A DNA stretch of 61,918 bases from a candidate division Zixibacteria bacterium SM1_73 (lineage in GTDB: Bacteria > Zixibacteria > MSB-5A5 > SM1-73): NCBI GenBank assembly GCA_001304225.1, contig LJVD01000004.1, positions 1 to 61,918 on the forward strand, read 5' to 3'. This document shows, one piece after another, positions 1 through 61,918 of the stretch. The notes under the pieces are model-generated. The model did no database searches. It was not told the origin of the DNA and saw only the letters and a list, made by a program, of their open reading frames with translations. Position numbers and translations under genes: made by a program. Numbering within the stretch: the stretch's first letter is position 1; every line of letters begins with the position of its first letter.

Positions 1-174
1 CTCGGTTTTTTCTCGGCTACTTGAGATATTTCTCATCCCCCAGCATCACTGTCTCTAACCTCAATTTATATTTATCAGTTTCTATCCCGGTTCTGATGGC
101 TGGTAGGTCGACCACGTCCGCAGGGCTGGTTGACCGTTCCTATGATCTGCCAAGCAGGTTTCGCCATGCTTGAC

Positions 175-696
175 CTATGGTGCTAGTTCTTTCTCATGTT
201 TTCTGACGAAATCAAGAAATTTTCGCAAAGTGGGTTCAACTCTCTCCTGGTAAAATTCTGCCGCACGAGGATTCATTTGTTTAGCTACCGATGGATTTAT
301 GATAAGGCACAAGTTGCGAAGATTTAATCTCAAGTTAAACTGATCAATAACATCTTTGGCGCTCCATGTGATATCGATCAAATTTATTTCAAGACTGTCA
401 GCGATTGGCTGAAACGAGGGCAAATTGCTTAAGAGTTCATTAATTGACTGATTTAGCAAGGGTTCATATGGAAAGCCTACATCCATACTTGCAGTTGTAT
501 CTTTGAACATGTGCACTACGCCTGGATCCAGGTTGAATCTACATTCATTGATAGCTGACCTTAGGAGTTTCCGTCTTTTGTCGCTTTCGCTCTTTTGATA
601 AAAGAAATTCGAAGCATAAAAAGTGATAAGAGCGCCTACAATGACGCCAAAAAGTGTCCAGACTGCGTTTTTGTCGTACCATTTCTTGCCACTCAT
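175..696 (-). CDS. hypothetical membrane-anchored protein
   Basis: 173-aa ORF with one N-terminal hydrophobic helix (WTLFGVIVGALITFYASNFFY). I recognise no family motif. Confidence 0.4.
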   Translation of the reverse strand: MSGKKWYDKNAVWTLFGVIVGALITFYASNFFYQKSESDKRRKLLRSAINECRFNLDPGVVHMFKDTTASMDVGFPYEPLLNQSINELLSNLPSFQPIADSLEINLIDITWSAKDVIDQFNLRLNLRNLCLIINPSVAKQMNPRAAEFYQERVEPTLRKFLDFVRKHEKELAP

Positions 697-910
697 TTTT
701 ACTTGCCTCGTTTTGATTTCCTCTGTTCGCTACGGTCGCCTTCGAGATAAGTCCCTCTGCCGTACTAGGATATTGTTATGCCGAAGTGCAGGTGTCAGGT
801 AATTCGCCTATGGGTCGCAACCCGACCTACGACTCCTGACCTCTCCCCCTATTTCCCTTCAGGGTGAACCCCTCTCCACTTTGTGGAGAAGGGGACTAAG
901 GAAGTGAGGT

Positions 911-2173
911 TCAAAACAATCCTAACTGCTTGGTCTCCTCTTTTTCCTTTTCACCGAAAATCTGGATTTTGCCGTAGACGCCATCATGTCCAGGGGTTAT
1001 TTGCAGATTGCCCTCCCGCACCCTTTTGATCCCTTCGAGTATTTTGGGAGGAGTTGATTTTTCCAATTCCTCCAAAGGAAGATCAAGCAGTATGCGGAAT
1101 TCAGATCCATACGTTGAAACCAGCCTCAGGTACTCATTCTCCACACCTTTGGTGTCCATGCCTTGATTTAGTGCCTCGGCGATTATCTCCATCAGAGGAA
1201 TCAGATGTTTGCAGAAGATAGCATTTTCAGGCACAAAACCTTCAGAACGATCGGCTAAACTCTCCACCCGGTGCATAACACCTATGGTGAGTTTTCTTCC
1301 GCATACCGGACAGATGTTTTTGTTTTTCCTGGATTCGGCAGGAGAAAAGAGTATGCCGCAGTTTCTGTGCCCATCAAAGTGATATTTTCCCTCTTCGGGA
1401 AAAAACTCGATGGTAAAAAGTAACTTTTCTTTGTCTTTATTCTTAATAGCTTTTATTATCTCTTTGTAATCCATCTCGCAATCGAAGACGTTCGCTTCCC
1501 TGCCGATCCGATTAGGTGAATGAGCATCGGAGTTGGAAATGAGACAAATTTTATCTAAGGAGGATAAGCGCCAGTTCATCTGCGGATCAGAGGAGAGTCC
1601 GGTCTCAATGCAAGAGATATGTTTGGACTGCTCCTCAAAACATTCCTCGATTGAGTCGAAGCCGGAATTAGCTCCAAATACGGAAAACCAGGGCGTCCAG
1701 GCATGTGCTGGCACCAGGAAAATTTCGTCCGAAACGTCTGTGATTATCTCTACTAACTCCTTAGCCGAGAATCCAAATATGGGTCTGCCATCAGAACTTA
1801 GCTTTCCCAATTCGGAAAGCTCATTGTTTATCTTTTCCACCACCTTGAAGTTGGGAGCAAAGATCATGGTATGAATCCTTCTAGAGCCACCAGCCTGCTG
1901 GAACATGTTGCTTACCTCGGTGGTGAGCATGAAATAGACGTCTGCTTGCGATGCGTTTTTTCTATACTCTTTTTTCAAGGTAAACAGACCGTTGCCCAAA
2001 GGTTTCAATTTTTGCCTCAATTCGGCAAAATAGAATGGATGGGTGAAATCTCCCGTTCCTAATAAACTAACTCCTTTCAGGCTGGCCCACTTTGCCATAC
2101 TCTCCACATCCATATCTTTGGAGGTTGCCCGACTGTATTTGGAATGCACATGAAAATCAGCGATGAATCTCAT
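911..2173 (-). CDS. PHP-domain endonuclease Q-like protein
   Basis: N-terminal PHP metal motif FHVHSKYSRATS, a later SNSDAHSP, and CPVCGRKLTIGVMHRVESLA, which I associate with the EndoQ/TIGR00375 family. Confidence 0.65.
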   Translation of the reverse strand: MRFIADFHVHSKYSRATSKDMDVESMAKWASLKGVSLLGTGDFTHPFYFAELRQKLKPLGNGLFTLKKEYRKNASQADVYFMLTTEVSNMFQQAGGSRRIHTMIFAPNFKVVEKINNELSELGKLSSDGRPIFGFSAKELVEIITDVSDEIFLVPAHAWTPWFSVFGANSGFDSIEECFEEQSKHISCIETGLSSDPQMNWRLSSLDKICLISNSDAHSPNRIGREANVFDCEMDYKEIIKAIKNKDKEKLLFTIEFFPEEGKYHFDGHRNCGILFSPAESRKNKNICPVCGRKLTIGVMHRVESLADRSEGFVPENAIFCKHLIPLMEIIAEALNQGMDTKGVENEYLRLVSTYGSEFRILLDLPLEELEKSTPPKILEGIKRVREGNLQITPGHDGVYGKIQIFGEKEKEETKQLGLF

Positions 2174-2222
2174 TGTGTCTCCTCAAAAATGTCAAGTTGA
2201 TCCAATAATTTTACTTGAAACC

Positions 2223-2251
2223 AGTATAGCTTTTTGAAAGCCTTTTGTCAA
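2223..2251 (-). promoter_or_regulatory. sigma70-like promoter for the endoQ-like gene
   Basis: The minus strand reads TTGACA (2251-2246), a 17-nt spacer, then TATACT (2228-2223), about 50 nt upstream of the ATG at 2173. Confidence 0.45.
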
Positions 2252-2660
2252 CTTTAACTTTGGTTTTGTTTAAAAGTGGATGATGAAGAAAATGCTTGAC
2301 TTTCACTCGGTGTTTGCATAAGTTCAAATTGTTGTTTTCAAAAAAAGGAGAGACTGAAAAGAAAACTTGATGAATAAGGGATTGGGGTACCGAAGGAGGT
2401 GGTAAGAATATTCAATCCTTCGTCAAGCCCAGGACACTGAGCAGAGTCGAAGTCGAGGATTGATTCCTGAGGGCTTCGCGACTGAGCTCTGGTGAAGTCT
2501 GAAATCGAAAGATCAACTAAATCTACTCAAAATAAGTCATTAATGAGCAATCTCTTGTGTTTAATGATGTTGTCACTGGAGAGGTTAGAATCGCTGTCTT
2601 CCTTCTATCTCCAAGAGAGACATTATTGGACAGAGAGACAAAGAAGAACAGGAGGTTAGA

Positions 2661-2957
2661 ATGGCAGGTAGCAAGCTCTATGTAGGAAATCTTGGCTATT
2701 CCGTAACTAATCAGGACCTGGAAGATTTGTTCTCCGAGTACGGTGAAGTTAGGCAAATCAACATAATTGAAGGTAGGGGTTTCGGATTTGTTGAAATGTC
2801 TAACCCATCGGAAGCTGAGAAAGCAAAGGAAGCATTGGACGGTTCCAATTACAAAGGACTTACCTTGAAAGTTGACGAAGCTCGCCCGCCTAGAAGGAGA
2901 GAAAGAGGAGCTCGCCCGCCTAGAAGGAGGCAAGGAAGGGATTATCGAAGATATTAG
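2661..2957 (+). CDS. RRM-type RNA-binding protein with Arg-rich tail
   Basis: RNP2 LYVGNL and RNP1 RGFGFVEM motifs. The C-terminus carries ARPPRRRERG/ARPPRRRQGR. Confidence 0.85.
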   Translation: MAGSKLYVGNLGYSVTNQDLEDLFSEYGEVRQINIIEGRGFGFVEMSNPSEAEKAKEALDGSNYKGLTLKVDEARPPRRRERGARPPRRRQGRDYRRY

Positions 2958-3199
2958 AATAATTGAGAGTTAATATAAATTTAGTGTTGAATACAGTATA
3001 GTAATGGGCTGGCCATGTACCATATGGTAAATGGTCAGCCACTTCATATAACTTGGCGCTTTTGCCCAGTGCTTCGTACCGGATAAAGGACACGCGCTTT
3101 GGATGGTCTTTGCGGCTCTGGGAACTTGTCCCAGGCGGAGTGAAGGGCTTACTTTGAGCGAAACCGAAAGGTTTCTCCAAACCTCTGACTTCTATTATG

Positions 3200-3229
3200 C
3201 CCCACAGATAGACTGTGGGGTTATTCTTT
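3200..3229 (+). terminator. rho-independent terminator-like hairpin
   Basis: ccccacag-ataga-ctgtgggg followed by ttattcttt. It lies about 240 nt after the RRM stop codon. Confidence 0.5.
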
Positions 3230-3273
3230 ATATGTACCAGAACTTAAGTTGATCCAATAATTTCATCAAAATC

Positions 3274-3302
3274 AGTATAGCTTTTCGAAAGCTTTCCGTC
3301 AC
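3274..3302 (-). promoter_or_regulatory. second copy of the endoQ promoter-leader module, with no clear gene downstream
   Basis: The minus strand reads GTGACG, a 17-nt spacer, then TATACT. The surrounding ~56 bp (3246-3301) are about 75% identical to 2195-2250. Confidence 0.35.
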
Positions 3303-3421
3303 CAAAACGCAAATAAAGTCCTTGCAAAAAATTACAAAGCTATTATATTAAAAAAACAAATGGGGGTTATTTTTTTTCTACATTTTTGTAGACTCTCTTG
3401 ACGTAGTAAATTGCGTGGGAG

Positions 3422-4096
3422 ATGGCCAAGAAGATTATAGCCATAGATGGACCGGCGAGTTCTGGAAAAAGCACCACCGCTAAGCTGGTGGCAAAGAAAT
3501 TGAATTTTTTTTATCTGGATACTGGAGCAATGTATCGTGCTATAACTCTGAAGGCTTTGGAAGAAAGTGTGGACGTTAATGATGAAAAAAAATTGGAAAA
3601 GTTGGTCAAAGATTCCGTCATATCATTCAAAAACGAAAATGGTATCCAAAAGATACTATTGGATGGCAAGGATGTGAGCGAGAAGATCAGGAAGCCTTTG
3701 GTGGATTACAATGTCTCTTTGGTCTCTATGCATAAAAAGGTTAGAAAAGTTTTGGTTGAAAAGCAGAAAGAAATCGGTCGAAAACACAATTTGGTAGCAG
3801 AAGGAAGGGATACCACCACCGTGGTCTTTCCTCATGCTTTTAAAGTATATTTAGACGCGGATTTGAAAGAAAGAGCAAAAAGGCGGTTTTTGGAGCTTAA
3901 AGATAAGGGGATTCAAACTTCGCTGGAAGAACAGATGAAAGAGATCGCCCAAAGGGACAAACTCGATTCCGAAAGGGAGGCAAGCCCCCTTTGTCTGGCC
4001 AAAGATGCGATGGTGGTGGACACCACTCATCTGACCATTGAAGAGCAGGTGAACAGGGTGATTGAACTTTACGAAGATACATCTCGAGTTTCCTGA
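3422..4096 (+). CDS. cmk: cytidylate kinase
   Basis: P-loop IAIDGPASSGKST and DTGAMYRA motifs. It lies upstream of rpsA, the classic cmk-rpsA synteny. Confidence 0.9.
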   Translation: MAKKIIAIDGPASSGKSTTAKLVAKKLNFFYLDTGAMYRAITLKALEESVDVNDEKKLEKLVKDSVISFKNENGIQKILLDGKDVSEKIRKPLVDYNVSLVSMHKKVRKVLVEKQKEIGRKHNLVAEGRDTTTVVFPHAFKVYLDADLKERAKRRFLELKDKGIQTSLEEQMKEIAQRDKLDSEREASPLCLAKDAMVVDTTHLTIEEQVNRVIELYEDTSRVS

Positions 4097-4188
4097 GATT
4101 GGGCCTTTGACAGGCATGAGATTCTGGTCAAGATCGAGCCAATGAGAATTCCAAAGACGGGAGACCCGACGATAGACTCAGTTAAAAG

Positions 4189-4812
4189 GTGAGAACTCAT
4201 TACTTTTTAGGTTGGGCAATTATTAATCTAATGCTCAGAATTCTTTGGCGGTTCAGAAAAAAGGGAGCAGAATTTATCCCCAAAAAAGGTGGGGTAATCA
4301 TAGCTTCCAACCATGCAGCTTATGTGGACCCGCCCTTTCTGGGGGCAGCTTCCACCCGAGAACTTTATTATCTAGCAAAGACTGAACTTTTCAGCAATGG
4401 ACTTTTAGGCTGGTTGATCCGGAAATATAATGCCTTTCCCATAATCAGGGGATCTTTTGATAGGAAGGGAATGTCTCAGGCCGCGGAACTTTTAAGAGAA
4501 AAGAAGGCGCTTCTCCTTTTTCCTGAGGGGACCAGAAGCAGAGATGGAAACCTTTTGGAGCCCAAATTGGGGTTGGGAAAGATAGCCCTGGAAGCGGGCG
4601 TCCCCATAGTCCCCGCCTATATTGCCAACTCAAAAGACCTATTTTCGACCTTTTTGAAAAGGAGAAGATTGGTGATCCTCTTTGGTTCGCCCATTCTCAA
4701 AAGTTGGCTGGATAGAATTCCGAAAGATAAAGAGGGGTATAAGAGAATAGGACAAGAGATAATGTCGAGGATCAGAATGCTGAAAGAAAAAGCAGAAAAT
4801 GATGATTTTTGA
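4189..4812 (+). CDS. plsC: 1-acyl-sn-glycerol-3-phosphate acyltransferase
   Basis: NHAAYVDP (the NHxxxxD motif) and FPEGTRS motifs. GTG start. Confidence 0.85.
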   Translation: MRTHYFLGWAIINLMLRILWRFRKKGAEFIPKKGGVIIASNHAAYVDPPFLGAASTRELYYLAKTELFSNGLLGWLIRKYNAFPIIRGSFDRKGMSQAAELLREKKALLLFPEGTRSRDGNLLEPKLGLGKIALEAGVPIVPAYIANSKDLFSTFLKRRRLVILFGSPILKSWLDRIPKDKEGYKRIGQEIMSRIRMLKEKAENDDF

Positions 4813-4867
4813 TTTGCTTTATTAAAAGAGTTGAGTAGATTATCTAAAAGGCCTCTGGTAGGTAATA

Positions 4868-5704
4868 ATGAAAGTTTTTGTGGTTAAGAAGGCGGGTTTT
4901 TGCTTCGGAGTAAAAAGAGCCATCAAGCTTGCCTTCGACTGTGCCAAGAGGAAAAACGAAAAAGTTTTTACCTGGGGACCTTTGATTCATAATCCCCAAG
5001 TGGTGGAGAACTTAAAGAAAAAAGGCGTTTGTGCCGTAGAGGATTTAAGAAAAATCAAAAAAGGAACTTTGATCATTCGTTCGCACGGCATACATCCGAA
5101 GATATTGGAGAGGATAAAAAAGAGAAAAATCGAGGTGGTGGATGCCACCTGCCCTTTTGTGAAGAGGGCTCAGAAGAAAGCGAGGCTTCTTTCCCATCAG
5201 GGCTATCAGGTAGCGGTGGTAGGAGAGGCGGATCATCCGGAGGTTCAGGGAATCATGGGATATGTTAACGGCTCAGCGCTGGTGATAAACCAAAATCGGA
5301 GCAAACGGAACCTTCCTCATTTTGAGAGATTGGGAGTGATCGCTCAAACCACCTTAAGCCTTGATGCCTTCAAACAAACGATTGGGGAGCTGCTTGAGAA
5401 GGCGGATGAGTTAAAGGTGTGCAACACCATATGTCATGCCACTGCCCGTGCTCAGAGGGCCACTTTAAAGCTGGCCAGCAAGGTGGATATGATGATCGTG
5501 GTGGGAGGACACAATTCAGCCAACACCAATCGCTTGGCAAAATTGTGCAAAGGACTGAGAACTCCCACTCATCATATTGAGACGGCAAAAGAATTGCGAA
5601 GGAATTGGTTTAAAGGCAAAACCAGCGTGGGAGTGACTGCCGGCACCTCTACTCCGGACTGGCTTATCCAAGAGGTGGTGGAGAGTATAAGAAAATGCAA
5701 TTGA
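4868..5704 (+). CDS. ispH: 4-hydroxy-3-methylbut-2-enyl diphosphate reductase
   Basis: N-terminal AGFCFGVKRAI and the conserved cysteines and histidines of the LytB family. Confidence 0.9.
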   Translation: MKVFVVKKAGFCFGVKRAIKLAFDCAKRKNEKVFTWGPLIHNPQVVENLKKKGVCAVEDLRKIKKGTLIIRSHGIHPKILERIKKRKIEVVDATCPFVKRAQKKARLLSHQGYQVAVVGEADHPEVQGIMGYVNGSALVINQNRSKRNLPHFERLGVIAQTTLSLDAFKQTIGELLEKADELKVCNTICHATARAQRATLKLASKVDMMIVVGGHNSANTNRLAKLCKGLRTPTHHIETAKELRRNWFKGKTSVGVTAGTSTPDWLIQEVVESIRKCN

Positions 5705-5751
5705 ATTTCACAGCCTTTCTGAATTTTGGATTAGCAAGATTTGATTCGAAA

Positions 5752-5851
5752 ATATGTCCTTCAGGATGATTCCTATCCTTCGACCCGGAGGTCTCACCTC
5801 TCCCGCCAAAGGCGGGATCAGTGCGAGGCAGGACCGAAGGGCAGGATGATT
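5752..5851 (-). repeat. ~100-bp intergenic repeat, copy A (inverted relative to copy B)
   Basis: The reverse complement aligns with 13171-13270 at about 88% identity. The core is cctgcccttcggtcYtgcctcgcactgatcccgcctttggcgggagaRgtgagacc. Confidence 0.8.
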
Positions 5852-5891
5852 CCATATTTGGACAAATTCCATATAAAGGAGGAACCGTTTA

Positions 5892-8204
5892 ATGGTTGAG
5901 GAGAAAAAATCCAAACCAGCATCTGCCCCCAAGAGGAAGGGTAAGGCAGAGACCAAATCTGGGGCAGCTGCTAAAATTTCCAAAAAAGGAGGTGAGAAGA
6001 AGGTCAGAAGCACGACCAAACGACCAGCCGCCAAAAGAAGAAGAATTGCAAAGAAGAAAACCATCAGCAAAAAGGAGACAACGGCGCAAGCCACCGTGAC
6101 CCCGGAAAAACCAAAGGAGGCAGAAGTCCCTAAAAAGGTTGCCAAGCCATTGCCCAAAGAGAAACCTTCTTTTAATTCTGCCCAGGCTTTGGCTAAGGCG
6201 ATGGAAAGGGAGTATTCCTCAGATGAATTCGATGAATTTCTAAAAATGTATGAAACCACCCTGCGTGATATCCAGGAAGGAGAAATCATAAAGGGGAAAG
6301 TGATGGGTGTGACCAAGGAGGATATTATTGTGGACGTGGGGTTCAAATCGGAGGGAATCATACCCTTAGCGGAATTCCCCGAGCCTCTGAACATAAAGGT
6401 AGGAGATGAAATAGAAGTATTCTTAGATGCCATAGAGGATCAAGATGGACAATTGGTCTTGTCTAAGCAAAAAGCCGATTTCATGCGAGTGTGGGAGAAA
6501 GTAAGAGAATCCCATGATAAGGGTGAATTGATTGAAGGCAAGGTTATACGCAGAATTAAGGGGGGAATGGTGGTGGATCTTTTGGGCGTGGACGCTTTTC
6601 TGCCTGGTTCACAGATAGCATTAAAGCAGATTCCGGATTTTGATGCCCTTTTAGGGCAGAACATGGAGCTTAAGGTAATTAAGCTCAACAAGGCTCGGCG
6701 CAACATAGTGGTCTCACGAAGGGTGGTCTTAGAGGAGGAAAGACAGCGGCAAAGAGAAAAGCTTTTGGCTGAAGTGCAACCCGGACAGACCATGGAGGGG
6801 GTGGTAAAGAATATTACCGATTTCGGGGTGTTCATCGATTTGGGAGGAGTGGACGGGCTTCTTCATATCACCGATATGTCCTGGGGAAGGATAAGCCATC
6901 CTAGCGAACTGGTGGCATTAGGTGATAAGATTAACATAAAGATATTGGATTTTGACAAGAGCACAGGAAGGATCTCCTTAGGTTTGAAACAGCTCACCCC
7001 CTATCCTTGGGAAAACATCGAGGAAAGATACCCGGTAGGAAAAAGAGTCAAAGGAAAGGTGGTTTCCATCACCGACTACGGTGCTTTCGTGGAGTTAGAG
7101 AAGGGAGTGGAGGGTTTAATTCACATCTCCGAGATGTCGTGGACACAACATATAAAGCATCCTTCTAAATTGATGGGAATCGGAGATGTGGTGGAAGCAG
7201 TGGTGTTGTCGGTGGATAAGGAAAATGAAAAGATCTCCTTAGGGATCAAACAATTAGAGCCGGATCCTTGGGCGAACATTGAGGAGAAATACAGGGTTGG
7301 CTCCCGGATAAGCGGCCGGGTCAGAAACCTGACCGCTTTTGGCGCTTTCTTGGAATTGGAGGAGGGAATTGACGGTTTAATCCACATCTCCGATATGTCC
7401 TGGACCAAAAGGATTCAGCATCCTTCAGAGCTGATGAGAAAGGGGGAGAGGATAGAGGTGGCGGTGTTGAATGTGGACAAGGAGACCCGCAGGATCTCCT
7501 TGGGCTACAAACATCTCAAGGAGGATCCTTGGCCCGAACTGTCAAGAAAATTTGGAATCAACAAAGAGACCACGGGCAAGATCCTGCGCCTTCTGGACAG
7601 AGGAGTCATCGTCGATTTGGGCGATGAGGTGGAGGGGTTTGTCTCCACCAATCAGTTGGGAAAACCGGAGATTACCAGACCAATAGATGCCTTTAATGAA
7701 GGAGATGAGATACCCTTGAAGGTGATAGAGTTCGATAGGTCTGGGAAACGAATCGTTCTCTCCGTGGACGCATATTATCGGGGAAGAGAGAAGGCCGAAC
7801 TTGAAGCATTCTTGGCCAAACATCCGACCAAAACCCTTAAGGTGGAGGAGATAGTAGAGGAGCGTCCTAAATTAGAGGTAGAAAAAAAGTTCGAGGAAAA
7901 AACAAAAGAAGCTTCTTCCCCATCTGGACCTCCCCGGATAAAGACAGAGGAAACCCACAAGGTTGAAACTGAAGATAAACCCATGCCTGAAGTAGAGGAG
8001 GAGAAAGAGGAAACTCCTCCCCAAGCTGAAGCGCCAGAGGTAAAGGCAGAAGAACTTTCCCGACCCAAAACCGAAGAGAAACCTAAAGGTGAGGGAGACG
8101 TAGTAAAAGACGAATCCAGCCCCTCAAAAGGAACTGGAGAGGTTCCTGAAACCAAGGGAGAAGATGAAACACCTGAGAAAAAAGGGGAGGAAACCAGCAC
8201 TTAG
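5892..8204 (+). CDS. rpsA: 30S ribosomal protein S1 with long charged N- and C-terminal extensions
   Basis: Six S1 (OB) repeats with GxVxxxxxxGxFVDLGG-like motifs. Lys-rich first ~100 aa and Glu/Lys/Pro-rich last ~130 aa. Confidence 0.9.
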   Translation: MVEEKKSKPASAPKRKGKAETKSGAAAKISKKGGEKKVRSTTKRPAAKRRRIAKKKTISKKETTAQATVTPEKPKEAEVPKKVAKPLPKEKPSFNSAQALAKAMEREYSSDEFDEFLKMYETTLRDIQEGEIIKGKVMGVTKEDIIVDVGFKSEGIIPLAEFPEPLNIKVGDEIEVFLDAIEDQDGQLVLSKQKADFMRVWEKVRESHDKGELIEGKVIRRIKGGMVVDLLGVDAFLPGSQIALKQIPDFDALLGQNMELKVIKLNKARRNIVVSRRVVLEEERQRQREKLLAEVQPGQTMEGVVKNITDFGVFIDLGGVDGLLHITDMSWGRISHPSELVALGDKINIKILDFDKSTGRISLGLKQLTPYPWENIEERYPVGKRVKGKVVSITDYGAFVELEKGVEGLIHISEMSWTQHIKHPSKLMGIGDVVEAVVLSVDKENEKISLGIKQLEPDPWANIEEKYRVGSRISGRVRNLTAFGAFLELEEGIDGLIHISDMSWTKRIQHPSELMRKGERIEVAVLNVDKETRRISLGYKHLKEDPWPELSRKFGINKETTGKILRLLDRGVIVDLGDEVEGFVSTNQLGKPEITRPIDAFNEGDEIPLKVIEFDRSGKRIVLSVDAYYRGREKAELEAFLAKHPTKTLKVEEIVEERPKLEVEKKFEEKTKEASSPSGPPRIKTEETHKVETEDKPMPEVEEEKEETPPQAEAPEVKAEELSRPKTEEKPKGEGDVVKDESSPSKGTGEVPETKGEDETPEKKGEETST

Positions 8205-8229
8205 TTGGTCTTGACAAGAAACATACAAA

Positions 8230-8281
8230 AGCGATGGCTTTTTGATCCACCGAAGATATGCAACTGCCATCGCTTTTTTAT
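8230..8281 (+). terminator. terminator-like hairpin after rpsA
   Basis: agcgatggc ... gccatcgct (9-bp stem, large loop) followed by tttttatt. Confidence 0.4.
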
Positions 8282-8455
8282 TATTTTACTACAAATGCAA
8301 AAGATTTTTTAATGGTTAACTTGATTGCCCCTCATCTTTTCCTTTAGGGAAGGGGTATGTAAGCTTATTTCTTGCTATTGTACTTAGGTGATCTCAAATA
8401 GCAGAGCTTTGAAGCCAGCCATCTTGTCGATATCGAGACTGGTGAGGTCAATCTA

Positions 8456-9739
8456 ATGAAAGTAGCCCTATTCACCGTCGGCTGCAAGCTGAACCAATAT
8501 GAAACTCAGGCCATCGCCGAGGAATTGGAGGATTGCGGCTTCGAAAGGGTTGATTTTTCATCCAGAGCGGATATCTACGTAATTAACACCTGTACGGTCA
8601 CCAAAGAGAGCGATTACAGTTCCCGTCAAGCCATTTATCGAGCAAAAAGAAGGTCTCCTCAAGCTAAGATTGTCGTTACCGGATGTTATGCCCAGCTGGA
8701 GAAAGAATTTTTGGAGAAATTGCCTGGTGTAAGTTTGGTTGTCAAACAGGACAAAAAGGGAGACCTGGTTAATTTGATTGCGAATTCATTTGGAGATCAT
8801 GCTATCAAGCCCACGGAAAAGAAAAGCTGTAATGAATTCTTCGGATTTAAGGTCTCCATGCATGCCGCACATACCCGGGCTTTGGTAAAAATTCAAGATG
8901 GATGTGACAAAAGGTGCTCCTATTGCGTGGTTCCATTAGCTCGGGGCAGTGAAAGAAGCAGAGAGGTCGATGCGATTTTATGCGAGATCGATCACCTGAT
9001 AAGAAATGGATATAAAGAGGTGGTCCTGACGGGTGTGCACATTGGCAGATATAATAAAGATGGCTTAAATTTGGTGAGCCTTTCAGATAAAATTTTAGAT
9101 CAGACAAAGGTGGAGAGATTGAGATTTTCCTCGATCGACCCAAAGGAATTTTCAGATGAAATGATCGAGTTAATCTCAAGATCAAAAAAAATCGCCAGAC
9201 AGTTACACATACCTCTGCAGAGCGGCGACGACCACATACTCTCTTTGATGAGAAGAAACTATACCACCGGTGAATACAGAAAGCTTTTGGAGAAAATAAG
9301 AGGTGCCATTCCCGAAGTTATGATTGGAGCAGATGTGATAGTTGGATTTCCAGGTGAAACGGATGAACAATTTGAAAAGACCTGTCAATTCATATTCTCT
9401 TCGCCCCTTAATTATCTTCATGTCTTCAGCTATTCCGGCAGAAGAGGAACTCCTGCCTCGCAGTTTCCTAACAAGGTTTCCCCACAAACCATCCATAAAA
9501 GAAGTGAAATCCTGCATGATCTGGGCAGGAAAAAATGGGAAGAGTATCTGAGCCTTTTCATCGGAAAGACATTGGAAGTTTTGATTGAGCAAAAAAGAGA
9601 TAAGAAGACTAATAAACTTTCTGGTCTTTCCGACAACTACATTCGGGTCTTATTGGATGGTGAAGATTTCTTGAGGAATAAGATTATTCCAGTTTTAATT
9701 CTACGAAGAGAAGGAAATATTTTGATAGGGAGGGTTTAG
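8456..9739 (+). CDS. mtaB: tRNA t6A37 methylthiotransferase (radical SAM, MtaB-like)
   Basis: N-terminal TVGCKLNQYETQ, the radical-SAM motif CDKRCSYC, and a C-terminal TRAM-like region. Confidence 0.8.
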   Translation: MKVALFTVGCKLNQYETQAIAEELEDCGFERVDFSSRADIYVINTCTVTKESDYSSRQAIYRAKRRSPQAKIVVTGCYAQLEKEFLEKLPGVSLVVKQDKKGDLVNLIANSFGDHAIKPTEKKSCNEFFGFKVSMHAAHTRALVKIQDGCDKRCSYCVVPLARGSERSREVDAILCEIDHLIRNGYKEVVLTGVHIGRYNKDGLNLVSLSDKILDQTKVERLRFSSIDPKEFSDEMIELISRSKKIARQLHIPLQSGDDHILSLMRRNYTTGEYRKLLEKIRGAIPEVMIGADVIVGFPGETDEQFEKTCQFIFSSPLNYLHVFSYSGRRGTPASQFPNKVSPQTIHKRSEILHDLGRKKWEEYLSLFIGKTLEVLIEQKRDKKTNKLSGLSDNYIRVLLDGEDFLRNKIIPVLILRREGNILIGRV

Positions 9740-10083
9740 TTTCATTGTCCACCTATACTGCCGGAGGCGGAAAGGGAAATTAAAATCCTCCTTTATCTTC
9801 CCTTGAAAAAGGGGGATCTTTGGATGATTCTCTTTCACAAAAGAGGGAGATCTCAAATAATTCCCTTTATGAAAAGGGGATTATAACTGTTGTAGCGGGT
9901 GCCCTTCCGCCGGACGCGAATCTGCCTCTGGCAGACACCCCGCAACGGAATGTTATAGATTTTCATTGACAAATCCGAAATTTGTTGTAACTTATGAAAA
10001 GAGAAGAACCAGGGGGATTCTTGTCGACAAATAGAAAGGTTTTTTAAATTCAAATCTCAAATCCTTAGGAGGTGAAATTCATC

Positions 10084-13059
10084 ATGCCAAAACTTAGATG
10101 GTTTTTTGCCATTCTTTTGATGGCCTCAGTCCTATTATTATCCCAAGCCGGATGGGCAGAGAATCTTGACCGGGACTGGCAGATAATCCAACAGAGATTG
10201 TCTGAAAGTGGTGCAGCCGGAGAGCAGGTAATTCCTGTGGTAAAAAGCGGGCTTAAAGACGGGGGAGATTTGTTATGGTGGTTTCAGGGAATCGAAAACG
10301 TGGAATGCGTCTCCCGGTTTGTGGACGTAGACGGGGATATGCTTCCAGACGTGCTGATTGAGACCTATGAGGCTGGAGCTCCAGAGCAAGATCACTTTTA
10401 TTGTATCAAAGGGAATAGCCCCGGCTATGGCACAGTCCTCTGGTCCTGTCGCCCTCCCGGAGGAGACAGCGACGGCGGCGGTTGGGGTGATCAATGCGTC
10501 TCCTACACAGAGGACCTCAACGGAGATGGCTATGCCGAAGCTTTGTTGGGAACCTCCTGGGGTGGAAGAACTGCCTACGCCATTGAGGGCGATTCAGGAT
10601 ACGTAGTTTGGTCCTATGATACATATGATAATCCTCCCTCTGGGTGGATTTACAGCATATGTTCCATAGAGGACCTAAATGAAGACGACATACCTGAGGT
10701 TCTTTTCGCCGCGGGCTCGGATGCGGACGCTGGTTATTGTGTGGATGGCACCAATGGAAATCTAATCTGGAAGTTTCAAGCTAATGATGCCGTCTTTGCC
10801 GCCGCGGAGATCCGGGATGTAAATGACGACGGATACAGTGATGCCTTATTCGGAACCGGAGACCCCTATGAAGACAGAATGGTCTGCGTTTCTGGTGCCA
10901 GTTCCGGCTCAGCCACTTTAGTCTGGCAACAGAGCTTTGGAGCTTCGGTCCATGACGTTGCTGCCATTGAGGACGTAAATGGAGACGGAATACAGGACGC
11001 TTTAGCCGGAGTGTGGGACGGAAAGGTGTATTGCAGAAGTGGAACCAACGGAGCACATATCTGGAGCCATTTAGTGGGAACATACGATTACATCATGAGA
11101 GTTGTCTCCATCGATGACGTAGATGACGATGGAATTCAGGACGTCTTAGTGGCGTCATGGGGAAACGCCATAGTCTGCCTAAGCGGAGTCAATGGAAATG
11201 TGGTCTGTCAATATCCCACAGGAGGAGATGTCTGGGCAGTGGATGGAGTGGATGACATAAATGGCGACGGTTATCCTGAGGCTGTGGGAGGATCATTTGA
11301 TTACAAGGTCTACTGTGTCGACCTAAGAGATTGCGACACCCTCTGGACCTACTATACGGGCAATAAGGTTCTTTCAGTGAGAGGTCTTCCGGATGTGGAC
11401 GGCAACACCACGCCGGATGTCCTGGCAGGAACCCAGATGCTGTCTGGTTCTGGTGGAAGAGCTTACTGTCTCTCTGGCGGTCTTCCACTGGATACTGTGC
11501 CCAACATTGTCTCCACCTCACCAGCACAGAATGAGCTGAATGTGCCCATTTCAACCAACATATCGGTGACTTTCGATATCGATATGGATGAAACCACTAT
11601 CAACGACTCTACTTTTGTGGTGAACGCATTGTCTACCGGACTTCACGAAGGGACAATCATTTACGACTACTTGACTAAAACTGCAACCTTGGATCCCGCA
11701 GGCGATTTCGATGAAGGTGAGATCGTAACCGTGGTTCTCACCACCGGAATAAAATCAACCTTCGGATGCCCCATGGAGAGCAGCTACGTTTGGTCCTTTA
11801 CCACCGAAGTTAACGACGAAAGTCCTGGCACTTTTGCCCCTGCAGTCAACTATGAAGTAGGTGAAGGTCCTTGGTCAATTTTTGCGGCCAATCTTGATTG
11901 GGATGGAGACATAGACATCGTGACCGCAAATTCTCATTCCAACAATGTCTCGGTTCTGCTGAACAATGGGGACGGGACCTTTGCCTCTCATTCGGACTAT
12001 CCAGTCGGTGAGGAGCCCTGGTCGGTCTTTGCTGCTGATCTTGACGGTGATGGATACTCTGACCTCATAACCGCAAATATGTATGACAGCGACATCTCGG
12101 TTTTACTGAACAATGGGGACGGGACCTTTGCTTCCCCATCGGTCTATCCAATCTATGATACCCCTGTCTCTGTATTTGCTGCCGATCTTGATGGTGACGG
12201 CGACCTGGACCTAACAACTGCAAACATATATTCCGACGATGTCTCAGTTTTATTCAACAATGGAAATGGCACCTTCGCCCCGCAATCCACATATCCAGTT
12301 GGTGACGGGACTATGCCTGCATCAGTCTTTGCGGCTGATCTTGATGGTGACGCCGATCTAGATCTTGCGACCTCTAATTATGGCTCCTATGATGTCGCAG
12401 TCCTTTTGAACAACGGGAACGGGACCTTTGGCTCCTCCACGCTCTATCCGGTGGGTGAGCTTCCTTTGTCAGTTTTTGCCGCTGATCTTGATGCTGACGG
12501 TCATCTTGACCTTGAAACTGCAAATTGTTATTCCAGCGATGTGTCGGTTCTATTGAACAATGGAGACGGCACCTTTGGCACACATACTGTATATCCGGCT
12601 GGCACTGGCCCCTGGTCGGTTTTTGCGGCAGACATTGACGGTGATGATGACCTCGACCTATCAGTTTCAAGCGAGTTCTCAAGCGATGTCACAGTTCTTC
12701 TGAATGACGGGAATGGTGTTTTCGACCCCGATTCGGTCTATCCAGTGGGTGATTATGCTTACTCAGTCTTTGCTGCTGATCTTGATGGTGACGGTGACCT
12801 TGACTTAGCGACTGCAGCCTACGGTGCTGATAGTGTCTCCGTTCTTCGGAACTGTCTTCCCGCTGGTGACTGCAACGGGGATGATGTGATCAATTCGGCT
12901 GACGTGGTTTATCTGATAAATTACCTCTTCAAAGGAGGACCTGCACCTGAGCCTCTGGGTGCTGGTGACGTCAACTGTGACGGGATAATCAATAGTGCTG
13001 ATGTGGTATATCTAATCAACCATTTATTTAAAGGAGGACCGCCACCGGGCTGCTGTTAG
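10084..13059 (+). CDS. secreted FG-GAP/VCBS-repeat protein with Ig-like domain and C-terminal double dockerin-like module
   Basis: Signal peptide. Repeated VFAADLDGDGDLDL and NNGDGTF units. Tail GDCNGDDVINSADVVYLINYLFKGGP repeated twice. I prefer the ATG at 10084 because AGGAGG lies at 10067-10072; the ORF-track GTG at 10072 overlaps that RBS. Confidence 0.8.
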   Translation: MPKLRWFFAILLMASVLLLSQAGWAENLDRDWQIIQQRLSESGAAGEQVIPVVKSGLKDGGDLLWWFQGIENVECVSRFVDVDGDMLPDVLIETYEAGAPEQDHFYCIKGNSPGYGTVLWSCRPPGGDSDGGGWGDQCVSYTEDLNGDGYAEALLGTSWGGRTAYAIEGDSGYVVWSYDTYDNPPSGWIYSICSIEDLNEDDIPEVLFAAGSDADAGYCVDGTNGNLIWKFQANDAVFAAAEIRDVNDDGYSDALFGTGDPYEDRMVCVSGASSGSATLVWQQSFGASVHDVAAIEDVNGDGIQDALAGVWDGKVYCRSGTNGAHIWSHLVGTYDYIMRVVSIDDVDDDGIQDVLVASWGNAIVCLSGVNGNVVCQYPTGGDVWAVDGVDDINGDGYPEAVGGSFDYKVYCVDLRDCDTLWTYYTGNKVLSVRGLPDVDGNTTPDVLAGTQMLSGSGGRAYCLSGGLPLDTVPNIVSTSPAQNELNVPISTNISVTFDIDMDETTINDSTFVVNALSTGLHEGTIIYDYLTKTATLDPAGDFDEGEIVTVVLTTGIKSTFGCPMESSYVWSFTTEVNDESPGTFAPAVNYEVGEGPWSIFAANLDWDGDIDIVTANSHSNNVSVLLNNGDGTFASHSDYPVGEEPWSVFAADLDGDGYSDLITANMYDSDISVLLNNGDGTFASPSVYPIYDTPVSVFAADLDGDGDLDLTTANIYSDDVSVLFNNGNGTFAPQSTYPVGDGTMPASVFAADLDGDADLDLATSNYGSYDVAVLLNNGNGTFGSSTLYPVGELPLSVFAADLDADGHLDLETANCYSSDVSVLLNNGDGTFGTHTVYPAGTGPWSVFAADIDGDDDLDLSVSSEFSSDVTVLLNDGNGVFDPDSVYPVGDYAYSVFAADLDGDGDLDLATAAYGADSVSVLRNCLPAGDCNGDDVINSADVVYLINYLFKGGPAPEPLGAGDVNCDGIINSADVVYLINHLFKGGPPPGCC

Positions 13060-13170
13060 TTTCAAGATGCTGGGGCGGGGGGTGGAAGGGCGTATTGAAA
13101 AAGTATTACTTTGGGGCAGGATGAACTCCCGCCCCTATGTACAACAACGACTTATCAACAAGAGGGCAGG

Positions 13171-13270
13171 GTTCATCCTGCCCTTCGGTCTTGCCTCGCA
13201 CTGATCCCGCCTTTGGCGGGAGAAGTGAGACCTCAGGGTCGAAGAAAAGAGATTCACCCTGAAGGACATT
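13171..13270 (+). repeat. ~100-bp intergenic repeat, copy B
   Basis: See copy A at 5752-5851. Confidence 0.8.
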
Positions 13271-13413
13271 CAGTCCTGCCAATAGAGTTTTCTAACCGTC
13301 CCTTGAATTCCTGTCCTACTAAGCGGAAATCCCCCGCCAAGGGCGGGGGGCTTTGCACCAAATGCCTGAGTCGAGCAAGCCTTGAACCGTATGGTTCAGG
13401 GCAAGCTCGACCA

Positions 13414-14394
13414 CTACAATTCAGCTTCTTTCTCGGTCGAAGTGACCTCAAACTCAGATTGAGAAGAAGTGGATTCCACTTGCTCCAGCTTATCCTTGAA
13501 CAATTCAAGCTTTCGGTCTGCAAAATCATAACATCTTGTAGCATTATGTAAGTGCGTCCCTATCAGGCGAAAATCATTTTTGAATCTGGAAAAATCCCCT
13601 CGCAGGCTCTCTAAAGTGGCAATGATCTGTTGAGCGCTTCTCTCTATTTCCAAACCTTTCAATCCGAAAAGTATGGTCTGAAGGTAGGCATAGAATGTAT
13701 TAGGAGAAACCGGAATTACCCTTTTTTCCATAGAATAATCGACAATGCTTTTTTCCTCTGGCGTGGCATCCGTTTTTACCATGATCTCATAATAAACATT
13801 TTCAGCCGGTATGTACATGAGGGCGAAGTTATACGTTCCTTCATCCGGCAAAATATATTTTCTGGCAATTGAGTCGATGTGAACCTTCACATCCCTTTCA
13901 AATTTTTTTCTAAAGAAGCGTTTATCCTGATCGCTTTTTGCTTCCAACAGTTTTCTGAAATTCTCCAAAGGAAATTTGGAATCGACGGGGACCAGCCTTT
14001 TTCCCAAATGAACGATCGCATCCACCCTCTCTCCGGATTTGAACTGATAAGATAAAGAGAAGTGCCTTTCTGGGAGAATCTGACCCAGAAGGTCAGAAAG
14101 GAGAAACTCGCCGATTCCGCCTCTTAGTTTGGGAGCTCGTAAGATATCTTGTAAGGTGGAGATGTCTTTACCTATCTCATATATTCTTTTGTTCGATTCC
14201 TCCAGACGAACCAGATCCTTCTGGACATCGCTTACTGCTTTGCTGGTCGCCTCGAATCGCTGAGAAAGGATTTGATCTGTATTCTCCAGGTTTTTTTGCA
14301 GTTGCTCCCTTACGTCAGTTAACTGCTTTTGCATCAGGATGAAAAGGAGAATCAGAATGATTATAACCGAACTTCCAAAGATCAAATATTCCAT
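13414..14394 (-). CDS. rmuC: DNA recombination protein RmuC
   Basis: N-terminal TM helix, a coiled coil, then an RmuC nuclease-like core (VDAIVHLGKRLVPVDSKFPLENF). Confidence 0.85.
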   Translation of the reverse strand: MEYLIFGSSVIIILILLFILMQKQLTDVREQLQKNLENTDQILSQRFEATSKAVSDVQKDLVRLEESNKRIYEIGKDISTLQDILRAPKLRGGIGEFLLSDLLGQILPERHFSLSYQFKSGERVDAIVHLGKRLVPVDSKFPLENFRKLLEAKSDQDKRFFRKKFERDVKVHIDSIARKYILPDEGTYNFALMYIPAENVYYEIMVKTDATPEEKSIVDYSMEKRVIPVSPNTFYAYLQTILFGLKGLEIERSAQQIIATLESLRGDFSRFKNDFRLIGTHLHNATRCYDFADRKLELFKDKLEQVESTSSQSEFEVTSTEKEAEL

Positions 14395-14519
14395 AGAAGC
14401 GTTTTGTCCTGGTAAGTGTTTATATTAATGAACAAGTCGTGGCGGAATACCCTTCGTAGTGAACCCTTAGGGCAAGCCTTACCCCGCCACACTTGTGGTG
14501 AGTTTATCGAACCATGATA

Positions 14520-14550
14520 GGTCGAGGGTAAGGGTACTCTCGACCAACAA
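14520..14550 (+). repeat. REP-like hairpin, family H
   Basis: ggtcgagggtaagggtactctcgaccaacaa. Related copies lie at 37903, 50974 and 58645. Confidence 0.7.
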
Positions 14551-14559
14551 GTAATTTGT

Positions 14560-15582
14560 CTAAGGGTAACTTCTACCTTTAATTCTTGCGCTTTCAAGTT
14601 GCCAAGATTCCCACACCTTTGGGCCCTCCGATTTCACCAATCCGACATCTTCAGCATACCATTGATGACTCGTGCCATTATATTTTTCCATGTTTCCTAT
14701 CCATCCAGAAGCGAAGGTTTTGAATTTAAGACAACCTTGAAAAGTCCCGGCCGGAACGGTGACATTCTCGACTCCTTCAAGAATTGAAATCCAGGTATAG
14801 ATGCCGGAAATTCCATCTTCATCATAACATGTGTCCGCATTCACTACCGAGTTACCGGGTTTCATGTTCGGCTCAGCGATGATAATAGGTTCATGATCCT
14901 TTAAATCGTCCTGCCGAGAGGGAAACCAAACGTCAGTATGCCAGTGCCACCTTAACCCTAAGCTATCATTGGAGAAACCATCATCTGTATAACGATCCAC
15001 AAAATCCCCACCTGATCCAAGGAAACGCGAACGTCGATTAAAAATCATGCTCCCGTCTGGAGAGACAGAAATCGCTGTACCCGTCCGTGCCTTTAACCGG
15101 CCAGTATGAGGATTTTGAACCCAATTCCAACTGCCGTTGCCATCTAAATCCGTAAAAAACTCCCCTTCATCATATTGCCCGTTGGGAGGATCATATTCAC
15201 CATTGCCATTTCTATCCTCATACGGGACCCCCGGCGTCCAAGGATCATTTGGTCCATCGTATTTACCATTTTGATTCAGGTCCATTGTAGCATCAAAGAA
15301 ATCTCCCTCATCGTAGATTCCGTTTTTGTTCATATCGATAAAAGGCTCTCCCAAATTAATATCTCCATCTACAAAAGGTTCTCGAATGCCATACCATAGA
15401 ACAGCTACCTCCCAGATCCACTCATCTCCCTCATTCAAAGGGAAATAGTCCTTCATAAGATATACCGTAGGTTGAGCAGGACCGGTAGTCTTCTTGGTAC
15501 TGCAGCTGCTGACTAAACAGAACAGGATTAAAATCGAAGCCCAAAGTATCTTTTCTCGAAATAACCTCTTCGTTTCTATCAC
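14560..15582 (-). CDS. lipoprotein with thrombospondin-type-3-like Ca-binding repeats
   Basis: Lipobox LVSSC. Repeated DxNxNGxYDxxD units (DMNKNGIYDEGD, DLNQNGKYDGPND, DRNGNGEYDPPN, DLDGNGSWN). Confidence 0.55.
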   Translation of the reverse strand: MIETKRLFREKILWASILILFCLVSSCSTKKTTGPAQPTVYLMKDYFPLNEGDEWIWEVAVLWYGIREPFVDGDINLGEPFIDMNKNGIYDEGDFFDATMDLNQNGKYDGPNDPWTPGVPYEDRNGNGEYDPPNGQYDEGEFFTDLDGNGSWNWVQNPHTGRLKARTGTAISVSPDGSMIFNRRSRFLGSGGDFVDRYTDDGFSNDSLGLRWHWHTDVWFPSRQDDLKDHEPIIIAEPNMKPGNSVVNADTCYDEDGISGIYTWISILEGVENVTVPAGTFQGCLKFKTFASGWIGNMEKYNGTSHQWYAEDVGLVKSEGPKVWESWQLESARIKGRSYP

Positions 15583-15777
15583 CCGCTTAGCAGTATATCA
15601 ATTATATCGTATGAGAATCATAGATTAGATATGTCGAAAGACCTTGCTCTTCGGGGATGTTATCCCAGACGGGTCTCCGTCATCCCCGAATTTTCCCCTG
15701 TGGATGATAACATCCACAGGGAGCTTTAGAAATGTTGCAGGGCAAGGAACCCCACAACAACTACTAACATATCCTAT

Positions 15778-16548
15778 TTACTTGCTTTCACCTTCGCTCT
15801 CTTTATACTTCCTTAGGAAAGGTGCGAACAGGTCGATGGGAACCGGGAAGATGGTGGTTGAGTTCTTCTCCGTTGCCACCTCCGCGAGGGTAGAGAGGAA
15901 CCTCAACTGAATTCCCACCGGTGTTTTGCCGATCACTTCTGCGGCAGCGGCCAGCTTCTCCGACGCCTGGTACTCTCCTTCCGCATGGATGACCTTGGCT
16001 CTTCTTTCTCTCTCCGCCTCCGCCTGCCGGGCGATGGCTCTTCGCATCTCCTCAGGAAGATCCACATTTTTCACCTCAACCACCGACACCTTGATTCCCC
16101 AGGGCTCGGTCTGATCGTCAATGATCTTTGCAAGTTGCTGGTTGATCTTTTCCCGCTCGCCTAAGAGCTCATCTAACTCCACCTGCCCCAAGACGCTTCT
16201 TAATGTGGTCTGGGAGATCATGGAGGTGGCATAGAGAAAGTCTTCCACCGCTACGATGGCTTTGTTGGCGTCCATCACCCTGAAGTATATCACCGCATTT
16301 ACTTTGACCGAGACGTTATCCCGAGTGATCACATCCTGAGCCGGCACGTCCATGGTCACCACCCTCAGGCTTACCCTCACCATCCTGTCCACAATCGGAA
16401 TCAAAAGTATCAAGCCCGGACCCTTCGCTCCTATCAACCGACCTAATCTGAATATTACCCCCCTTTCATACTCCCTTAAGATCCTGATGGCATTAGCCAA
16501 GATGAAAAGTCCAATGATGACAAGGGTCAATATACCTGCTGGAGCCAT
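15778..16548 (-). CDS. SPFH/band-7 stomatin-like protein
   Basis: N-terminal TM helix followed by [12 protein letters not shown] and a PHB domain. It sits directly downstream of nfeD. Confidence 0.9.
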
Positions 16549-16591
16549 AAATACCTCCTTCTTAATATGGTGAATTTATGGTTCGCCAAGC

Positions 16592-17890
16592 TCACCATGT
16601 TATCGAACCATCACTTTTTTTGGTTACTTTCAAGGTTAAGCGATCCACTTCTTTCACCACCACCTTCTCCCCTTCTTCTATGGGCTCATCTGCGATAGCT
16701 TTCCAGAGCTCCCCATGAATAAAAACAGATCCTTCGGGTTTTAAAGGAGATTTTGCTACCCCAACTTCACCCACCATCCCTCTTTTCCCGGTAGCGGCTT
16801 TTCTCCTTTGAGCTTTCAATCCAAACCCCACTGCAAAAATGAAGAAAGCTGCCATGCCAACAACCACGAATATTATTATGGACAAGGATGCCCGCATGTA
16901 AGGCAAGGGTGACTCAAAGAGCATTAACGAACCCAAAAATAGAGACACTATTCCTCCTATGGTTAAAGCACCGTAACTTGTAACCTTTACCTCCAAGATA
17001 AAGAATATTACAGCCAAAGCCATCAAAAGCAGGCCAGCATAATTTATGGGCAAACTCTGAAACGCAAAAAATCCCAAGATCAAACAGATGCCCCCGATGA
17101 TTCCGGGAAAGATAGCTCCTGGATTGGACAATTCAAAGAATATGCCCAACATTCCTATGCTGAAGAGAATATAGGCAATATTGGGATTGGAGATAACTTC
17201 CAATACTCGGTCTCGCCAGCTTATCTCTATCCTTTTCAGCTCCACCCCCTTGGTATTAAGTGTTCTCTCACCAGATGGGAGGGAAACTTTACGGCCGTCA
17301 CAACTGTCCAGAAGCTCTCGCACGTTGTCTGCCACAAGATCGATCACCTTCAGCTCTAAAGCCTCATATTCGGTCACTGAAACGCTTTTTCTTACTGCAT
17401 CTTCTGCCCATTCAGCGTTTTTGCCTCTGCGGGTGGCGATGCTTTTTATATAAGCGGCCGCATCATTTTCGACCTTTTCCATCATGGTGGAGTCTATTTC
17501 CCCTCCCATGCTGACCGGATGAGCCGCACCTATGTTTGTCCCTGGAGCCATGGCAGCGACATGTGCGCTTAAAGTGATGAAAACTCCGGCAGATGCTGCC
17601 CGAGACCCACTGGGAGAGACATACACGATCACCGGTACCTGTGAGTTCAAGATATCCTTGGTCACCAACCTCATGGATTCATCTAATCCCCCTGGGGTAT
17701 TGAGCTCTATTATCAGAGCCTCGGAGCCGTCCTCTATGGACGATTCGATGGCTTTCAGGATAATGCGCGCAGAGATAGGTCCGATGGGACCATCAATTCT
17801 TACCAGCGAGACATGACTTTGTTGAGCAAAAAGAAGGCTAACCCAAGAAAGGAAAAGAAGAGCAAGACAAACAAGGACTCTCTTTTTCAT
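16592..17890 (-). CDS. NfeD-family membrane-bound ClpP-class serine protease
   Basis: Signal peptide, a ClpP-like domain (GSRAASAGVFI), a multi-TM block, and a C-terminal NfeD OB domain. NfeD-stomatin is an established operon. Confidence 0.85.
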   Translation of the reverse strand: MKKRVLVCLALLFLSWVSLLFAQQSHVSLVRIDGPIGPISARIILKAIESSIEDGSEALIIELNTPGGLDESMRLVTKDILNSQVPVIVYVSPSGSRAASAGVFITLSAHVAAMAPGTNIGAAHPVSMGGEIDSTMMEKVENDAAAYIKSIATRRGKNAEWAEDAVRKSVSVTEYEALELKVIDLVADNVRELLDSCDGRKVSLPSGERTLNTKGVELKRIEISWRDRVLEVISNPNIAYILFSIGMLGIFFELSNPGAIFPGIIGGICLILGFFAFQSLPINYAGLLLMALAVIFFILEVKVTSYGALTIGGIVSLFLGSLMLFESPLPYMRASLSIIIFVVVGMAAFFIFAVGFGLKAQRRKAATGKRGMVGEVGVAKSPLKPEGSVFIHGELWKAIADEPIEEGEKVVVKEVDRLTLKVTKKSDGSITW

Positions 17891-18002
17891 AAATGCCCGA
17901 TCCTTAGAAATTGAAAATTTACTAATTTTAGAATCACAACCTTAAGATAGCCAAGTAGGGGAAAGAAAGCAACAAAAATTATTAATAAAATATTGGGTGT
18001 CG

Positions 18003-18115
18003 CGGAAGGTTTCGGCCTTCCATTGTGGAAAATGGAAACTCGCCAAGCTCAGGGTGCTGAGCAAAGTCGAAGCACAAGCTCAGGACAAAAAAGGTTTCCT
18101 CTACATGTCGAACAG
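18003..18115 (+). repeat. double-hairpin repeat (family D) carrying a ~60-nt nested insertion
   Basis: gcggaaggtttcggccttccattgtggaaa [60-nt insert] aggtttcctctacat. Compare the copies at 58574-58630 and 61466-61513. Confidence 0.7.
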
Positions 18116-19827
18116 CCTCGTACCTCAGGTGCCCTGCGCACCTGATATATTAATAGTATCAGGAGCTCGGGGCTCCTGACCCATTTGCCTCCTACGATCG
18201 TGGATTCGATTTTTGTGTCTAATATCTCGTCTGGATTTATCTCAAAGATGTCTTTGGATAAAACCATCATATCTGCCAATTTCCCGGTCTGGATTGATCC
18301 TTTGATTTTCTCCTCATAGGAGGCGTAGCTTGCTCCCTGGGTAAATGCAAAGACGGCTTCTGGAACGCTCAAGCATTCTTGGGGATACCAGGCTCTTCTT
18401 CTTTGGCCTTCTTTTCCCATGGGTCCTGCGGACTTTCGGGTCACTGCCGCATGGATTATTCTTAACGCATCCATGGTCTCGATGGGCAGATCTGAACCAA
18501 AAACGAGCTTGGTTTGATGGTTCAATAAGCTCTTATAGGGATAACGAAAGCCCTCTCTTTTCCCCCAGTATTTATCTACTATGTCCCGATCCGATGGAGC
18601 ATGATATGGCTGAACAGATGCGATCACCCCTGATTTGCTGAACCTTTCCATATCTTGAGGAGAGATCAGTTGGGCATGTTCAACACGATGGCGGAGCTTT
18701 TTGTTTTGTGTTGAGCTTTCAATAGCATTTAGGGCCTGATGGACCGCTCTGTCACCGATGGCATGAATGGCAACACCTATTCCAGCTTGAGATGCTTTTC
18801 TCACCGCTTGGGTTAATTCCTCTTGCGAAGTGACCTGTATGCCAAAGTTATCCTCTGAGTTTTCATACGGCTCAAACATTAAAGCGGTCTGTGAACCCAA
18901 CGCGCCATCACTGTAAAGCTTCAGCCCGCCGAACCGGATATTCTCGTCGCCAAAGCCAGACTGCAACCCTAAACTTATAGCAGAATCCAAATCCTCTTTG
19001 GAAATCCAAAAGCAAACTCTTAAGGAAAGCTCCTCATCCTTCAAAAACTTCTGGAAAAAGAAAACCGCCTTTTGTTCTTCAAGATTATGAATTCCAGTCA
19101 ATCCAAAGCTATTAGCTTTCTTCATCGCCTCCTTGAGGAGCCTTTTGGATTTTTCAGGAGAAGGTGAGGGGACTTTTTCCCATATCAACTCACAAGCCTC
19201 TTCTTTGAGTATCCCTGTTGGCTCGCCACAGGTGGGATGGCGATCTATTTTGCCGCCCTGAGGGTCTTTTTTATATTTGTCAATTCCGGCCAACTTCAAA
19301 GCCAAGGAATTCACCCACAAAAGATGATGATCCTTACTTCTGAGCGCTGCCGGATTCTCAGGACAGATTTTGTCTAAAATTTCTTTAGTAAAATTTCCCT
19401 CCTCTTTTAGAATGTTTTTATCCCACCCTCTGCCTACAAGCCACTCTTTGGGTCTTAATTTTTTGGCAAAGATTTTGATCTGCCATAAAATGTGATCAAA
19501 GGACTTTATCTGATCAAGATTGACTTGATTGAGACTCAATGCGAAAGAGAGAAAATGGGTATGGCAGTCGATGAATCCCGGAACGACTGTTTTTCCTCGA
19601 AGATTTATAACCTTGAAGTTGCTCTTTCCCAGATTTTCAACATCTGAGGTTTTGCCCACGCCTATTATTTTGGAATCCCTCACTGCCACTGCCTCAGCTT
19701 GAGGCTGTTTGGGATTCATGGTGTAAATCTTTCCGTTCAACAACATCAAATCTTTCATATGATTTCTTATGCTTTGATTTCTCTCAAAAGATGGCCGAAA
19801 GCCTTTGCAATAATTCTTGTTTGTCAT
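18049..19827 (-). CDS. amidohydrolase-3 (YtcJ-like) metal-dependent hydrolase
   Basis: VVPGFIDCHTHF and later HAIGD/VEHAQ motifs. The true start is probably the internal MKDLMLLNGKIY. The last ~40 aa are read out of repeat family D. Confidence 0.75.
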   Translation of the reverse strand: MTNKNYCKGFRPSFERNQSIRNHMKDLMLLNGKIYTMNPKQPQAEAVAVRDSKIIGVGKTSDVENLGKSNFKVINLRGKTVVPGFIDCHTHFLSFALSLNQVNLDQIKSFDHILWQIKIFAKKLRPKEWLVGRGWDKNILKEEGNFTKEILDKICPENPAALRSKDHHLLWVNSLALKLAGIDKYKKDPQGGKIDRHPTCGEPTGILKEEACELIWEKVPSPSPEKSKRLLKEAMKKANSFGLTGIHNLEEQKAVFFFQKFLKDEELSLRVCFWISKEDLDSAISLGLQSGFGDENIRFGGLKLYSDGALGSQTALMFEPYENSEDNFGIQVTSQEELTQAVRKASQAGIGVAIHAIGDRAVHQALNAIESSTQNKKLRHRVEHAQLISPQDMERFSKSGVIASVQPYHAPSDRDIVDKYWGKREGFRYPYKSLLNHQTKLVFGSDLPIETMDALRIIHAAVTRKSAGPMGKEGQRRRAWYPQECLSVPEAVFAFTQGASYASYEEKIKGSIQTGKLADMMVLSKDIFEINPDEILDTKIESTIVGGKWVRSPELLILLIYQVRRAPEVRGCSTCRGNLFCPELVLRLCSAP

Positions 19828-20035
19828 TTTGAACTAAGCCTTTCAGCACTCGTCACCCTGAGCGAAGCGAAGGGTCTGGGGTGCCTCAGGGTAAACTCCG
19901 CGGATTGAAGAATCTCGGCTTGGTGTGATTTGGGAGATGACATTCTTTTCCATACGGTCCGGGATAACAATTCTTGTTCCACTTACCTTCCAAACAGATT
20001 AACCAGATTTACCAGATAATATCTGTTTAATCTTC

Positions 20036-21907
20036 TCATCTGTTGGAAAGTACTCTTTTATCTCCCTCCCTTTCGGTTACTCCCTGTTGATCCAGTTTTT
20101 CTAAAATGGGAACCATATATTTGCGGGTGGTGGAAACATGTTCCCTCAGTTGACTCACCGTAGCGGGTCCATTCTTGTCGATGAAATCCACGATCTTATT
20201 TTTAATCTTCTCAAAATCTTCTTTTCTGAAAAGCACTCCATCCTTCAATTCGATTAGTTTCCCCCCTTGGATCAAAAACATCAAAACATCTTCATGATTT
20301 GAGCTCTCACCCAAAATTTCCTCTTTGGTGGGTGGAGAAAGCGGATGGACAACAAATTTCTGCAATATTTTTTGAGAGAGATTCTCTTGTTCTGGAGTAA
20401 GTTTGGGCTTATGAGAAGGAAGCCTGAGATAAGCCTCCTGTTGAACTATTCTTCTATCCTTTACCAGGGATCTGATAGCTTCGGTCAAGAGATCCTCTTC
20501 TATTTTCAGTTTCCCGGAAAGCCCTGCAGATTTCACTCCAATTTTGAAGGGAAATTTCTGGTGTGTTTTTTCCACCTCTTTGGTTATTTTTGTTAACACC
20601 TCTTCCCATCTTGATTTATGTATCAGCAGATTTTCGATCAAAAATATTCTCCCTGCTTTTTCCAATTCCGTCAAGCTTGACTCAATTTGGCTCCGGCTGA
20701 AATTGCCTGCTTTTAGGATGTCTCTCCTTAACATGAAATTTTGTCTTTCCAAATCAGAAAGAATTAAATCCGGCAGGTTTAGATTCAGTCTCCTTCCAAG
20801 ATCAGGGACTAACCACTTATCTTTTTTCTTATATACTCTTGGAGAGACATCCAATACGATTCCGCCTCCGATGGTTATCTGTGGCGAAGGCAATCTCAGT
20901 ATAAAATGATCTCCGATTCGAGCTAAGAGATTCTCTTTGCATTTAAACTGCACCAAAGCAGAGCCGCCCGGCTCTATTTTCTCTTTATTTAGAATATTGA
21001 TCCTGGCCAAAAGTTCAGTGGTTCCCAAAATTAGAAGGAGCTGGGCATTATGTTTTATGGGGAATGCCATAGTGGACACTAGGTCAACTTTGGCGGCGAA
21101 AATATCGGTGGTTTCATCCTGAGCCGCTTTGGTGACTACGTCTCCCCTTTGGATATCTACTTTTTCCAGCCCAGCTAAATTCATTGCCACCCTGGTCCCG
21201 GGCAAGGCTTTTTCAAATTTCTTCTTGTGGGTTTGTAAATCTCTTATCCGAGCGGAAATTTTTTGAGGAAGAATTTCTATCTCCTCCCCCAAATGGAAAG
21301 AACCGTCGATCAGGGTGCCGGTGACCACCGTTCCCCTGCCGGCCATGGTGAAGACCCGATCGATATACATTCTCGGTTTTCCGATATCTTTCCGGGGCTG
21401 GATTTCAGAAATCATCTTGGCTATTTCGTCATAAAGCTTTTTTATTCCAATCTTATTGGGGGAGGAAACTTCGAGTATGGGGGCACCTTCCAGAATAGTC
21501 CCTCTTACCTTTTCCTTGATATCTTCTTCTACTAAGCTCAGCCAATCTTCTTTAACCAGGTCTATTTTGGTTATCACCACGATTCCTCTTTTTATCTTTA
21601 AAAAATCCAGGATTTGTAAATGTTCTTGGCTCTGGGGCATCCAGCCATCATCCGCTGCCACCACAAATAAGACCGCATCGATTCCCCCCACCCCAGCCAC
21701 CATATTCTTCACAAATCTCTCATGACCGGGAACGTCTACGATTCCCACCTCTGATCCGTCCGGAAGAGAAAGCCAGGCAAAACCTAAATCGATGGTCATG
21801 CCCCTTCTTTTCTCCTCCGGAAGCCTATCCGGATCGATGCCGGTTAAGGCTTCCACCAACTTGGACTTTCCATGATCTATATGTCCGGCAGTTCCTATGA
21901 CAAACAT
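20036..21907 (-). CDS. selB: selenocysteine-specific elongation factor
   Basis: GTPase motifs GHIDHGKS, DVPGHE and TKID, plus a long winged-helix C-terminal region. It is adjacent to selA. Confidence 0.9.
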   Translation of the reverse strand: MFVIGTAGHIDHGKSKLVEALTGIDPDRLPEEKRRGMTIDLGFAWLSLPDGSEVGIVDVPGHERFVKNMVAGVGGIDAVLFVVAADDGWMPQSQEHLQILDFLKIKRGIVVITKIDLVKEDWLSLVEEDIKEKVRGTILEGAPILEVSSPNKIGIKKLYDEIAKMISEIQPRKDIGKPRMYIDRVFTMAGRGTVVTGTLIDGSFHLGEEIEILPQKISARIRDLQTHKKKFEKALPGTRVAMNLAGLEKVDIQRGDVVTKAAQDETTDIFAAKVDLVSTMAFPIKHNAQLLLILGTTELLARINILNKEKIEPGGSALVQFKCKENLLARIGDHFILRLPSPQITIGGGIVLDVSPRVYKKKDKWLVPDLGRRLNLNLPDLILSDLERQNFMLRRDILKAGNFSRSQIESSLTELEKAGRIFLIENLLIHKSRWEEVLTKITKEVEKTHQKFPFKIGVKSAGLSGKLKIEEDLLTEAIRSLVKDRRIVQQEAYLRLPSHKPKLTPEQENLSQKILQKFVVHPLSPPTKEEILGESSNHEDVLMFLIQGGKLIELKDGVLFRKEDFEKIKNKIVDFIDKNGPATVSQLREHVSTTRKYMVPILEKLDQQGVTEREGDKRVLSNR

Positions 21908-22014
21908 ATAATTTTCTGAAAAACGTTTTTTTGGACTGACAAGCGGTAAAGGCTTGCCTACGCTAATTAAACGCTAGAACTACAGAGAGAGTATAATGCA
22001 GAAATTAGAAAGAA

Positions 22015-23442
22015 TCAACTTTTTTTGGGAAAAATGTTCTTTATCGCCTTTATGATCAGATCATCCTGATGAGGGAAAATGGTTCTTAAATCCAACACGA
22101 ATTTCTCATCCTCTATGCGGCCAATTATGGGTGGAGATTGTTCTCTGAAAAGCTGGGCTAACTGATCAGCGGTATGAACCGCATGGTTCATACCAGCGGA
22201 TTCAGTAGATTCAACAGATATTGCCACTGTTGGCAAGGTTTCACCTGGAAGGGAGCCTCCTCCCACCGTGCTTTTGCTCTCTTTTATGGTGATTGAAATT
22301 CCTGATTTGTGTAACTCTTCTTTGATATTCTCCGCCCTTTTTCTCAAAACATCCAAAGGAGCGCTGATCATTTGCCAGGCAGGAATCTTTTTAGTTGCCT
22401 GGCCCTTGAGATAAGAAAGCAAAACGCTTTCCAGGCCGGCAATGAACATTTTATCCAATCTTAGGGCGCGGTGAAGAGGGTGTTTTCTTAACAGATCAAT
22501 ATATTTCTTCCTCCCCAAAATTATTCCGGCTTGAGGTGCACCCAAGAGCTTATCCCCTGAAAAACAGACCAGGTCTGCTCCAGCGGAAATAGCCTCCAGT
22601 GCCGTGGGCTCGTGCGCCAGTTCAAAATCCTCGGTCCTGAGCATGACTCCGCTTCCCAGATCCTCTGCCGCACAAAGATTGTGCTTCCTTCCTAAATTCA
22701 CTAATTCACTTATAGGCGGTCTCTCTACAAATCCGATCATTCTGAAATTGCTCTGATGGACTTTGAGCAGAAGGGCGGTATCCTGAGTTATGGCGTTCTC
22801 ATAATCGGAAAGGGTGGTCTTGTTGGTGGTTCCCACTTCTTTTAAAATTGCTCCGCTCAAAGCTAAAATCTCAGGGATGCGAAAGCCACCGCCTATCTGC
22901 ACCAACTCGCCTCTTGAGACGATAACCTCTTTTCCTTCTGCTAAAGCGGTCAGAATCAAAAGAACTGCCCCGGCGTTGTTATTTACTGCTAAGGCAGCCT
23001 CGGCTTGAGTCAACTGGCACAAAAGCTTTTGTAAAAAAATTCCTCTATGGCTTCTTTTTCCCGCTTTGAGATCAAATTCCAAATTATTATAATTCTTGCT
23101 GATCTCTACTATGTGGGACAATGACTCTTCATCCAAGGGTGCGCGTCCCAGATTGGTGTGCAGGATCACCCCGGTGGCATTGATCACCGGTCGGACTAAA
23201 TCCGTAGTCTTTTCTTCAACAGCTTGGCTAACTTTTTCGACTATTTGATCAAAGGAAATATCTTGTGGAACTTCTTTGATCTGTTCTCTTATGGAGGAAA
23301 GCATCTCTTTTGCTGTTTGGCTTACCAGAGGATGGGAATATTTTTCGATTTTCTCTTTTAGCTTTTCCGATTCTAAGATTTTTTCGACGCTAGGAAGCTG
23401 TCTTAACTTCTCCTTGATCAGCTTTTCACTTGGATTTTGCAT
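22015..23442 (-). CDS. selA: L-seryl-tRNA(Sec) selenium transferase
   Basis: PLP-lysine context FSGDKLLGAPQAGII and an N-terminal LPSVEKIL motif. Confidence 0.9.
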   Translation of the reverse strand: MQNPSEKLIKEKLRQLPSVEKILESEKLKEKIEKYSHPLVSQTAKEMLSSIREQIKEVPQDISFDQIVEKVSQAVEEKTTDLVRPVINATGVILHTNLGRAPLDEESLSHIVEISKNYNNLEFDLKAGKRSHRGIFLQKLLCQLTQAEAALAVNNNAGAVLLILTALAEGKEVIVSRGELVQIGGGFRIPEILALSGAILKEVGTTNKTTLSDYENAITQDTALLLKVHQSNFRMIGFVERPPISELVNLGRKHNLCAAEDLGSGVMLRTEDFELAHEPTALEAISAGADLVCFSGDKLLGAPQAGIILGRKKYIDLLRKHPLHRALRLDKMFIAGLESVLLSYLKGQATKKIPAWQMISAPLDVLRKRAENIKEELHKSGISITIKESKSTVGGGSLPGETLPTVAISVESTESAGMNHAVHTADQLAQLFREQSPPIIGRIEDEKFVLDLRTIFPHQDDLIIKAIKNIFPKKS

Positions 23443-24467
23443 CTTTTGTCCTCGACTATATCGCCAATGACCACAGAGTTGGGCACGCCTTTGGAAATAA
23501 GACGACCCAGAAGCTTCTGCTCCTTTTCTTTTGCCACCGCGATCAACAGTCCCCCGGAGGTTTGCGCATCGGATAGGATCAATTTTGCTTCCTCAGAGAT
23601 ATCCCGATCCCAATCTGCTTTATCCTGAATAAACTTAAGATTTGCCAAAGTACCACCTGGGACCACCCTCTGTTTTGCCAGTTCCCAAGCATAGTCTATC
23701 ACGGGAACCTTGGATAAAAAGACTCTTGCTCCAACATTTGAAGCCTGCACCAACTCCCACAGATGTCCCAAAAGCCCGTAACCTGTGATATCCGTACAAG
23801 CATTGATCCCCACATCCAGCATTGCCTCTGAGGCAAATTTATTTAGAAAAATCATTATCTTCACCGCTTCGGCTACCCACTTCTCCTCGACCTGCTCTTT
23901 TTTAATAGCCGTGGTTATGAGCCCAATCCCTAACGGCTTGGTCAACACCAAAGAATCTCCAACTTTGGCCTTGGCATTACTTATTATCTTATCTGGATGA
24001 ATTGTTCCGGTTACTGCCAGTCCATATAGCGGCTCTTTGGTTTTGAGAGTATGACCGCCTATTATAGCCACATCCGCCTCTTGGGTTTTGTCTGCGCCTC
24101 CCCTTAGGATTTCATCCACGGCCCATAAAGGAACGGACTTTGGAGGAAAACCAAGAAGATTAAGTGCAGATAAAGGTTTTCCTCCCATGGCGTAGATATC
24201 GCTTAAGGCATTAGCCGCCGCTATTCTCCCGAAATCATAAGGATCATCCACCACCGGCGGAAAGAAATCCACGGTTTGCACCAGAGCTAGATCTTCTCTT
24301 ATCTTGTAAACCCCGGCATCATCCACCGAGTTGAACCCAACCAACACATTCGGGTTTTTCATTTTGGGCAAATGACTCAGAACCTGAGTCAGGTCATCAG
24401 GACCACACTTTGACGCTCACCCAAAACTCGATGCCAAACGGGTCAATCTAATTTTTTGTTCACTCAT
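23418..24467 (-). CDS. selD: selenide, water dikinase containing selenocysteine (in-frame TGA at 24419-24417)
   Basis: The ORF track starts at 24371. The same frame is open upstream to the ATG at 24467, giving MSEQKIRLTRLASSFG-U-ASKCGPDDLTQVLSHLP. G-U-A-S-K aligns with the G-C-G-C-K active-site loop of E. coli SelD (Cys17/Lys20). Confidence 0.8.
24373..24391 (-). promoter_or_regulatory. SECIS-like hairpin for the selD UGA
   Basis: On the mRNA, tgactcag-GUU-ctgagtca is a perfect 8-bp stem. It starts 25 nt after the UGA, and the loop begins with G-U. Confidence 0.5.
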
Positions 24468-24530
24468 TTGATCTATTTCTTTTCCCGTTAGTGAATTTCA
24501 AAGGACAAATCGTTCCATTACTTGCTTTCC

Positions 24531-25499
24531 TCATTGACACTCGTCTCTTACAAACTTTCTCGTGGCACGAGTCGCCATAGCTCGACCAAAACTGAATGGA
24601 GTGGTACTCAAAAATTTATGAACCTGAATTATTCCGTAGTCCTCCAAATAACTAACTGCTCTGTTAATTCTACTTGGGGGTAATTTGGTGATTTCCTGAA
24701 TCTCTTGACCACTCAGTTCTTTTCTTGCCTCTATAGCAGAAACAATAATTTTAATGTCATTTTCGGGGTCATAACGTGTGCCTACCCCTCTGAAATGCAA
24801 ATATAAGGCGTAGGTTGGTTCGACTTGTGCGTAAGCAAAGGGTTGTGTTCCCAAAAATCGTAACGATTTTACCAGACCATGGGACTCAAGTTCTTCTATA
24901 GCATCATTTATTTCTTGGGGCGTAAACTCAAGAAGTTCGGACAGTTCCTTCACGTCATACCTTTTTCCAAACGGGCGACTATCGTCATTGTCCTTAACCA
25001 TGAATTCCCCTAATTTGGTAGCTTCAGGTGAGAGGCCTCCAATAGTCTCAGTTCGCGTAGCAACAAAGTCTGGGGGAACCCCTAATGTCGGCTTTTCTCT
25101 TATTTCAAAGATGCTTTTTAACAACTCTCGTGCCTTATTCTCAAAATCTGAAGACATATCGATCCATCTAAGGGGTTTTACAGCACTCGGTATATCACAT
25201 TGCTCTATAATAATCGGTATTATCTTCGTAATGCCCTGAATCTTCTTGATCATAGCAACATCAAGTTCATTTTGAACCCAATTTGACTTAACACTGCTCT
25301 TCGATAACAGTATCAAAAAGACGTCACAATTCCTCAGTCCTTCCTCAAATATTTTCTCGATTAAAGAATCTCCCGGCAATATTTCCCATTTATCCCACCA
25401 GGCATCGACGCCGTTTTCCCGAAGAATAGTTGCAATTTTCTCTGCGAAGCTTTTATCCGAATGGCTATAACTTATAAAGACTCGCGGTGCTTCGTCCAC
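24531..25499 (-). CDS. TIR-domain protein with two tandem wHTH-like C-terminal units
   Basis: TIR hallmarks VFISYSHSD and SKSSVKSNWVQNELDVA (candidate catalytic Glu). Internal C-terminal duplication: ELSELLEFTPQEINDAIEELESHGLVKSLRFLGTQPF and ELSGQEIQEITKLPPSRINRAVSYLEDYGIIQVHKFLSTTPF. GTG start 4 nt after AGGAGG. Confidence 0.8.
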   Translation of the reverse strand: MDEAPRVFISYSHSDKSFAEKIATILRENGVDAWWDKWEILPGDSLIEKIFEEGLRNCDVFLILLSKSSVKSNWVQNELDVAMIKKIQGITKIIPIIIEQCDIPSAVKPLRWIDMSSDFENKARELLKSIFEIREKPTLGVPPDFVATRTETIGGLSPEATKLGEFMVKDNDDSRPFGKRYDVKELSELLEFTPQEINDAIEELESHGLVKSLRFLGTQPFAYAQVEPTYALYLHFRGVGTRYDPENDIKIIVSAIEARKELSGQEIQEITKLPPSRINRAVSYLEDYGIIQVHKFLSTTPFSFGRAMATRATRKFVRDECQ

Positions 25500-25507
25500 T
25501 TCTCCTC

Positions 25508-26095
25508 CTATCTTTCACTAAACCACCGTTCAATATTCTCTTTCTTGATGATTGGGCGAACTGTTAAGGAAGTAATTCCAATTATTCCGCCCTGTAAGTC
25601 TCTTTTCTGACCCGGCGAAAACCAAATTGGTTTTGCTTGAACCGTACGGTCATCTTTTATGTGAACTACTTCAACAATAGCAATGCAGACTTCTACGTCC
25701 GCTAAATTTCGATATACCTCAAATAACGAACCAATTTCAGTGTTGTAATTACCCACAAAAAGAAAAATGTGATCTCCGCCAAAATCATCACAGCGTTGAA
25801 TACTTCTTAAAGTTATTTTCGAATATGAATTCTTGAATAGTCTGTATCCTTGATATGTAGCTGAAATTGTCAAGAACATAAGAGCAAAGAAGAACAAGAT
25901 TAGGAAGCAGATCCAGATACGGGTCAATATGTATACCGATGCCGGAAAAAGAAACCAGCCTCCAACGGTGGCGACTCCGGTGATAGTTGCCCACCACCAC
26001 CTAAAGAATGGGCCAAACATGATTCCTAAAAAGGTTGCATTTCTATTCATCTTTATCTCTCTGTCCCTGCGCAGTACCATCATCAAACAAGGCAA
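25508..26095 (-). CDS. small 2TM membrane protein with ~115-aa soluble C-terminal domain (unknown family)
   Basis: Hydrophobic helices FFRWWWATITGVATVGGWFLFPASVYIL and IWICFLILFFFALMFLTISATY. The stop codon lies 8 nt before the TIR start. An alternative start is the ATG at 26050 (MNRNATF). Confidence 0.6.
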   Translation of the reverse strand: MPCLMMVLRRDREIKMNRNATFLGIMFGPFFRWWWATITGVATVGGWFLFPASVYILTRIWICFLILFFFALMFLTISATYQGYRLFKNSYSKITLRSIQRCDDFGGDHIFLFVGNYNTEIGSLFEVYRNLADVEVCIAIVEVVHIKDDRTVQAKPIWFSPGQKRDLQGGIIGITSLTVRPIIKKENIERWFSER

Positions 26096-26178
26096 ACAGC
26101 ATCAGTTCAAAGAACCAACAGACATACAAAATCGTTTATTCTGCACCTTGTCTCATGAGGTACTTTCCAAAGATGGAT

Positions 26179-26406
26179 CTAAAGATTATTCATGAATTCC
26201 TCCGAGGTAACTTTCGCTTGCTTGAGAATTCCCTTGAGCGTCCCAATCTTAAGCTCGCGATGAAGTGGAACAACGCAGCCAACTTCACCTTCTTTCGTTT
26301 GCTTTTTTAAAACTACATGGCTGCCCCGTTGCCTTACCTTTTCGAAACCAAGTCTGTGCAAGGATCGGAGGACTTCCTCTCCGGACACCTTCCTTAATTC
26401 ACGCAT
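26179..26406 (-). CDS. hicA: HicA-family mRNA interferase toxin
   Basis: 75 aa with GFEKVRQRGSHVVLKK (the HicA GSH motif). It overlaps hicB by 8 nt. Confidence 0.85.
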   Translation of the reverse strand: MRELRKVSGEEVLRSLHRLGFEKVRQRGSHVVLKKQTKEGEVGCVVPLHRELKIGTLKGILKQAKVTSEEFMNNL

Positions 26407-26611
26407 TAGCTACCACCTCAAATGTAGCAAGGATCGGTTTTTCAACCTTGGTTTGTGGAAATTCCTCCAGGTAAAGCTCTGTGGCTTCTTTGAGATTGGC
26501 GATTGCTTCTTCAATGGTGTAGCCTTGACTTACTGTTCCCACCTCGGGACACTCTGCCACATACATATCCTCTTCTTTATGGAGGATAGCAGTAAAGGTT
26601 AAGGTAGCCAT
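26399..26611 (-). CDS. hicB: HicB-family antitoxin (UPF0150 fold)
   Basis: 70 aa with YVAECPEVGTVSQGYTIEEAIANLKEA, typical of the HicB N-terminal domain. Confidence 0.85.
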   Translation of the reverse strand: MATLTFTAILHKEEDMYVAECPEVGTVSQGYTIEEAIANLKEATELYLEEFPQTKVEKPILATFEVVANA

Positions 26612-26678
26612 CCTTCAACCTCCTAAACTAGGTTATAAATAAGGCTTTGCATATATAATCCGTTATAACTTGCTTTGT

Positions 26679-27500
26679 TTATATATCGATTACCATTCCC
26701 ACTCCATTTGCGATGAAATCCTCCTTATATTCTTCTTTAAACAATTCTCTGGTTTTATCTCCAGAGCAATGGCAAGGGGCCGCCTTTTTCACGCCCAGTT
26801 CCCTGAAGCTTTTTATTATCTCTCTTAATTTAGAATCACCAACTCCTCCTAAGTGAAAGCCACCCAGAACCAAATAGATCTCCTCGGTGGTTATCTTTTT
26901 AGCTTCTCTTAACATCTCCACAATCCCGGGATGGGCACAGCCGGTTATCACCACCAGCCCCTTTTCTGTTTTCACGATTAAAGCTTGTTCTTTAATCCAG
27001 GTGCCCAGCTCTCCGGTGGTGCTCACGCTTTCAGATATCTTTACTGGACCGGCAACCTCAACCACATTTGCCTTGTATGATTTTACTTTGTTTTTAAAAT
27101 CATCGGGAAATGAACTCAATAAACAAACGTCGAGATTTGAGTTAATCTCCAATATCCCCGAAAGTCCACCGGTATGATCTCCGTGAATATGGGACAGCAC
27201 GATTGTATTTATGGTTTTTGGATCTATACCCAATTTCTGCATATTATAAAGCAAGGTTGAGCTCTCTCCGCCGGTATCAAAAAGAATATTTTTATCTCCC
27301 ACTTTAACCAGACAGGAGAACCCCCATCCTGTCTTCAATTCGGGATCATGCTCGTAATTATCATAAACGGTAATTAAAGTGATTTTTGCTTGAGTTGATT
27401 CCATTTTAACTTTCTCCATCCTTTCTGTTTTTCTGCAACTGAAAAATGAAATTAACAAAAGTATTACGAGGAAGGGTATAAATGGGAATAACTTTTTCAT
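26679..27500 (-). CDS. MBL-fold metallohydrolase lipoprotein
   Basis: SHIHGDHTGGL motif. Signal peptide plus lipobox (ISFFSC) from the ATG at 27500. The ORF-track extension to 27647 is translation through the tRNA gene. Confidence 0.75.
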   Translation of the reverse strand: MKKLFPFIPFLVILLLISFFSCRKTERMEKVKMESTQAKITLITVYDNYEHDPELKTGWGFSCLVKVGDKNILFDTGGESSTLLYNMQKLGIDPKTINTIVLSHIHGDHTGGLSGILEINSNLDVCLLSSFPDDFKNKVKSYKANVVEVAGPVKISESVSTTGELGTWIKEQALIVKTEKGLVVITGCAHPGIVEMLREAKKITTEEIYLVLGGFHLGGVGDSKLREIIKSFRELGVKKAAPCHCSGDKTRELFKEEYKEDFIANGVGMVIDI

Positions 27501-27556
27501 AATACCTTCAAACTGATTAACGAGATCACTTGACCATGTGCTAAAATTAAAATAAG

Positions 27557-27651
27557 CGGAAGGGGTGGGAATCGAACCCACCTCCCCCCGGACCAACCGA
27601 GGGGACCACGGATTTGAAGTCCGCAAGGACCACCAGATCCTATCCACTACA
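27557..27651 (-). tRNA. selC: tRNA-Sec-like gene (anticodon TCA); acceptor stem not resolved
   Basis: Anticodon loop CUUCAAA, with UCA at 27617-27615. The D arm is a 6-bp stem with a 4-nt loop (AGGAUC-UGGU-GGUCCU). The variable arm is a 9-bp stem (UCCCCUCGG-UUGGU-CCGGGGGGA). The T arm is GUGGG-UUCGAUU-CCCAC. The 3' strand CCCUUCC-G lacks a clean 5' partner; the observed 5' strand is UGUAGUGG. Confidence 0.6.
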
Positions 27652-27858
27652 AATTTTTTTGTTCGCTTTGATGAAGTTTAACCCAAACTTTCTCACAAAA
27701 TTCAAAGAGACAATTCAGAATTTGAAATTGTGATAATAGCATTGTAAATGGACATTTGCATGATGATCTTTTGGAGAATTTTTCATTTTTATCTTTGAAT
27801 TTCAAATTTTCACTAATATTTGTCTTTTACACATTTCAATTTCGTTCTCCAGGCGCAC

Positions 27859-28569
27859 TTATATCGATGAAACCGGTATCTTCATGGGGTCATCGATCTC
27901 CATCATCTCTTTGGTCACAAAGGCTTCGCCATATTTTTTACGAATAAGATAACCATAATGTCTGGCAGTGATCTCCATGAATTCAAAGATATCACCCGCT
28001 GGCGGAAAGACCACTTTTCCAGATGTCATTTCTTGGAACTGCGACTTGTAGCAAGCAACTGCCTTCTTTTTTCTTTCAAATTGATCCGTGATGTCCACAA
28101 TGAAGGAATGCTGAATCTGGTGAAAGGAGGAATTGTAAATGATTTTTGAAGGACGATGAGGTTCTCCGGGAGCATCTAACTTAGCTAATCCGGAGAGATA
28201 ACAGGCATCATATGCTAATTTAGAACAGTTGGCGTGATCGGGGTGCCTTTGAGTCCAGTAGGGCAAAATCGCCAGACGAGGTTTGTGTTTTCTGATCAGC
28301 CTCACCAACTTCAATTTATTCTCCCAGGTGGGCTCCACTTTGGAATCGGGAAGCATCAGGTTCTCTCGGATTTTGACCCCCATCACCTTAGCAGCATTCA
28401 AAGCCTCTTTTTCCCTCTGCTCTTTTGACCCCAAAGTCCCCATTTCTCCTTGGGTCAAATCGATGATACCCACCTTATAGCCCAAATCAGCCAACTTGAT
28501 GACCGTACCGCCACATACGATTTCAACGTCGTCTCGATGAGCAGCTATGGCCAAAGCATCCAACTTCAA
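27859..28569 (-). CDS. PIG-L/LmbE-family deacetylase (BshB1-like)
   Basis: LAIAAHRDDVEIVCGGT and IIDLTQGEMG motifs, plus HPDH. Confidence 0.75.
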   Translation of the reverse strand: MKLDALAIAAHRDDVEIVCGGTVIKLADLGYKVGIIDLTQGEMGTLGSKEQREKEALNAAKVMGVKIRENLMLPDSKVEPTWENKLKLVRLIRKHKPRLAILPYWTQRHPDHANCSKLAYDACYLSGLAKLDAPGEPHRPSKIIYNSSFHQIQHSFIVDITDQFERKKKAVACYKSQFQEMTSGKVVFPPAGDIFEFMEITARHYGYLIRKKYGEAFVTKEMMEIDDPMKIPVSSI

Positions 28570-28672
28570 AGTTTGTTCCTCCTTGTTTGTAATTTTATGA
28601 AAGGCTACCTTCTTGGTTTGGAATCATATTATCATGTATGATTTTGAACCATAAACCGAAAGGAGGTAGCAG

Positions 28673-29230
28673 ATGTATTCCGTAGTTATGGACATTCACA
28701 AAAGTTTTTTATCAGGTGACGGTTATAGATGAATCTGGGGAAGTAAAAGATCGGCGCCGCCTTAATCATACTCCCAAAGAGGAGTCGATAGAATATTTTA
28801 GTCAATTTCCTTCGGTTACGCAAGTGATAATGGAACCTACCTGTGGATGAGGGTGGCTTTCTGACTGTCTTTTGGATGCGGGATCGGAGGTGATTAAAAG
28901 TCGTGCCAAACAGAACCCTCAAGCTAAAAGGTTGATGACCATACCAGGAGTTGGATTTATTCTGACTTATCTTTTCCTCAGTGAGATAAGAGATATCAAC
29001 TGGGGTTTCATTGAGACGGCTGGTAGTGCTATCCGGTTTAATCCGGAGCTTAAATATTGGGCAGATAGGATCAAAGCCAAGAAAGTAGCTGGAGTAGCAA
29101 TCTGTGCGGTAGCCTGAAAGTTGGTGCATATAGTCTATCAAGTTTTGACTCAAAAAAGAGATTATCAACCCAGAAAAATCAGAACCCATCGGTCGAGCAG
29201 ACCGGTGAGCAACTTGGTTGTCAAATAACG
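28673..29230 (+). pseudogene. IS110-family transposase relic
   Basis: An RBS precedes the ATG at 28673. The reading is MYSVVMDIHKSFL..(frameshift)..VIDESGEVKDRR..MEPTCG-stop. The C-terminal domain then follows with LMTIPGVGFILTYLFLSEIRDI, then KLVHIVYQVLTQKRDY in another frame. The central part is missing. Confidence 0.65.
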
Positions 29231-29408
29231 ACGAAACGTTAAAGGTAATGGGGAGGCTAAACCTCGAAGAAAAACTACCTGCCTCCGGCTTAAAAACCAA
29301 GCACAAAAAGGTAGACGAGCTTGACCTCAAAATAGTTCTTGACACGGTAGCCTCCCAAAGATAGTTGCTTGATTTATTATACACAAAATCGCCTAATAAA
29401 TCGGGCGA

Positions 29409-30329
29409 CTACGAACAATCATTTGACTTACTTTTCCAGCGGTCGTGCATCCACAACCATTGTGATGGATATTCTCTGATGATAGATTCCAAAACTTTCG
29501 TGTATTTTTGAGTAGTTTCAATTATGTCTCTTTCTTTATTCTGGGAAGAGGCGAGCTTTATTGGCTCTCTCACTATGATCTTATATTTATTATCTTTCTC
29601 TCTGACGATTGCCATAGGAACGATAGGTGATTGGGTCTTATAGGCCAAAAGAACCGGCCCTACGGGGGTACGCGCGGGTCTTTCAAAAAAACGCACAAAG
29701 ACTCCTCTCACCCTGCTTGAATCCTGATCAGCCAACACTCCCAAAGCCCTGCCCGACCTCAGAGCCCTGATAACTTGTTTGACAGAAGCAGATGATGGAA
29801 TATTCTCCAACCCTGTGCTTTCCCGGCTTTCTACCAAAAGATCGTCTAACCTTGGGTCATAAAGTTCCCGACCGATTACCGAGACTTTGTAGCCTTTCAG
29901 AGAAAAATACGCAGCTAAAAGCTCGAAGTTTCCGATATGCCCGGTCAAGGCCATGACTCCTTTACCCATTTTGTAGGCTTTATCAAAATACTCCAATCCT
30001 TCGATCTGGGTAATCTTTTCTATTTCCTCCCATTTCATATTTTTCAAGCGGACGGCATCTGCCACGTTTTTGCCCACATTCTCGAAAACGCTTAAAGCTA
30101 ATTTTTTAAGCTCCCTTTCATCTTTTTCTTCACCGAAAGCTATTTTGAGATTACCCTGAGTTCTTTTTCTTGCATCTGTTATTATGAAGTATGCTAACTT
30201 TCCTAAAAAACGTCCCAGAGAAATCGAGGATTTGCGTGGCAGGGAATTTAAGACGAAAATAATGGAGGTGATAAATCTGTAGAGAAACCAGTTTTTGAGC
30301 CTTTTCTTTGCAGGTTTGAGCAAAAACAA
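29409..30329 (-). CDS. lipid A biosynthesis (LpxL/HtrB-type) acyltransferase
   Basis: Length and architecture fit the lysophospholipid acyltransferase family (N-terminal TM helix, HIGNFE motif). It is the last gene of the kds operon. Confidence 0.7.
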   Translation of the reverse strand: MFLLKPAKKRLKNWFLYRFITSIIFVLNSLPRKSSISLGRFLGKLAYFIITDARKRTQGNLKIAFGEEKDERELKKLALSVFENVGKNVADAVRLKNMKWEEIEKITQIEGLEYFDKAYKMGKGVMALTGHIGNFELLAAYFSLKGYKVSVIGRELYDPRLDDLLVESRESTGLENIPSSASVKQVIRALRSGRALGVLADQDSSRVRGVFVRFFERPARTPVGPVLLAYKTQSPIVPMAIVREKDNKYKIIVREPIKLASSQNKERDIIETTQKYTKVLESIIREYPSQWLWMHDRWKSKSNDCS

Positions 30330-30343
30330 AGTTTTTGCACTCC

Positions 30344-31306
30344 TTAAACCACTCCCGCCTTCAAAATATCATGTAGATGAACTATACCGATTGGCTCTTT
30401 TTTCCCATTGGTGATGATGAGTGAGGTGATGCTGTAGGATTCCATCATGTTCAAAGCCTTTGCTGCCAGTTCCTCTCCGTGGATGGTCTTGGGATTTTTG
30501 GTCATCGCCTGTTTGGCTTTTAAGCTGAATATCTCATCTGTTTTCTCCACCAGTCTTCTTAAATCTCCGTCGGTGAAGATTCCCACCAGCTCGCCTTTTT
30601 CGTTAACCACAGTTGTGGTTCCTAATCTTTTGGAGGTCATCTCCAGGATGACGTCTTTCATATTAGTCTCTTCTGAGACGATAGGAATCTGGTCTCCGGT
30701 ATGCATGATATCCCCCACTCTCAAAAGAAGCTTTCTTCCCAATTGTCCACCCGGATGAAGCAGAGCAAAATCCTCCGATGAGAAGTGCCTTTCTTCCAGA
30801 AGTGCTATTGCCAGAGCATCCCCCATCACCAATGTGGCGGTGGTGCTGGACGTGGGGACCATATTATGGGGGCAGGCTTCCTCACCCACAGAGACGTCAA
30901 TCACCACATCGCTTTTTTCGGCTACCGGTGAGTGGGGATTACCAGTCAAGGTGATAACGGGCACGGCTAATCTTTTGAAAAGGGGGATCAGCTGATATAA
31001 CTCATCGGTGTCCCCGCTTTTAGTGATGGCAATCACCACATCCTTTTTTTTCCTTACCATCCCCAGATCACCATGTGTTGCTTCAGCTGGATGAAGGAAA
31101 AATGCGGCCGTTCCGGTGGAGGTTAAAGTGGCGGCGATCTTTTTGCCGATTATCCCGGATTTACCCATCCCGGTCACGATCACCCGACCTTTGCATTTTA
31201 AGATCAGTTCCACTGCCTTTACAAACTGATCATCTATTTTCTTCTCCAGGTCTAAGACAGCCCTGGCTTCCTTTCGGATCACCTCTTTGGCTTTTTCTCT
31301 TATCAT
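30344..31306 (-). CDS. kdsD: arabinose-5-phosphate isomerase (KpsF/GutQ family)
   Basis: SIS domain (GMGKSG) followed by two CBS domains. Confidence 0.9.
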   Translation of the reverse strand: MIREKAKEVIRKEARAVLDLEKKIDDQFVKAVELILKCKGRVIVTGMGKSGIIGKKIAATLTSTGTAAFFLHPAEATHGDLGMVRKKKDVVIAITKSGDTDELYQLIPLFKRLAVPVITLTGNPHSPVAEKSDVVIDVSVGEEACPHNMVPTSSTTATLVMGDALAIALLEERHFSSEDFALLHPGGQLGRKLLLRVGDIMHTGDQIPIVSEETNMKDVILEMTSKRLGTTTVVNEKGELVGIFTDGDLRRLVEKTDEIFSLKAKQAMTKNPKTIHGEELAAKALNMMESYSITSLIITNGKKEPIGIVHLHDILKAGVV

Positions 31307-31327
31307 GACACCAACTCCATGGTTCGT

Positions 31328-31867
31328 TTAACTCACCATTTTTGGATTGACTTTTTTGCTTTCCAATATCATATCGATCACTTCCCTTACTGCACCTTCG
31401 CCTCCTTTTGCCTTAGTAATAAATTTAGCGTATCTTTTCGCAATCGGATTTGCATCCTTCACGCAGATAGGAAGTGCAACCTTCTCCAAAATGGGAACAT
31501 CTAAAATATCATCACCCATATAGGCAATCTGTTTGTCAGTCAATTTTAAACTTTTTTTAATCTGGTGATACGCCTTGATCTTATCTGCAACTCCCAAGTA
31601 TACATATTTTATTTTAAGTTCACAAGCTCTAAATTTTGTGGCCTTTGATCTTCTTCCTGAAATCAAGGCAATTTCCAAGCCCGCACGAGATGCTAAGGCA
31701 ATTCCCAAACCGTCTGACACGTTGAATCTTTTGGTTTCTTCACCATTATCGTTTATGTATAGAGAATTGTCTGTGAGCACGCCGTCAACATCTAATACAA
31801 GTAATTTGACCTTAGCCGCAATTTTGTTTACCTGATTTGTGCCTTTCTGCATTTTAAGTTGACGCAA
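31328..31867 (-). CDS. kdsC: KDO-8-phosphate phosphatase
   Basis: HAD motif LLVLDVDGVLTD and GDDILD. Confidence 0.85.
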   Translation of the reverse strand: MRQLKMQKGTNQVNKIAAKVKLLVLDVDGVLTDNSLYINDNGEETKRFNVSDGLGIALASRAGLEIALISGRRSKATKFRACELKIKYVYLGVADKIKAYHQIKKSLKLTDKQIAYMGDDILDVPILEKVALPICVKDANPIAKRYAKFITKAKGGEGAVREVIDMILESKKVNPKMVS

Positions 31868-31964
31868 AAGAGAGAACCGAGTTTAGCTACCTCTCACTCT
31901 AACCCCCAGAGGCGGGGGACTTCATGAATTTCCCCTCCCTTAGTTGAAGGGTGATTATGCAAAT

Positions 31965-32843
31965 TTATTCGATTCGTTTGGTATAGTTTGAATTACGCGA
32001 GGTGAGTCTCTCTACTTCGATTTCTTCTTTTACCAGTTTATCAATCTCTATCACCTGAACCAACAACTCCTCTAATTTCTCCAGAGGCAACATGCTATGC
32101 TTATCGCACAAAGCATTTTCAACATCGGGATGCGTCTCAATGAATAATGCATCGCAGCCACAAGCCACAGCTGCGCGCGCCAAAGGCAAAATGAATTGCG
32201 GCTGTCCGCCAGAAAGCCCACCGCTCGATCCCGGCAATTGTAAGCTGTGAGTGGCATCGAAGATCACGGGGTAACCTAAATTTCTCATGATAATCAAAGA
32301 TCTCATATCCACCACCAGATTATGATAACCAAAGAAGGTGCCCCGCTCGGTGAGAAGAATATTCTTATTTCCCACAGACTCTATTTTTTTTGCGATCGTC
32401 CCCATATCTTCGGGCGCCATGAATTGCCCTTTTTTAATATTAACTGCTTTGCCTGTTTTCGCTGCGGCTAAAACTAAATCTGTCTGCCGGCATAGAAAGG
32501 CTGGAATCTGAAGAACATCTGCCACCTCTGAGACCGGCTCGGCTTCTTCTGGATTATGAATGTCAGTTAATATGCAAACCTCAAATACTCTTTTGACCTT
32601 GCCCAGAATTCTCAAACCTCGGTTCATTCCCGGTCCGGAATAAGACTTGATGTTCAGTCGATTCGCCTTTGAATATGAACTTTTGAAGATAAAAGGAATC
32701 TTAAGTTTAGCACTAATCTCTTTTATCTTTTCGCAAGTTTCAAGCGTGATCTTTTCCGATTCGATCACGCAAGGACCGGCAATTAAAGCCAGACAACTGC
32801 CTTTTCCAATTTCAATGCTGTCAATTTTTACTGATTTAGCCAT
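31965..32843 (-). CDS. kdsA: 2-dehydro-3-deoxyphosphooctonate aldolase
   Basis: IAGPCVIES, KSSYSKANR and ETHPD motifs. Confidence 0.9.
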   Translation of the reverse strand: MAKSVKIDSIEIGKGSCLALIAGPCVIESEKITLETCEKIKEISAKLKIPFIFKSSYSKANRLNIKSYSGPGMNRGLRILGKVKRVFEVCILTDIHNPEEAEPVSEVADVLQIPAFLCRQTDLVLAAAKTGKAVNIKKGQFMAPEDMGTIAKKIESVGNKNILLTERGTFFGYHNLVVDMRSLIIMRNLGYPVIFDATHSLQLPGSSGGLSGGQPQFILPLARAAVACGCDALFIETHPDVENALCDKHSMLPLEKLEELLVQVIEIDKLVKEEIEVERLTSRNSNYTKRIE

Positions 32844-32920
32844 TGTATTCGCAGATTAAGTCTTTCTAAGCACTCTTAGCCTTTTAGTCTCTCGTTACAA
32901 AATAGCATAATTCCATTTTT

Positions 32921-33025
32921 TAATCCCCCTTTTATTCCCCCTTTTATAAAAGGGGGATTCAGAGGCAGCCTTTTGATTCCCCCTTTGAAAAAGGGGGATT
33001 CAGGGGGATTATAATCCCGGTTGGG
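32921..33025. repeat. CCCCCTTT-loop-AAAGGGGG hairpin cluster
   Basis: cccccttttataaaaggggg and tccccctttgaaaaaggggga. A related cluster lies at 9796-9895. Confidence 0.7.
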
Positions 33026-33107
33026 ATGGGAGTTGCATTCCAGTCTTCTTATTGCCAATACGTCAAAAACATCCGTTCAATCCATTACATCCGTTGACAG
33101 ATCCATT

Positions 33108-35042
33108 TCATCTGTTGGGAATCTTCCCCGAATATTCCAATTGCTGTTTCATAAAATCCTGTGTATATAAAATCTCCACATCGGTTATGTTCCCCTCTTT
33201 ATCTTTGACCAAACTTAAGCGGGGCATGACCAAGGCGTAATGATCGGGCAAATCAATTGCCTCAGCCCTTTTTATTACCTGATCTCTCCAGTTGGGATTG
33301 ATCTTTATTCCGTATTTTTCCACCAATTTCTTTGCCTCTTGGTAATCACCTTCTGCCTTTATTCTCATGATCAAAGACAAAAGCTCACCGGCGCCTTGTT
33401 TCATCTTATTTATGTCTTTAACGGCCAGGTATACTTTTCCGTCTTTTTCGGTCGCCTCAATGGCTTTGCTCTTGTCTCTGAGATAGGACACGACCATATG
33501 TCGGGCACGAGCATGGTCTTTCTCCAGCCGATGACCTTCTTTAACGGTTCTCAATCTCACTAAGTCCATGCGCGCATAATCGCGATATAATGCCTCGCCG
33601 GTCTTTCTGTCAATTTTCGCAATCTGCATCAATTTCTCATCGAAGATGTGCCACAGAGCCATAAGGTCAGCCTTCGCCTCCTCCAGAGTGGAATAATATT
33701 CTCTTAAGTATTCTTTAGGATCGGATTTGAGTCTTTCGCTTACCCTTCCCGATCCATGTCCCAAAATCTCGTGGATGGCGGTGTGTAAAAGTCCTGCCCT
33801 CTCCCCATAAAGCTCGTCTAATTTGCTCTCCTCTTCGGTGAGGGCAAATTCTTTGGTGGTTTTCCCGGCTTCTACTTTTCGTCTGATATTAGTTACATTG
33901 GCCAAGATAAGATTCTTGCTTCCATAATTTTCTCTTATTGCTTGAGCATTGGGAAGATTAACTCCCAGCCAGCTTATTGGTCCTGCGCCACCTATTCCCA
34001 ATAGCAAATTCACTGCATTTGCTACCGGTGGACTTATCTTCTTCTTTTTGTATTTTTCATCCCAGGGAGCTTTGTCTTCGAAATATTCAGCAGAGGCAGC
34101 CATATCTTGCATCATTTGATTAGTCTCTTTATCCACAAAACTGACCACTCCCTCAAATTCACCCTTTGCCCCGCGAGCGTCGTTATAGGTTTCAATGAAA
34201 CCGTTGATGATTTCCACTATGGGATCGTCCCGCACCCAGCTGATATTGTATTTGTCAAAATCCTCAGGATCACCGGTTTTGAAGTAACGGATAAGATTTT
34301 TCAAAGCTTCTCTTTGTCCCTCCTCAGCATAAGGCAGAGCTTTTTCCAAATTATCTATTACCCTATCCAGTTGTTCTGCATAGAGACCGGGATGAATTAA
34401 ATCCGTTCCGGCACGGTAAACTTGTTCTATTATTTTTCCACCTTTTTTCACCACTTTGGAATTAAGAGGATATTTTTCCTCAAAATTCTCTAAATCCTTT
34501 AAGCTCACTCCTTCATAATAGTTATTTCCACTGCCGGTTATAACATCCTCTCCTTCTTTGGGAGATTTGTTTGCCAAAAGTGGCTCAAAATCAGAATCGA
34601 AGATGGTTCTTTTAAGCTTATTTAGCTCATCTCTAAGCGCCTCTTCCTCTTTGACTCCTAAATCGGCTCCGTTGGATAAGGCTATTTTGGAAGACAGAAG
34701 AAGGTCTTCAAAGCTACACTCAGGGACAAATTTTCTGCTGTTGGTGCCATAGTTTCCATTGAAAGCCCAGAAAAGCTTAAGATAGGAAGTGATCTTTTCT
34801 AAAATTTTTTCATCTATTCCTTGAGGATGGGTGACGATCTCCTCCATAAGATTTCTTATCTGGAGCCCATGTCGGTGAATTTGATCATAGGTTATGTCAC
34901 GACCAGCCAAAGCAGCTTGGTAAAGATAATAGGCCAATATCTTCTGATTCAGGCTCAAATGCTCGAAGCCGTCAGCATAAAGCTGCACTATGGCAACCTT
35001 GCCCACTCTTTCCAAAAGATATTTTCGTTCATCAGTTTTCAT
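33108..35042 (-). CDS. M49 (dipeptidyl-peptidase III-like) zinc peptidase
   Basis: HEILGHGSG plus a downstream LEEAKADL (HExxGH / EExxAxx). The likely start is MKTDERKY at 35042. Confidence 0.7.
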   Translation of the reverse strand: MKTDERKYLLERVGKVAIVQLYADGFEHLSLNQKILAYYLYQAALAGRDITYDQIHRHGLQIRNLMEEIVTHPQGIDEKILEKITSYLKLFWAFNGNYGTNSRKFVPECSFEDLLLSSKIALSNGADLGVKEEEALRDELNKLKRTIFDSDFEPLLANKSPKEGEDVITGSGNNYYEGVSLKDLENFEEKYPLNSKVVKKGGKIIEQVYRAGTDLIHPGLYAEQLDRVIDNLEKALPYAEEGQREALKNLIRYFKTGDPEDFDKYNISWVRDDPIVEIINGFIETYNDARGAKGEFEGVVSFVDKETNQMMQDMAASAEYFEDKAPWDEKYKKKKISPPVANAVNLLLGIGGAGPISWLGVNLPNAQAIRENYGSKNLILANVTNIRRKVEAGKTTKEFALTEEESKLDELYGERAGLLHTAIHEILGHGSGRVSERLKSDPKEYLREYYSTLEEAKADLMALWHIFDEKLMQIAKIDRKTGEALYRDYARMDLVRLRTVKEGHRLEKDHARARHMVVSYLRDKSKAIEATEKDGKVYLAVKDINKMKQGAGELLSLIMRIKAEGDYQEAKKLVEKYGIKINPNWRDQVIKRAEAIDLPDHYALVMPRLSLVKDKEGNITDVEILYTQDFMKQQLEYSGKIPNR

Positions 35043-35240
35043 CTTTTCTCCACAGTTGAAAGATAAATATAATATAAAAAAGCACAAAGACAAAGTAATA
35101 ATTTCTTTCTCAATTTTGCATCCGTGTATGGGCGGAATTTAATTGTGCACTGAATTCCCGCCACATCTGGCATAGATTTGGGAAAAGCAGAGTTTGTAGA
35201 AGATATTAAGTTGCGGAAACCTTTAGGTTCTTCAGGTAGC

Positions 35241-36449
35241 TCACCAAAATATCAAAGAAATTGCCCATGCAATCGAATCTTCTCCAAATCTATCTTTAAT
35301 CTTGTCCATGGCCAAATAGACATCTCTCTTTTGGTCATAAAATTCTGGGAAAGGTAAAGGGATTTGGGAAGAAAATCTGTCTCTGACGAGATTGGAGACA
35401 GATACCCCCAAAAGCCTCACCTTTCTTATCCCCAAGTCAAGACACGCACTCTGTGCCTTGAGGCCGGAGGCAAGCCCTTTAGCCAGCCTGTAGATTTTAT
35501 GTTCGGAATCCGTGGGCTTGGGAATGGTCTCCGATCTGGTGAGGGTCACAAAATCGGAATATCTCAGCTTTAGGGTGATGGTCCTGCCTTGAAGTCCTTT
35601 TCTGCGGAGCCTCCTTGCCACCATGCTTGACAGGGAGAGCAATACGGAGGAGATCTCATCTGGGTCGTTTGTGTCCTTAGGCAAAGTATGTTCATGTCCC
35701 ATGCTCTTCTCTAAAGGACTCTTGACAAGGACGGGGGAGTCGTCTACTCCATTAGCGATAAGATGAAGATATTCCCCAACCTTCCCGAACTGGTCTTTCA
35801 GAACCTCCACCGGAAAGGAAGCCAGATCTCCCACGGTTCTTATGCCAAACTTTGAGAGAACATTACAGGTCTTCTCCCCAATTCCCCAGAGCTTTCCCAC
35901 CTTTAGAGGGTAAAGTGTGTTTTTTATTTGATCCTTTGAAATGATGGTTAAACCATTCGGTTTATTCAAAGAGGAGGCTAACTTGGCCAGAAGCTTATTG
36001 GACGCAATCCCCACCGAACAGGAAAGTTCCAATTCATTCCTGATTTCATTTTTCAATTTCTGCGCTAATTGGTGAGGTGTGCCAAAGAGCCTCTGGCAAC
36101 CGGTTATGTCCAAAAAAGCTTCATCTATGGAGAAGGGTTCCACCGCTGGGGTGAAGTGGTAAAAAATTTTCACCAATTGTGAGGAGACGTAACTGTATTT
36201 TTCTATATCTCTCAAAATGACAAAGGTAGCGTGAGGACACAATTTTCTTGCAAGAGGCAAAGGCATCCCTGCCTCTACTCCATATTTTCTGGCAGGATAG
36301 GAGGCGGCAGAAACCACTCCATGCCTTTTTCGTGGATCTCCCCCCACGATCACCGGCTTTCCTTTAAGCCAGGGACGCTCCTTTTGCTCTACCGAGGCAA
36401 AGAAGGCATCCATATCTACGTGTAAGATTATTCGATCTTTCATGTTCAT
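35241..36449 (-). CDS. dinB: DNA polymerase IV
   Basis: ILHVDMDAFFASVEQ and SIDEAFLD motifs. The 20 aa upstream of 36449 in the ORF track are read from the GGTT/AACC hairpin. Confidence 0.9.
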   Translation of the reverse strand: MNMKDRIILHVDMDAFFASVEQKERPWLKGKPVIVGGDPRKRHGVVSAASYPARKYGVEAGMPLPLARKLCPHATFVILRDIEKYSYVSSQLVKIFYHFTPAVEPFSIDEAFLDITGCQRLFGTPHQLAQKLKNEIRNELELSCSVGIASNKLLAKLASSLNKPNGLTIISKDQIKNTLYPLKVGKLWGIGEKTCNVLSKFGIRTVGDLASFPVEVLKDQFGKVGEYLHLIANGVDDSPVLVKSPLEKSMGHEHTLPKDTNDPDEISSVLLSLSSMVARRLRRKGLQGRTITLKLRYSDFVTLTRSETIPKPTDSEHKIYRLAKGLASGLKAQSACLDLGIRKVRLLGVSVSNLVRDRFSSQIPLPFPEFYDQKRDVYLAMDKIKDRFGEDSIAWAISLIFW

Positions 36450-36454
36450 AGTTA

Positions 36455-36547
36455 GCAAGTTTGCAGGTTTGAAGGTTTCAAAATAACCTTCTAACCTGTT
36501 AATCTTCAAACCTCTTAACCTTTTAGCCTGCTAACTTTCTAACCTGT
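36455..36547. repeat. GGTT/AACC low-complexity long hairpin
   Basis: gtttgcaggtttgaaggtttc ... aaccttctaacctgttaatcttcaaacc, between lexA and dinB. Confidence 0.7.
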
Positions 36548-37159
36548 TCACATCTTTCTTAAAAGCCCGATCACTTTTCCGGCGATGCGAAACTCGGGAC
36601 TTTTCTTGTCCACAACGATCGGCTCAAAGACCGGATTGGCTGGCTCCAATCTTATTCTGTTCTTCTCCGGAAGGTATCTTTTTACGGTTGCCTCCTCCCC
36701 GATGACTGCCACCACAACATCTCCCCTTTCTGCGGTTGGCTGCATTTTTGCCAGAACATAGTCTCCATCAAAGATGCCCGAATCTTTCATGCTGTCACCG
36801 ACGACTTTTAAAGAGAAGATATCCCCTCCGGAAAGGAATGACCTGTCCACCGCAATGCTCCCTTCGATATTCTCCACCGCCAGGATGGGCAATCCAGCGG
36901 CTATTCTGCCCAATAAAGGAATAGCCATAAAAGAAGCCCCGCTTTGGGTCAAAAGCTCAATTCCTCGTGAGACCAAGGGCTTGCGCCTTATGTAACCTTT
37001 TTGGGTCAAAGCAGACAAGATAGCTCTCACCCCATTGGTGGAGCTGATCTTGAACATGTGCCCGATCTCCCTGATGGTGGGGGGATATCCCTTTTTCTGG
37101 ATCATCTCGGTGATGAAATCCAGAACGTCCCTTTGTCTTTTGGTTAATTCTTTTGACAC
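36548..37159 (-). CDS. lexA: LexA repressor
   Basis: N-terminal wHTH and an S24 peptidase core (VVGDSM ... TVKRY). GTG start after GGAGG. Confidence 0.9.
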   Translation of the reverse strand: MSKELTKRQRDVLDFITEMIQKKGYPPTIREIGHMFKISSTNGVRAILSALTQKGYIRRKPLVSRGIELLTQSGASFMAIPLLGRIAAGLPILAVENIEGSIAVDRSFLSGGDIFSLKVVGDSMKDSGIFDGDYVLAKMQPTAERGDVVVAVIGEEATVKRYLPEKNRIRLEPANPVFEPIVVDKKSPEFRIAGKVIGLLRKM

Positions 37160-37164
37160 GGTTC

Positions 37165-37298
37165 CTCCGGTTTAAAGGTTTGCAGGTTAGAAGGTTCAAA
37201 GGTTTGAAAGTTTACAAGTTTGAAGGTTTGCGGGTTTCAAGATTAACCTCTTAACCTTTTAACTTTCCAACCTTCTAACTCTTTAACCTGTTAACCTT
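37165..37298. repeat. GGTT/AACC low-complexity long hairpin
   Basis: The ~60-nt arm ggtttgcaggttagaaggttcaaaggtttgaaag... faces ...aaccttctaactctttaacctgttaaccttctaac. Confidence 0.7.
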
Positions 37299-37661
37299 CT
37301 AACTTTGTTTTAGATAGGATATAAACTTACTTATCATTCTAACACAAATCTCGGCTTGACCGAGCGAAGATCCATATTCTTTGGCGTTAAGGTACTTCTG
37401 ATCCCGTGCCAAATAGAGTTGAGATCTCACCTCCCCTGCTGATCTTTTTGCGTAATACAGAAATCTTACAAAATCATCTTTGCTTTGACTTTCATAGCCT
37501 TCGGCTATATTGGACATTATGGAGATAGCGGCTCTCCTAATCTGATCCCTTTACCCAAAATCTTTAATAAAGTTTTGATGTTTGGTTACCTCATAAACCA
37601 TATTGGTGAGTTTTCTGGCTTCCTGCCAAGCGTTGATTTCCTCAAATCTCTCGATCCTCAT
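37299..37661 (-). pseudogene. four-helix-bundle protein (23S rRNA IVS-protein family) with in-frame TAA
   Basis: From the ATG at 37661: MRIERFEEINAWQEARKLTNMVYEVTKHQNFIKDFG-TAA(37553-37551)-RDQIRRAAISIMSNIAEGYES..., all in one frame. Confidence 0.7.
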
Positions 37662-37718
37662 CCTAACCTCCTAACCTTTTGACCTTTTAACTTTCTAACT
37701 TTTTAACCTTCCAACCTA

Positions 37719-37747
37719 AATATACTGCCCATTTGTGCAGCTGTCAA
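37719..37747 (-). promoter_or_regulatory. sigma70-like promoter with LexA-box-like palindrome in the spacer (lexA operon)
   Basis: The minus strand reads TTGACA (37747-37742), 17 nt, then TATATT (37724-37719). The spacer is CTGCACAAATGGGCAG, giving CTG-N10-CAG and TGCNC-N4-GTGCA. Confidence 0.55.
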
Positions 37748-37902
37748 GGAAAAAATCGGCATATTTTGAAATTTTTTTAGCTAATTCAATAGCTGCGCAG
37801 GTGGGGTCCCAGCTTCGTAGAGATTATCCGTCGGGGACAAGCCATGCCGTCGGGACGAAATCTGGGTGAATCCTCCAGTATGGACCCCGACGCTACGGCT
37901 GT

Positions 37903-37933
37903 GGTTCAGGGTAAGGGTACCCTGAACCAACTA
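37903..37933 (+). repeat. REP-like hairpin, family H
   Basis: ggttcagggtaagggtaccctgaaccaacta. Confidence 0.65.
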
Positions 37934-38026
37934 AGGCTTCTTCATGGTCATGAAAAGGTTTTCGTGTTGACAAGCTTGATTCTTAGATTTATTATTCAAT
38001 TGAGATAGAACGTTTGCCGATTAAGA

Positions 38027-39214
38027 ATGATGAGGAAAGGCTTTAACATAGAGGATAAAATCTCTTCCCGATTGAAAAACTTGGAGGAATATGTTTTCTT
38101 CGATTTGGCGAAAGCCACAAAAAATGCTGTTCTTTCGGGAAAAGACGTTATAGACCTGGGAGGGGGCAATCCGGATCTGCCCCCTCACCCAAAAATCATT
38201 GAAGCTTTAAAAAAGGAGGCGGAAGTCTTAGAAAATCACAGGCACCCAGTTTATGAGGGTTTGCCTGAATTGAAGAAGGCCATAGCTTCGTGGTTTGAAA
38301 AAAGGTTCGGGACCGGTGTCGATCCAGATTCAGAAATTCTGATACTGATTGGCTCGAAAGAGGGTTTAAGTCATGTGAGTCTTGTATTCATAGACAAAGG
38401 GGATGGGGCTTTGGTTCCTGATCCCGCTTATCCGATTTACAGTCGAGGAGTAATCCTGGCCGGGGGAAATGTTTTGGATATGCCTCTTTTGAGGGAAAAC
38501 TTATGGCGTCCTGATTTTAATAAACTGCAGAAAAAGGACCTGTCGAAGGCCAAACTTTTGTTTTTGAACTATCCTAACAATCCCACCGGAGCTTTGGCAG
38601 ATAAAGAGTTCTTTAAGGAAGTTGTTGATTTTGCAAAAGAAAACGAGCTGGTGATATGCCAGGACATGGCTTATTCGGAGATAACCTTCGATGGAAATAA
38701 ATCGGTAAGTATGCTACAGATTCCGGAAGCGAAGGAGAGGACTTTGGAATTTCACTCTTTCTCCAAGACTTATGGTATGACCGGATGGCGGTTGGGTTTT
38801 GTGGTGGGAAATGGAGCACTTTTAAATGCATTGAAAAATGTGGAGGTGGTCGTCAACTCTGGCGTGTTTCACGTTCTTCAAAAAGCTGCCATGGTTGCTC
38901 TCTCTCTTCCTGATGAGGCGATTAAGAAGGTTTGCGAAACTTATCAGGAAAGAAGAGATGTTTTGGTCACCGGATTAAACGGATTAGGATGGGAAGTTGA
39001 GAATCCAAAAGGTGGAATATTCGTCTGGGCAAAAATACCGTATGAATATGATTCCAAAAAGATGGCAAAATTACTGATTGATAAGGCAGGGGTCGTAACT
39101 ACACCAGGTGTGGGCTTGGGTTCCCAGGGCGAAGGATATTTAAGATTTTCATTGATTGCAGATAAAGAGAGCATGAAAGAAACTGTGGAAAGGATCAAGG
39201 CATTGTCTTTTTGA
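38027..39214 (+). CDS. class I/II PLP-dependent aminotransferase
   Basis: NYPNNPTG and SFSKTYGMTGWRLGF (PLP lysine). Confidence 0.85.
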   Translation: MMRKGFNIEDKISSRLKNLEEYVFFDLAKATKNAVLSGKDVIDLGGGNPDLPPHPKIIEALKKEAEVLENHRHPVYEGLPELKKAIASWFEKRFGTGVDPDSEILILIGSKEGLSHVSLVFIDKGDGALVPDPAYPIYSRGVILAGGNVLDMPLLRENLWRPDFNKLQKKDLSKAKLLFLNYPNNPTGALADKEFFKEVVDFAKENELVICQDMAYSEITFDGNKSVSMLQIPEAKERTLEFHSFSKTYGMTGWRLGFVVGNGALLNALKNVEVVVNSGVFHVLQKAAMVALSLPDEAIKKVCETYQERRDVLVTGLNGLGWEVENPKGGIFVWAKIPYEYDSKKMAKLLIDKAGVVTTPGVGLGSQGEGYLRFSLIADKESMKETVERIKALSF

Positions 39215-39266
39215 AAAGCGGCAGACGGCGATCAACCGACTGCGGGCGTAAGTTAGGGGGCTTGAA

Positions 39267-40028
39267 ATGAGAAAAAATTTATATATGAAAAAGAGCTTAG
39301 TTTTTCTTCTGATTTTTCCCTTGGTATTGCTTTCCTTTTGTGGCGGTAAAAGGACCACCCGCCCTACCGAACCTGAATATGAATTTACCATCAACGGGGT
39401 GGTGGTTAAAGATTTAAGTATGGGCAAGGATATCGCCTATTTTACAATTCTGAGAGATTCAGTTGATTTCGACAGTGCAGTTGTGGCAGTCGATACTGAT
39501 ACTCTCGAAAATCAGGGTGGTGGAATCTACTCCAAAGAAGCTCCTCATCTTTTTGACTTTGAAGAGGCACTCACCATCACGGTATCAAGCGCAGAAGAGG
39601 ATTTGAACTTTGAATCCGAAGTCGTAATCCCAGGATTTTTTCGAATTACAGCAAAGGTGCCTGATACGGTTCGAAGTTCGGATGAATTCGTGGCTCTCCA
39701 TTTTAGTGCCGCATCCAATGCGTCTAGATATTTTATTAGCGTGCTCAAACGCAATAATGTCGAGAGTGCATTGGGTCACACAGCTTTGATTCCTTGGGAT
39801 AAAATCGGCAATTATCCAATTCCAAAAACTACATTTCGAAACATTCACGATAATTACAAAACTGGAATATATTTAATCTACCTGATCGCTTATAATAAGG
39901 GTTTTGTGCCATATCCAGATATGGAATTTCAAGCCCCCGAAGAGCTCCCCAAATCGGTTACTTTGCCTTCAAATGTAACCATCGGGGCTGGAGTTGTGGC
40001 CCCGTTGGACTCAATAAAGGCCGAATAA
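39267..40028 (+). CDS. hypothetical lipoprotein
   Basis: Signal peptide with lipobox LLSFCGG. No recognisable domain. Confidence 0.5.
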   Translation: MRKNLYMKKSLVFLLIFPLVLLSFCGGKRTTRPTEPEYEFTINGVVVKDLSMGKDIAYFTILRDSVDFDSAVVAVDTDTLENQGGGIYSKEAPHLFDFEEALTITVSSAEEDLNFESEVVIPGFFRITAKVPDTVRSSDEFVALHFSAASNASRYFISVLKRNNVESALGHTALIPWDKIGNYPIPKTTFRNIHDNYKTGIYLIYLIAYNKGFVPYPDMEFQAPEELPKSVTLPSNVTIGAGVVAPLDSIKAE

Positions 40029-40040
40029 AAGGAATTCTTT

Positions 40041-40952
40041 TTGAGCAAGAAGGTTTTCAATCAAATAAAAGATTTGGTCACAGAAGATCGGAATCCTGCT
40101 ACTTTCGATATAGATACCAAGTCCACCCTCCAGATCTTAAAATTAATTAACACAGAAGATAAAAAGGTTGCGCTGGCGGTAGAAAAAGAACTGCCAAATA
40201 TTGCCAGAGCGGTGGATTTGATTGTAAATGCCTTCAAGAATAAAGGGCGACTATTTTATGTCGGCGCCGGCACCAGCGGAAGATTGGGAGTTTTGGATGC
40301 CGCGGAATGTCCTCCCACCTTTGGTACCCCTCCAAGAATGATAAGAGGAATTATAGCAGGAGGAAGAAGAACTTTGGTCAGATCTAAGGAGGGGGTGGAA
40401 GATGACTTCAAAGCGGGCGCAAAAGATCTGGAGAAGAATAAAATTAGCAAAAAAGATGTGGTGGTGGGAATAGCTGCCTCCAGAAGAACCCCTTACGTCT
40501 TGGGAGCCCTGGAAAAGGCAAAAAAGGTTGGTGCCAAGACAATCTCTGTTTTCTGCAATCCGACGCCCAAACTAAAGATCAAGGTGGATGTTTCCATATC
40601 TCCCATTTTGGGTCCGGAGGTGATCGCCGGCTCCACCCGGATGAAGGCTGGAACTGCACAGAAGATGATTTTGAATATGCTTACCGCCGCTTCAATGATC
40701 AAATTGGGAAAGGTTTATCAGAATTTGATGGTGGACTTACAAGTTAGAAGCGAGAAATTAGTGGAAAGATCAAAACGTATTATAATGATGGCAACCGGTG
40801 TGGACTATAAGAAAGCGGAAAGATATCTTGAAAGAGCTGATGGTAAAGTCAAGACCGCCTTGGTGATGATTTTATCAAATGTAGATAGAGAGAGCGCGGA
40901 GAAAAGACTAAAAGAAGCAGGAGGTTTTGTAGCTAAAGCTATCAGCAATTGA
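40041..40952 (+). CDS. murQ: N-acetylmuramic acid 6-phosphate etherase
   Basis: SIS domain GAGTSGRLGVLDAAECPPTFG. TTG start. Confidence 0.9.
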   Translation: MSKKVFNQIKDLVTEDRNPATFDIDTKSTLQILKLINTEDKKVALAVEKELPNIARAVDLIVNAFKNKGRLFYVGAGTSGRLGVLDAAECPPTFGTPPRMIRGIIAGGRRTLVRSKEGVEDDFKAGAKDLEKNKISKKDVVVGIAASRRTPYVLGALEKAKKVGAKTISVFCNPTPKLKIKVDVSISPILGPEVIAGSTRMKAGTAQKMILNMLTAASMIKLGKVYQNLMVDLQVRSEKLVERSKRIIMMATGVDYKKAERYLERADGKVKTALVMILSNVDRESAEKRLKEAGGFVAKAISN

Positions 40953-41046
40953 GAACAGGCCGAGATTCATATCTCGACACATAAGATGTCGATTTTAGAA
41001 AATCGACCCACTCTATTTTTTGGGAAAAATAAGAAAAGAGGATATT

Positions 41047-41379
41047 ATGCCTTATTGTCCTAACTGTAAATATGAATACAAAGATAAAATCAAGGAATGC
41101 CCAGACTGTGGAGTTAAATTGGTTGATGAATTGGCGAAGGAGACCTTAGAGAATGTGAAATATGTTCGTTTTAGAAGCCTTCCTTCCAGGCTCTATGCGG
41201 AGATGCTGCAAGAAGCTTTGAGAAAGGAAGGGATACCCTCTATCATCAAGGGGGATGACGTAGCTATAACCCTGGGAAGTTATAGCACCACCTCCCCAGT
41301 GGAGGTGACCATTTGGGTACCAGAGCAAGATTTGGAAAGATGCGAAAAGATGGCAGATGAGATGTTCGATCATATCTGA
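41047..41379 (+). CDS. zinc-ribbon / DUF2007-like small protein
   Basis: CPNC..CPDCG ribbon. ATG at 41047 preceded by agagga. Confidence 0.5.
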   Translation: MPYCPNCKYEYKDKIKECPDCGVKLVDELAKETLENVKYVRFRSLPSRLYAEMLQEALRKEGIPSIIKGDDVAITLGSYSTTSPVEVTIWVPEQDLERCEKMADEMFDHI

Positions 41380-41575
41380 TAAGACATCGATTTTGGTTCG
41401 AATTCTGGATCCATAGGATCAGAAATTACTCAAATGAGAAAAACGAGCTAAGAAATATTCTCTTGTAGGCCGAGATTCGCCTCTCGGCGAGAAGGCTTCG
41501 AAATTCGCCAGATTTTCCCTTTTGTTCCTTCCAGCTTATTCTCCCCATTCTTGAAAAGTAAGGTTTGCATTTGAC

Positions 41576-43414
41576 ATGTCGATAAAAATATCGGGGACCC
41601 CTCTGGGAAGAATTAGGTCTCTGGAGGAAAGTATGACCGAAACAGAGTTTCTGCCTGAGGTCGAGGGAATTGACCAAAAAGAATTTGATTCAGCCAAAAC
41701 CTTAGTTCAACTTTTGGCCAAAACCCTGAAATCCCTTTGGCTCTATCCCAAAAACAATCCAATTCCCCAGGAATTCAAAAGAAAATTGCACCAAAGCTTT
41801 TCTGATTTCCTGGATTCATATGAGGAGTTAAGATTAGAGGTGAAACATTCACAACTTCTTTACCTGGGGAAGATGGTGTACGAGGATCAGGATAGAGAGG
41901 AAGGGATGGCCTACACTTTACACAAAGATGGGGTAAGAGAGCTTGTCTTTATTAAAGGACTGGAATATGATGAACTCGCCGACTTTTTGGAGACAATCGA
42001 AATTGGTCTTAAATCCAAGGAGTTAGAGGACGATATGGTCACGCTGCTTTGGGAGAAAGACTTTAATCATATAAAGTATCTGGTGGTGGATGATCTTTTG
42101 GATGTGGATGTTCCCAATGCGGAGGATATCCCTGACGACTGGGATTTCAGCCGACTGCTTCAATCCGAGATAGCTTTATCCGGTGAGGCGGAGATGCCAC
42201 CGGAACAGAGGGCCTCTCAAGATTTGGCTCTTCGGAAAAAAGAGGAACAAATAAAAGAACTTTCAAAAAAATTAAAAGAATTCTCCTCAGAGGAAATAAG
42301 AAACATTTATCAGCTTCTGGAATCTGATGCCCGTTCTCGCCTGTTGGAAGACTTTTTCACCATTCTTGAAGAGATTTTGATCACAGAAAAGGATTTCTTA
42401 GAATTCGAGGCGCTGGTGGAAAGGATTGAAAAGGTCCTGGGTTGGCTAATAAATGTGGGGGATTTCAAGTCTGCGTCCAATATAATCCGGCGATTGAAAA
42501 AGTTTGAGTTGGCCGCCCGGGATTCTCTCTCCCCAACGGATACTGGAGGACCAAGGAAGGCGGAGCGAGTCAAGAAGGCAATAGACAAAGCTGGAGATGA
42601 GGAGAAGATCAAGAAAATAGGCTCGGCATTAAATGAAAAAGAAATCGTGGATCTTTGTGGTGCCAAAGAGTTTCTGCTTTCCTTGAACTGGAACTCCATT
42701 CCTGGGATCCTCCATCTGTTGAGGGATCTTAAACATTTTACTGCCCGTAAGATGGTATGTGAGGTCTTGGAGGAGGTAGGGAGGGACCATGTAGGTATCG
42801 TGGGAGAAGGTGTGTATGATCGTCTCTGGTATGTGGCACGAAACGTGGCCTTTGTCCTGGGGAGAATTGGAAAAGAAGAGGGAGTGAAGTTTTTGAAGCA
42901 AATCATCAATCATCCAGACTTGAGGGTAAGAAAGGAGGTTATAATCTCCTTGACCAAAATCCAGGGCAAAGAATCAGGAGCTCTTTTGGTCTCAGCTTTG
43001 GATGACCAAGACAAAGGGATTCGTATTTTGGCTGCTCGTGGTTTGGCTCAGAAAAAGGAAAAAGGAGCAATTCCAGCTTTAGTGAAAATCATCCAGTCTG
43101 ACCTGTTCGTAGGTACAGAATCAGAAGAGAAAAAGCAGATGCTTGAATCTTTGGCCGTGATCGGAGAAGATCAAGTCATTCCCTTCTTAAAAAAGTTGAT
43201 CAATAAGCGGGCTTGGTTGAAAAGAGACAAACATAATGAGACCCGTGTATTTGCCATAAGAGCTTTGGGTTTAATGAAGACCCAAAAGGCAGGAAAGACT
43301 CTCCAAGAATTGGCTAAGAAGAGGAATAAGGTGATCAAACAAACCTGCCAGCGCATTTTGCGCAAGATGGATTCTCAACCAGCTCGAGAAATAGAGTCCG
43401 TGAAAACCCAATGA
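41576..43414 (+). CDS. HEAT-repeat protein
   Basis: C-terminal HEAT/PBS-lyase-like repeats (VRKEVIISLTKI, IRILAARGLAQ, TRVFAIRALGLM). The start is uncertain; MTETEF at about 41633 is possible. Confidence 0.65.
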   Translation: MSIKISGTPLGRIRSLEESMTETEFLPEVEGIDQKEFDSAKTLVQLLAKTLKSLWLYPKNNPIPQEFKRKLHQSFSDFLDSYEELRLEVKHSQLLYLGKMVYEDQDREEGMAYTLHKDGVRELVFIKGLEYDELADFLETIEIGLKSKELEDDMVTLLWEKDFNHIKYLVVDDLLDVDVPNAEDIPDDWDFSRLLQSEIALSGEAEMPPEQRASQDLALRKKEEQIKELSKKLKEFSSEEIRNIYQLLESDARSRLLEDFFTILEEILITEKDFLEFEALVERIEKVLGWLINVGDFKSASNIIRRLKKFELAARDSLSPTDTGGPRKAERVKKAIDKAGDEEKIKKIGSALNEKEIVDLCGAKEFLLSLNWNSIPGILHLLRDLKHFTARKMVCEVLEEVGRDHVGIVGEGVYDRLWYVARNVAFVLGRIGKEEGVKFLKQIINHPDLRVRKEVIISLTKIQGKESGALLVSALDDQDKGIRILAARGLAQKKEKGAIPALVKIIQSDLFVGTESEEKKQMLESLAVIGEDQVIPFLKKLINKRAWLKRDKHNETRVFAIRALGLMKTQKAGKTLQELAKKRNKVIKQTCQRILRKMDSQPAREIESVKTQ

Positions 43415-43441
43415 TCTTGAATTCATGCCAAAGGAGGTAAT

Positions 43442-44926
43442 TTGGCCTCTCCGGATGTGACCAAAACAAATTCGCCAAAAGGTCTGGATGAAAAAAGTTC
43501 CTCCAAGTCTTCTCAGGCTTATCTTTTGGAGCAAGGGAGGAATTTGATCTATCAGCTCTATGCCTCTTTGAAGACCGCGCAGATATATGAACGGTCTAAC
43601 TTAGCCTATGTGAAACAGAGCGAGAGCTTATTTAATCTGGTCAAAGGCCTGCTGGAAAAAGAAGAAAAAATAATTTTAAGCTCCAAAGAAGGCTATTTGT
43701 TTCTGAATGAAACCAGATTGAAGTTCGGCTTTGAGGGATATTTATCCAGCAAGTTTATTCTGGAGATTTTTAGAAAAGTTCAATTTGAAAGTTTATTCGT
43801 CAGTCCTGAGGCGACCAAAGAAGAATTAGACGAGCTTGTTTCTCTGCTGGCACATGCCAATTACGATTGTGACGATCCTTTCGGAAGATTGGAGAGGAAA
43901 GCAGCTGATTTGGGGCTCCAACATATTAAATTGGAAAAGTTTGCCGAGGAGTGGGAAATAGGAGATGAAGCTTCTCCAGAAAATAGGAAGAAAGTTGCCA
44001 AGAAGAGATTTTTTAAGACTCTCTCTGTAGCCCAGGAAGTAGTGGAGTCGGCTAAAACCGGAAGGAGCATAAACACGGTAAAAAGCAAAAGGGCCATTCA
44101 ATTCTTGATAGACCAGTTGATCCATGATGAGATCAACTTCATGAGTTTGACTGCTATAAAGAATTTTGATGAGTATACCTTTGCCCATTCGGTGAACGTC
44201 TGCATTCTATCAGTGGCCTTAGGGTCCCGGCTGGGGCTTTCCAAAAAGGAATTGAGTGAATTGGGATACGCTGCATTATTTCACGATATTGGGAAGGTGA
44301 GAATTCCTTTGGCGATACTTAATAAGCCAGACGAACTGGACGAGTGTGAGTGGAAGGAGATGAGAAAACATCCCATCCTGGGAGTGAAGGCGCTTCTTTC
44401 CACACGTGCCTTGGATAAATTCTCTCTGCGGGCGATGGTGGTGGCATTCGAGCATCACCTGAAGCTAGATTTGTCCGGATATCCCCAACTCCTCTTTAAA
44501 AAAGATTTGAATCTTTACTCACGCATCGTCACCGTTGCAGACGTATACGACTCTATGACCTCAGGAAGAGTCTATGCCAAAGTCCCGTTGACTCCGGATG
44601 TGGCTTTGAAAAGGATGATGGAGCAGATAGGCAGAGGCTTTGATCCGTTGCTTTTGAAAGTCTTCATAAACATGTTGGGGATATATCCGGTCGGCTCAGT
44701 GGTTCTTTTGAATACCGGAGAGGTGGGAGTGGTAATGAAGTCCAATCCTGATGAGCTTTCCCGGCCCGAGATGGCTATCATCGCCGACAGGAAAGGAAAA
44801 AAGGACAAAATCGAGCTGGTGGATCTGGCCAGCATTGATGAGAAGACCGGAGAATACAAACGAACTGTCATAAAAACCATCGAGCCTCGGCCGTACAAGC
44901 TGGACATCGCCAGATACATTTACTGA
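43442..44926 (+). CDS. HD-GYP domain phosphohydrolase
   Basis: HSVNV, LFHDIGK and HHLKLDLSGYP motifs. Confidence 0.85.
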   Translation: MASPDVTKTNSPKGLDEKSSSKSSQAYLLEQGRNLIYQLYASLKTAQIYERSNLAYVKQSESLFNLVKGLLEKEEKIILSSKEGYLFLNETRLKFGFEGYLSSKFILEIFRKVQFESLFVSPEATKEELDELVSLLAHANYDCDDPFGRLERKAADLGLQHIKLEKFAEEWEIGDEASPENRKKVAKKRFFKTLSVAQEVVESAKTGRSINTVKSKRAIQFLIDQLIHDEINFMSLTAIKNFDEYTFAHSVNVCILSVALGSRLGLSKKELSELGYAALFHDIGKVRIPLAILNKPDELDECEWKEMRKHPILGVKALLSTRALDKFSLRAMVVAFEHHLKLDLSGYPQLLFKKDLNLYSRIVTVADVYDSMTSGRVYAKVPLTPDVALKRMMEQIGRGFDPLLLKVFINMLGIYPVGSVVLLNTGEVGVVMKSNPDELSRPEMAIIADRKGKKDKIELVDLASIDEKTGEYKRTVIKTIEPRPYKLDIARYIY

Positions 44927-45122
44927 CAGTATGGAGTTGAGAGTCGAGAGTAGAGAGCAAGAAGTTGAGAGTTGAGAAAAAATGGTGATCTTTATTTGGG
45001 ATTCTCTGCTTCGGCGGGATCAATTTCTATTAAGCGGACACTCCACAAACTTTCGCGGAGACATCGCATTTCATCTTACGGTTTAATGAAAAAATCGCAT
45101 TCCTTGCTCTGTAGTTAAATCT

Positions 45123-45668
45123 CTAAAATCTAACCGAAAGTAAGAGATTTATCTCTTTTCCTTCTCTGGATTGAGGGATTAAGCTAATGGAGAAGTCCGG
45201 CACCTTTTCCTTATCGAAATTATAGAGATGCGCATCCACATAAGCATCGAACATGCTTATAAAAATGATACCCGCAGTGATCCATAAGAACAGATTTCTT
45301 CGATCTTCGTAAAATCTGAATTGTTCGAATTCCCAGCTCTTGTTTGGGTGATCTTGGGGAAGATCTTCGAATTTTCTTTTATGTTCGTTTCTCCTTCTCC
45401 ATTCTATGGCAGCCAGAGTGATAAAAGAGGTTTCGGTTCCAAATATTACCAGGCTTTTAAAATATCTCTCATTATAAAACTGTCCCCAACCCGGAAAGGC
45501 GACTGATCTGAAAAGTGCCCCCATGGGGGATTTGCGGGTTAAAGAAGTGTCAGCAAAAGAAGTTTCTATACCACCAGAATCCTGATCTACCTGTCCTGAA
45601 GTTTCATTTTGAAAAGCGAGCATAATAATACATGAGACAGAAAATATTAGAATAGATGGTCTTTTCAT
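45123..45668 (-). CDS. DUF5683-like membrane protein
   Basis: Signal peptide plus FPGWGQFYNERYFKS, the motif I associate with DUF5683 of Bacteroidota-like organisms. Confidence 0.55.
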   Translation of the reverse strand: MKRPSILIFSVSCIIMLAFQNETSGQVDQDSGGIETSFADTSLTRKSPMGALFRSVAFPGWGQFYNERYFKSLVIFGTETSFITLAAIEWRRRNEHKRKFEDLPQDHPNKSWEFEQFRFYEDRRNLFLWITAGIIFISMFDAYVDAHLYNFDKEKVPDFSISLIPQSREGKEINLLLSVRF

Positions 45669-46026
45669 TTGTTGCCGCCTGAAAAATCACTGGTTCTATT
45701 TAATAGACACATTGATGAAAATAAAAGCATAAGGGAGAAATTACAACAATTTTTTGCCTATGGCTGTGGAATCAATGAGTGGATGAAAATACTACAATGT
45801 CAAGATAATGGAATTTAAATAAAAGGCTGACGCCTTAACTCCACAAAATCCGTAGGAGAAGTTACCAACCACGGATAGGGATAAATTATAAAATAGGAGT
45901 GGGCATCTGAAAAAGGGGAATTTAAAGGGGGGCATAAGGGAAACTCAGATACCCACTCCCGGGGAAATTTATGTTCTCTTCAAAAATACCTATTAGTTCA
46001 TACTAATCCTCATCACAGACGCCCAC

Positions 46027-48204
46027 TCAATCCCCAGGTGGAGGTCCACCTCTAAACAGATAATTAATCAAATATACGATATCAGAACTGTTGATTATTC
46101 CGTCACTATTGGTATCGCCAGCCTCCCAGGGAACCGGTTCAGACCCGCTTTTGAAAAGATAATTGATCAGATACGTGACGTCCGCTGAATTGATCACTCC
46201 ATCTCCATTGGCATCACCGCAGGTAAATGCCTGCAACACCACTAGATCCTCCACGTTGCTCCAGGGTCCAATTTGATCCTGTTGATCCTTTGCTTTCACT
46301 TTATAATAATAGATTCCATCAATCTGCCCGGTAATTTGGTGGAAGGTATCCGTGATTGCATCAGACAAGACCACTGTGTTTTGATATGTCTCGAATGGAA
46401 AGATGTCATCTGCATAGAATCCTTCCTCATACACGTAACCGTCGGTTACGTAATGGAGACGAAAGTATATCTGTTCGCCTACATAGTCAGACAGATCGAA
46501 TATCCCTTCCACCCATCCTCCTGATGAACCGGTTATTCCGTTACCCAGGTTGTTTCCATAGGGGTTGTAGTCAGTGGTGATATTTCCGGGAATGGAGAAG
46601 AAAATAGTTCCTCCATCCCTGGAGATCTCCACATAAGCGTAGTCCCAGTTGGTTTCGATATCATACCAACACCACACCTTAAGGGTATCACCAGCCTGAA
46701 CGATTATGCTGTTTTGTGCGGTGACCCTGTTGTTCAATCTATCTCCCTGCCCGGAATAAAAGCTGTGAGAGGATGAGTGGTATCTATTTGTGGAGATGCT
46801 GAAACCGCTCAGGTCCCAGTTCGAATATCCGCTCTCAACATCGTAGGTGATCCTTTCAAATCCGGTCATCTCCACCAGTTCAAAAGAAGCGGCTGGATTC
46901 AGAGTGTCTTGAAAACTCCAGTTTACCACATAATAGGAAGTCTCCACCGTGTCCATCTCTATTAGAACGGGTGAAGCAGGAGGAAGGATTTGATAAGGAT
47001 TGTCCGCCAACTCAGCATACAGAAGATTGGCGGGAAGCTCAAGCTGACATAAAGGCAATATTCTATCAGGCGGAGGCCAGAATCCATCGTCCTGGGTGCC
47101 GATCTCCGGGCTGATGGCAATGATCATAGGTTTGGAGACGGTGTCACCATATTCCCAGTCAATGCTCCCTCCATTAACCGGATACAAAACTTCCCAGGGT
47201 GTACCAGGGGTGTGGCCGTTCAACACCGCCATGGATTCTGCGATAGCTACATAAAGGTTGTGATGGGGGGTGTAAAACTGATCATAGCTCCAGGGATAAA
47301 GAAGCCACATCCCATGGGTATGATTGTCAAGACACATAACGAAATTCCGCGCGTTTATAAAATCTCTTATGACCTGGGTCGCCGGTTCGGAGAACGGTCC
47401 TGATCCTCGATAGGTCTCATCCCAGCAATAGGGGCTGGAGCCCTCATCATCATATCCCCACATATAGCCGAAGTTTCGATTCAGATCCACTCCCCAATTC
47501 CCTCCTCCGCAGTCTCGCCGGTTCTTCCTCCACATTCCACCGCCGTTGGGGTTGGTGTACTCATTATAGCAATACCCATCCGGATTGACCACCAGAACAA
47601 ACCAGAGTTCGCGGTTGTCCACCAGATAGGTGGTCAACGAATCGGTCCCATAGTTTTCCAGAAGATACCACATAAAATACAGAAGTACCTCCATGCCTGC
47701 TGGTTCACGCGCATGAATCAAACTGTTGTAAAAAACCTCCGGCTCATCTTCATCCATGCTTGCATTATCCGAAATCTTGAAAGCCCAGATGACGCTGTCT
47801 TGCAGGCTATGACCAATGTCAATCCGACTGCTGGTGAGGGAAGCATAGAGTGTATGCATGGAATCCAGTTCCGCATTGATTTCACTGTAGGTGTGGTATC
47901 CACCCATATCCTTGGTCCTGTCCAATCTGCTCTGGTAGAAAGCCACCAGATCCTGATGGACGATTTCAACCTCATATCCTAAGGACCTCAGATACTCCAC
48001 TTCTTCTTGATCTGTTACTATGTCTATATATTGACCATACTCCGCATAAGCAATGTCCAAATGCAAGCTTTGTATTTCTCGGATCTGCGCCTTCTCTGCC
48101 AGATGAATTCTTGCGAGCATCACTCTTTCGGCGGAAAAAGCCTGGTTTAGAAAGACAGATGCAAGCAAAAGGGACATCAGCAAAATGAACTTTGGATGTT
48201 TCAT
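46027..48204 (-). CDS. secreted M14 zinc carboxypeptidase with C-terminal double dockerin-like module
   Basis: LIHAREPAG (the HxxE motif). Signal peptide from MKHPKFILLMSLL at 48204. Tail GDANGDGVINSADVTYLINYLFKSG / GDTNSDGIINSSDIVYLINYLFRGGPPP. Confidence 0.85.
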   Translation of the reverse strand: MKHPKFILLMSLLLASVFLNQAFSAERVMLARIHLAEKAQIREIQSLHLDIAYAEYGQYIDIVTDQEEVEYLRSLGYEVEIVHQDLVAFYQSRLDRTKDMGGYHTYSEINAELDSMHTLYASLTSSRIDIGHSLQDSVIWAFKISDNASMDEDEPEVFYNSLIHAREPAGMEVLLYFMWYLLENYGTDSLTTYLVDNRELWFVLVVNPDGYCYNEYTNPNGGGMWRKNRRDCGGGNWGVDLNRNFGYMWGYDDEGSSPYCWDETYRGSGPFSEPATQVIRDFINARNFVMCLDNHTHGMWLLYPWSYDQFYTPHHNLYVAIAESMAVLNGHTPGTPWEVLYPVNGGSIDWEYGDTVSKPMIIAISPEIGTQDDGFWPPPDRILPLCQLELPANLLYAELADNPYQILPPASPVLIEMDTVETSYYVVNWSFQDTLNPAASFELVEMTGFERITYDVESGYSNWDLSGFSISTNRYHSSSHSFYSGQGDRLNNRVTAQNSIIVQAGDTLKVWCWYDIETNWDYAYVEISRDGGTIFFSIPGNITTDYNPYGNNLGNGITGSSGGWVEGIFDLSDYVGEQIYFRLHYVTDGYVYEEGFYADDIFPFETYQNTVVLSDAITDTFHQITGQIDGIYYYKVKAKDQQDQIGPWSNVEDLVVLQAFTCGDANGDGVINSADVTYLINYLFKSGSEPVPWEAGDTNSDGIINSSDIVYLINYLFRGGPPPGD

Positions 48205-48550
48205 ACTGACCTTACCAATTCTTTTTTCCCCTCTCTGGGTTAGAGCTTGTTTTTTCCCTTTCGGCGAACTCAGATGCCCTCTCATTCCGTGGATGAGAGA
48301 CTCTAAGCTTCTATTATAATTTAAATAATTCAACAAATTTGTCAATAACAATCCATGCGCACTTTGGTCGCTTTTTAGGAGCAAAAAATTCCTCCTTGTT
48401 GGTATCTTTTGCACTTGATGACCTTATAAAAAAGCTCTTTTCTGCTCACTTAATTTGGTTAAGATTCGTTCATATTGCTTAAGATTTGTGCATACATGCT
48501 CTTCCAGTACCTTCAGTTATCTTTCGTTTGGACCGAATCCCAGCACAAGA

Positions 48551-49210
48551 TCAGGATGAATCCTTTTTGGAGGACTTTTCTTCTTCTTCCTCCTCGATTA
48601 TTGCCTTCTTCTCAAGCTTGGGTTTAATGGGTATACCCCCTTTTATCATCGCTTTTTTATTATCAAAGACGGGAAAGATGCCCTTGACATTGGGGCCCAC
48701 AAATTTGAGCCTATTGAAAGGTCTGATCACGGTGGTGTCCAGAAAAAAATCTTGAAATTGAACACCTCTTTTCAGACTAAAATAAATCCTTACCACCTCC
48801 CCGTCTCCTTTCTTCAAGGGAGGATTTCTTCCGAACAAATCCGGAAGCAACCCCAGTAAAATCGTCTGTTTAGCGGTATCGATACGCGGGATTCTCATCG
48901 TGAAATATTCTATACGGGTTTTGTCAAATTTAATCGAATCACATCTGATGGGAGTTTGTCCATCACCATAACGAAAAGGTAAGGTCATTCCCGACAGTTC
49001 CTCATCGTTGAAGATGGATACAGATGCCATCACCTGATTTTTCTTTTCATCCTGAAAGGTAGTTATGCGGCAAGTATCTAGTTTTCCAAATGGATCCCTC
49101 TGTGCAAAAGCAAGAGATGAAAACATAAGCGTCAACGCAAAAATCATTGCAGCTACAAGGCCCCTGTAGACGTTTCGAAAAATACTTGGCAAAAGATTGT
49201 TGTGTTTCAT
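48551..49210 (-). CDS. secreted hypothetical protein, possibly cohesin-like, with acidic tail
   Basis: ATG at 49210 after GGAGGA. Signal peptide ...MFSSLAFA. Beta-rich body and an EEEEEEKSSKKDSS tail. It lies directly upstream of the dockerin-bearing M14 gene. Confidence 0.45.
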   Translation of the reverse strand: MKHNNLLPSIFRNVYRGLVAAMIFALTLMFSSLAFAQRDPFGKLDTCRITTFQDEKKNQVMASVSIFNDEELSGMTLPFRYGDGQTPIRCDSIKFDKTRIEYFTMRIPRIDTAKQTILLGLLPDLFGRNPPLKKGDGEVVRIYFSLKRGVQFQDFFLDTTVIRPFNRLKFVGPNVKGIFPVFDNKKAMIKGGIPIKPKLEKKAIIEEEEEEKSSKKDSS

Positions 49211-49388
49211 TAGTTCCTCCATTTTGACTGATGCCGGCTTAGAAAAATAAATGAATAATTGTTTTCTGTTGATACGGGATGTCGATCTCACAACTACCAG
49301 GTTCAGCAAGCTCACCACACATGATTCGGGGCAGGAGAGTCCAAACTAACACGCAGCTTTATCTTTATTTTTGATATCGACCCCAAAT

Positions 49389-50630
49389 CTAAAAGGTCTC
49401 CCGCATGGCGCAGTGTTCTCCGCACATGGTGCATTTTTTATAATCGGCCTCGACCTTACCTCTTTTCTTTCTTGCCCTTTCCGGATCCAAACTCAGATTT
49501 ATCGTCTTTTCCCAGTCGAATTTCTTTCTGGCCTCAGAGATCTTATCATCTAACTCTTCAGCTTTCGCTACTCCTTTAGCAATATCCGCAGCATGAGCGG
49601 CAATCTTGGAGGCAATGATTCCTTGCCTCACATCCTCCAAATCAGGTAAGCTTAAATGTTCGGCCGGGGTCACATAACAAAGGAAATCCGCTCCTGCAGA
49701 AGCCGCAATAGCCCCACCTATGGCAGAGACGATGTGGTCATATCCCGGAGCACAGTCTATCACCAGAGGACCTAAGACATAAAAGGGCGCACCCTTGCAA
49801 AGCTTCTTTTCCAAAAGCACATTGGCTTCGATCTCATGAATGGGAATATGGCCGGGACCTTCCACCATTGCCTGCACTCCCTTTTCCCTTGCCCTTTCCA
49901 CCAACTCTCCCAGGACCAGAAGTTCTTCGACCTGGGTACGATCGGTGGAATCGGCAATCGAGCCTGGCCTTAATCCATCACCCAAACTCAGGGCGGCATT
50001 ATACTCTTTGGCCAAATCCAAAAGCTCATCGTAATATTCATATAAAGGATTTTCCCTGTTATGGGACTTCATCCATCTATACAAAAATGCTCCGCCCCGG
50101 CTGACGATCCCGGTGACCCTTTTCTTTTCCTCAATGATGGGGAATGCTCTTTTGGTGAGCCCGCAGTGGACGGTTAAGAAATCGACCCCGGTTTTGAGAT
50201 GATCCTCGATCACGGAAAACAAAGAATCCTTGGTCATCTGCTCCAAGGATTTCCCGTTTTGAGCCAATTTGCATACCGCCTCATAAATGGGAACCGTTCC
50301 CACGGGGATTTCCGCCCGGTTTAAGATCTCCACTCTCAAATCACGAATCTCTCCACCAGTGGAAAGATCCATAACAGTGTCTGCCTTAAGCTTTTGGGAA
50401 AGTTCCAATTTTTTCAGCTCTAAGTCGAAATCGATCCTATCCGGGGAGGTGCCTAAATTCACATTGATCTTAGTCCTTAAGCCTTTTCCCACTCCCACCG
50501 GCTTCGCTTTTTGGTGCATCTTGTTCTTGAGGATGACTATGGTTCCTTTTTGCACCGCTTCTTTTACGAATCCAGTTTCGAGCCCCTCATCTTTTGCTAC
50601 TATTTTAATATGTTCCTCTTTTACTGGCAT
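49389..50630 (-). CDS. thiC: phosphomethylpyrimidine synthase
   Basis: Radical-SAM ThiC core and the C-terminal CTMCGEHCAMR cluster motif. Confidence 0.9.
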   Translation of the reverse strand: MPVKEEHIKIVAKDEGLETGFVKEAVQKGTIVILKNKMHQKAKPVGVGKGLRTKINVNLGTSPDRIDFDLELKKLELSQKLKADTVMDLSTGGEIRDLRVEILNRAEIPVGTVPIYEAVCKLAQNGKSLEQMTKDSLFSVIEDHLKTGVDFLTVHCGLTKRAFPIIEEKKRVTGIVSRGGAFLYRWMKSHNRENPLYEYYDELLDLAKEYNAALSLGDGLRPGSIADSTDRTQVEELLVLGELVERAREKGVQAMVEGPGHIPIHEIEANVLLEKKLCKGAPFYVLGPLVIDCAPGYDHIVSAIGGAIAASAGADFLCYVTPAEHLSLPDLEDVRQGIIASKIAAHAADIAKGVAKAEELDDKISEARKKFDWEKTINLSLDPERARKKRGKVEADYKKCTMCGEHCAMRETF

Positions 50631-50973
50631 AAGAGCTTCCTTAAATCAAACGATTTATTTCTCCCGGGAATGATAAACACAAATCGTTTCACATTAGATA
50701 ATACAATGGATCGGCTTTGTCAAGCAATTATTTAGAAGTGCTCCGATCATATCTGCATACGGCAAGTCAGACCTGCCCGTTGGTATGCACCATATGAAGC
50801 ATACCGTTGGCATGAACCATTTGGTTCATATAGTCAGAAAATAAGGAGTTTCTTTGTTTACAAATTTTTTAGTCGGGTCAAAACCCGACAGTACTCACGT
50901 TAGTTGCAGCGTACAACTCTGCCTACTCTGAACACCGTTGAAGGAGGGTGTGACGCTCTTTTATTTGCAGAAT

Positions 50974-51003
50974 GGTCAAGGGTGAGACACCCTTGACCAA
51001 CAA
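50974..51003 (+). repeat. REP-like hairpin, family H (left flank of accessory island)
   Basis: ggtcaagggtgagacacccttgaccaacaa. The reverse complement of 58645-58675 differs by a single 1-nt indel. Confidence 0.75.
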
Positions 51004-51119
51004 GCCATTTCTTTCGTCAGGTACAAGACCCGTAGCCATCTCATATTGCCTGTAGCCACGAAACTCCGGGTGCGATGCTTTTTCTGTGTGTTAAAGAAAC
51101 AGTCGAGTAAACTCGACCA

Positions 51120-53777
51120 TTACATCAATCCGTTTGATTCGATGACAAGCCCCTCCGCCATCTTTCCTATCTCTACATCTGTATTTTTCAAAAGCGCATC
51201 CTTGTTTAATTCTATGTTTTTCTTGGGTATGGTCAATCGATAAGAACCCAAGCGATTATTTTCAAAGAGAGCTTGACCCTGGTTTAGACTTGGTTTTATC
51301 TGGTTTTTTAACCTATGCAAATATCTGGCCTGATTTTCTCCTGGTTCGAAATCGTCTTTGTGAATCCATCCACCTTCATTTTTGAAGAGTGCCCAGGTCA
51401 GCTTAATCAAATATTTGAAACTCTTTGCAGGGAGATTTACCCTCTTTCCGTTAACCAAAACCGAAAACTTATCCTTTACTGCAGATCCATCAATCACCAA
51501 CTCTATTCCCTCTTGTTCTAAACTTCGAGTCTCCTGTTTTTTTGACCTAAATATAGAATCTTGAACCTTGAATTTTGAATCGTGAATTCTTTCTTTCAAT
51601 CTTTCCGCCACTCTGGTCGGGATGAGTTTTTCCAACTCAGCAAGTTTCGCTTCCTTTATTTTCTTTGGGTCGGAAAACTTGTTTTCCACCAAATTCCAGA
51701 TGTAATCTCTGCCAAGTCCAGGAGTTCTCAATTTTGCCAACTTCAAACCTCTTTGATCCACTCCGAAGTTCACCCCTTGTGAGAGGTTTTTTAAGAAAGC
51801 AATTAACTTTCTGCTTAAGTTTAAAACACGAGCAATTCCACAAGCAGCATCCAGAAGCCAGCTTGCCTTTTTGCCAATCTGATCGATCTGACCTGACCGG
51901 CAATAATATTTGTTCTCTAAATTTAGGGTATTTTGGGGTGTTATCCAATCGGACAAAAGGAAAGAAAGTTTTACCAACTGGGTCTCTTTATGAGTGAATC
52001 CAATTTTTCTTTCCAAAAGGTCTTTGATCTCGTCATTTGTGCTTTGACTTTGTGGATATCTTTGCGACAATGCCTCTTCGTAGACTTTGTTCTGCTCCTC
52101 AAAAGGAAAAACATTTATATAAATATCCTCTCCGTCCTTTGTATCCAAAATATCATAAAACCAACTGAAAGGATCGAAATCTGAAGGTCCCTCTAATTTC
52201 CTCTTAAGAAGGAGTCCGGTTTGAACGGAGATACCCTTGAGAGCACACAAAGTCCCAAGCTTGGAGGCAAAGACTGTTTTTCCCTTGTCTGTGGTTAGAA
52301 GCATTTTATTTTGAATTAACTCTTCGACTTTTTCATCCAAAGCCCCGCCAAAGGCGGGATCGGAAATAAATCTTCCACTGGGAGCGGCTTTGATAACTTG
52401 TTCCAACTGAGACCTGTTTTTGGCGGCTTTGGATGTGATCAAGTCCAAGATTGTATCTTCCATATCCTTTTTATCTAACTGGAAAACGATCTTTTCGTCC
52501 TCTCCTTCGATATATCCTTCCCAAAGGGAATCGAAATGGAATTTATTAGCCGCAATCAGGATGGATCTGCCAAAATCTTTCTCCAGTCCGAATCTCCCTG
52601 CCCTTCCGGACATGTTTTCATATTCGCTCAAAGATATGGGCAGCATCACCGTCTTACCCGAATATTCTCCTAATTGATATTTTTGAGTCTCGATGAAAAC
52701 GGTTTTGGCGGGAAGGTTGACTCCCATAGATAAAGTGGTGGTGGAGAAGATAACCCTGACCTCTCCCTGGAGATAGAAAAACTCAACTGTCCTTCTTTCG
52801 TCAAAAGACAAGTCTGCATTGTGAAAGGCTATCCCTTTTTGAAGGCATCCTATCAGTTTTTCTTTCAAGGTAGTGTTTTCCAAATCAGACAAAGCCTCGA
52901 TTGCGTTCAAACAAGGAGGAAGGTTCGCTTTCTCCGAAAAAAGAGAGGCAAGAGTTTCTGAATCGAGTTTGCTTTTCAAAAAAACTAGGACCTGTTCGCC
53001 ATCCTTGACTAATTTTTCCACATTAGCAAAAAGAATCGGATGTGCTTCTTCCGAATCCAAGCTCACCAATTCCTCTGTTCCCTCTTCCCTTGAATTATGT
53101 TTTTTGTAGAAAAAATTTCCATCCAGGAGTATTCCCTGCCAAAGCTCCACCGGTCTTGATTTCTCTAAAAGAAGCTTGCATTCTAACCAGGAGGACAATT
53201 CATCCACCTCACTCAAAACGGCAGATAGACCCAAAATCTGCGGGCGATACTTGGAAGTTCTAATTTTGAGCAAAGCCAACTCCAAAACCGGGCCCCGGGA
53301 GGGATCAGCGATCATCTGAAGTTCATCCACAATGATGAGATTGACCTGGTTCAAAATATCCATATTCTTGATCAGAAGCTGATTGAACTTTTCGTAGATC
53401 ATGATGGCCAAATCGAAATCACCCTTTTCTATTCTTCTATCATGTTCCTGCCGATCCTTGGTGGAGATGACCACACCTATCCCTAGTTCTGAATATTTCT
53501 CCTGAAAATCTGAAAACTTCTCCTCGGCTATGGCTTTTAAGGGGACCAGATAGATCACCTTTTTCCTTTTGAATAAATTTGCCACCGAAGCCATCTCACC
53601 GCAGAAAGTCTTACCCGAAGAGGTGGGAGCGGAGATGATCAGACTTTGACCATTCAACAGGCCATGTTTGGTTACTGCTAAGGCTTGTAGAGGTAATAGC
53701 TCTTCACCCTGATTTTTTCTCCAGCTTTCGATGACCGACTCGGGAATTCCATATCTTAAAAGTTTTTCTACTCTCAT
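51120..53777 (-). CDS. Hel308/Ski2-like SF2 helicase fused to a C-terminal OmpR/PhoB-type winged-helix domain
   Basis: LLPLQALAV, Walker A APTSSGKT and VDELQ. HhH-like LRTPGLGRDYIWNLV. C-terminal VNGKRVNLPAKSFKYLIKLTWALFKNEGGWIHKDDF...RYLHRLKNQI...RLGSYRLTI matches the trans_reg_C pattern. Confidence 0.75.
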   Translation of the reverse strand: MRVEKLLRYGIPESVIESWRKNQGEELLPLQALAVTKHGLLNGQSLIISAPTSSGKTFCGEMASVANLFKRKKVIYLVPLKAIAEEKFSDFQEKYSELGIGVVISTKDRQEHDRRIEKGDFDLAIMIYEKFNQLLIKNMDILNQVNLIIVDELQMIADPSRGPVLELALLKIRTSKYRPQILGLSAVLSEVDELSSWLECKLLLEKSRPVELWQGILLDGNFFYKKHNSREEGTEELVSLDSEEAHPILFANVEKLVKDGEQVLVFLKSKLDSETLASLFSEKANLPPCLNAIEALSDLENTTLKEKLIGCLQKGIAFHNADLSFDERRTVEFFYLQGEVRVIFSTTTLSMGVNLPAKTVFIETQKYQLGEYSGKTVMLPISLSEYENMSGRAGRFGLEKDFGRSILIAANKFHFDSLWEGYIEGEDEKIVFQLDKKDMEDTILDLITSKAAKNRSQLEQVIKAAPSGRFISDPAFGGALDEKVEELIQNKMLLTTDKGKTVFASKLGTLCALKGISVQTGLLLKRKLEGPSDFDPFSWFYDILDTKDGEDIYINVFPFEEQNKVYEEALSQRYPQSQSTNDEIKDLLERKIGFTHKETQLVKLSFLLSDWITPQNTLNLENKYYCRSGQIDQIGKKASWLLDAACGIARVLNLSRKLIAFLKNLSQGVNFGVDQRGLKLAKLRTPGLGRDYIWNLVENKFSDPKKIKEAKLAELEKLIPTRVAERLKERIHDSKFKVQDSIFRSKKQETRSLEQEGIELVIDGSAVKDKFSVLVNGKRVNLPAKSFKYLIKLTWALFKNEGGWIHKDDFEPGENQARYLHRLKNQIKPSLNQGQALFENNRLGSYRLTIPKKNIELNKDALLKNTDVEIGKMAEGLVIESNGLM

Positions 53778-53849
53778 TTTACCCCTCCTATTTTAACGGG
53801 TCTCATAGTCAAGGACTCTAGCATGAACCACATAACCGTTACGGGATGC

Positions 53850-53878
53850 AATATACTGCACATCTGTGCAGATGTCAA
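53850..53878 (-). promoter_or_regulatory. sigma70-like promoter with LexA-box-like palindrome (helicase gene)
   Basis: The minus strand reads TTGACA (53878-53873), 17 nt, then TATATT (53855-53850). The spacer is the perfect palindrome CTGCACA-GA-TGTGCAG. 36 of 39 nt are identical to the lexA-operon promoter. Confidence 0.55.
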
Positions 53879-53942
53879 GGAAAAAAATATAAAAATGTTA
53901 TCCTCTACCGGTGAACCCTCATAACTTTGGCTTGCCAGTTCC

Positions 53943-54314
53943 TCACTTAATGATGAATTTCTTCAACCTCTTTTCGTCAACTTGAGTATCGATCAATTTG
54001 ATCAGATCTCGCGTCAGCTTTTTGTGATCTTTGTGTCCTCTCTTTACTGGCGTAATAAAAAGTACGGTGACAACTCTTTTATCGTGGTCTGTTTTTATGA
54101 ATATCCTATGCCCTGTTCGTCCTCCCACCCAAAGTTTCTTTACCTTTCCGGCGAGATCCGGCGGTAGGAATTTTCGCGGGGTTCCAGCATTTGGCGGATC
54201 ACTGGCTATTACCTGAAGTTGCGTGTCAACCTGACGTTTTAAAAACGAGTTTTCCTGCATATGTTTATATTGGTATTTAAAGATTTCGTGCCAGGCTATT
54301 TTATAAGAAGTCAA
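53943..54314 (-). CDS. RelE/ParE-superfamily-like toxin
   Basis: 123 aa with KKLWVGGRTGHRIFIKTDHDKRVVTVLFITPVKRGH, resembling the RelE/ParE core beta strands. It sits 17 nt after the Panacea-like gene. Confidence 0.5.
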   Translation of the reverse strand: MTSYKIAWHEIFKYQYKHMQENSFLKRQVDTQLQVIASDPPNAGTPRKFLPPDLAGKVKKLWVGGRTGHRIFIKTDHDKRVVTVLFITPVKRGHKDHKKLTRDLIKLIDTQVDEKRLKKFIIK

Positions 54315-54331
54315 TCCCCCTCCTCGCCACT

Positions 54332-54886
54332 CTAAACACGTCTCATGGCGCTTATAAAATCAGGGTCAAGGCCAAGCTCCAAATCTTCGCAATCATCATC
54401 TGATAAGTCGACAGGAATCCTTGGTGGCAGCTTTTCCTCAAAAATGTCTATTCCCTTTGCCACCGCCTCCAAATATTCTGGGTCGGAATGTGCCTTTTTG
54501 AGCAATTCTTCCTCTGGAAGATAACCGTATGTCTCTACCGATTTATTGATTTTTTCTTTCAGTTTGGCGTGAGTATGAGACATAGCCAGACTGTAGAATC
54601 TCATACTCTTTTTGTCTGTTAGAGAGTACTTATTCCCCTGGCCACTCTCAAGCGGGGTCGCCTTAGTATGATTCATGGACAATAGCTGTTCGTTAATAGT
54701 ATCTAAATCACCGCTGTGCGGACCATATAGATCGCATTTAAATCCAAATGGTTTTAGGCTGGCGTTTTTTAGGCCAAAATAGGCAACTTTGTTCAGCCTA
54801 AGCAGTCCGTAAACTCCATCCTTGAAGCGTCCAATGGTATACAAAAGGACCAATCTTTTGAAGGTATCTTTAGATATAGTACCCAT
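54332..54886 (-). CDS. Panacea (DUF4065)-like antitoxin candidate
   Basis: LLRLNKVAYFGL...FKCDLYGPHSGDLDTINEQL resembles the KLxKLLYxA...YGPV signature. Acidic C-terminal tail. Confidence 0.5.
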   Translation of the reverse strand: MGTISKDTFKRLVLLYTIGRFKDGVYGLLRLNKVAYFGLKNASLKPFGFKCDLYGPHSGDLDTINEQLLSMNHTKATPLESGQGNKYSLTDKKSMRFYSLAMSHTHAKLKEKINKSVETYGYLPEEELLKKAHSDPEYLEAVAKGIDIFEEKLPPRIPVDLSDDDCEDLELGLDPDFISAMRRV

Positions 54887-55307
54887 TTCGTTTACCTCCG
54901 TTTTGAAGCCTTTTCGACTTCATTCCACACAATTCAGAAAAATCTCGGTTTTTGATTGCTTTTTCTATTTTTTTGCACATATACCAGGTGGTTTTGTAAG
55001 GGAGCTCCAAATCTCTGCTTATTTGATTTATCGTCGCTTTCTTGGTTGAACAAATGAGATACAAAGCTATGAACCATTTGGTTAATGGAATGTAAGTTTT
55101 GTGAAAAATAGTTCCGGCGGTAACGGAGAATTGATACCTGCAATGGGAACATTCAAATTTTTTAACCGTTTCAATCCTTGTGATTTTCCTTCCACCGCAT
55201 CTCGGACAAAGAACACCATTTGGCCAACGTACCTTCTCAAGATACTTCTCGCATTCCTGTTCGGTTGCTAACCTGTTTATTATTTCTAACAACCTCATAA
55301 GAATCAT
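54870..55307 (-). CDS. stand-alone IS1595-type transposase zinc-ribbon domain protein (no DDE domain)
   Basis: CEKYLEKVRWPNGVLCPRCGG...FECSHCRYQFSVTAGTIFHKTYIPLTKWF. It overlaps the next gene by 17 nt. Confidence 0.65.
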   Translation of the reverse strand: MILMRLLEIINRLATEQECEKYLEKVRWPNGVLCPRCGGRKITRIETVKKFECSHCRYQFSVTAGTIFHKTYIPLTKWFIALYLICSTKKATINQISRDLELPYKTTWYMCKKIEKAIKNRDFSELCGMKSKRLQNGGKRNGYYI

Positions 55308-55317
55308 GTCCTATATT

Positions 55318-55346
55318 ACTATACGGCATTTATTTGCTTCTGTCAA
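55318..55346 (-). promoter_or_regulatory. sigma70-like promoter of the Zn-ribbon/PanA/RelE operon (near-leaderless)
   Basis: The minus strand reads TTGACA (55346-55341), 17 nt, then TATAGT (55323-55318). The ATG at 55307 lies 10 nt downstream of the -10 hexamer. Confidence 0.45.
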
Positions 55347-55665
55347 GTAATATTTTTGCTTGTTGCACATTTCATCGTCTGTGTGTCTTATTATTTAACT
55401 TCAACAATGATAAGCGGTTAAGTTTACATCTTGCTTCCGTGACGTTATAATATCAGAGGTCATTCTTCAGCCTGCTTTACTTCCAGCCCAACTGATTGTC
55501 GGATACACGCTTGCCTAGCTTTATGCCAGTGCGTTTTTCTCGCCCCTAACGTGCAACCCTCATCTAAATAGGCGACATATCACTTTCACCACAACTTTGA
55601 TGGTGATGGAGATAAGTCTTGAGTTTTTGAGAGGCTTGAAACCATTTTTTAGGTAGAGGATAGAT

Positions 55666-57033
55666 ATGACTTCCTTTTTAAGAGATTTCTGGAAAAGGCT
55701 TTTTGCTCGCCGGAGATCGGTTCTTCCAATTAAAAGCGCGAATCAAAATGAATTTAATGTTATGATTGGTCAAAGTCTTGGAGGCATCAAGTCAAAGAAG
55801 TTTAACTTCTCCGCAGGCTCTGTGGGAAAAGAATTTCCCACCTCGCCGGTCTCTAAAAGAACCTCATATTTGGGTCAAGGAGGACTTCTACTACCTCAGT
55901 CCAGCTTATATGATAGTTCTTTTCGCATCAGGCTTTACCGTTTCCTGAGGGATAATATCCCGGTTTTGAACTCTGCGATCTGGACCTGGACTCGCATCTG
56001 TGCCTCACCCAGCTATTTTGAATTGAAAGGATCAGAGGAGCCCAAACTTTTGGATAATGCATTTGAGGTGCTCAAGAATTTGGATCGACGCATTTATCAA
56101 CACAGCTTCCAGAAGTTCGGTGGAGCCGATGCGCTTTTGACCCAATTTTTTGGCTCGCTTTTCACCGATGGTGCAGTGTGTGGAGAGTTAGTTTTAACCG
56201 CGTCCAGAGATAAATTGGACAAGTTCTATTTCATCGATCCTGCCACCATCAGATTTAAGCTGAAAGATGATACCAATTGGGAGCTTTACCAGGAAGTGGA
56301 TGGGGTAGAAGTTAAGCTTAATCCAGCCTCCATTTTCTATCTGGGTTTAGACCCGGATCCGGACGATCCCAGGGGGAAAAGCATTTTGAGCTCCATTCCT
56401 TTCGTGGCGAGGGTGGAACAGAGGCTTTTGGAGGATATGCAAAAGACCATGCACAATGCGGGTTACCATCGCTTGCACGTGAAGATAAAGCCACCGGAAA
56501 GGTGCTCCGGCGAATCGGATGAGACTTATATTTCGAGGGCAAATAAGTATTTCGAAGATACGGTTGAGATGATGAAAGAGCTGGCTCCGGAGGATAATCC
56601 CATCACCTGGGACGATATCGGAATCGAATACATCGGTCCCTCCGGACACGTTGCATCCTCCAATTATTGGTATATTAACCACAAAGCCTTGGTGGAGGAC
56701 ATCTGTGCGGGAGTGCATCTGGACCCATTTATGTTGGGCTATTCTTACGGACCTACCAGAAGCTGGGCACAGTTTAAATATGAACTGATGTTAAGAAACG
56801 TCATCTCCATACAGGGCTTAGCTAAAAGATTTATGGAGTGGATCAGAAACATCGAACTGGCTCTGTGGAGAATACCTTTGGAATGTGTTCATCATTTTGA
56901 TAATCGGAAGTTCTTCGGGATGCTGGAGCAAAGAGAAGCAGAGAAGATTCATCTGGAAAATGTCATTCGAAAAAAAGAGTCGGGATTTATCTCAGAGGAG
57001 CAGGCGAAGAGGGAGATAGAAAGTATCCAGTAG
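55666..57033 (+). CDS. putative phage portal protein
   Basis: 455 aa. Size, adjacency to the large terminase, and portal-like segments (IPVLNSAIWTWTR, PRGKSILSSIPFVARVEQRLLEDM). Confidence 0.5.
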   Translation: MTSFLRDFWKRLFARRRSVLPIKSANQNEFNVMIGQSLGGIKSKKFNFSAGSVGKEFPTSPVSKRTSYLGQGGLLLPQSSLYDSSFRIRLYRFLRDNIPVLNSAIWTWTRICASPSYFELKGSEEPKLLDNAFEVLKNLDRRIYQHSFQKFGGADALLTQFFGSLFTDGAVCGELVLTASRDKLDKFYFIDPATIRFKLKDDTNWELYQEVDGVEVKLNPASIFYLGLDPDPDDPRGKSILSSIPFVARVEQRLLEDMQKTMHNAGYHRLHVKIKPPERCSGESDETYISRANKYFEDTVEMMKELAPEDNPITWDDIGIEYIGPSGHVASSNYWYINHKALVEDICAGVHLDPFMLGYSYGPTRSWAQFKYELMLRNVISIQGLAKRFMEWIRNIELALWRIPLECVHHFDNRKFFGMLEQREAEKIHLENVIRKKESGFISEEQAKREIESIQ

Positions 57034-57066
57034 GCAGTACTCAGTAGGCAGACTTCAAACCTGAGA

Positions 57067-57126
57067 TGTAGGGGCGAACCTTCGGGTTCGCCCAAATGTG
57101 GGTGGAGCTGAAGCTCCACCCCTACA
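57067..57126. repeat. nested REP hairpin between portal and terminase
   Basis: tgtagggg[cgaacc-ttcg-ggttcg]cccaaatgtg[ggtggagc-tgaa-gctccacc]cctaca. Confidence 0.7.
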
Positions 57127-57187
57127 TTTTAGCTTTTCGTTACCGTTAAGCGAGCTTCTAATTACGATGGGTTAAAGGGATGATGAT

Positions 57188-58540
57188 TTGCGAAAATCAC
57201 ATGGTTCGACCAAGAAAAAGAAATTTTGGCGAAAAGCAATTTCAGATCCAGTTTTATTTGCCAAAGAATTTTTGGAGATCGAACCGCATCCGGGACAGAT
57301 AAAGTGGCTTTCTGATTCTACCAAACCTGAAAATGCCCTCCATACCGGGAATCGTTGGGGGAAAAGCTTAGTTCAAGCCATCAAAATCCTTCACCGCTGT
57401 ATTTTCAAAATCAGAAATCTTAAATACGATAATGCCGATAAATACGAAGCGGTCAACGCCTCCATCACCCAGGATCAGGCAAAGATTATTTTCAGCAACG
57501 TTATCAGATTGATTAAAGGGAAGCCACTTTTCGAGATTCTGGTGAAAGACGTAAAGTTTACCCCCTTTCCCCATATTATCCTTAGAAACGGTGCTGTCTT
57601 TTGGGCACGGTCGACTCAGAGAAGAGGAGAGTATCTTCTGGGGCACGATTATGACTATTTCAACTTCGATGAGGTAGCATTTGAGCCGCATCCCGAATAT
57701 GTGGTTAATCAGGTTATTATGATGAGACTGGCAGACAGGGCTGGAATGCTGGACTATACCTCCACACCCAAAGGCAAAAACTGGTTTTACCGAAAATGCG
57801 GTGAGCTTCAAAGAAATCCTAAAATCGGTTATGTCCAAAACGGAGATTCCCGTGAAAATCCACATATAAGCCAGGAATATTTGGAGAGAAAATTGAAGAC
57901 TCTATCTCCCAGCAAGATTGAACAAAACATAAAAGGACTATTTATCGACGATGCTTGCCAAATGATAAAAGAGGAATATATCCGAAATGCCATGACTGCC
58001 TCCACTGGTTTATCCAAACCAGCTCCAGGACACCGATACTGTCATGGTTGGGATTTAGCCCGAAAAAGAACTTTTACCGTGGGCATCACCCTGGATATAA
58101 CCCAAAAACCTTATCAAGTTGTGGCTTTTGAGAGGTTTCAAAGAGAGTGGAAGGACGTGTATTCTGCGATCAGAAGAAGGCATAAGGAATATGGCGGAGA
58201 GGTGATAATCGACTCCACCGGATTAGGGGACGTAGTGTTGGCGGAGCTGTCGGACATTAAACCTCAAGGTTTCAATTTCGGAGAAAGGGGAGGAAAAGCA
58301 AAATCTGAGCTTATTGCCAATTTGGAACAAATGCACGCCTTGGGCAATATCGCCTATCCATATGTGGAGCAGATTGAAGAGGATGGGGAATTATGGACTT
58401 TGCAGGATGAGCTGCGAAATTTTTACTGGGACAAGAATCAGGAATGCGATGCAGTGATGGCATTAGCGTTGGCTTTGTGGCTGGTAAGAGAAGGAGAAAA
58501 ATCGCCGTTGATTTTGTTGCCAAGGGTAGAAAAGATTTAA
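57188..58540 (+). CDS. phage terminase large subunit
   Basis: Walker A-like HTGNRWGKS, Walker B YDYFNFDEVAF, and nuclease-domain acidic motifs CHGWDLARK and IIDSTGLGD. TTG start. Confidence 0.7.
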   Translation: MRKSHGSTKKKKFWRKAISDPVLFAKEFLEIEPHPGQIKWLSDSTKPENALHTGNRWGKSLVQAIKILHRCIFKIRNLKYDNADKYEAVNASITQDQAKIIFSNVIRLIKGKPLFEILVKDVKFTPFPHIILRNGAVFWARSTQRRGEYLLGHDYDYFNFDEVAFEPHPEYVVNQVIMMRLADRAGMLDYTSTPKGKNWFYRKCGELQRNPKIGYVQNGDSRENPHISQEYLERKLKTLSPSKIEQNIKGLFIDDACQMIKEEYIRNAMTASTGLSKPAPGHRYCHGWDLARKRTFTVGITLDITQKPYQVVAFERFQREWKDVYSAIRRRHKEYGGEVIIDSTGLGDVVLAELSDIKPQGFNFGERGGKAKSELIANLEQMHALGNIAYPYVEQIEEDGELWTLQDELRNFYWDKNQECDAVMALALALWLVREGEKSPLILLPRVEKI

Positions 58541-58573
58541 AGAACAAGTCAACGGATGGAGCGGATGAAGGGA

Positions 58574-58630
58574 TTGATGTAGCGGAAGGCTTTAGTTTTC
58601 CACTGTGGAAACCTAAAGGTTTCCTCTACA
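58574..58630 (+). repeat. double-hairpin repeat, family D
   Basis: ggaaggctttagttttccactgtggaaacctaaaggtttcctctacat. Confidence 0.75.
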
Positions 58631-58644
58631 TTCTATCTTCTTGG

Positions 58645-58675
58645 TTGTTGGTCAAGGGTGTCCTCACCCTTGACC
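58645..58675 (-). repeat. REP-like hairpin, family H (right flank of accessory island)
   Basis: ttgttggtcaagggtgtcctcacccttgacc. Confidence 0.75.
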
Positions 58676-58828
58676 GTTTATTTGAGCGGGGTGGGGGCAC
58701 CCCGCTCGAACGAGGGAAAAACGTGACGTCTGAGCTCGTCTCGGACGAAAAAACGTCGCACACTGAGTTGCAAGGCTGCACAATATAACGTAATAACTTA
58801 AAGTTGGGTCTTGTACCCGACGAGAGAG

Positions 58829-59122
58829 TTATTTCAGCAGAAGCATCTTCTTTGTTTCGGTGAGATCTCCTGCTTTTAATTGATAGAGATAGATTCCGCT
58901 GGCGACCTCTCTTCCCCGATCATCTTTCCCATCCCAGATAACTTCATGGCTACCCCCTGTTTTCGGTCCGTCTACCAAAGTCCTCACTTCCTGCCCCAGA
59001 ATATTGTGGATTTTCAGGGTGATGTGGATGGGTGTCTGCCTACTGCCGACTGCATACTGAATTTTGGTGGTGGGGTTGAATGGGTTGGGATAGTTCTGGT
59101 TCAAAGAGAAGGCTCGGATCAC
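58829..59122 (-). pseudogene. T9SS (Por) C-terminal sorting domain, detached by a frameshift from the upstream YVTN gene
   Basis: FSLNQNYPNPFNPTTKIQY...IWDGKDDRGREVASGIYLYQLKAG...KKMLLLK. The frame is open from 59143. The GTG at 59122 overlaps the upstream TGA (GTGA). Confidence 0.7.
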
Positions 59123-61257
59123 TTCGGTTTCCTGATCCTCTGCTCAGTAGGGGGCAGAGAGCAAGCGATAACTGAGATGTTTGAGCCATAAAGCTTGGCG
59201 CAGTAGATTTTGTTGTTGGTCGGATTGTAGACCAAAGCTTGAGGATAACCATCCACCTCCACGGTGGCTATCACCGAGTCACCTGCTCCATCGACGATCG
59301 CAACGTTATTGCTTCCCCAATTGGCGCAGTAGATTGTGTTGTTGACAGGATTATACGCTAATGCGCGGGGACGGTTTCCCACCACCGCCGTGGCTACGAC
59401 CGAATCTCCTGATCCATCAATAATGGTCACGCTGCCACTTCCATAATTGGCGCAATAGATTTTGTTGCTCTTGTGATTGTACACCAAAGCCGAAGGCTCA
59501 TCTCCCACCTCTACTGTAGCTATCACAGAATCGCCAGCACCATCAAGGATGCTGATATTGTTACTGCGATAATTGGCGCAGAAAATCTTGTTATTGTTTA
59601 GGTTGAAGGCCAAAGTTCTAGGATAGATTCCCACCTTTACAGTAGATATAATCGAATTTCCAGCACCATCTATGATAGTGACATTATCACTTCCATTAGC
59701 ACAATAGATCTTGTTGTTGATAGAATTGTAGAGTAAAGCCTTGGGACCCTCTCTTAGGTCAAGCGTAGTTATTCGCGAATCACTTCTTCCATCAAGGACG
59801 ATGACGTTTCCGCTATTCAGATTGGCGCAGTAGATTTTGTTGTTCATGGAATTATATGAGAGAGCGGAAGGATTACGTCCCACCCTGATTGTGGTTATTG
59901 CCGAATCTCCTACTCCGTCAATGATGGTTACGTTATGATCGAAGTAATTGGCACAATACATTTTGTTGTTCTCGGAATTGCAGGCCAAAGCCCTGGGGTG
60001 ACCTCCCACACCCACTATGGTTATCACTGAATCACTAGCCCCGTCAATTATAGTGACACTCTTACTTAACTCATTGGCACAATAAATCTTGTTGTTGGTC
60101 GTGCTGTAAGTTAGAGCCAGTGGATAATCTCCAACTCTAACTGTCGCTATTACCGAGTCATCTGTCCCATCGATGATGTTGATATCTTTAGTCCAGTAAT
60201 TGCCGCAGTAGAGTTTGTTGTTTTGGGGGTTGTAGGCTAAGACACGAGGACTATATCCTACCCCCACAGCAGCTGTCACTGAATTACTTACTCCATCAAT
60301 GACGGTAACGTAGTCACTCCCCCCGTTGACACAGTAGATTTTGTTGTTACTGTCATTGTAGGCTAAAGCTAAACCGTAAGGCTCGCCATCCATTGGCACT
60401 GTGGCTATCACCGAATCCTCCGCTCCGTCAATGATGGTGACACTCCCAGAATTGACGGAGTAGATTTTGTTGTTGGTGGGGTTGTACGCTAAAGCCTGAG
60501 GAAAATATCCCGCCACCACGGTGGTTATCACGGTATCACCAGATCCATCAATGATGCTGACATCGTCACTCTCATAATTGGCGCAGTAGATTTTGTTGTT
60601 TGTAGAATTGTATGTTAAAGCCAACGGTTCATTCCCCACGCTAACGGTAGCTAACACTGTGTCACCTGTTCCATCAATGACGAAGACGTTACCGTTGTCA
60701 CGGTCAATACAGTAAACTTTATTGGCAGTGGGATTATAAGCTAAAGCACCAAGACCACCCCCTAATGTTACAACGGCCATTACCGAATCTCCCATTCCGT
60801 CTATGACGGTGATATTGGCACTCCGGGCATTGGCACAGTAAATTTTGTTATTGGTTGAGTTCCAGGTTAAAGCCGAGGGATAATCTCCCACAGTCATTGT
60901 AGTAATAACTGAATCACCTCCTCCATCAAGGATGGTTATGTTGTCGCTTCCTCGGTTAGCACAGTAGATTTTGTTGCTGGCGGGATTATAAAGAAGGGTT
61001 ATAGCGTCTTTTCCCACGGTGATGCTGGCTACCTTTTGATTGGTTACGCCGTCTATAGCTACCACCCTTTCCCCACCGCAAACATAGATTTTGTTGTTAA
61101 TGGAGTTGTAAGCAAAGGCACAAGGATAAGCTACTCCACCCAGCTCATCCGGCAGCCAGATGGTGGCGATGACGGAGTCGGATTGGGCCAAACAGAGAGA
61201 AGAAAAAGACAACGTGATGATGAAAATAACAAAGGTAGAACTCAGCTTTCTGTACAT
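59119..61257 (-). CDS. YVTN-family beta-propeller repeat protein (secreted)
   Basis: Signal peptide, then about 16 units of ~42 aa of the form NNKIYCANxxSxxVTIIDGxxDSVIATVxVGxxPxALxYN. Confidence 0.85.
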   Translation of the reverse strand: MYRKLSSTFVIFIITLSFSSLCLAQSDSVIATIWLPDELGGVAYPCAFAYNSINNKIYVCGGERVVAIDGVTNQKVASITVGKDAITLLYNPASNKIYCANRGSDNITILDGGGDSVITTMTVGDYPSALTWNSTNNKIYCANARSANITVIDGMGDSVMAVVTLGGGLGALAYNPTANKVYCIDRDNGNVFVIDGTGDTVLATVSVGNEPLALTYNSTNNKIYCANYESDDVSIIDGSGDTVITTVVAGYFPQALAYNPTNNKIYSVNSGSVTIIDGAEDSVIATVPMDGEPYGLALAYNDSNNKIYCVNGGSDYVTVIDGVSNSVTAAVGVGYSPRVLAYNPQNNKLYCGNYWTKDINIIDGTDDSVIATVRVGDYPLALTYSTTNNKIYCANELSKSVTIIDGASDSVITIVGVGGHPRALACNSENNKMYCANYFDHNVTIIDGVGDSAITTIRVGRNPSALSYNSMNNKIYCANLNSGNVIVLDGRSDSRITTLDLREGPKALLYNSINNKIYCANGSDNVTIIDGAGNSIISTVKVGIYPRTLAFNLNNNKIFCANYRSNNISILDGAGDSVIATVEVGDEPSALVYNHKSNKIYCANYGSGSVTIIDGSGDSVVATAVVGNRPRALAYNPVNNTIYCANWGSNNVAIVDGAGDSVIATVEVDGYPQALVYNPTNNKIYCAKLYGSNISVIACSLPPTEQRIRKPK

Positions 61258-61465
61258 AAAAACCTCTGAGAGGACATTTTCGGAATTCTAAATCCAATAT
61301 TATAATATTCTTTGAATGGCTTTTTGTCAAGAAAAAAAATGGAGAAAGGATCAACGGATTGAATGGTTCGACTCCGCTCACCATCTTCGACGGATGGAAT
61401 GGATAAGAATGCAAATGGCGAATGACGAATGAATGATGACGGATAAGATCCTGTTGGAGGGACAA

Positions 61466-61513
61466 GGGTAGAGGAAGGCTTTAGCCTTCCACTGTGGAAA
61501 CCTAAAGGTTTCC
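61466..61513 (+). repeat. double-hairpin repeat, family D
   Basis: ggaaggctttagccttccactgtggaaacctaaaggtttcctctgcat. Confidence 0.75.
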
Positions 61514-61554
61514 TCTGCATTTTGGTCCCGCTGAAGCGGGACACTCCAGGAAAA

Positions 61555-61918
61555 TCATTTCAAGGGGAAAACCAGATTCAGCATTATCTTTTCCCGGTCG
61601 TAAGTGCAAAGCACTTTGGCAGAAGAAGAGTTATACATGGCGGAGAGTATGCCTAAGGCATCTACTGCCAAGTCTCTGGCACTCCAGCCTTCACGATAGG
61701 CATCCTCATACTCCTTGTATAAGCCTGCGGAAAGGATCAGAAACGCGGAGAGATATTTGTTCATATGTTTGGATAACAATTTCTGGGAAACATAACAGCC
61801 GGTGAAATGCTGCCATTTATCCGGAGCTTTTATGTCCCAGCGCTCCTCATCCACATAAAACCAGGGATCGCTTTTAGAAGAGAGGCGTTTGAATCTGCCA
61901 TCCCGAGGATAGTTCCAA
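61555..61918 (-). CDS. hypothetical protein, 5'-truncated by the window edge
   Basis: The frame stays open upstream of the listed GTG as far as position 61918 (…WNYPRDGRFKRLSSKSDPWFYVDEERWD…). Confidence 0.45.
   Translation of the reverse strand, partial: WNYPRDGRFKRLSSKSDPWFYVDEERWDIKAPDKWQHFTGCYVSQKLLSKHMNKYLSAFLILSAGLYKEYEDAYREGWSARDLAVDALGILSAMYNSSSAKVLCTYDREKIMLNLVFPLK

Follow-up and report, generated by a model that had tools for sequence, protein, structure and literature searches.

A portal gene and a large terminase subunit (TerL) gene stand side by side near the end of a 61,918-nucleotide stretch of the candidate division Zixibacteria bacterium SM1_73 (hereafter the window), and no other virion gene is visible inside the window alone. 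What such a pair represents is the question that this locus raises, and the initial annotation weighed a simple decaying prophage, a very recent deletion, part of a satellite-like element and a domesticated packaging module. We propose, with a probability of roughly 0.58, that portal and TerL form the packaging half of an ancient domesticated phage cluster that works in the manner of gene transfer agents (GTAs).

The packaging pair and the contig end

Both gene assignments hold. The 455-aa ORF is confirmed as a portal by phrog_3753 and by two further portal PHROGs; a Pfam scan of the same ORF gave zero matches. The 450-aa ORF matches phrog_2 and Terminase_6N (PF03237; E 8.5e-6), and its residues TGNRWGKS, FDE, STP, D289, D342, D348 and D421 do not vary in 17 Zixibacteria homologues. 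We read these as the probable Walker A, Walker B, coupling motif and nuclease acidic residues, in keeping with the earlier view that the ATPase and nuclease motifs are intact. Both ORFs are full-length and uninterrupted within the limits given in Table 1 and diverge from the block of Zn-ribbon, 184-aa, 123-aa and helicase genes, and a host surface-protein gene (a YVTN beta-propeller gene) follows TerL, all as first annotated.

The contig of the window (C8) ends at its last position, so that only 3.4 kb downstream of TerL are visible. Its terminal bases overlap exactly with a second contig of the same genome, C96 (Table 1). Gene order over the join is collinear with that of a genome of the same genus (G002, contig C21), and a 142-aa ORF with homologues in G002, G024 and G029 runs unbroken over it. 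Once the contigs are joined, 4.3 kb separate TerL from the start of the prohead-protease gene and 8.2 kb separate it from that of the major capsid gene, and the window genes and those of C96 form one contiguous cluster. The earlier statement that no protease or capsid gene occurs within the flanking 10 kb is thus corrected, and the pair is no two-gene orphan: its companion genes for the head and accessory proteins are on C96, past a lineage-specific insertion. The gap between TerL and the protease gene differs among genomes: the two abut in G035, G003 has ~1.5 kb between them, and G002 has 7.9 kb holding two beta-propeller genes. Of the scenario that the initial annotation set against its own reading, a complete prophage with this contig merely truncated, the truncation is borne out; the genes past the contig end are not a complete prophage.

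Table 1. Positions of the features discussed, numbered from the first letter of the window
Feature	Coordinates	Strand	Remarks
Conserved ~50-nt element (TTTCACCACAACTTTGATGGTGATGGAGATAAG...GAGAGG)	55584..55634	+	30-80 nt 5' of portal start codon
Portal gene	55666..57033	+	455 aa; phrog_3753 E 2e-33
Short GGCAGTA-type tandem repeats (GTAGGCAGTACTCAGTAGGCAGAC)	57030..57053	+	Overlap portal stop codon, upstream of TerL
Compound REP-like hairpin, portal-TerL spacer	57061..57133		RNAfold -57.4 kcal/mol for 154-nt spacer
TerL gene	57188..58540	+	450 aa, TTG start; phrog_2 E 8e-35
Window part of ~4.3-kb lineage-specific insertion, TerL to protease gene	58541..61918		YVTN propeller gene and small minus-strand ORFs
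YVTN beta-propeller surface-protein gene	59119-61257	-	Pfam and NCBIfam beta-propeller matches
94-nt exact overlap with reverse complement of C96	61825..61918		Suffix-prefix match, same genome

Gene content and upstream sequences

The cluster spans roughly 14 kb across the window and C96. After the inserted beta-propeller gene come a prohead serine protease-ligase fusion and a small membrane and coiled-coil protein, followed by an acidic helical scaffold-like protein, a decoration-like protein, the major capsid protein (phrog_3922, E 3e-61) and a lectin/sialidase-like beta-propeller protein; an Ig-repeat protein, two small proteins (one very basic), two variable fibre-like proteins and a small holin-like protein make up the remainder, the last five of these genes being conserved as well. 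The portal, TerL, protease and capsid identities are established, and the holin, scaffold, decoration and TerS-like assignments are putative, drawn from where the genes lie and from features of their sequences. Among the cluster genes we found no protein of a tail tube, sheath or tape measure, no endolysin and no small terminase that could be recognised as such, and Pfam and PHROGs searches with g5, g10, gF4, gF9, gF7 and the 460-aa protein returned nothing. The cluster has a tailed-phage (HK97-type) head and packaging module, and its head is of phage origin.

An AlphaFold model of the protease domain (pLDDT 83) has as its best BFVD match a 'Prohead serine protease' (E 1.3e-11, TM 0.69), with many COG3740 head-maturation proteases ranking next; against the PDB, herpesvirus assemblins rank first, weakly. 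Pfam gave nothing for 17 protease domains, and profile searches against PDB sequences gave no match for the protease domain or g6 and weak sialidase matches only for g3. The fusion partners of the protease are an ATP-dependent DNA ligase (PF01068, E 7e-28), in which KYDG, DGEIV and EGxMIK are readable as nucleotidyl-transferase motifs, and a 3'-phosphoesterase-like domain of the LigD type. This C-terminal domain varies among Zixibacteria families, the DNA ligase being that of the window's lineage, and our literature search met no description of a prohead protease-DNA ligase fusion in titles or abstracts. The propeller of g3 (AlphaFold pLDDT 91.5) matches Photorhabdus sugar-binding lectins and sialidases (E ~1e-11), as well as one chain of the phage LME-1 portal-tail complex.

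Short sequences recur upstream of the two halves of the cluster. The ~50-nt element is kept 5' of portal in family relatives and has a look-alike ~90 nt 5' of the protease-ligase gene on C96; its strict pattern occurs only 5' of portal and protease genes. We do not claim the element as a regulator site exclusive to the cluster, because looser searches reach other loci: two additional copies lie in the window genome, on contigs C43 and C127, and each family genome has 1-15 copies of the 18-nt core vs 0-1 for a reversed control. The motif CAGTRGGCAGA precedes TerL and/or the protease gene in four genomes (G000, the window genome, and G002, G016 and G024), with 10 of its 12 matches within 709 kb of loci falling in the spacers upstream of TerL or the protease gene; an inverted copy of the GGCAGTA-type repeat lies at 59034-59062. 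The hairpin reported between portal and TerL is real and folds strongly, and we call it REP-like because one of its stems, stem B, recurs at four places in the genome. Rfam gave nothing meaningful across 55300-58900 and no family over threshold for the spacer hairpin. SOS control of the cluster was rejected: the LexA box of the lineage, TGCNC-N4-GTGCA (for example at 53857 and 37726), was not found 5' of the portal and protease genes in at least 26 genomes, where only scattered one-mismatch matches occur.

Conservation, selection and chromosomal setting

The entire set is conserved phylum-wide. Portal is present in one copy in 37 of 41 relatives, its identity declining from 83% inside the genus to 39-57% across the class, and TerL in one copy in 190/201 Zixibacteria genomes. 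The capsid protein occurs in 190 of the 201 genomes and 103 of 108 genera at 62-89% identity, capsid protein and TerL occur together in 182/201 (our own count), and the cluster is single-copy in about 95% of the 201. The particle system is dispensable: all three marker genes are missing from G037 and G061, and in the closed genome G073 portal and TerL are missing and g3 is split.

The set is under strong purifying selection. Between the window genome and G002, dN/dS is 0.08 for portal and 0.05 for TerL and lies at 0.05-0.13 for most cluster genes (gF7 0.16, gF9 0.28); between G101 and G093 it is 0.03-0.15. Internal stop codons are absent from nearly every match listed, and the argument that intact ORFs speak against a decaying prophage is upheld. 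Every host family is recovered, at the lowest possible number of changes (0/200 shuffles as low), in a tree of portal and TerL and again in a tree of capsid protein, g3 and g8; the two trees agree on higher groupings.

The position of the cluster is usually between the same host genes; in the canonical setting a TPR protein gene borders one end, and genes for M14 peptidase, lipoyl synthase and HD-GYP border the opposite end. A screen confined to tyrosine integrases (PF00589) found none within 50 kb in 10/10 genomes. The cluster genes are structural and packaging genes only, with no replication or regulation module among those scanned or in the immediate flanks. For most of them GC and GC3 depart from the genome mean by no more than about one standard deviation, with g6 higher, and their codon usage is slightly less host-like than that of random host gene sets (r 0.906 vs a 5th percentile of 0.922). 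In several lineages the cluster is split, with ORFs intact: portal and capsid genes are 110 kb apart in G023, and the distance between TerL and capsid genes is 411 kb (G205), 102 kb (G057), 60 kb (G066) or 34 kb (G201).

These data bear directly on the two mobile-element readings. That the pair is what a decaying or recently deleted prophage left behind fits what the window displays by itself; the reading is refuted by the intact remaining genes on the adjoining contig, core-gene dN/dS of about 0.05-0.1, single-copy retention across the phylum and the want of a nearby integrase, and we assign it a negligible probability. A satellite-like mobile element of the capsid-forming PICI type, or an active temperate phage co-diverging with its hosts, would account for the head and packaging genes and for the scarcity or absence of tail genes, a make-up seen in capsid-forming satellites, and the head module does have relatives in real viral contigs. 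Such an element is nevertheless very unlikely here, given a fixed chromosomal site, trees that recover host families, no tyrosine integrase within 50 kb in the ten genomes screened, and no replication or regulation module among the cluster genes and close flanks scanned; moreover, a split element could not package itself where its packaging and head halves are up to 411 kb apart. Single-copy conservation, host flanks, the lack of a tyrosine integrase, low dN/dS, host-family trees and intact splitting together argue that the cluster is neither decaying prophage nor satellite. Of the initial alternatives, satellite and recent deletion are thus unsupported and the domesticated packaging module stands. 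We conclude with high confidence that the cluster is a domesticated, vertically inherited, host-owned particle system.

Proposed working and comparison with known systems

This system resembles a gene transfer agent and seems to be one not described before; its gene set suggests that GTA-like DNA transfer is its probable function, which we hold with moderate confidence. GTA particles carry random pieces of the producer genome and hold less DNA than would encode the GTA (PMC11841831), and very few GTA lineages are known, chiefly in Alphaproteobacteria (PMC11841831, PMC12946183). Our literature search found no paper linking Zixibacteria with gene transfer agents. We envisage that both cluster halves would be expressed by the host upon some host signal, with the common ~50-nt upstream element perhaps coupling their expression. 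Protease, scaffold and capsid protein would assemble a procapsid on the portal, TerL would pump cellular DNA into it in headful fashion, and neck, propeller and fibre proteins would finish a short-tailed or tail-less particle. Lysis would then free the particle, which may attach to surface glycans of related cells.

A domesticated particle with a job other than transfer is possible, if clearly less probable: it might be a DNA-filled capsid under host control that serves to release DNA or to build biofilm matrix, a particle that kills or acts as a decoy, or an anti-phage device by which the packaging of incoming phages is diverted. The conservation and selection data fit it too, no machinery for a tail or for DNA injection was evident, and the GTA-like element PBSX packages DNA without delivering it (PMC12946183). 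Against it, a complete packaging motor with intact nuclease motifs, a glycan-binding-like propeller and variable fibre-like proteins is the kit of an adsorbing DNA carrier, and no PADLOC defence model matches portal or TerL. Within the GTA-like reading, the fusion of prohead protease to ligase and LigD-type 3'-phosphoesterase leads us to a more speculative suggestion, namely that repair enzymes are drawn into the procapsid. Ligase and 3'-phosphoesterase would enter with the protease, be cleaved off there and be ejected with the DNA, and the variable C-terminal domains of other Zixibacteria families would be alternative payloads. That the particle thus carries its own DNA end-joining enzymes, delivering donor DNA along with the means to seal or repair the recipient chromosome, is an idea we regard as doubtful.

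If the GTA-like reading is true, a capsid system has been independently domesticated and fixed throughout a phylum of uncultured sediment and groundwater bacteria, and the capture of a phage head by a whole clade would be a recurrent evolutionary outcome. Why such particles are kept by hosts could then be asked in a second deep system, and virome work would gain a concrete set of markers with which 'bacterial DNA in capsids' could be assigned to its producer. The protease-cargo fusions suggest a natural route for loading enzymes into capsids. For annotation, 'orphan' portal/terminase pairs or head-gene blocks in Zixibacteria MAGs are to be taken as parts of one host-owned system rather than as prophage debris.

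The RcGTA type (Rhodobacter capsulatus, Caulobacter; Rhodogtaviriformidae) shares with the Zixibacteria set a phage-derived cluster of ~14-15 kb with TerL, portal, prohead protease and HK97-type capsid protein and no integration or replication genes, passed on vertically throughout a large clade of hosts and kept by purifying selection, with more than one locus possible. The Zixibacteria set differs in having no tail tube or tape-measure genes, a portal gene before TerL, a protease with a variable C-terminal fusion and, as host, an uncultured phylum of the FCB group. The head genes of RcGTA belong to the Pfam families Phage_portal, Peptidase_S78 and Phage_capsid. Pfam scans of the Zixibacteria portal, capsid protein and protease domain gave no match, so that, judged by Pfam families alone, these are not the RcGTA families, and this silence of Pfam argues for an origin independent of RcGTA.

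Capsid-forming PICIs resemble the Zixibacteria set in having head and packaging genes and no full tail module; they are, in contrast, mobile and patchy and have genes for integrase, replication and helper sensing, and the Zixibacteria set shows none of these traits. Among uncultured tailed phages, portal-protease-(g6)-capsid is the only module common to the cluster, about 80 IMG/VR contigs and a faecal phage (MT835508.1), and the portal-protease-capsid gene order is common to about 65 viral contigs. These contigs are viral genomes of 30-74 kb whose capsid proteins are 27-40% identical to those of the cluster, compared with at least 62% within Zixibacteria, and which do not share g3, g8 or the later genes. 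A few of them (L075, L077, L078) also have the protease-ligase fusion; the two exceptions to the lack of g3, g8 and the later genes (L074, L081) look like fragments of the Zixibacteria element or a close relative.

FpGTA of Faecalibacterium is a podovirus-like GTA-like element, near-ubiquitous in its genus, with operons of about 10 kb and direct evidence that discrete 8-9 kb host fragments are packaged (PMC12946183). The Zixibacteria set would likewise be a GTA-like element outside Alphaproteobacteria, with a predicted short-tailed or tail-less particle. Direct evidence of packaging belongs to FpGTA; the Zixibacteria set, described here from gene sequences, is conserved over a whole phylum rather than a genus.

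A packaging pair that continues on a second contig

The initial annotation described an 'orphan' portal and large terminase (TerL) pair, and both reading frames lie where it placed them. For the 455-aa product, three portal PHROGs gave matches (top, phrog_3753, E 2e-33) and Pfam none; the 450-aa product, read from a TTG start, is matched by a large-terminase PHROG (E 8e-35) and by Pfam Terminase_6N. Across 17 aligned Zixibacteria TerL proteins, TGNRWGKS, FDE, STP and nuclease acidic residues are invariant, which we read as Walker A, Walker B, coupling motif and RNase-H-like nuclease, respectively. Gene identities and intactness are thus borne out. Between portal and TerL, the 154-nt spacer forms a strong compound hairpin, and one of its arms is present four times in the genome.

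The genes are real; their isolation is not. Portal adjoins TerL in all relatives, from family to class level, and in most of these a conserved gene run follows, every gene of which was located by tblastn on another contig of the window's own genome, C96. The final 94 nt of the window (contig C8) recur exactly as the opening 94 nt of reverse-complemented C96, gene order over the join is collinear with that of the same-genus genome G002, where all lie on a single contig, and an ORF of 142 aa, homologues of which occur in other genomes, spans the join. We therefore conclude that C8 runs directly into reverse-complemented C96 (joined coordinate = 61824 + position in reverse-complemented C96). On the joined sequence, TerL is followed by a 4.3-kb insertion, carrying a YVTN beta-propeller gene and small minus-strand ORFs, and then by the remaining cluster. 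This insertion is genus-specific, the TerL-to-protease gap being 7.9 kb in G002, ~1.5 kb in the relative G003 and nil in G035. The orphan appearance of the pair thus reflects a contig end combined with the insertion.

Coordinates of cluster genes and associated elements (C8, window; C43, C96 and C127, other contigs of the same genome; L020, locus from the relative G034)
Feature	Location	Strand
Inverted repeats	C8 50986-51031 vs 58645-58827	
Three-gene cassette	C8 53943-55307	minus
Three-gene cassette	L020 7184-8629	
~50-nt element	C8 55584-55634	
Tiny upstream ORF	C8 55600-55656	
Portal	C8 55666-57033	plus
GGCAGTA-type repeats	C8 57030-57053	
TerL	C8 57188-58540	plus
GGCAGTA-type repeats, inverted	C8 59034-59062	
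~50-nt element look-alike	C96 ~14680-14730	minus
GGCAGTA-type repeats	C96, 33 nt before protease-ligase start	
Protease-ligase	C96 14624-12345	minus
g5	C96 12282-11899	minus
g10	C96 11816-11397	minus
g6	C96 11258-10836	minus
Major capsid protein	C96 10744-9635	minus
g3	C96 9515-8091	minus
g8	C96 8033-7164	minus
gF4	C96 7146-6724	minus
gF9	C96 6579-6235	minus
460-aa protein	C96 6150-4768	minus
gF2	C96 4771-3554	minus
gF7	C96 3462-3121	minus
~50-nt element, looser search	C43 ~5230-5290	minus
~50-nt element, looser search	C127 ~8290-8350	plus

Products of the cluster genes

The sole universal part of the 'ligase' gene is its N-terminal ~200 residues, a homologue of which lies between portal and capsid genes in ~65 viral contigs and faecal phage MT835508. 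The AlphaFold model of this domain (pLDDT 83) matches 'Prohead serine protease' in BFVD, a library of viral structures (E 1.3e-11, TM 0.69), followed by dozens of head-maturation proteases, and in the PDB herpesvirus assemblins rank first. These matches of the predicted structure identify it as a prohead protease, with invariant His82 and Ser135 its likely catalytic pair. In four genomes (SM1_73, G002, G003 and G024) the C-terminal part is a true DNA ligase of the ATP-dependent type, matching PF01068 (E 7e-28) and carrying the motifs KYDG, DGEIV and EGxMIK; behind it comes a weak match to LigD 3'-phosphoesterase. In other families this part is diverged or missing. In three IMG/VR viral contigs (L075, L077 and L078) the prohead protease likewise ends in a ligase-like region, which matches the Zixibacteria ligase part at E 1e-60 to 1e-79, and its gene adjoins g10-like, g6-like and capsid genes. 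The fusion is thus not confined to the Zixibacteria cluster and probably predates domestication; apparently none is described in the papers we retrieved on such fusions. The nearest phage relatives have only a portal-protease-(g6)-capsid module in common with the cluster, at 27-40% capsid identity, which makes the Zixibacteria genes a compact, slow-evolving group inside a broad uncultured tailed-phage family.

The capsid protein belongs to major-head-protein family phrog_3922 (E 3e-61). Just upstream, g6 encodes a strand-rich, highly conserved 140-aa product with a 'virion structural protein' PHROG match, and looks decoration-like. From sequence and gene position we infer that the acidic, helical g10 product is scaffold-like and that gF7, with its hydrophobic N-terminus, is holin-like; the single membrane helix and coiled coil of g5 are assigned on this basis only. 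The gF9 product has a very basic N-terminus, and its gene lies between portal and TerL in three genomes, making it a small-terminase candidate. The g3 model (pLDDT 91.5) combines a beta-propeller with a beta-sandwich. The propeller is similar to sugar-binding lectins from Photorhabdus and to sialidases (E ~1e-11), as well as to one chain in the portal-tail complex of phage LME-1, and an Asp-box motif is present in the g3 alignment. Ig-like repeats of a kind also seen in phage tail proteins occur in g8, and gF2 and the preceding gene (460-aa protein) vary in length and N-terminal parts in a pattern like that of receptor-binding proteins. No tail tube, sheath, tape-measure protein or endolysin was found among the cluster genes, and the gene after gF7 is a host TonB-dependent receptor.

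Upstream elements and neighbouring sequences

A ~50-nt element (CCACAACTTTnATGGTGAnnGnGATAnG ... GAGAGG) is conserved upstream of portal in relatives, a clear look-alike lies ~90 nt before the SM1_73 protease gene, and similar portal/protease pairs occur in G003, G024, G104 and G036, so that both cluster halves have a cis-element in common. In the 2.2-Mb genome a strict pattern matches only ahead of these two genes; a looser search adds two copies, with no long ORF downstream, and the 18-nt core occurs 1-15 times per family genome versus 0-1 for a reversed control. These extra copies argue against a private switch, and the element reads as a wider regulon signal or dispersed repeat. No LexA box precedes portal or the protease operon. 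In four genomes of the order (SM1_73, G002, G016 and G024), the spacers ahead of TerL and the protease gene carry short GGCAGTA-type tandem repeats (CAGTRGGCAGA), and these spacers account for 10 of the 12 CAGTRGGCAGA occurrences in 709 kb of loci. The repeats may serve as a binding site for protein or RNA, or be a scar left by recombination at the insertion.

Overlapping the ~50-nt element just ahead of portal is a tiny ORF (MVMEISLEFLRGLKPFFR*), and G002 has a similar one. The 'FLR' motif of the window's ORF resembles part of the portal N-terminus (MTSFLRDF...), so that it may encode a leader peptide or be what is left of an earlier start. Inverted repeats of 18-22 nt (100% and 91% complementary) bracket the helicase-to-TerL stretch and look like REP-type hairpin copies rather than mobile-island ends, since the enclosed genes are conserved chromosomal genes in relatives. 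Divergent from portal is a three-gene cassette encoding an IS1595-type Zn-ribbon domain, a 184-aa protein with a weak DarG-like match and a 123-aa protein. The same cassette lies between portal and TerL in G034; it is therefore a small mobile unit that landed next to portal twice.

Distribution, inheritance and proposed role

Portal is single copy in 37 of 41 relatives, its identity dropping with kinship (genus 83%, family ~80%, order ~65%, class 39-57%). The capsid protein, at 62-89% identity, is present in 190 of 201 Zixibacteria genomes (171/179 high-quality; 103/108 genera), as is TerL in 190 of 201; by our own count, 182 genomes have both and three neither. In concatenated portal+TerL and capsid+g3+g8 trees each host family forms one clade, with minimum label changes, and deeper groupings agree. 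Estimates of dN/dS (NG86), usable although dS (0.4-1.7) nears saturation, are 0.05-0.13 in most cluster genes between SM1_73 and G002 (gF7 0.16, gF9 0.28) and 0.03-0.15 between G101 and G093. The canonical cluster has constant host flanks, with a TPR protein gene at one end and genes for M14 peptidase, lipoyl synthase and HD-GYP at the other, most cluster genes are host-like in composition, and the closest tyrosine recombinase lies 54 kb to >450 kb away in 10 genomes checked, with none on C8 or C96. In G201, G066, G057, G023 and G205 a distance of 34-411 kb separates the packaging pair from the head genes, all reading frames being intact; a self-packaging virus could not survive such a separation, which is typical of gene transfer agents (GTAs). 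Portal, TerL and capsid protein are missing from G037 and G061; the closed genome G073 (locus L053) lacks portal and TerL, has g3 split in two and keeps the capsid gene. These three natural loss-of-system lineages are of use for comparison.

A decaying prophage, a recent deletion, a satellite and an active phage are all rejected on the grounds of distribution, selection, the fixed site, the lack of a nearby tyrosine integrase and physical splitting; what the evidence fits is a particle system that the host owns and has domesticated. The suggestion of a domesticated module in the initial annotation was right in spirit, the real object being a phylum-wide GTA-like capsid system. We propose gene transfer as the most economical mechanism for a system known here from its genes: a procapsid would assemble on the portal, TerL would package cellular DNA by headful, neck and glycan-binding proteins would complete the particle, and the released particle would adsorb to relatives. 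A particle system with a non-transfer role is the less probable reading, and a serious rival because the cluster genes include no clear candidate for an injection apparatus and the GTA step is deduced from genes. A full-text literature search found no paper linking Zixibacteria and gene transfer agents, and the GTA-like system is undescribed in the literature searched. The small number of GTAs known from outside Alphaproteobacteria is emphasized in recent papers (PMC12946183, PMC11841831).
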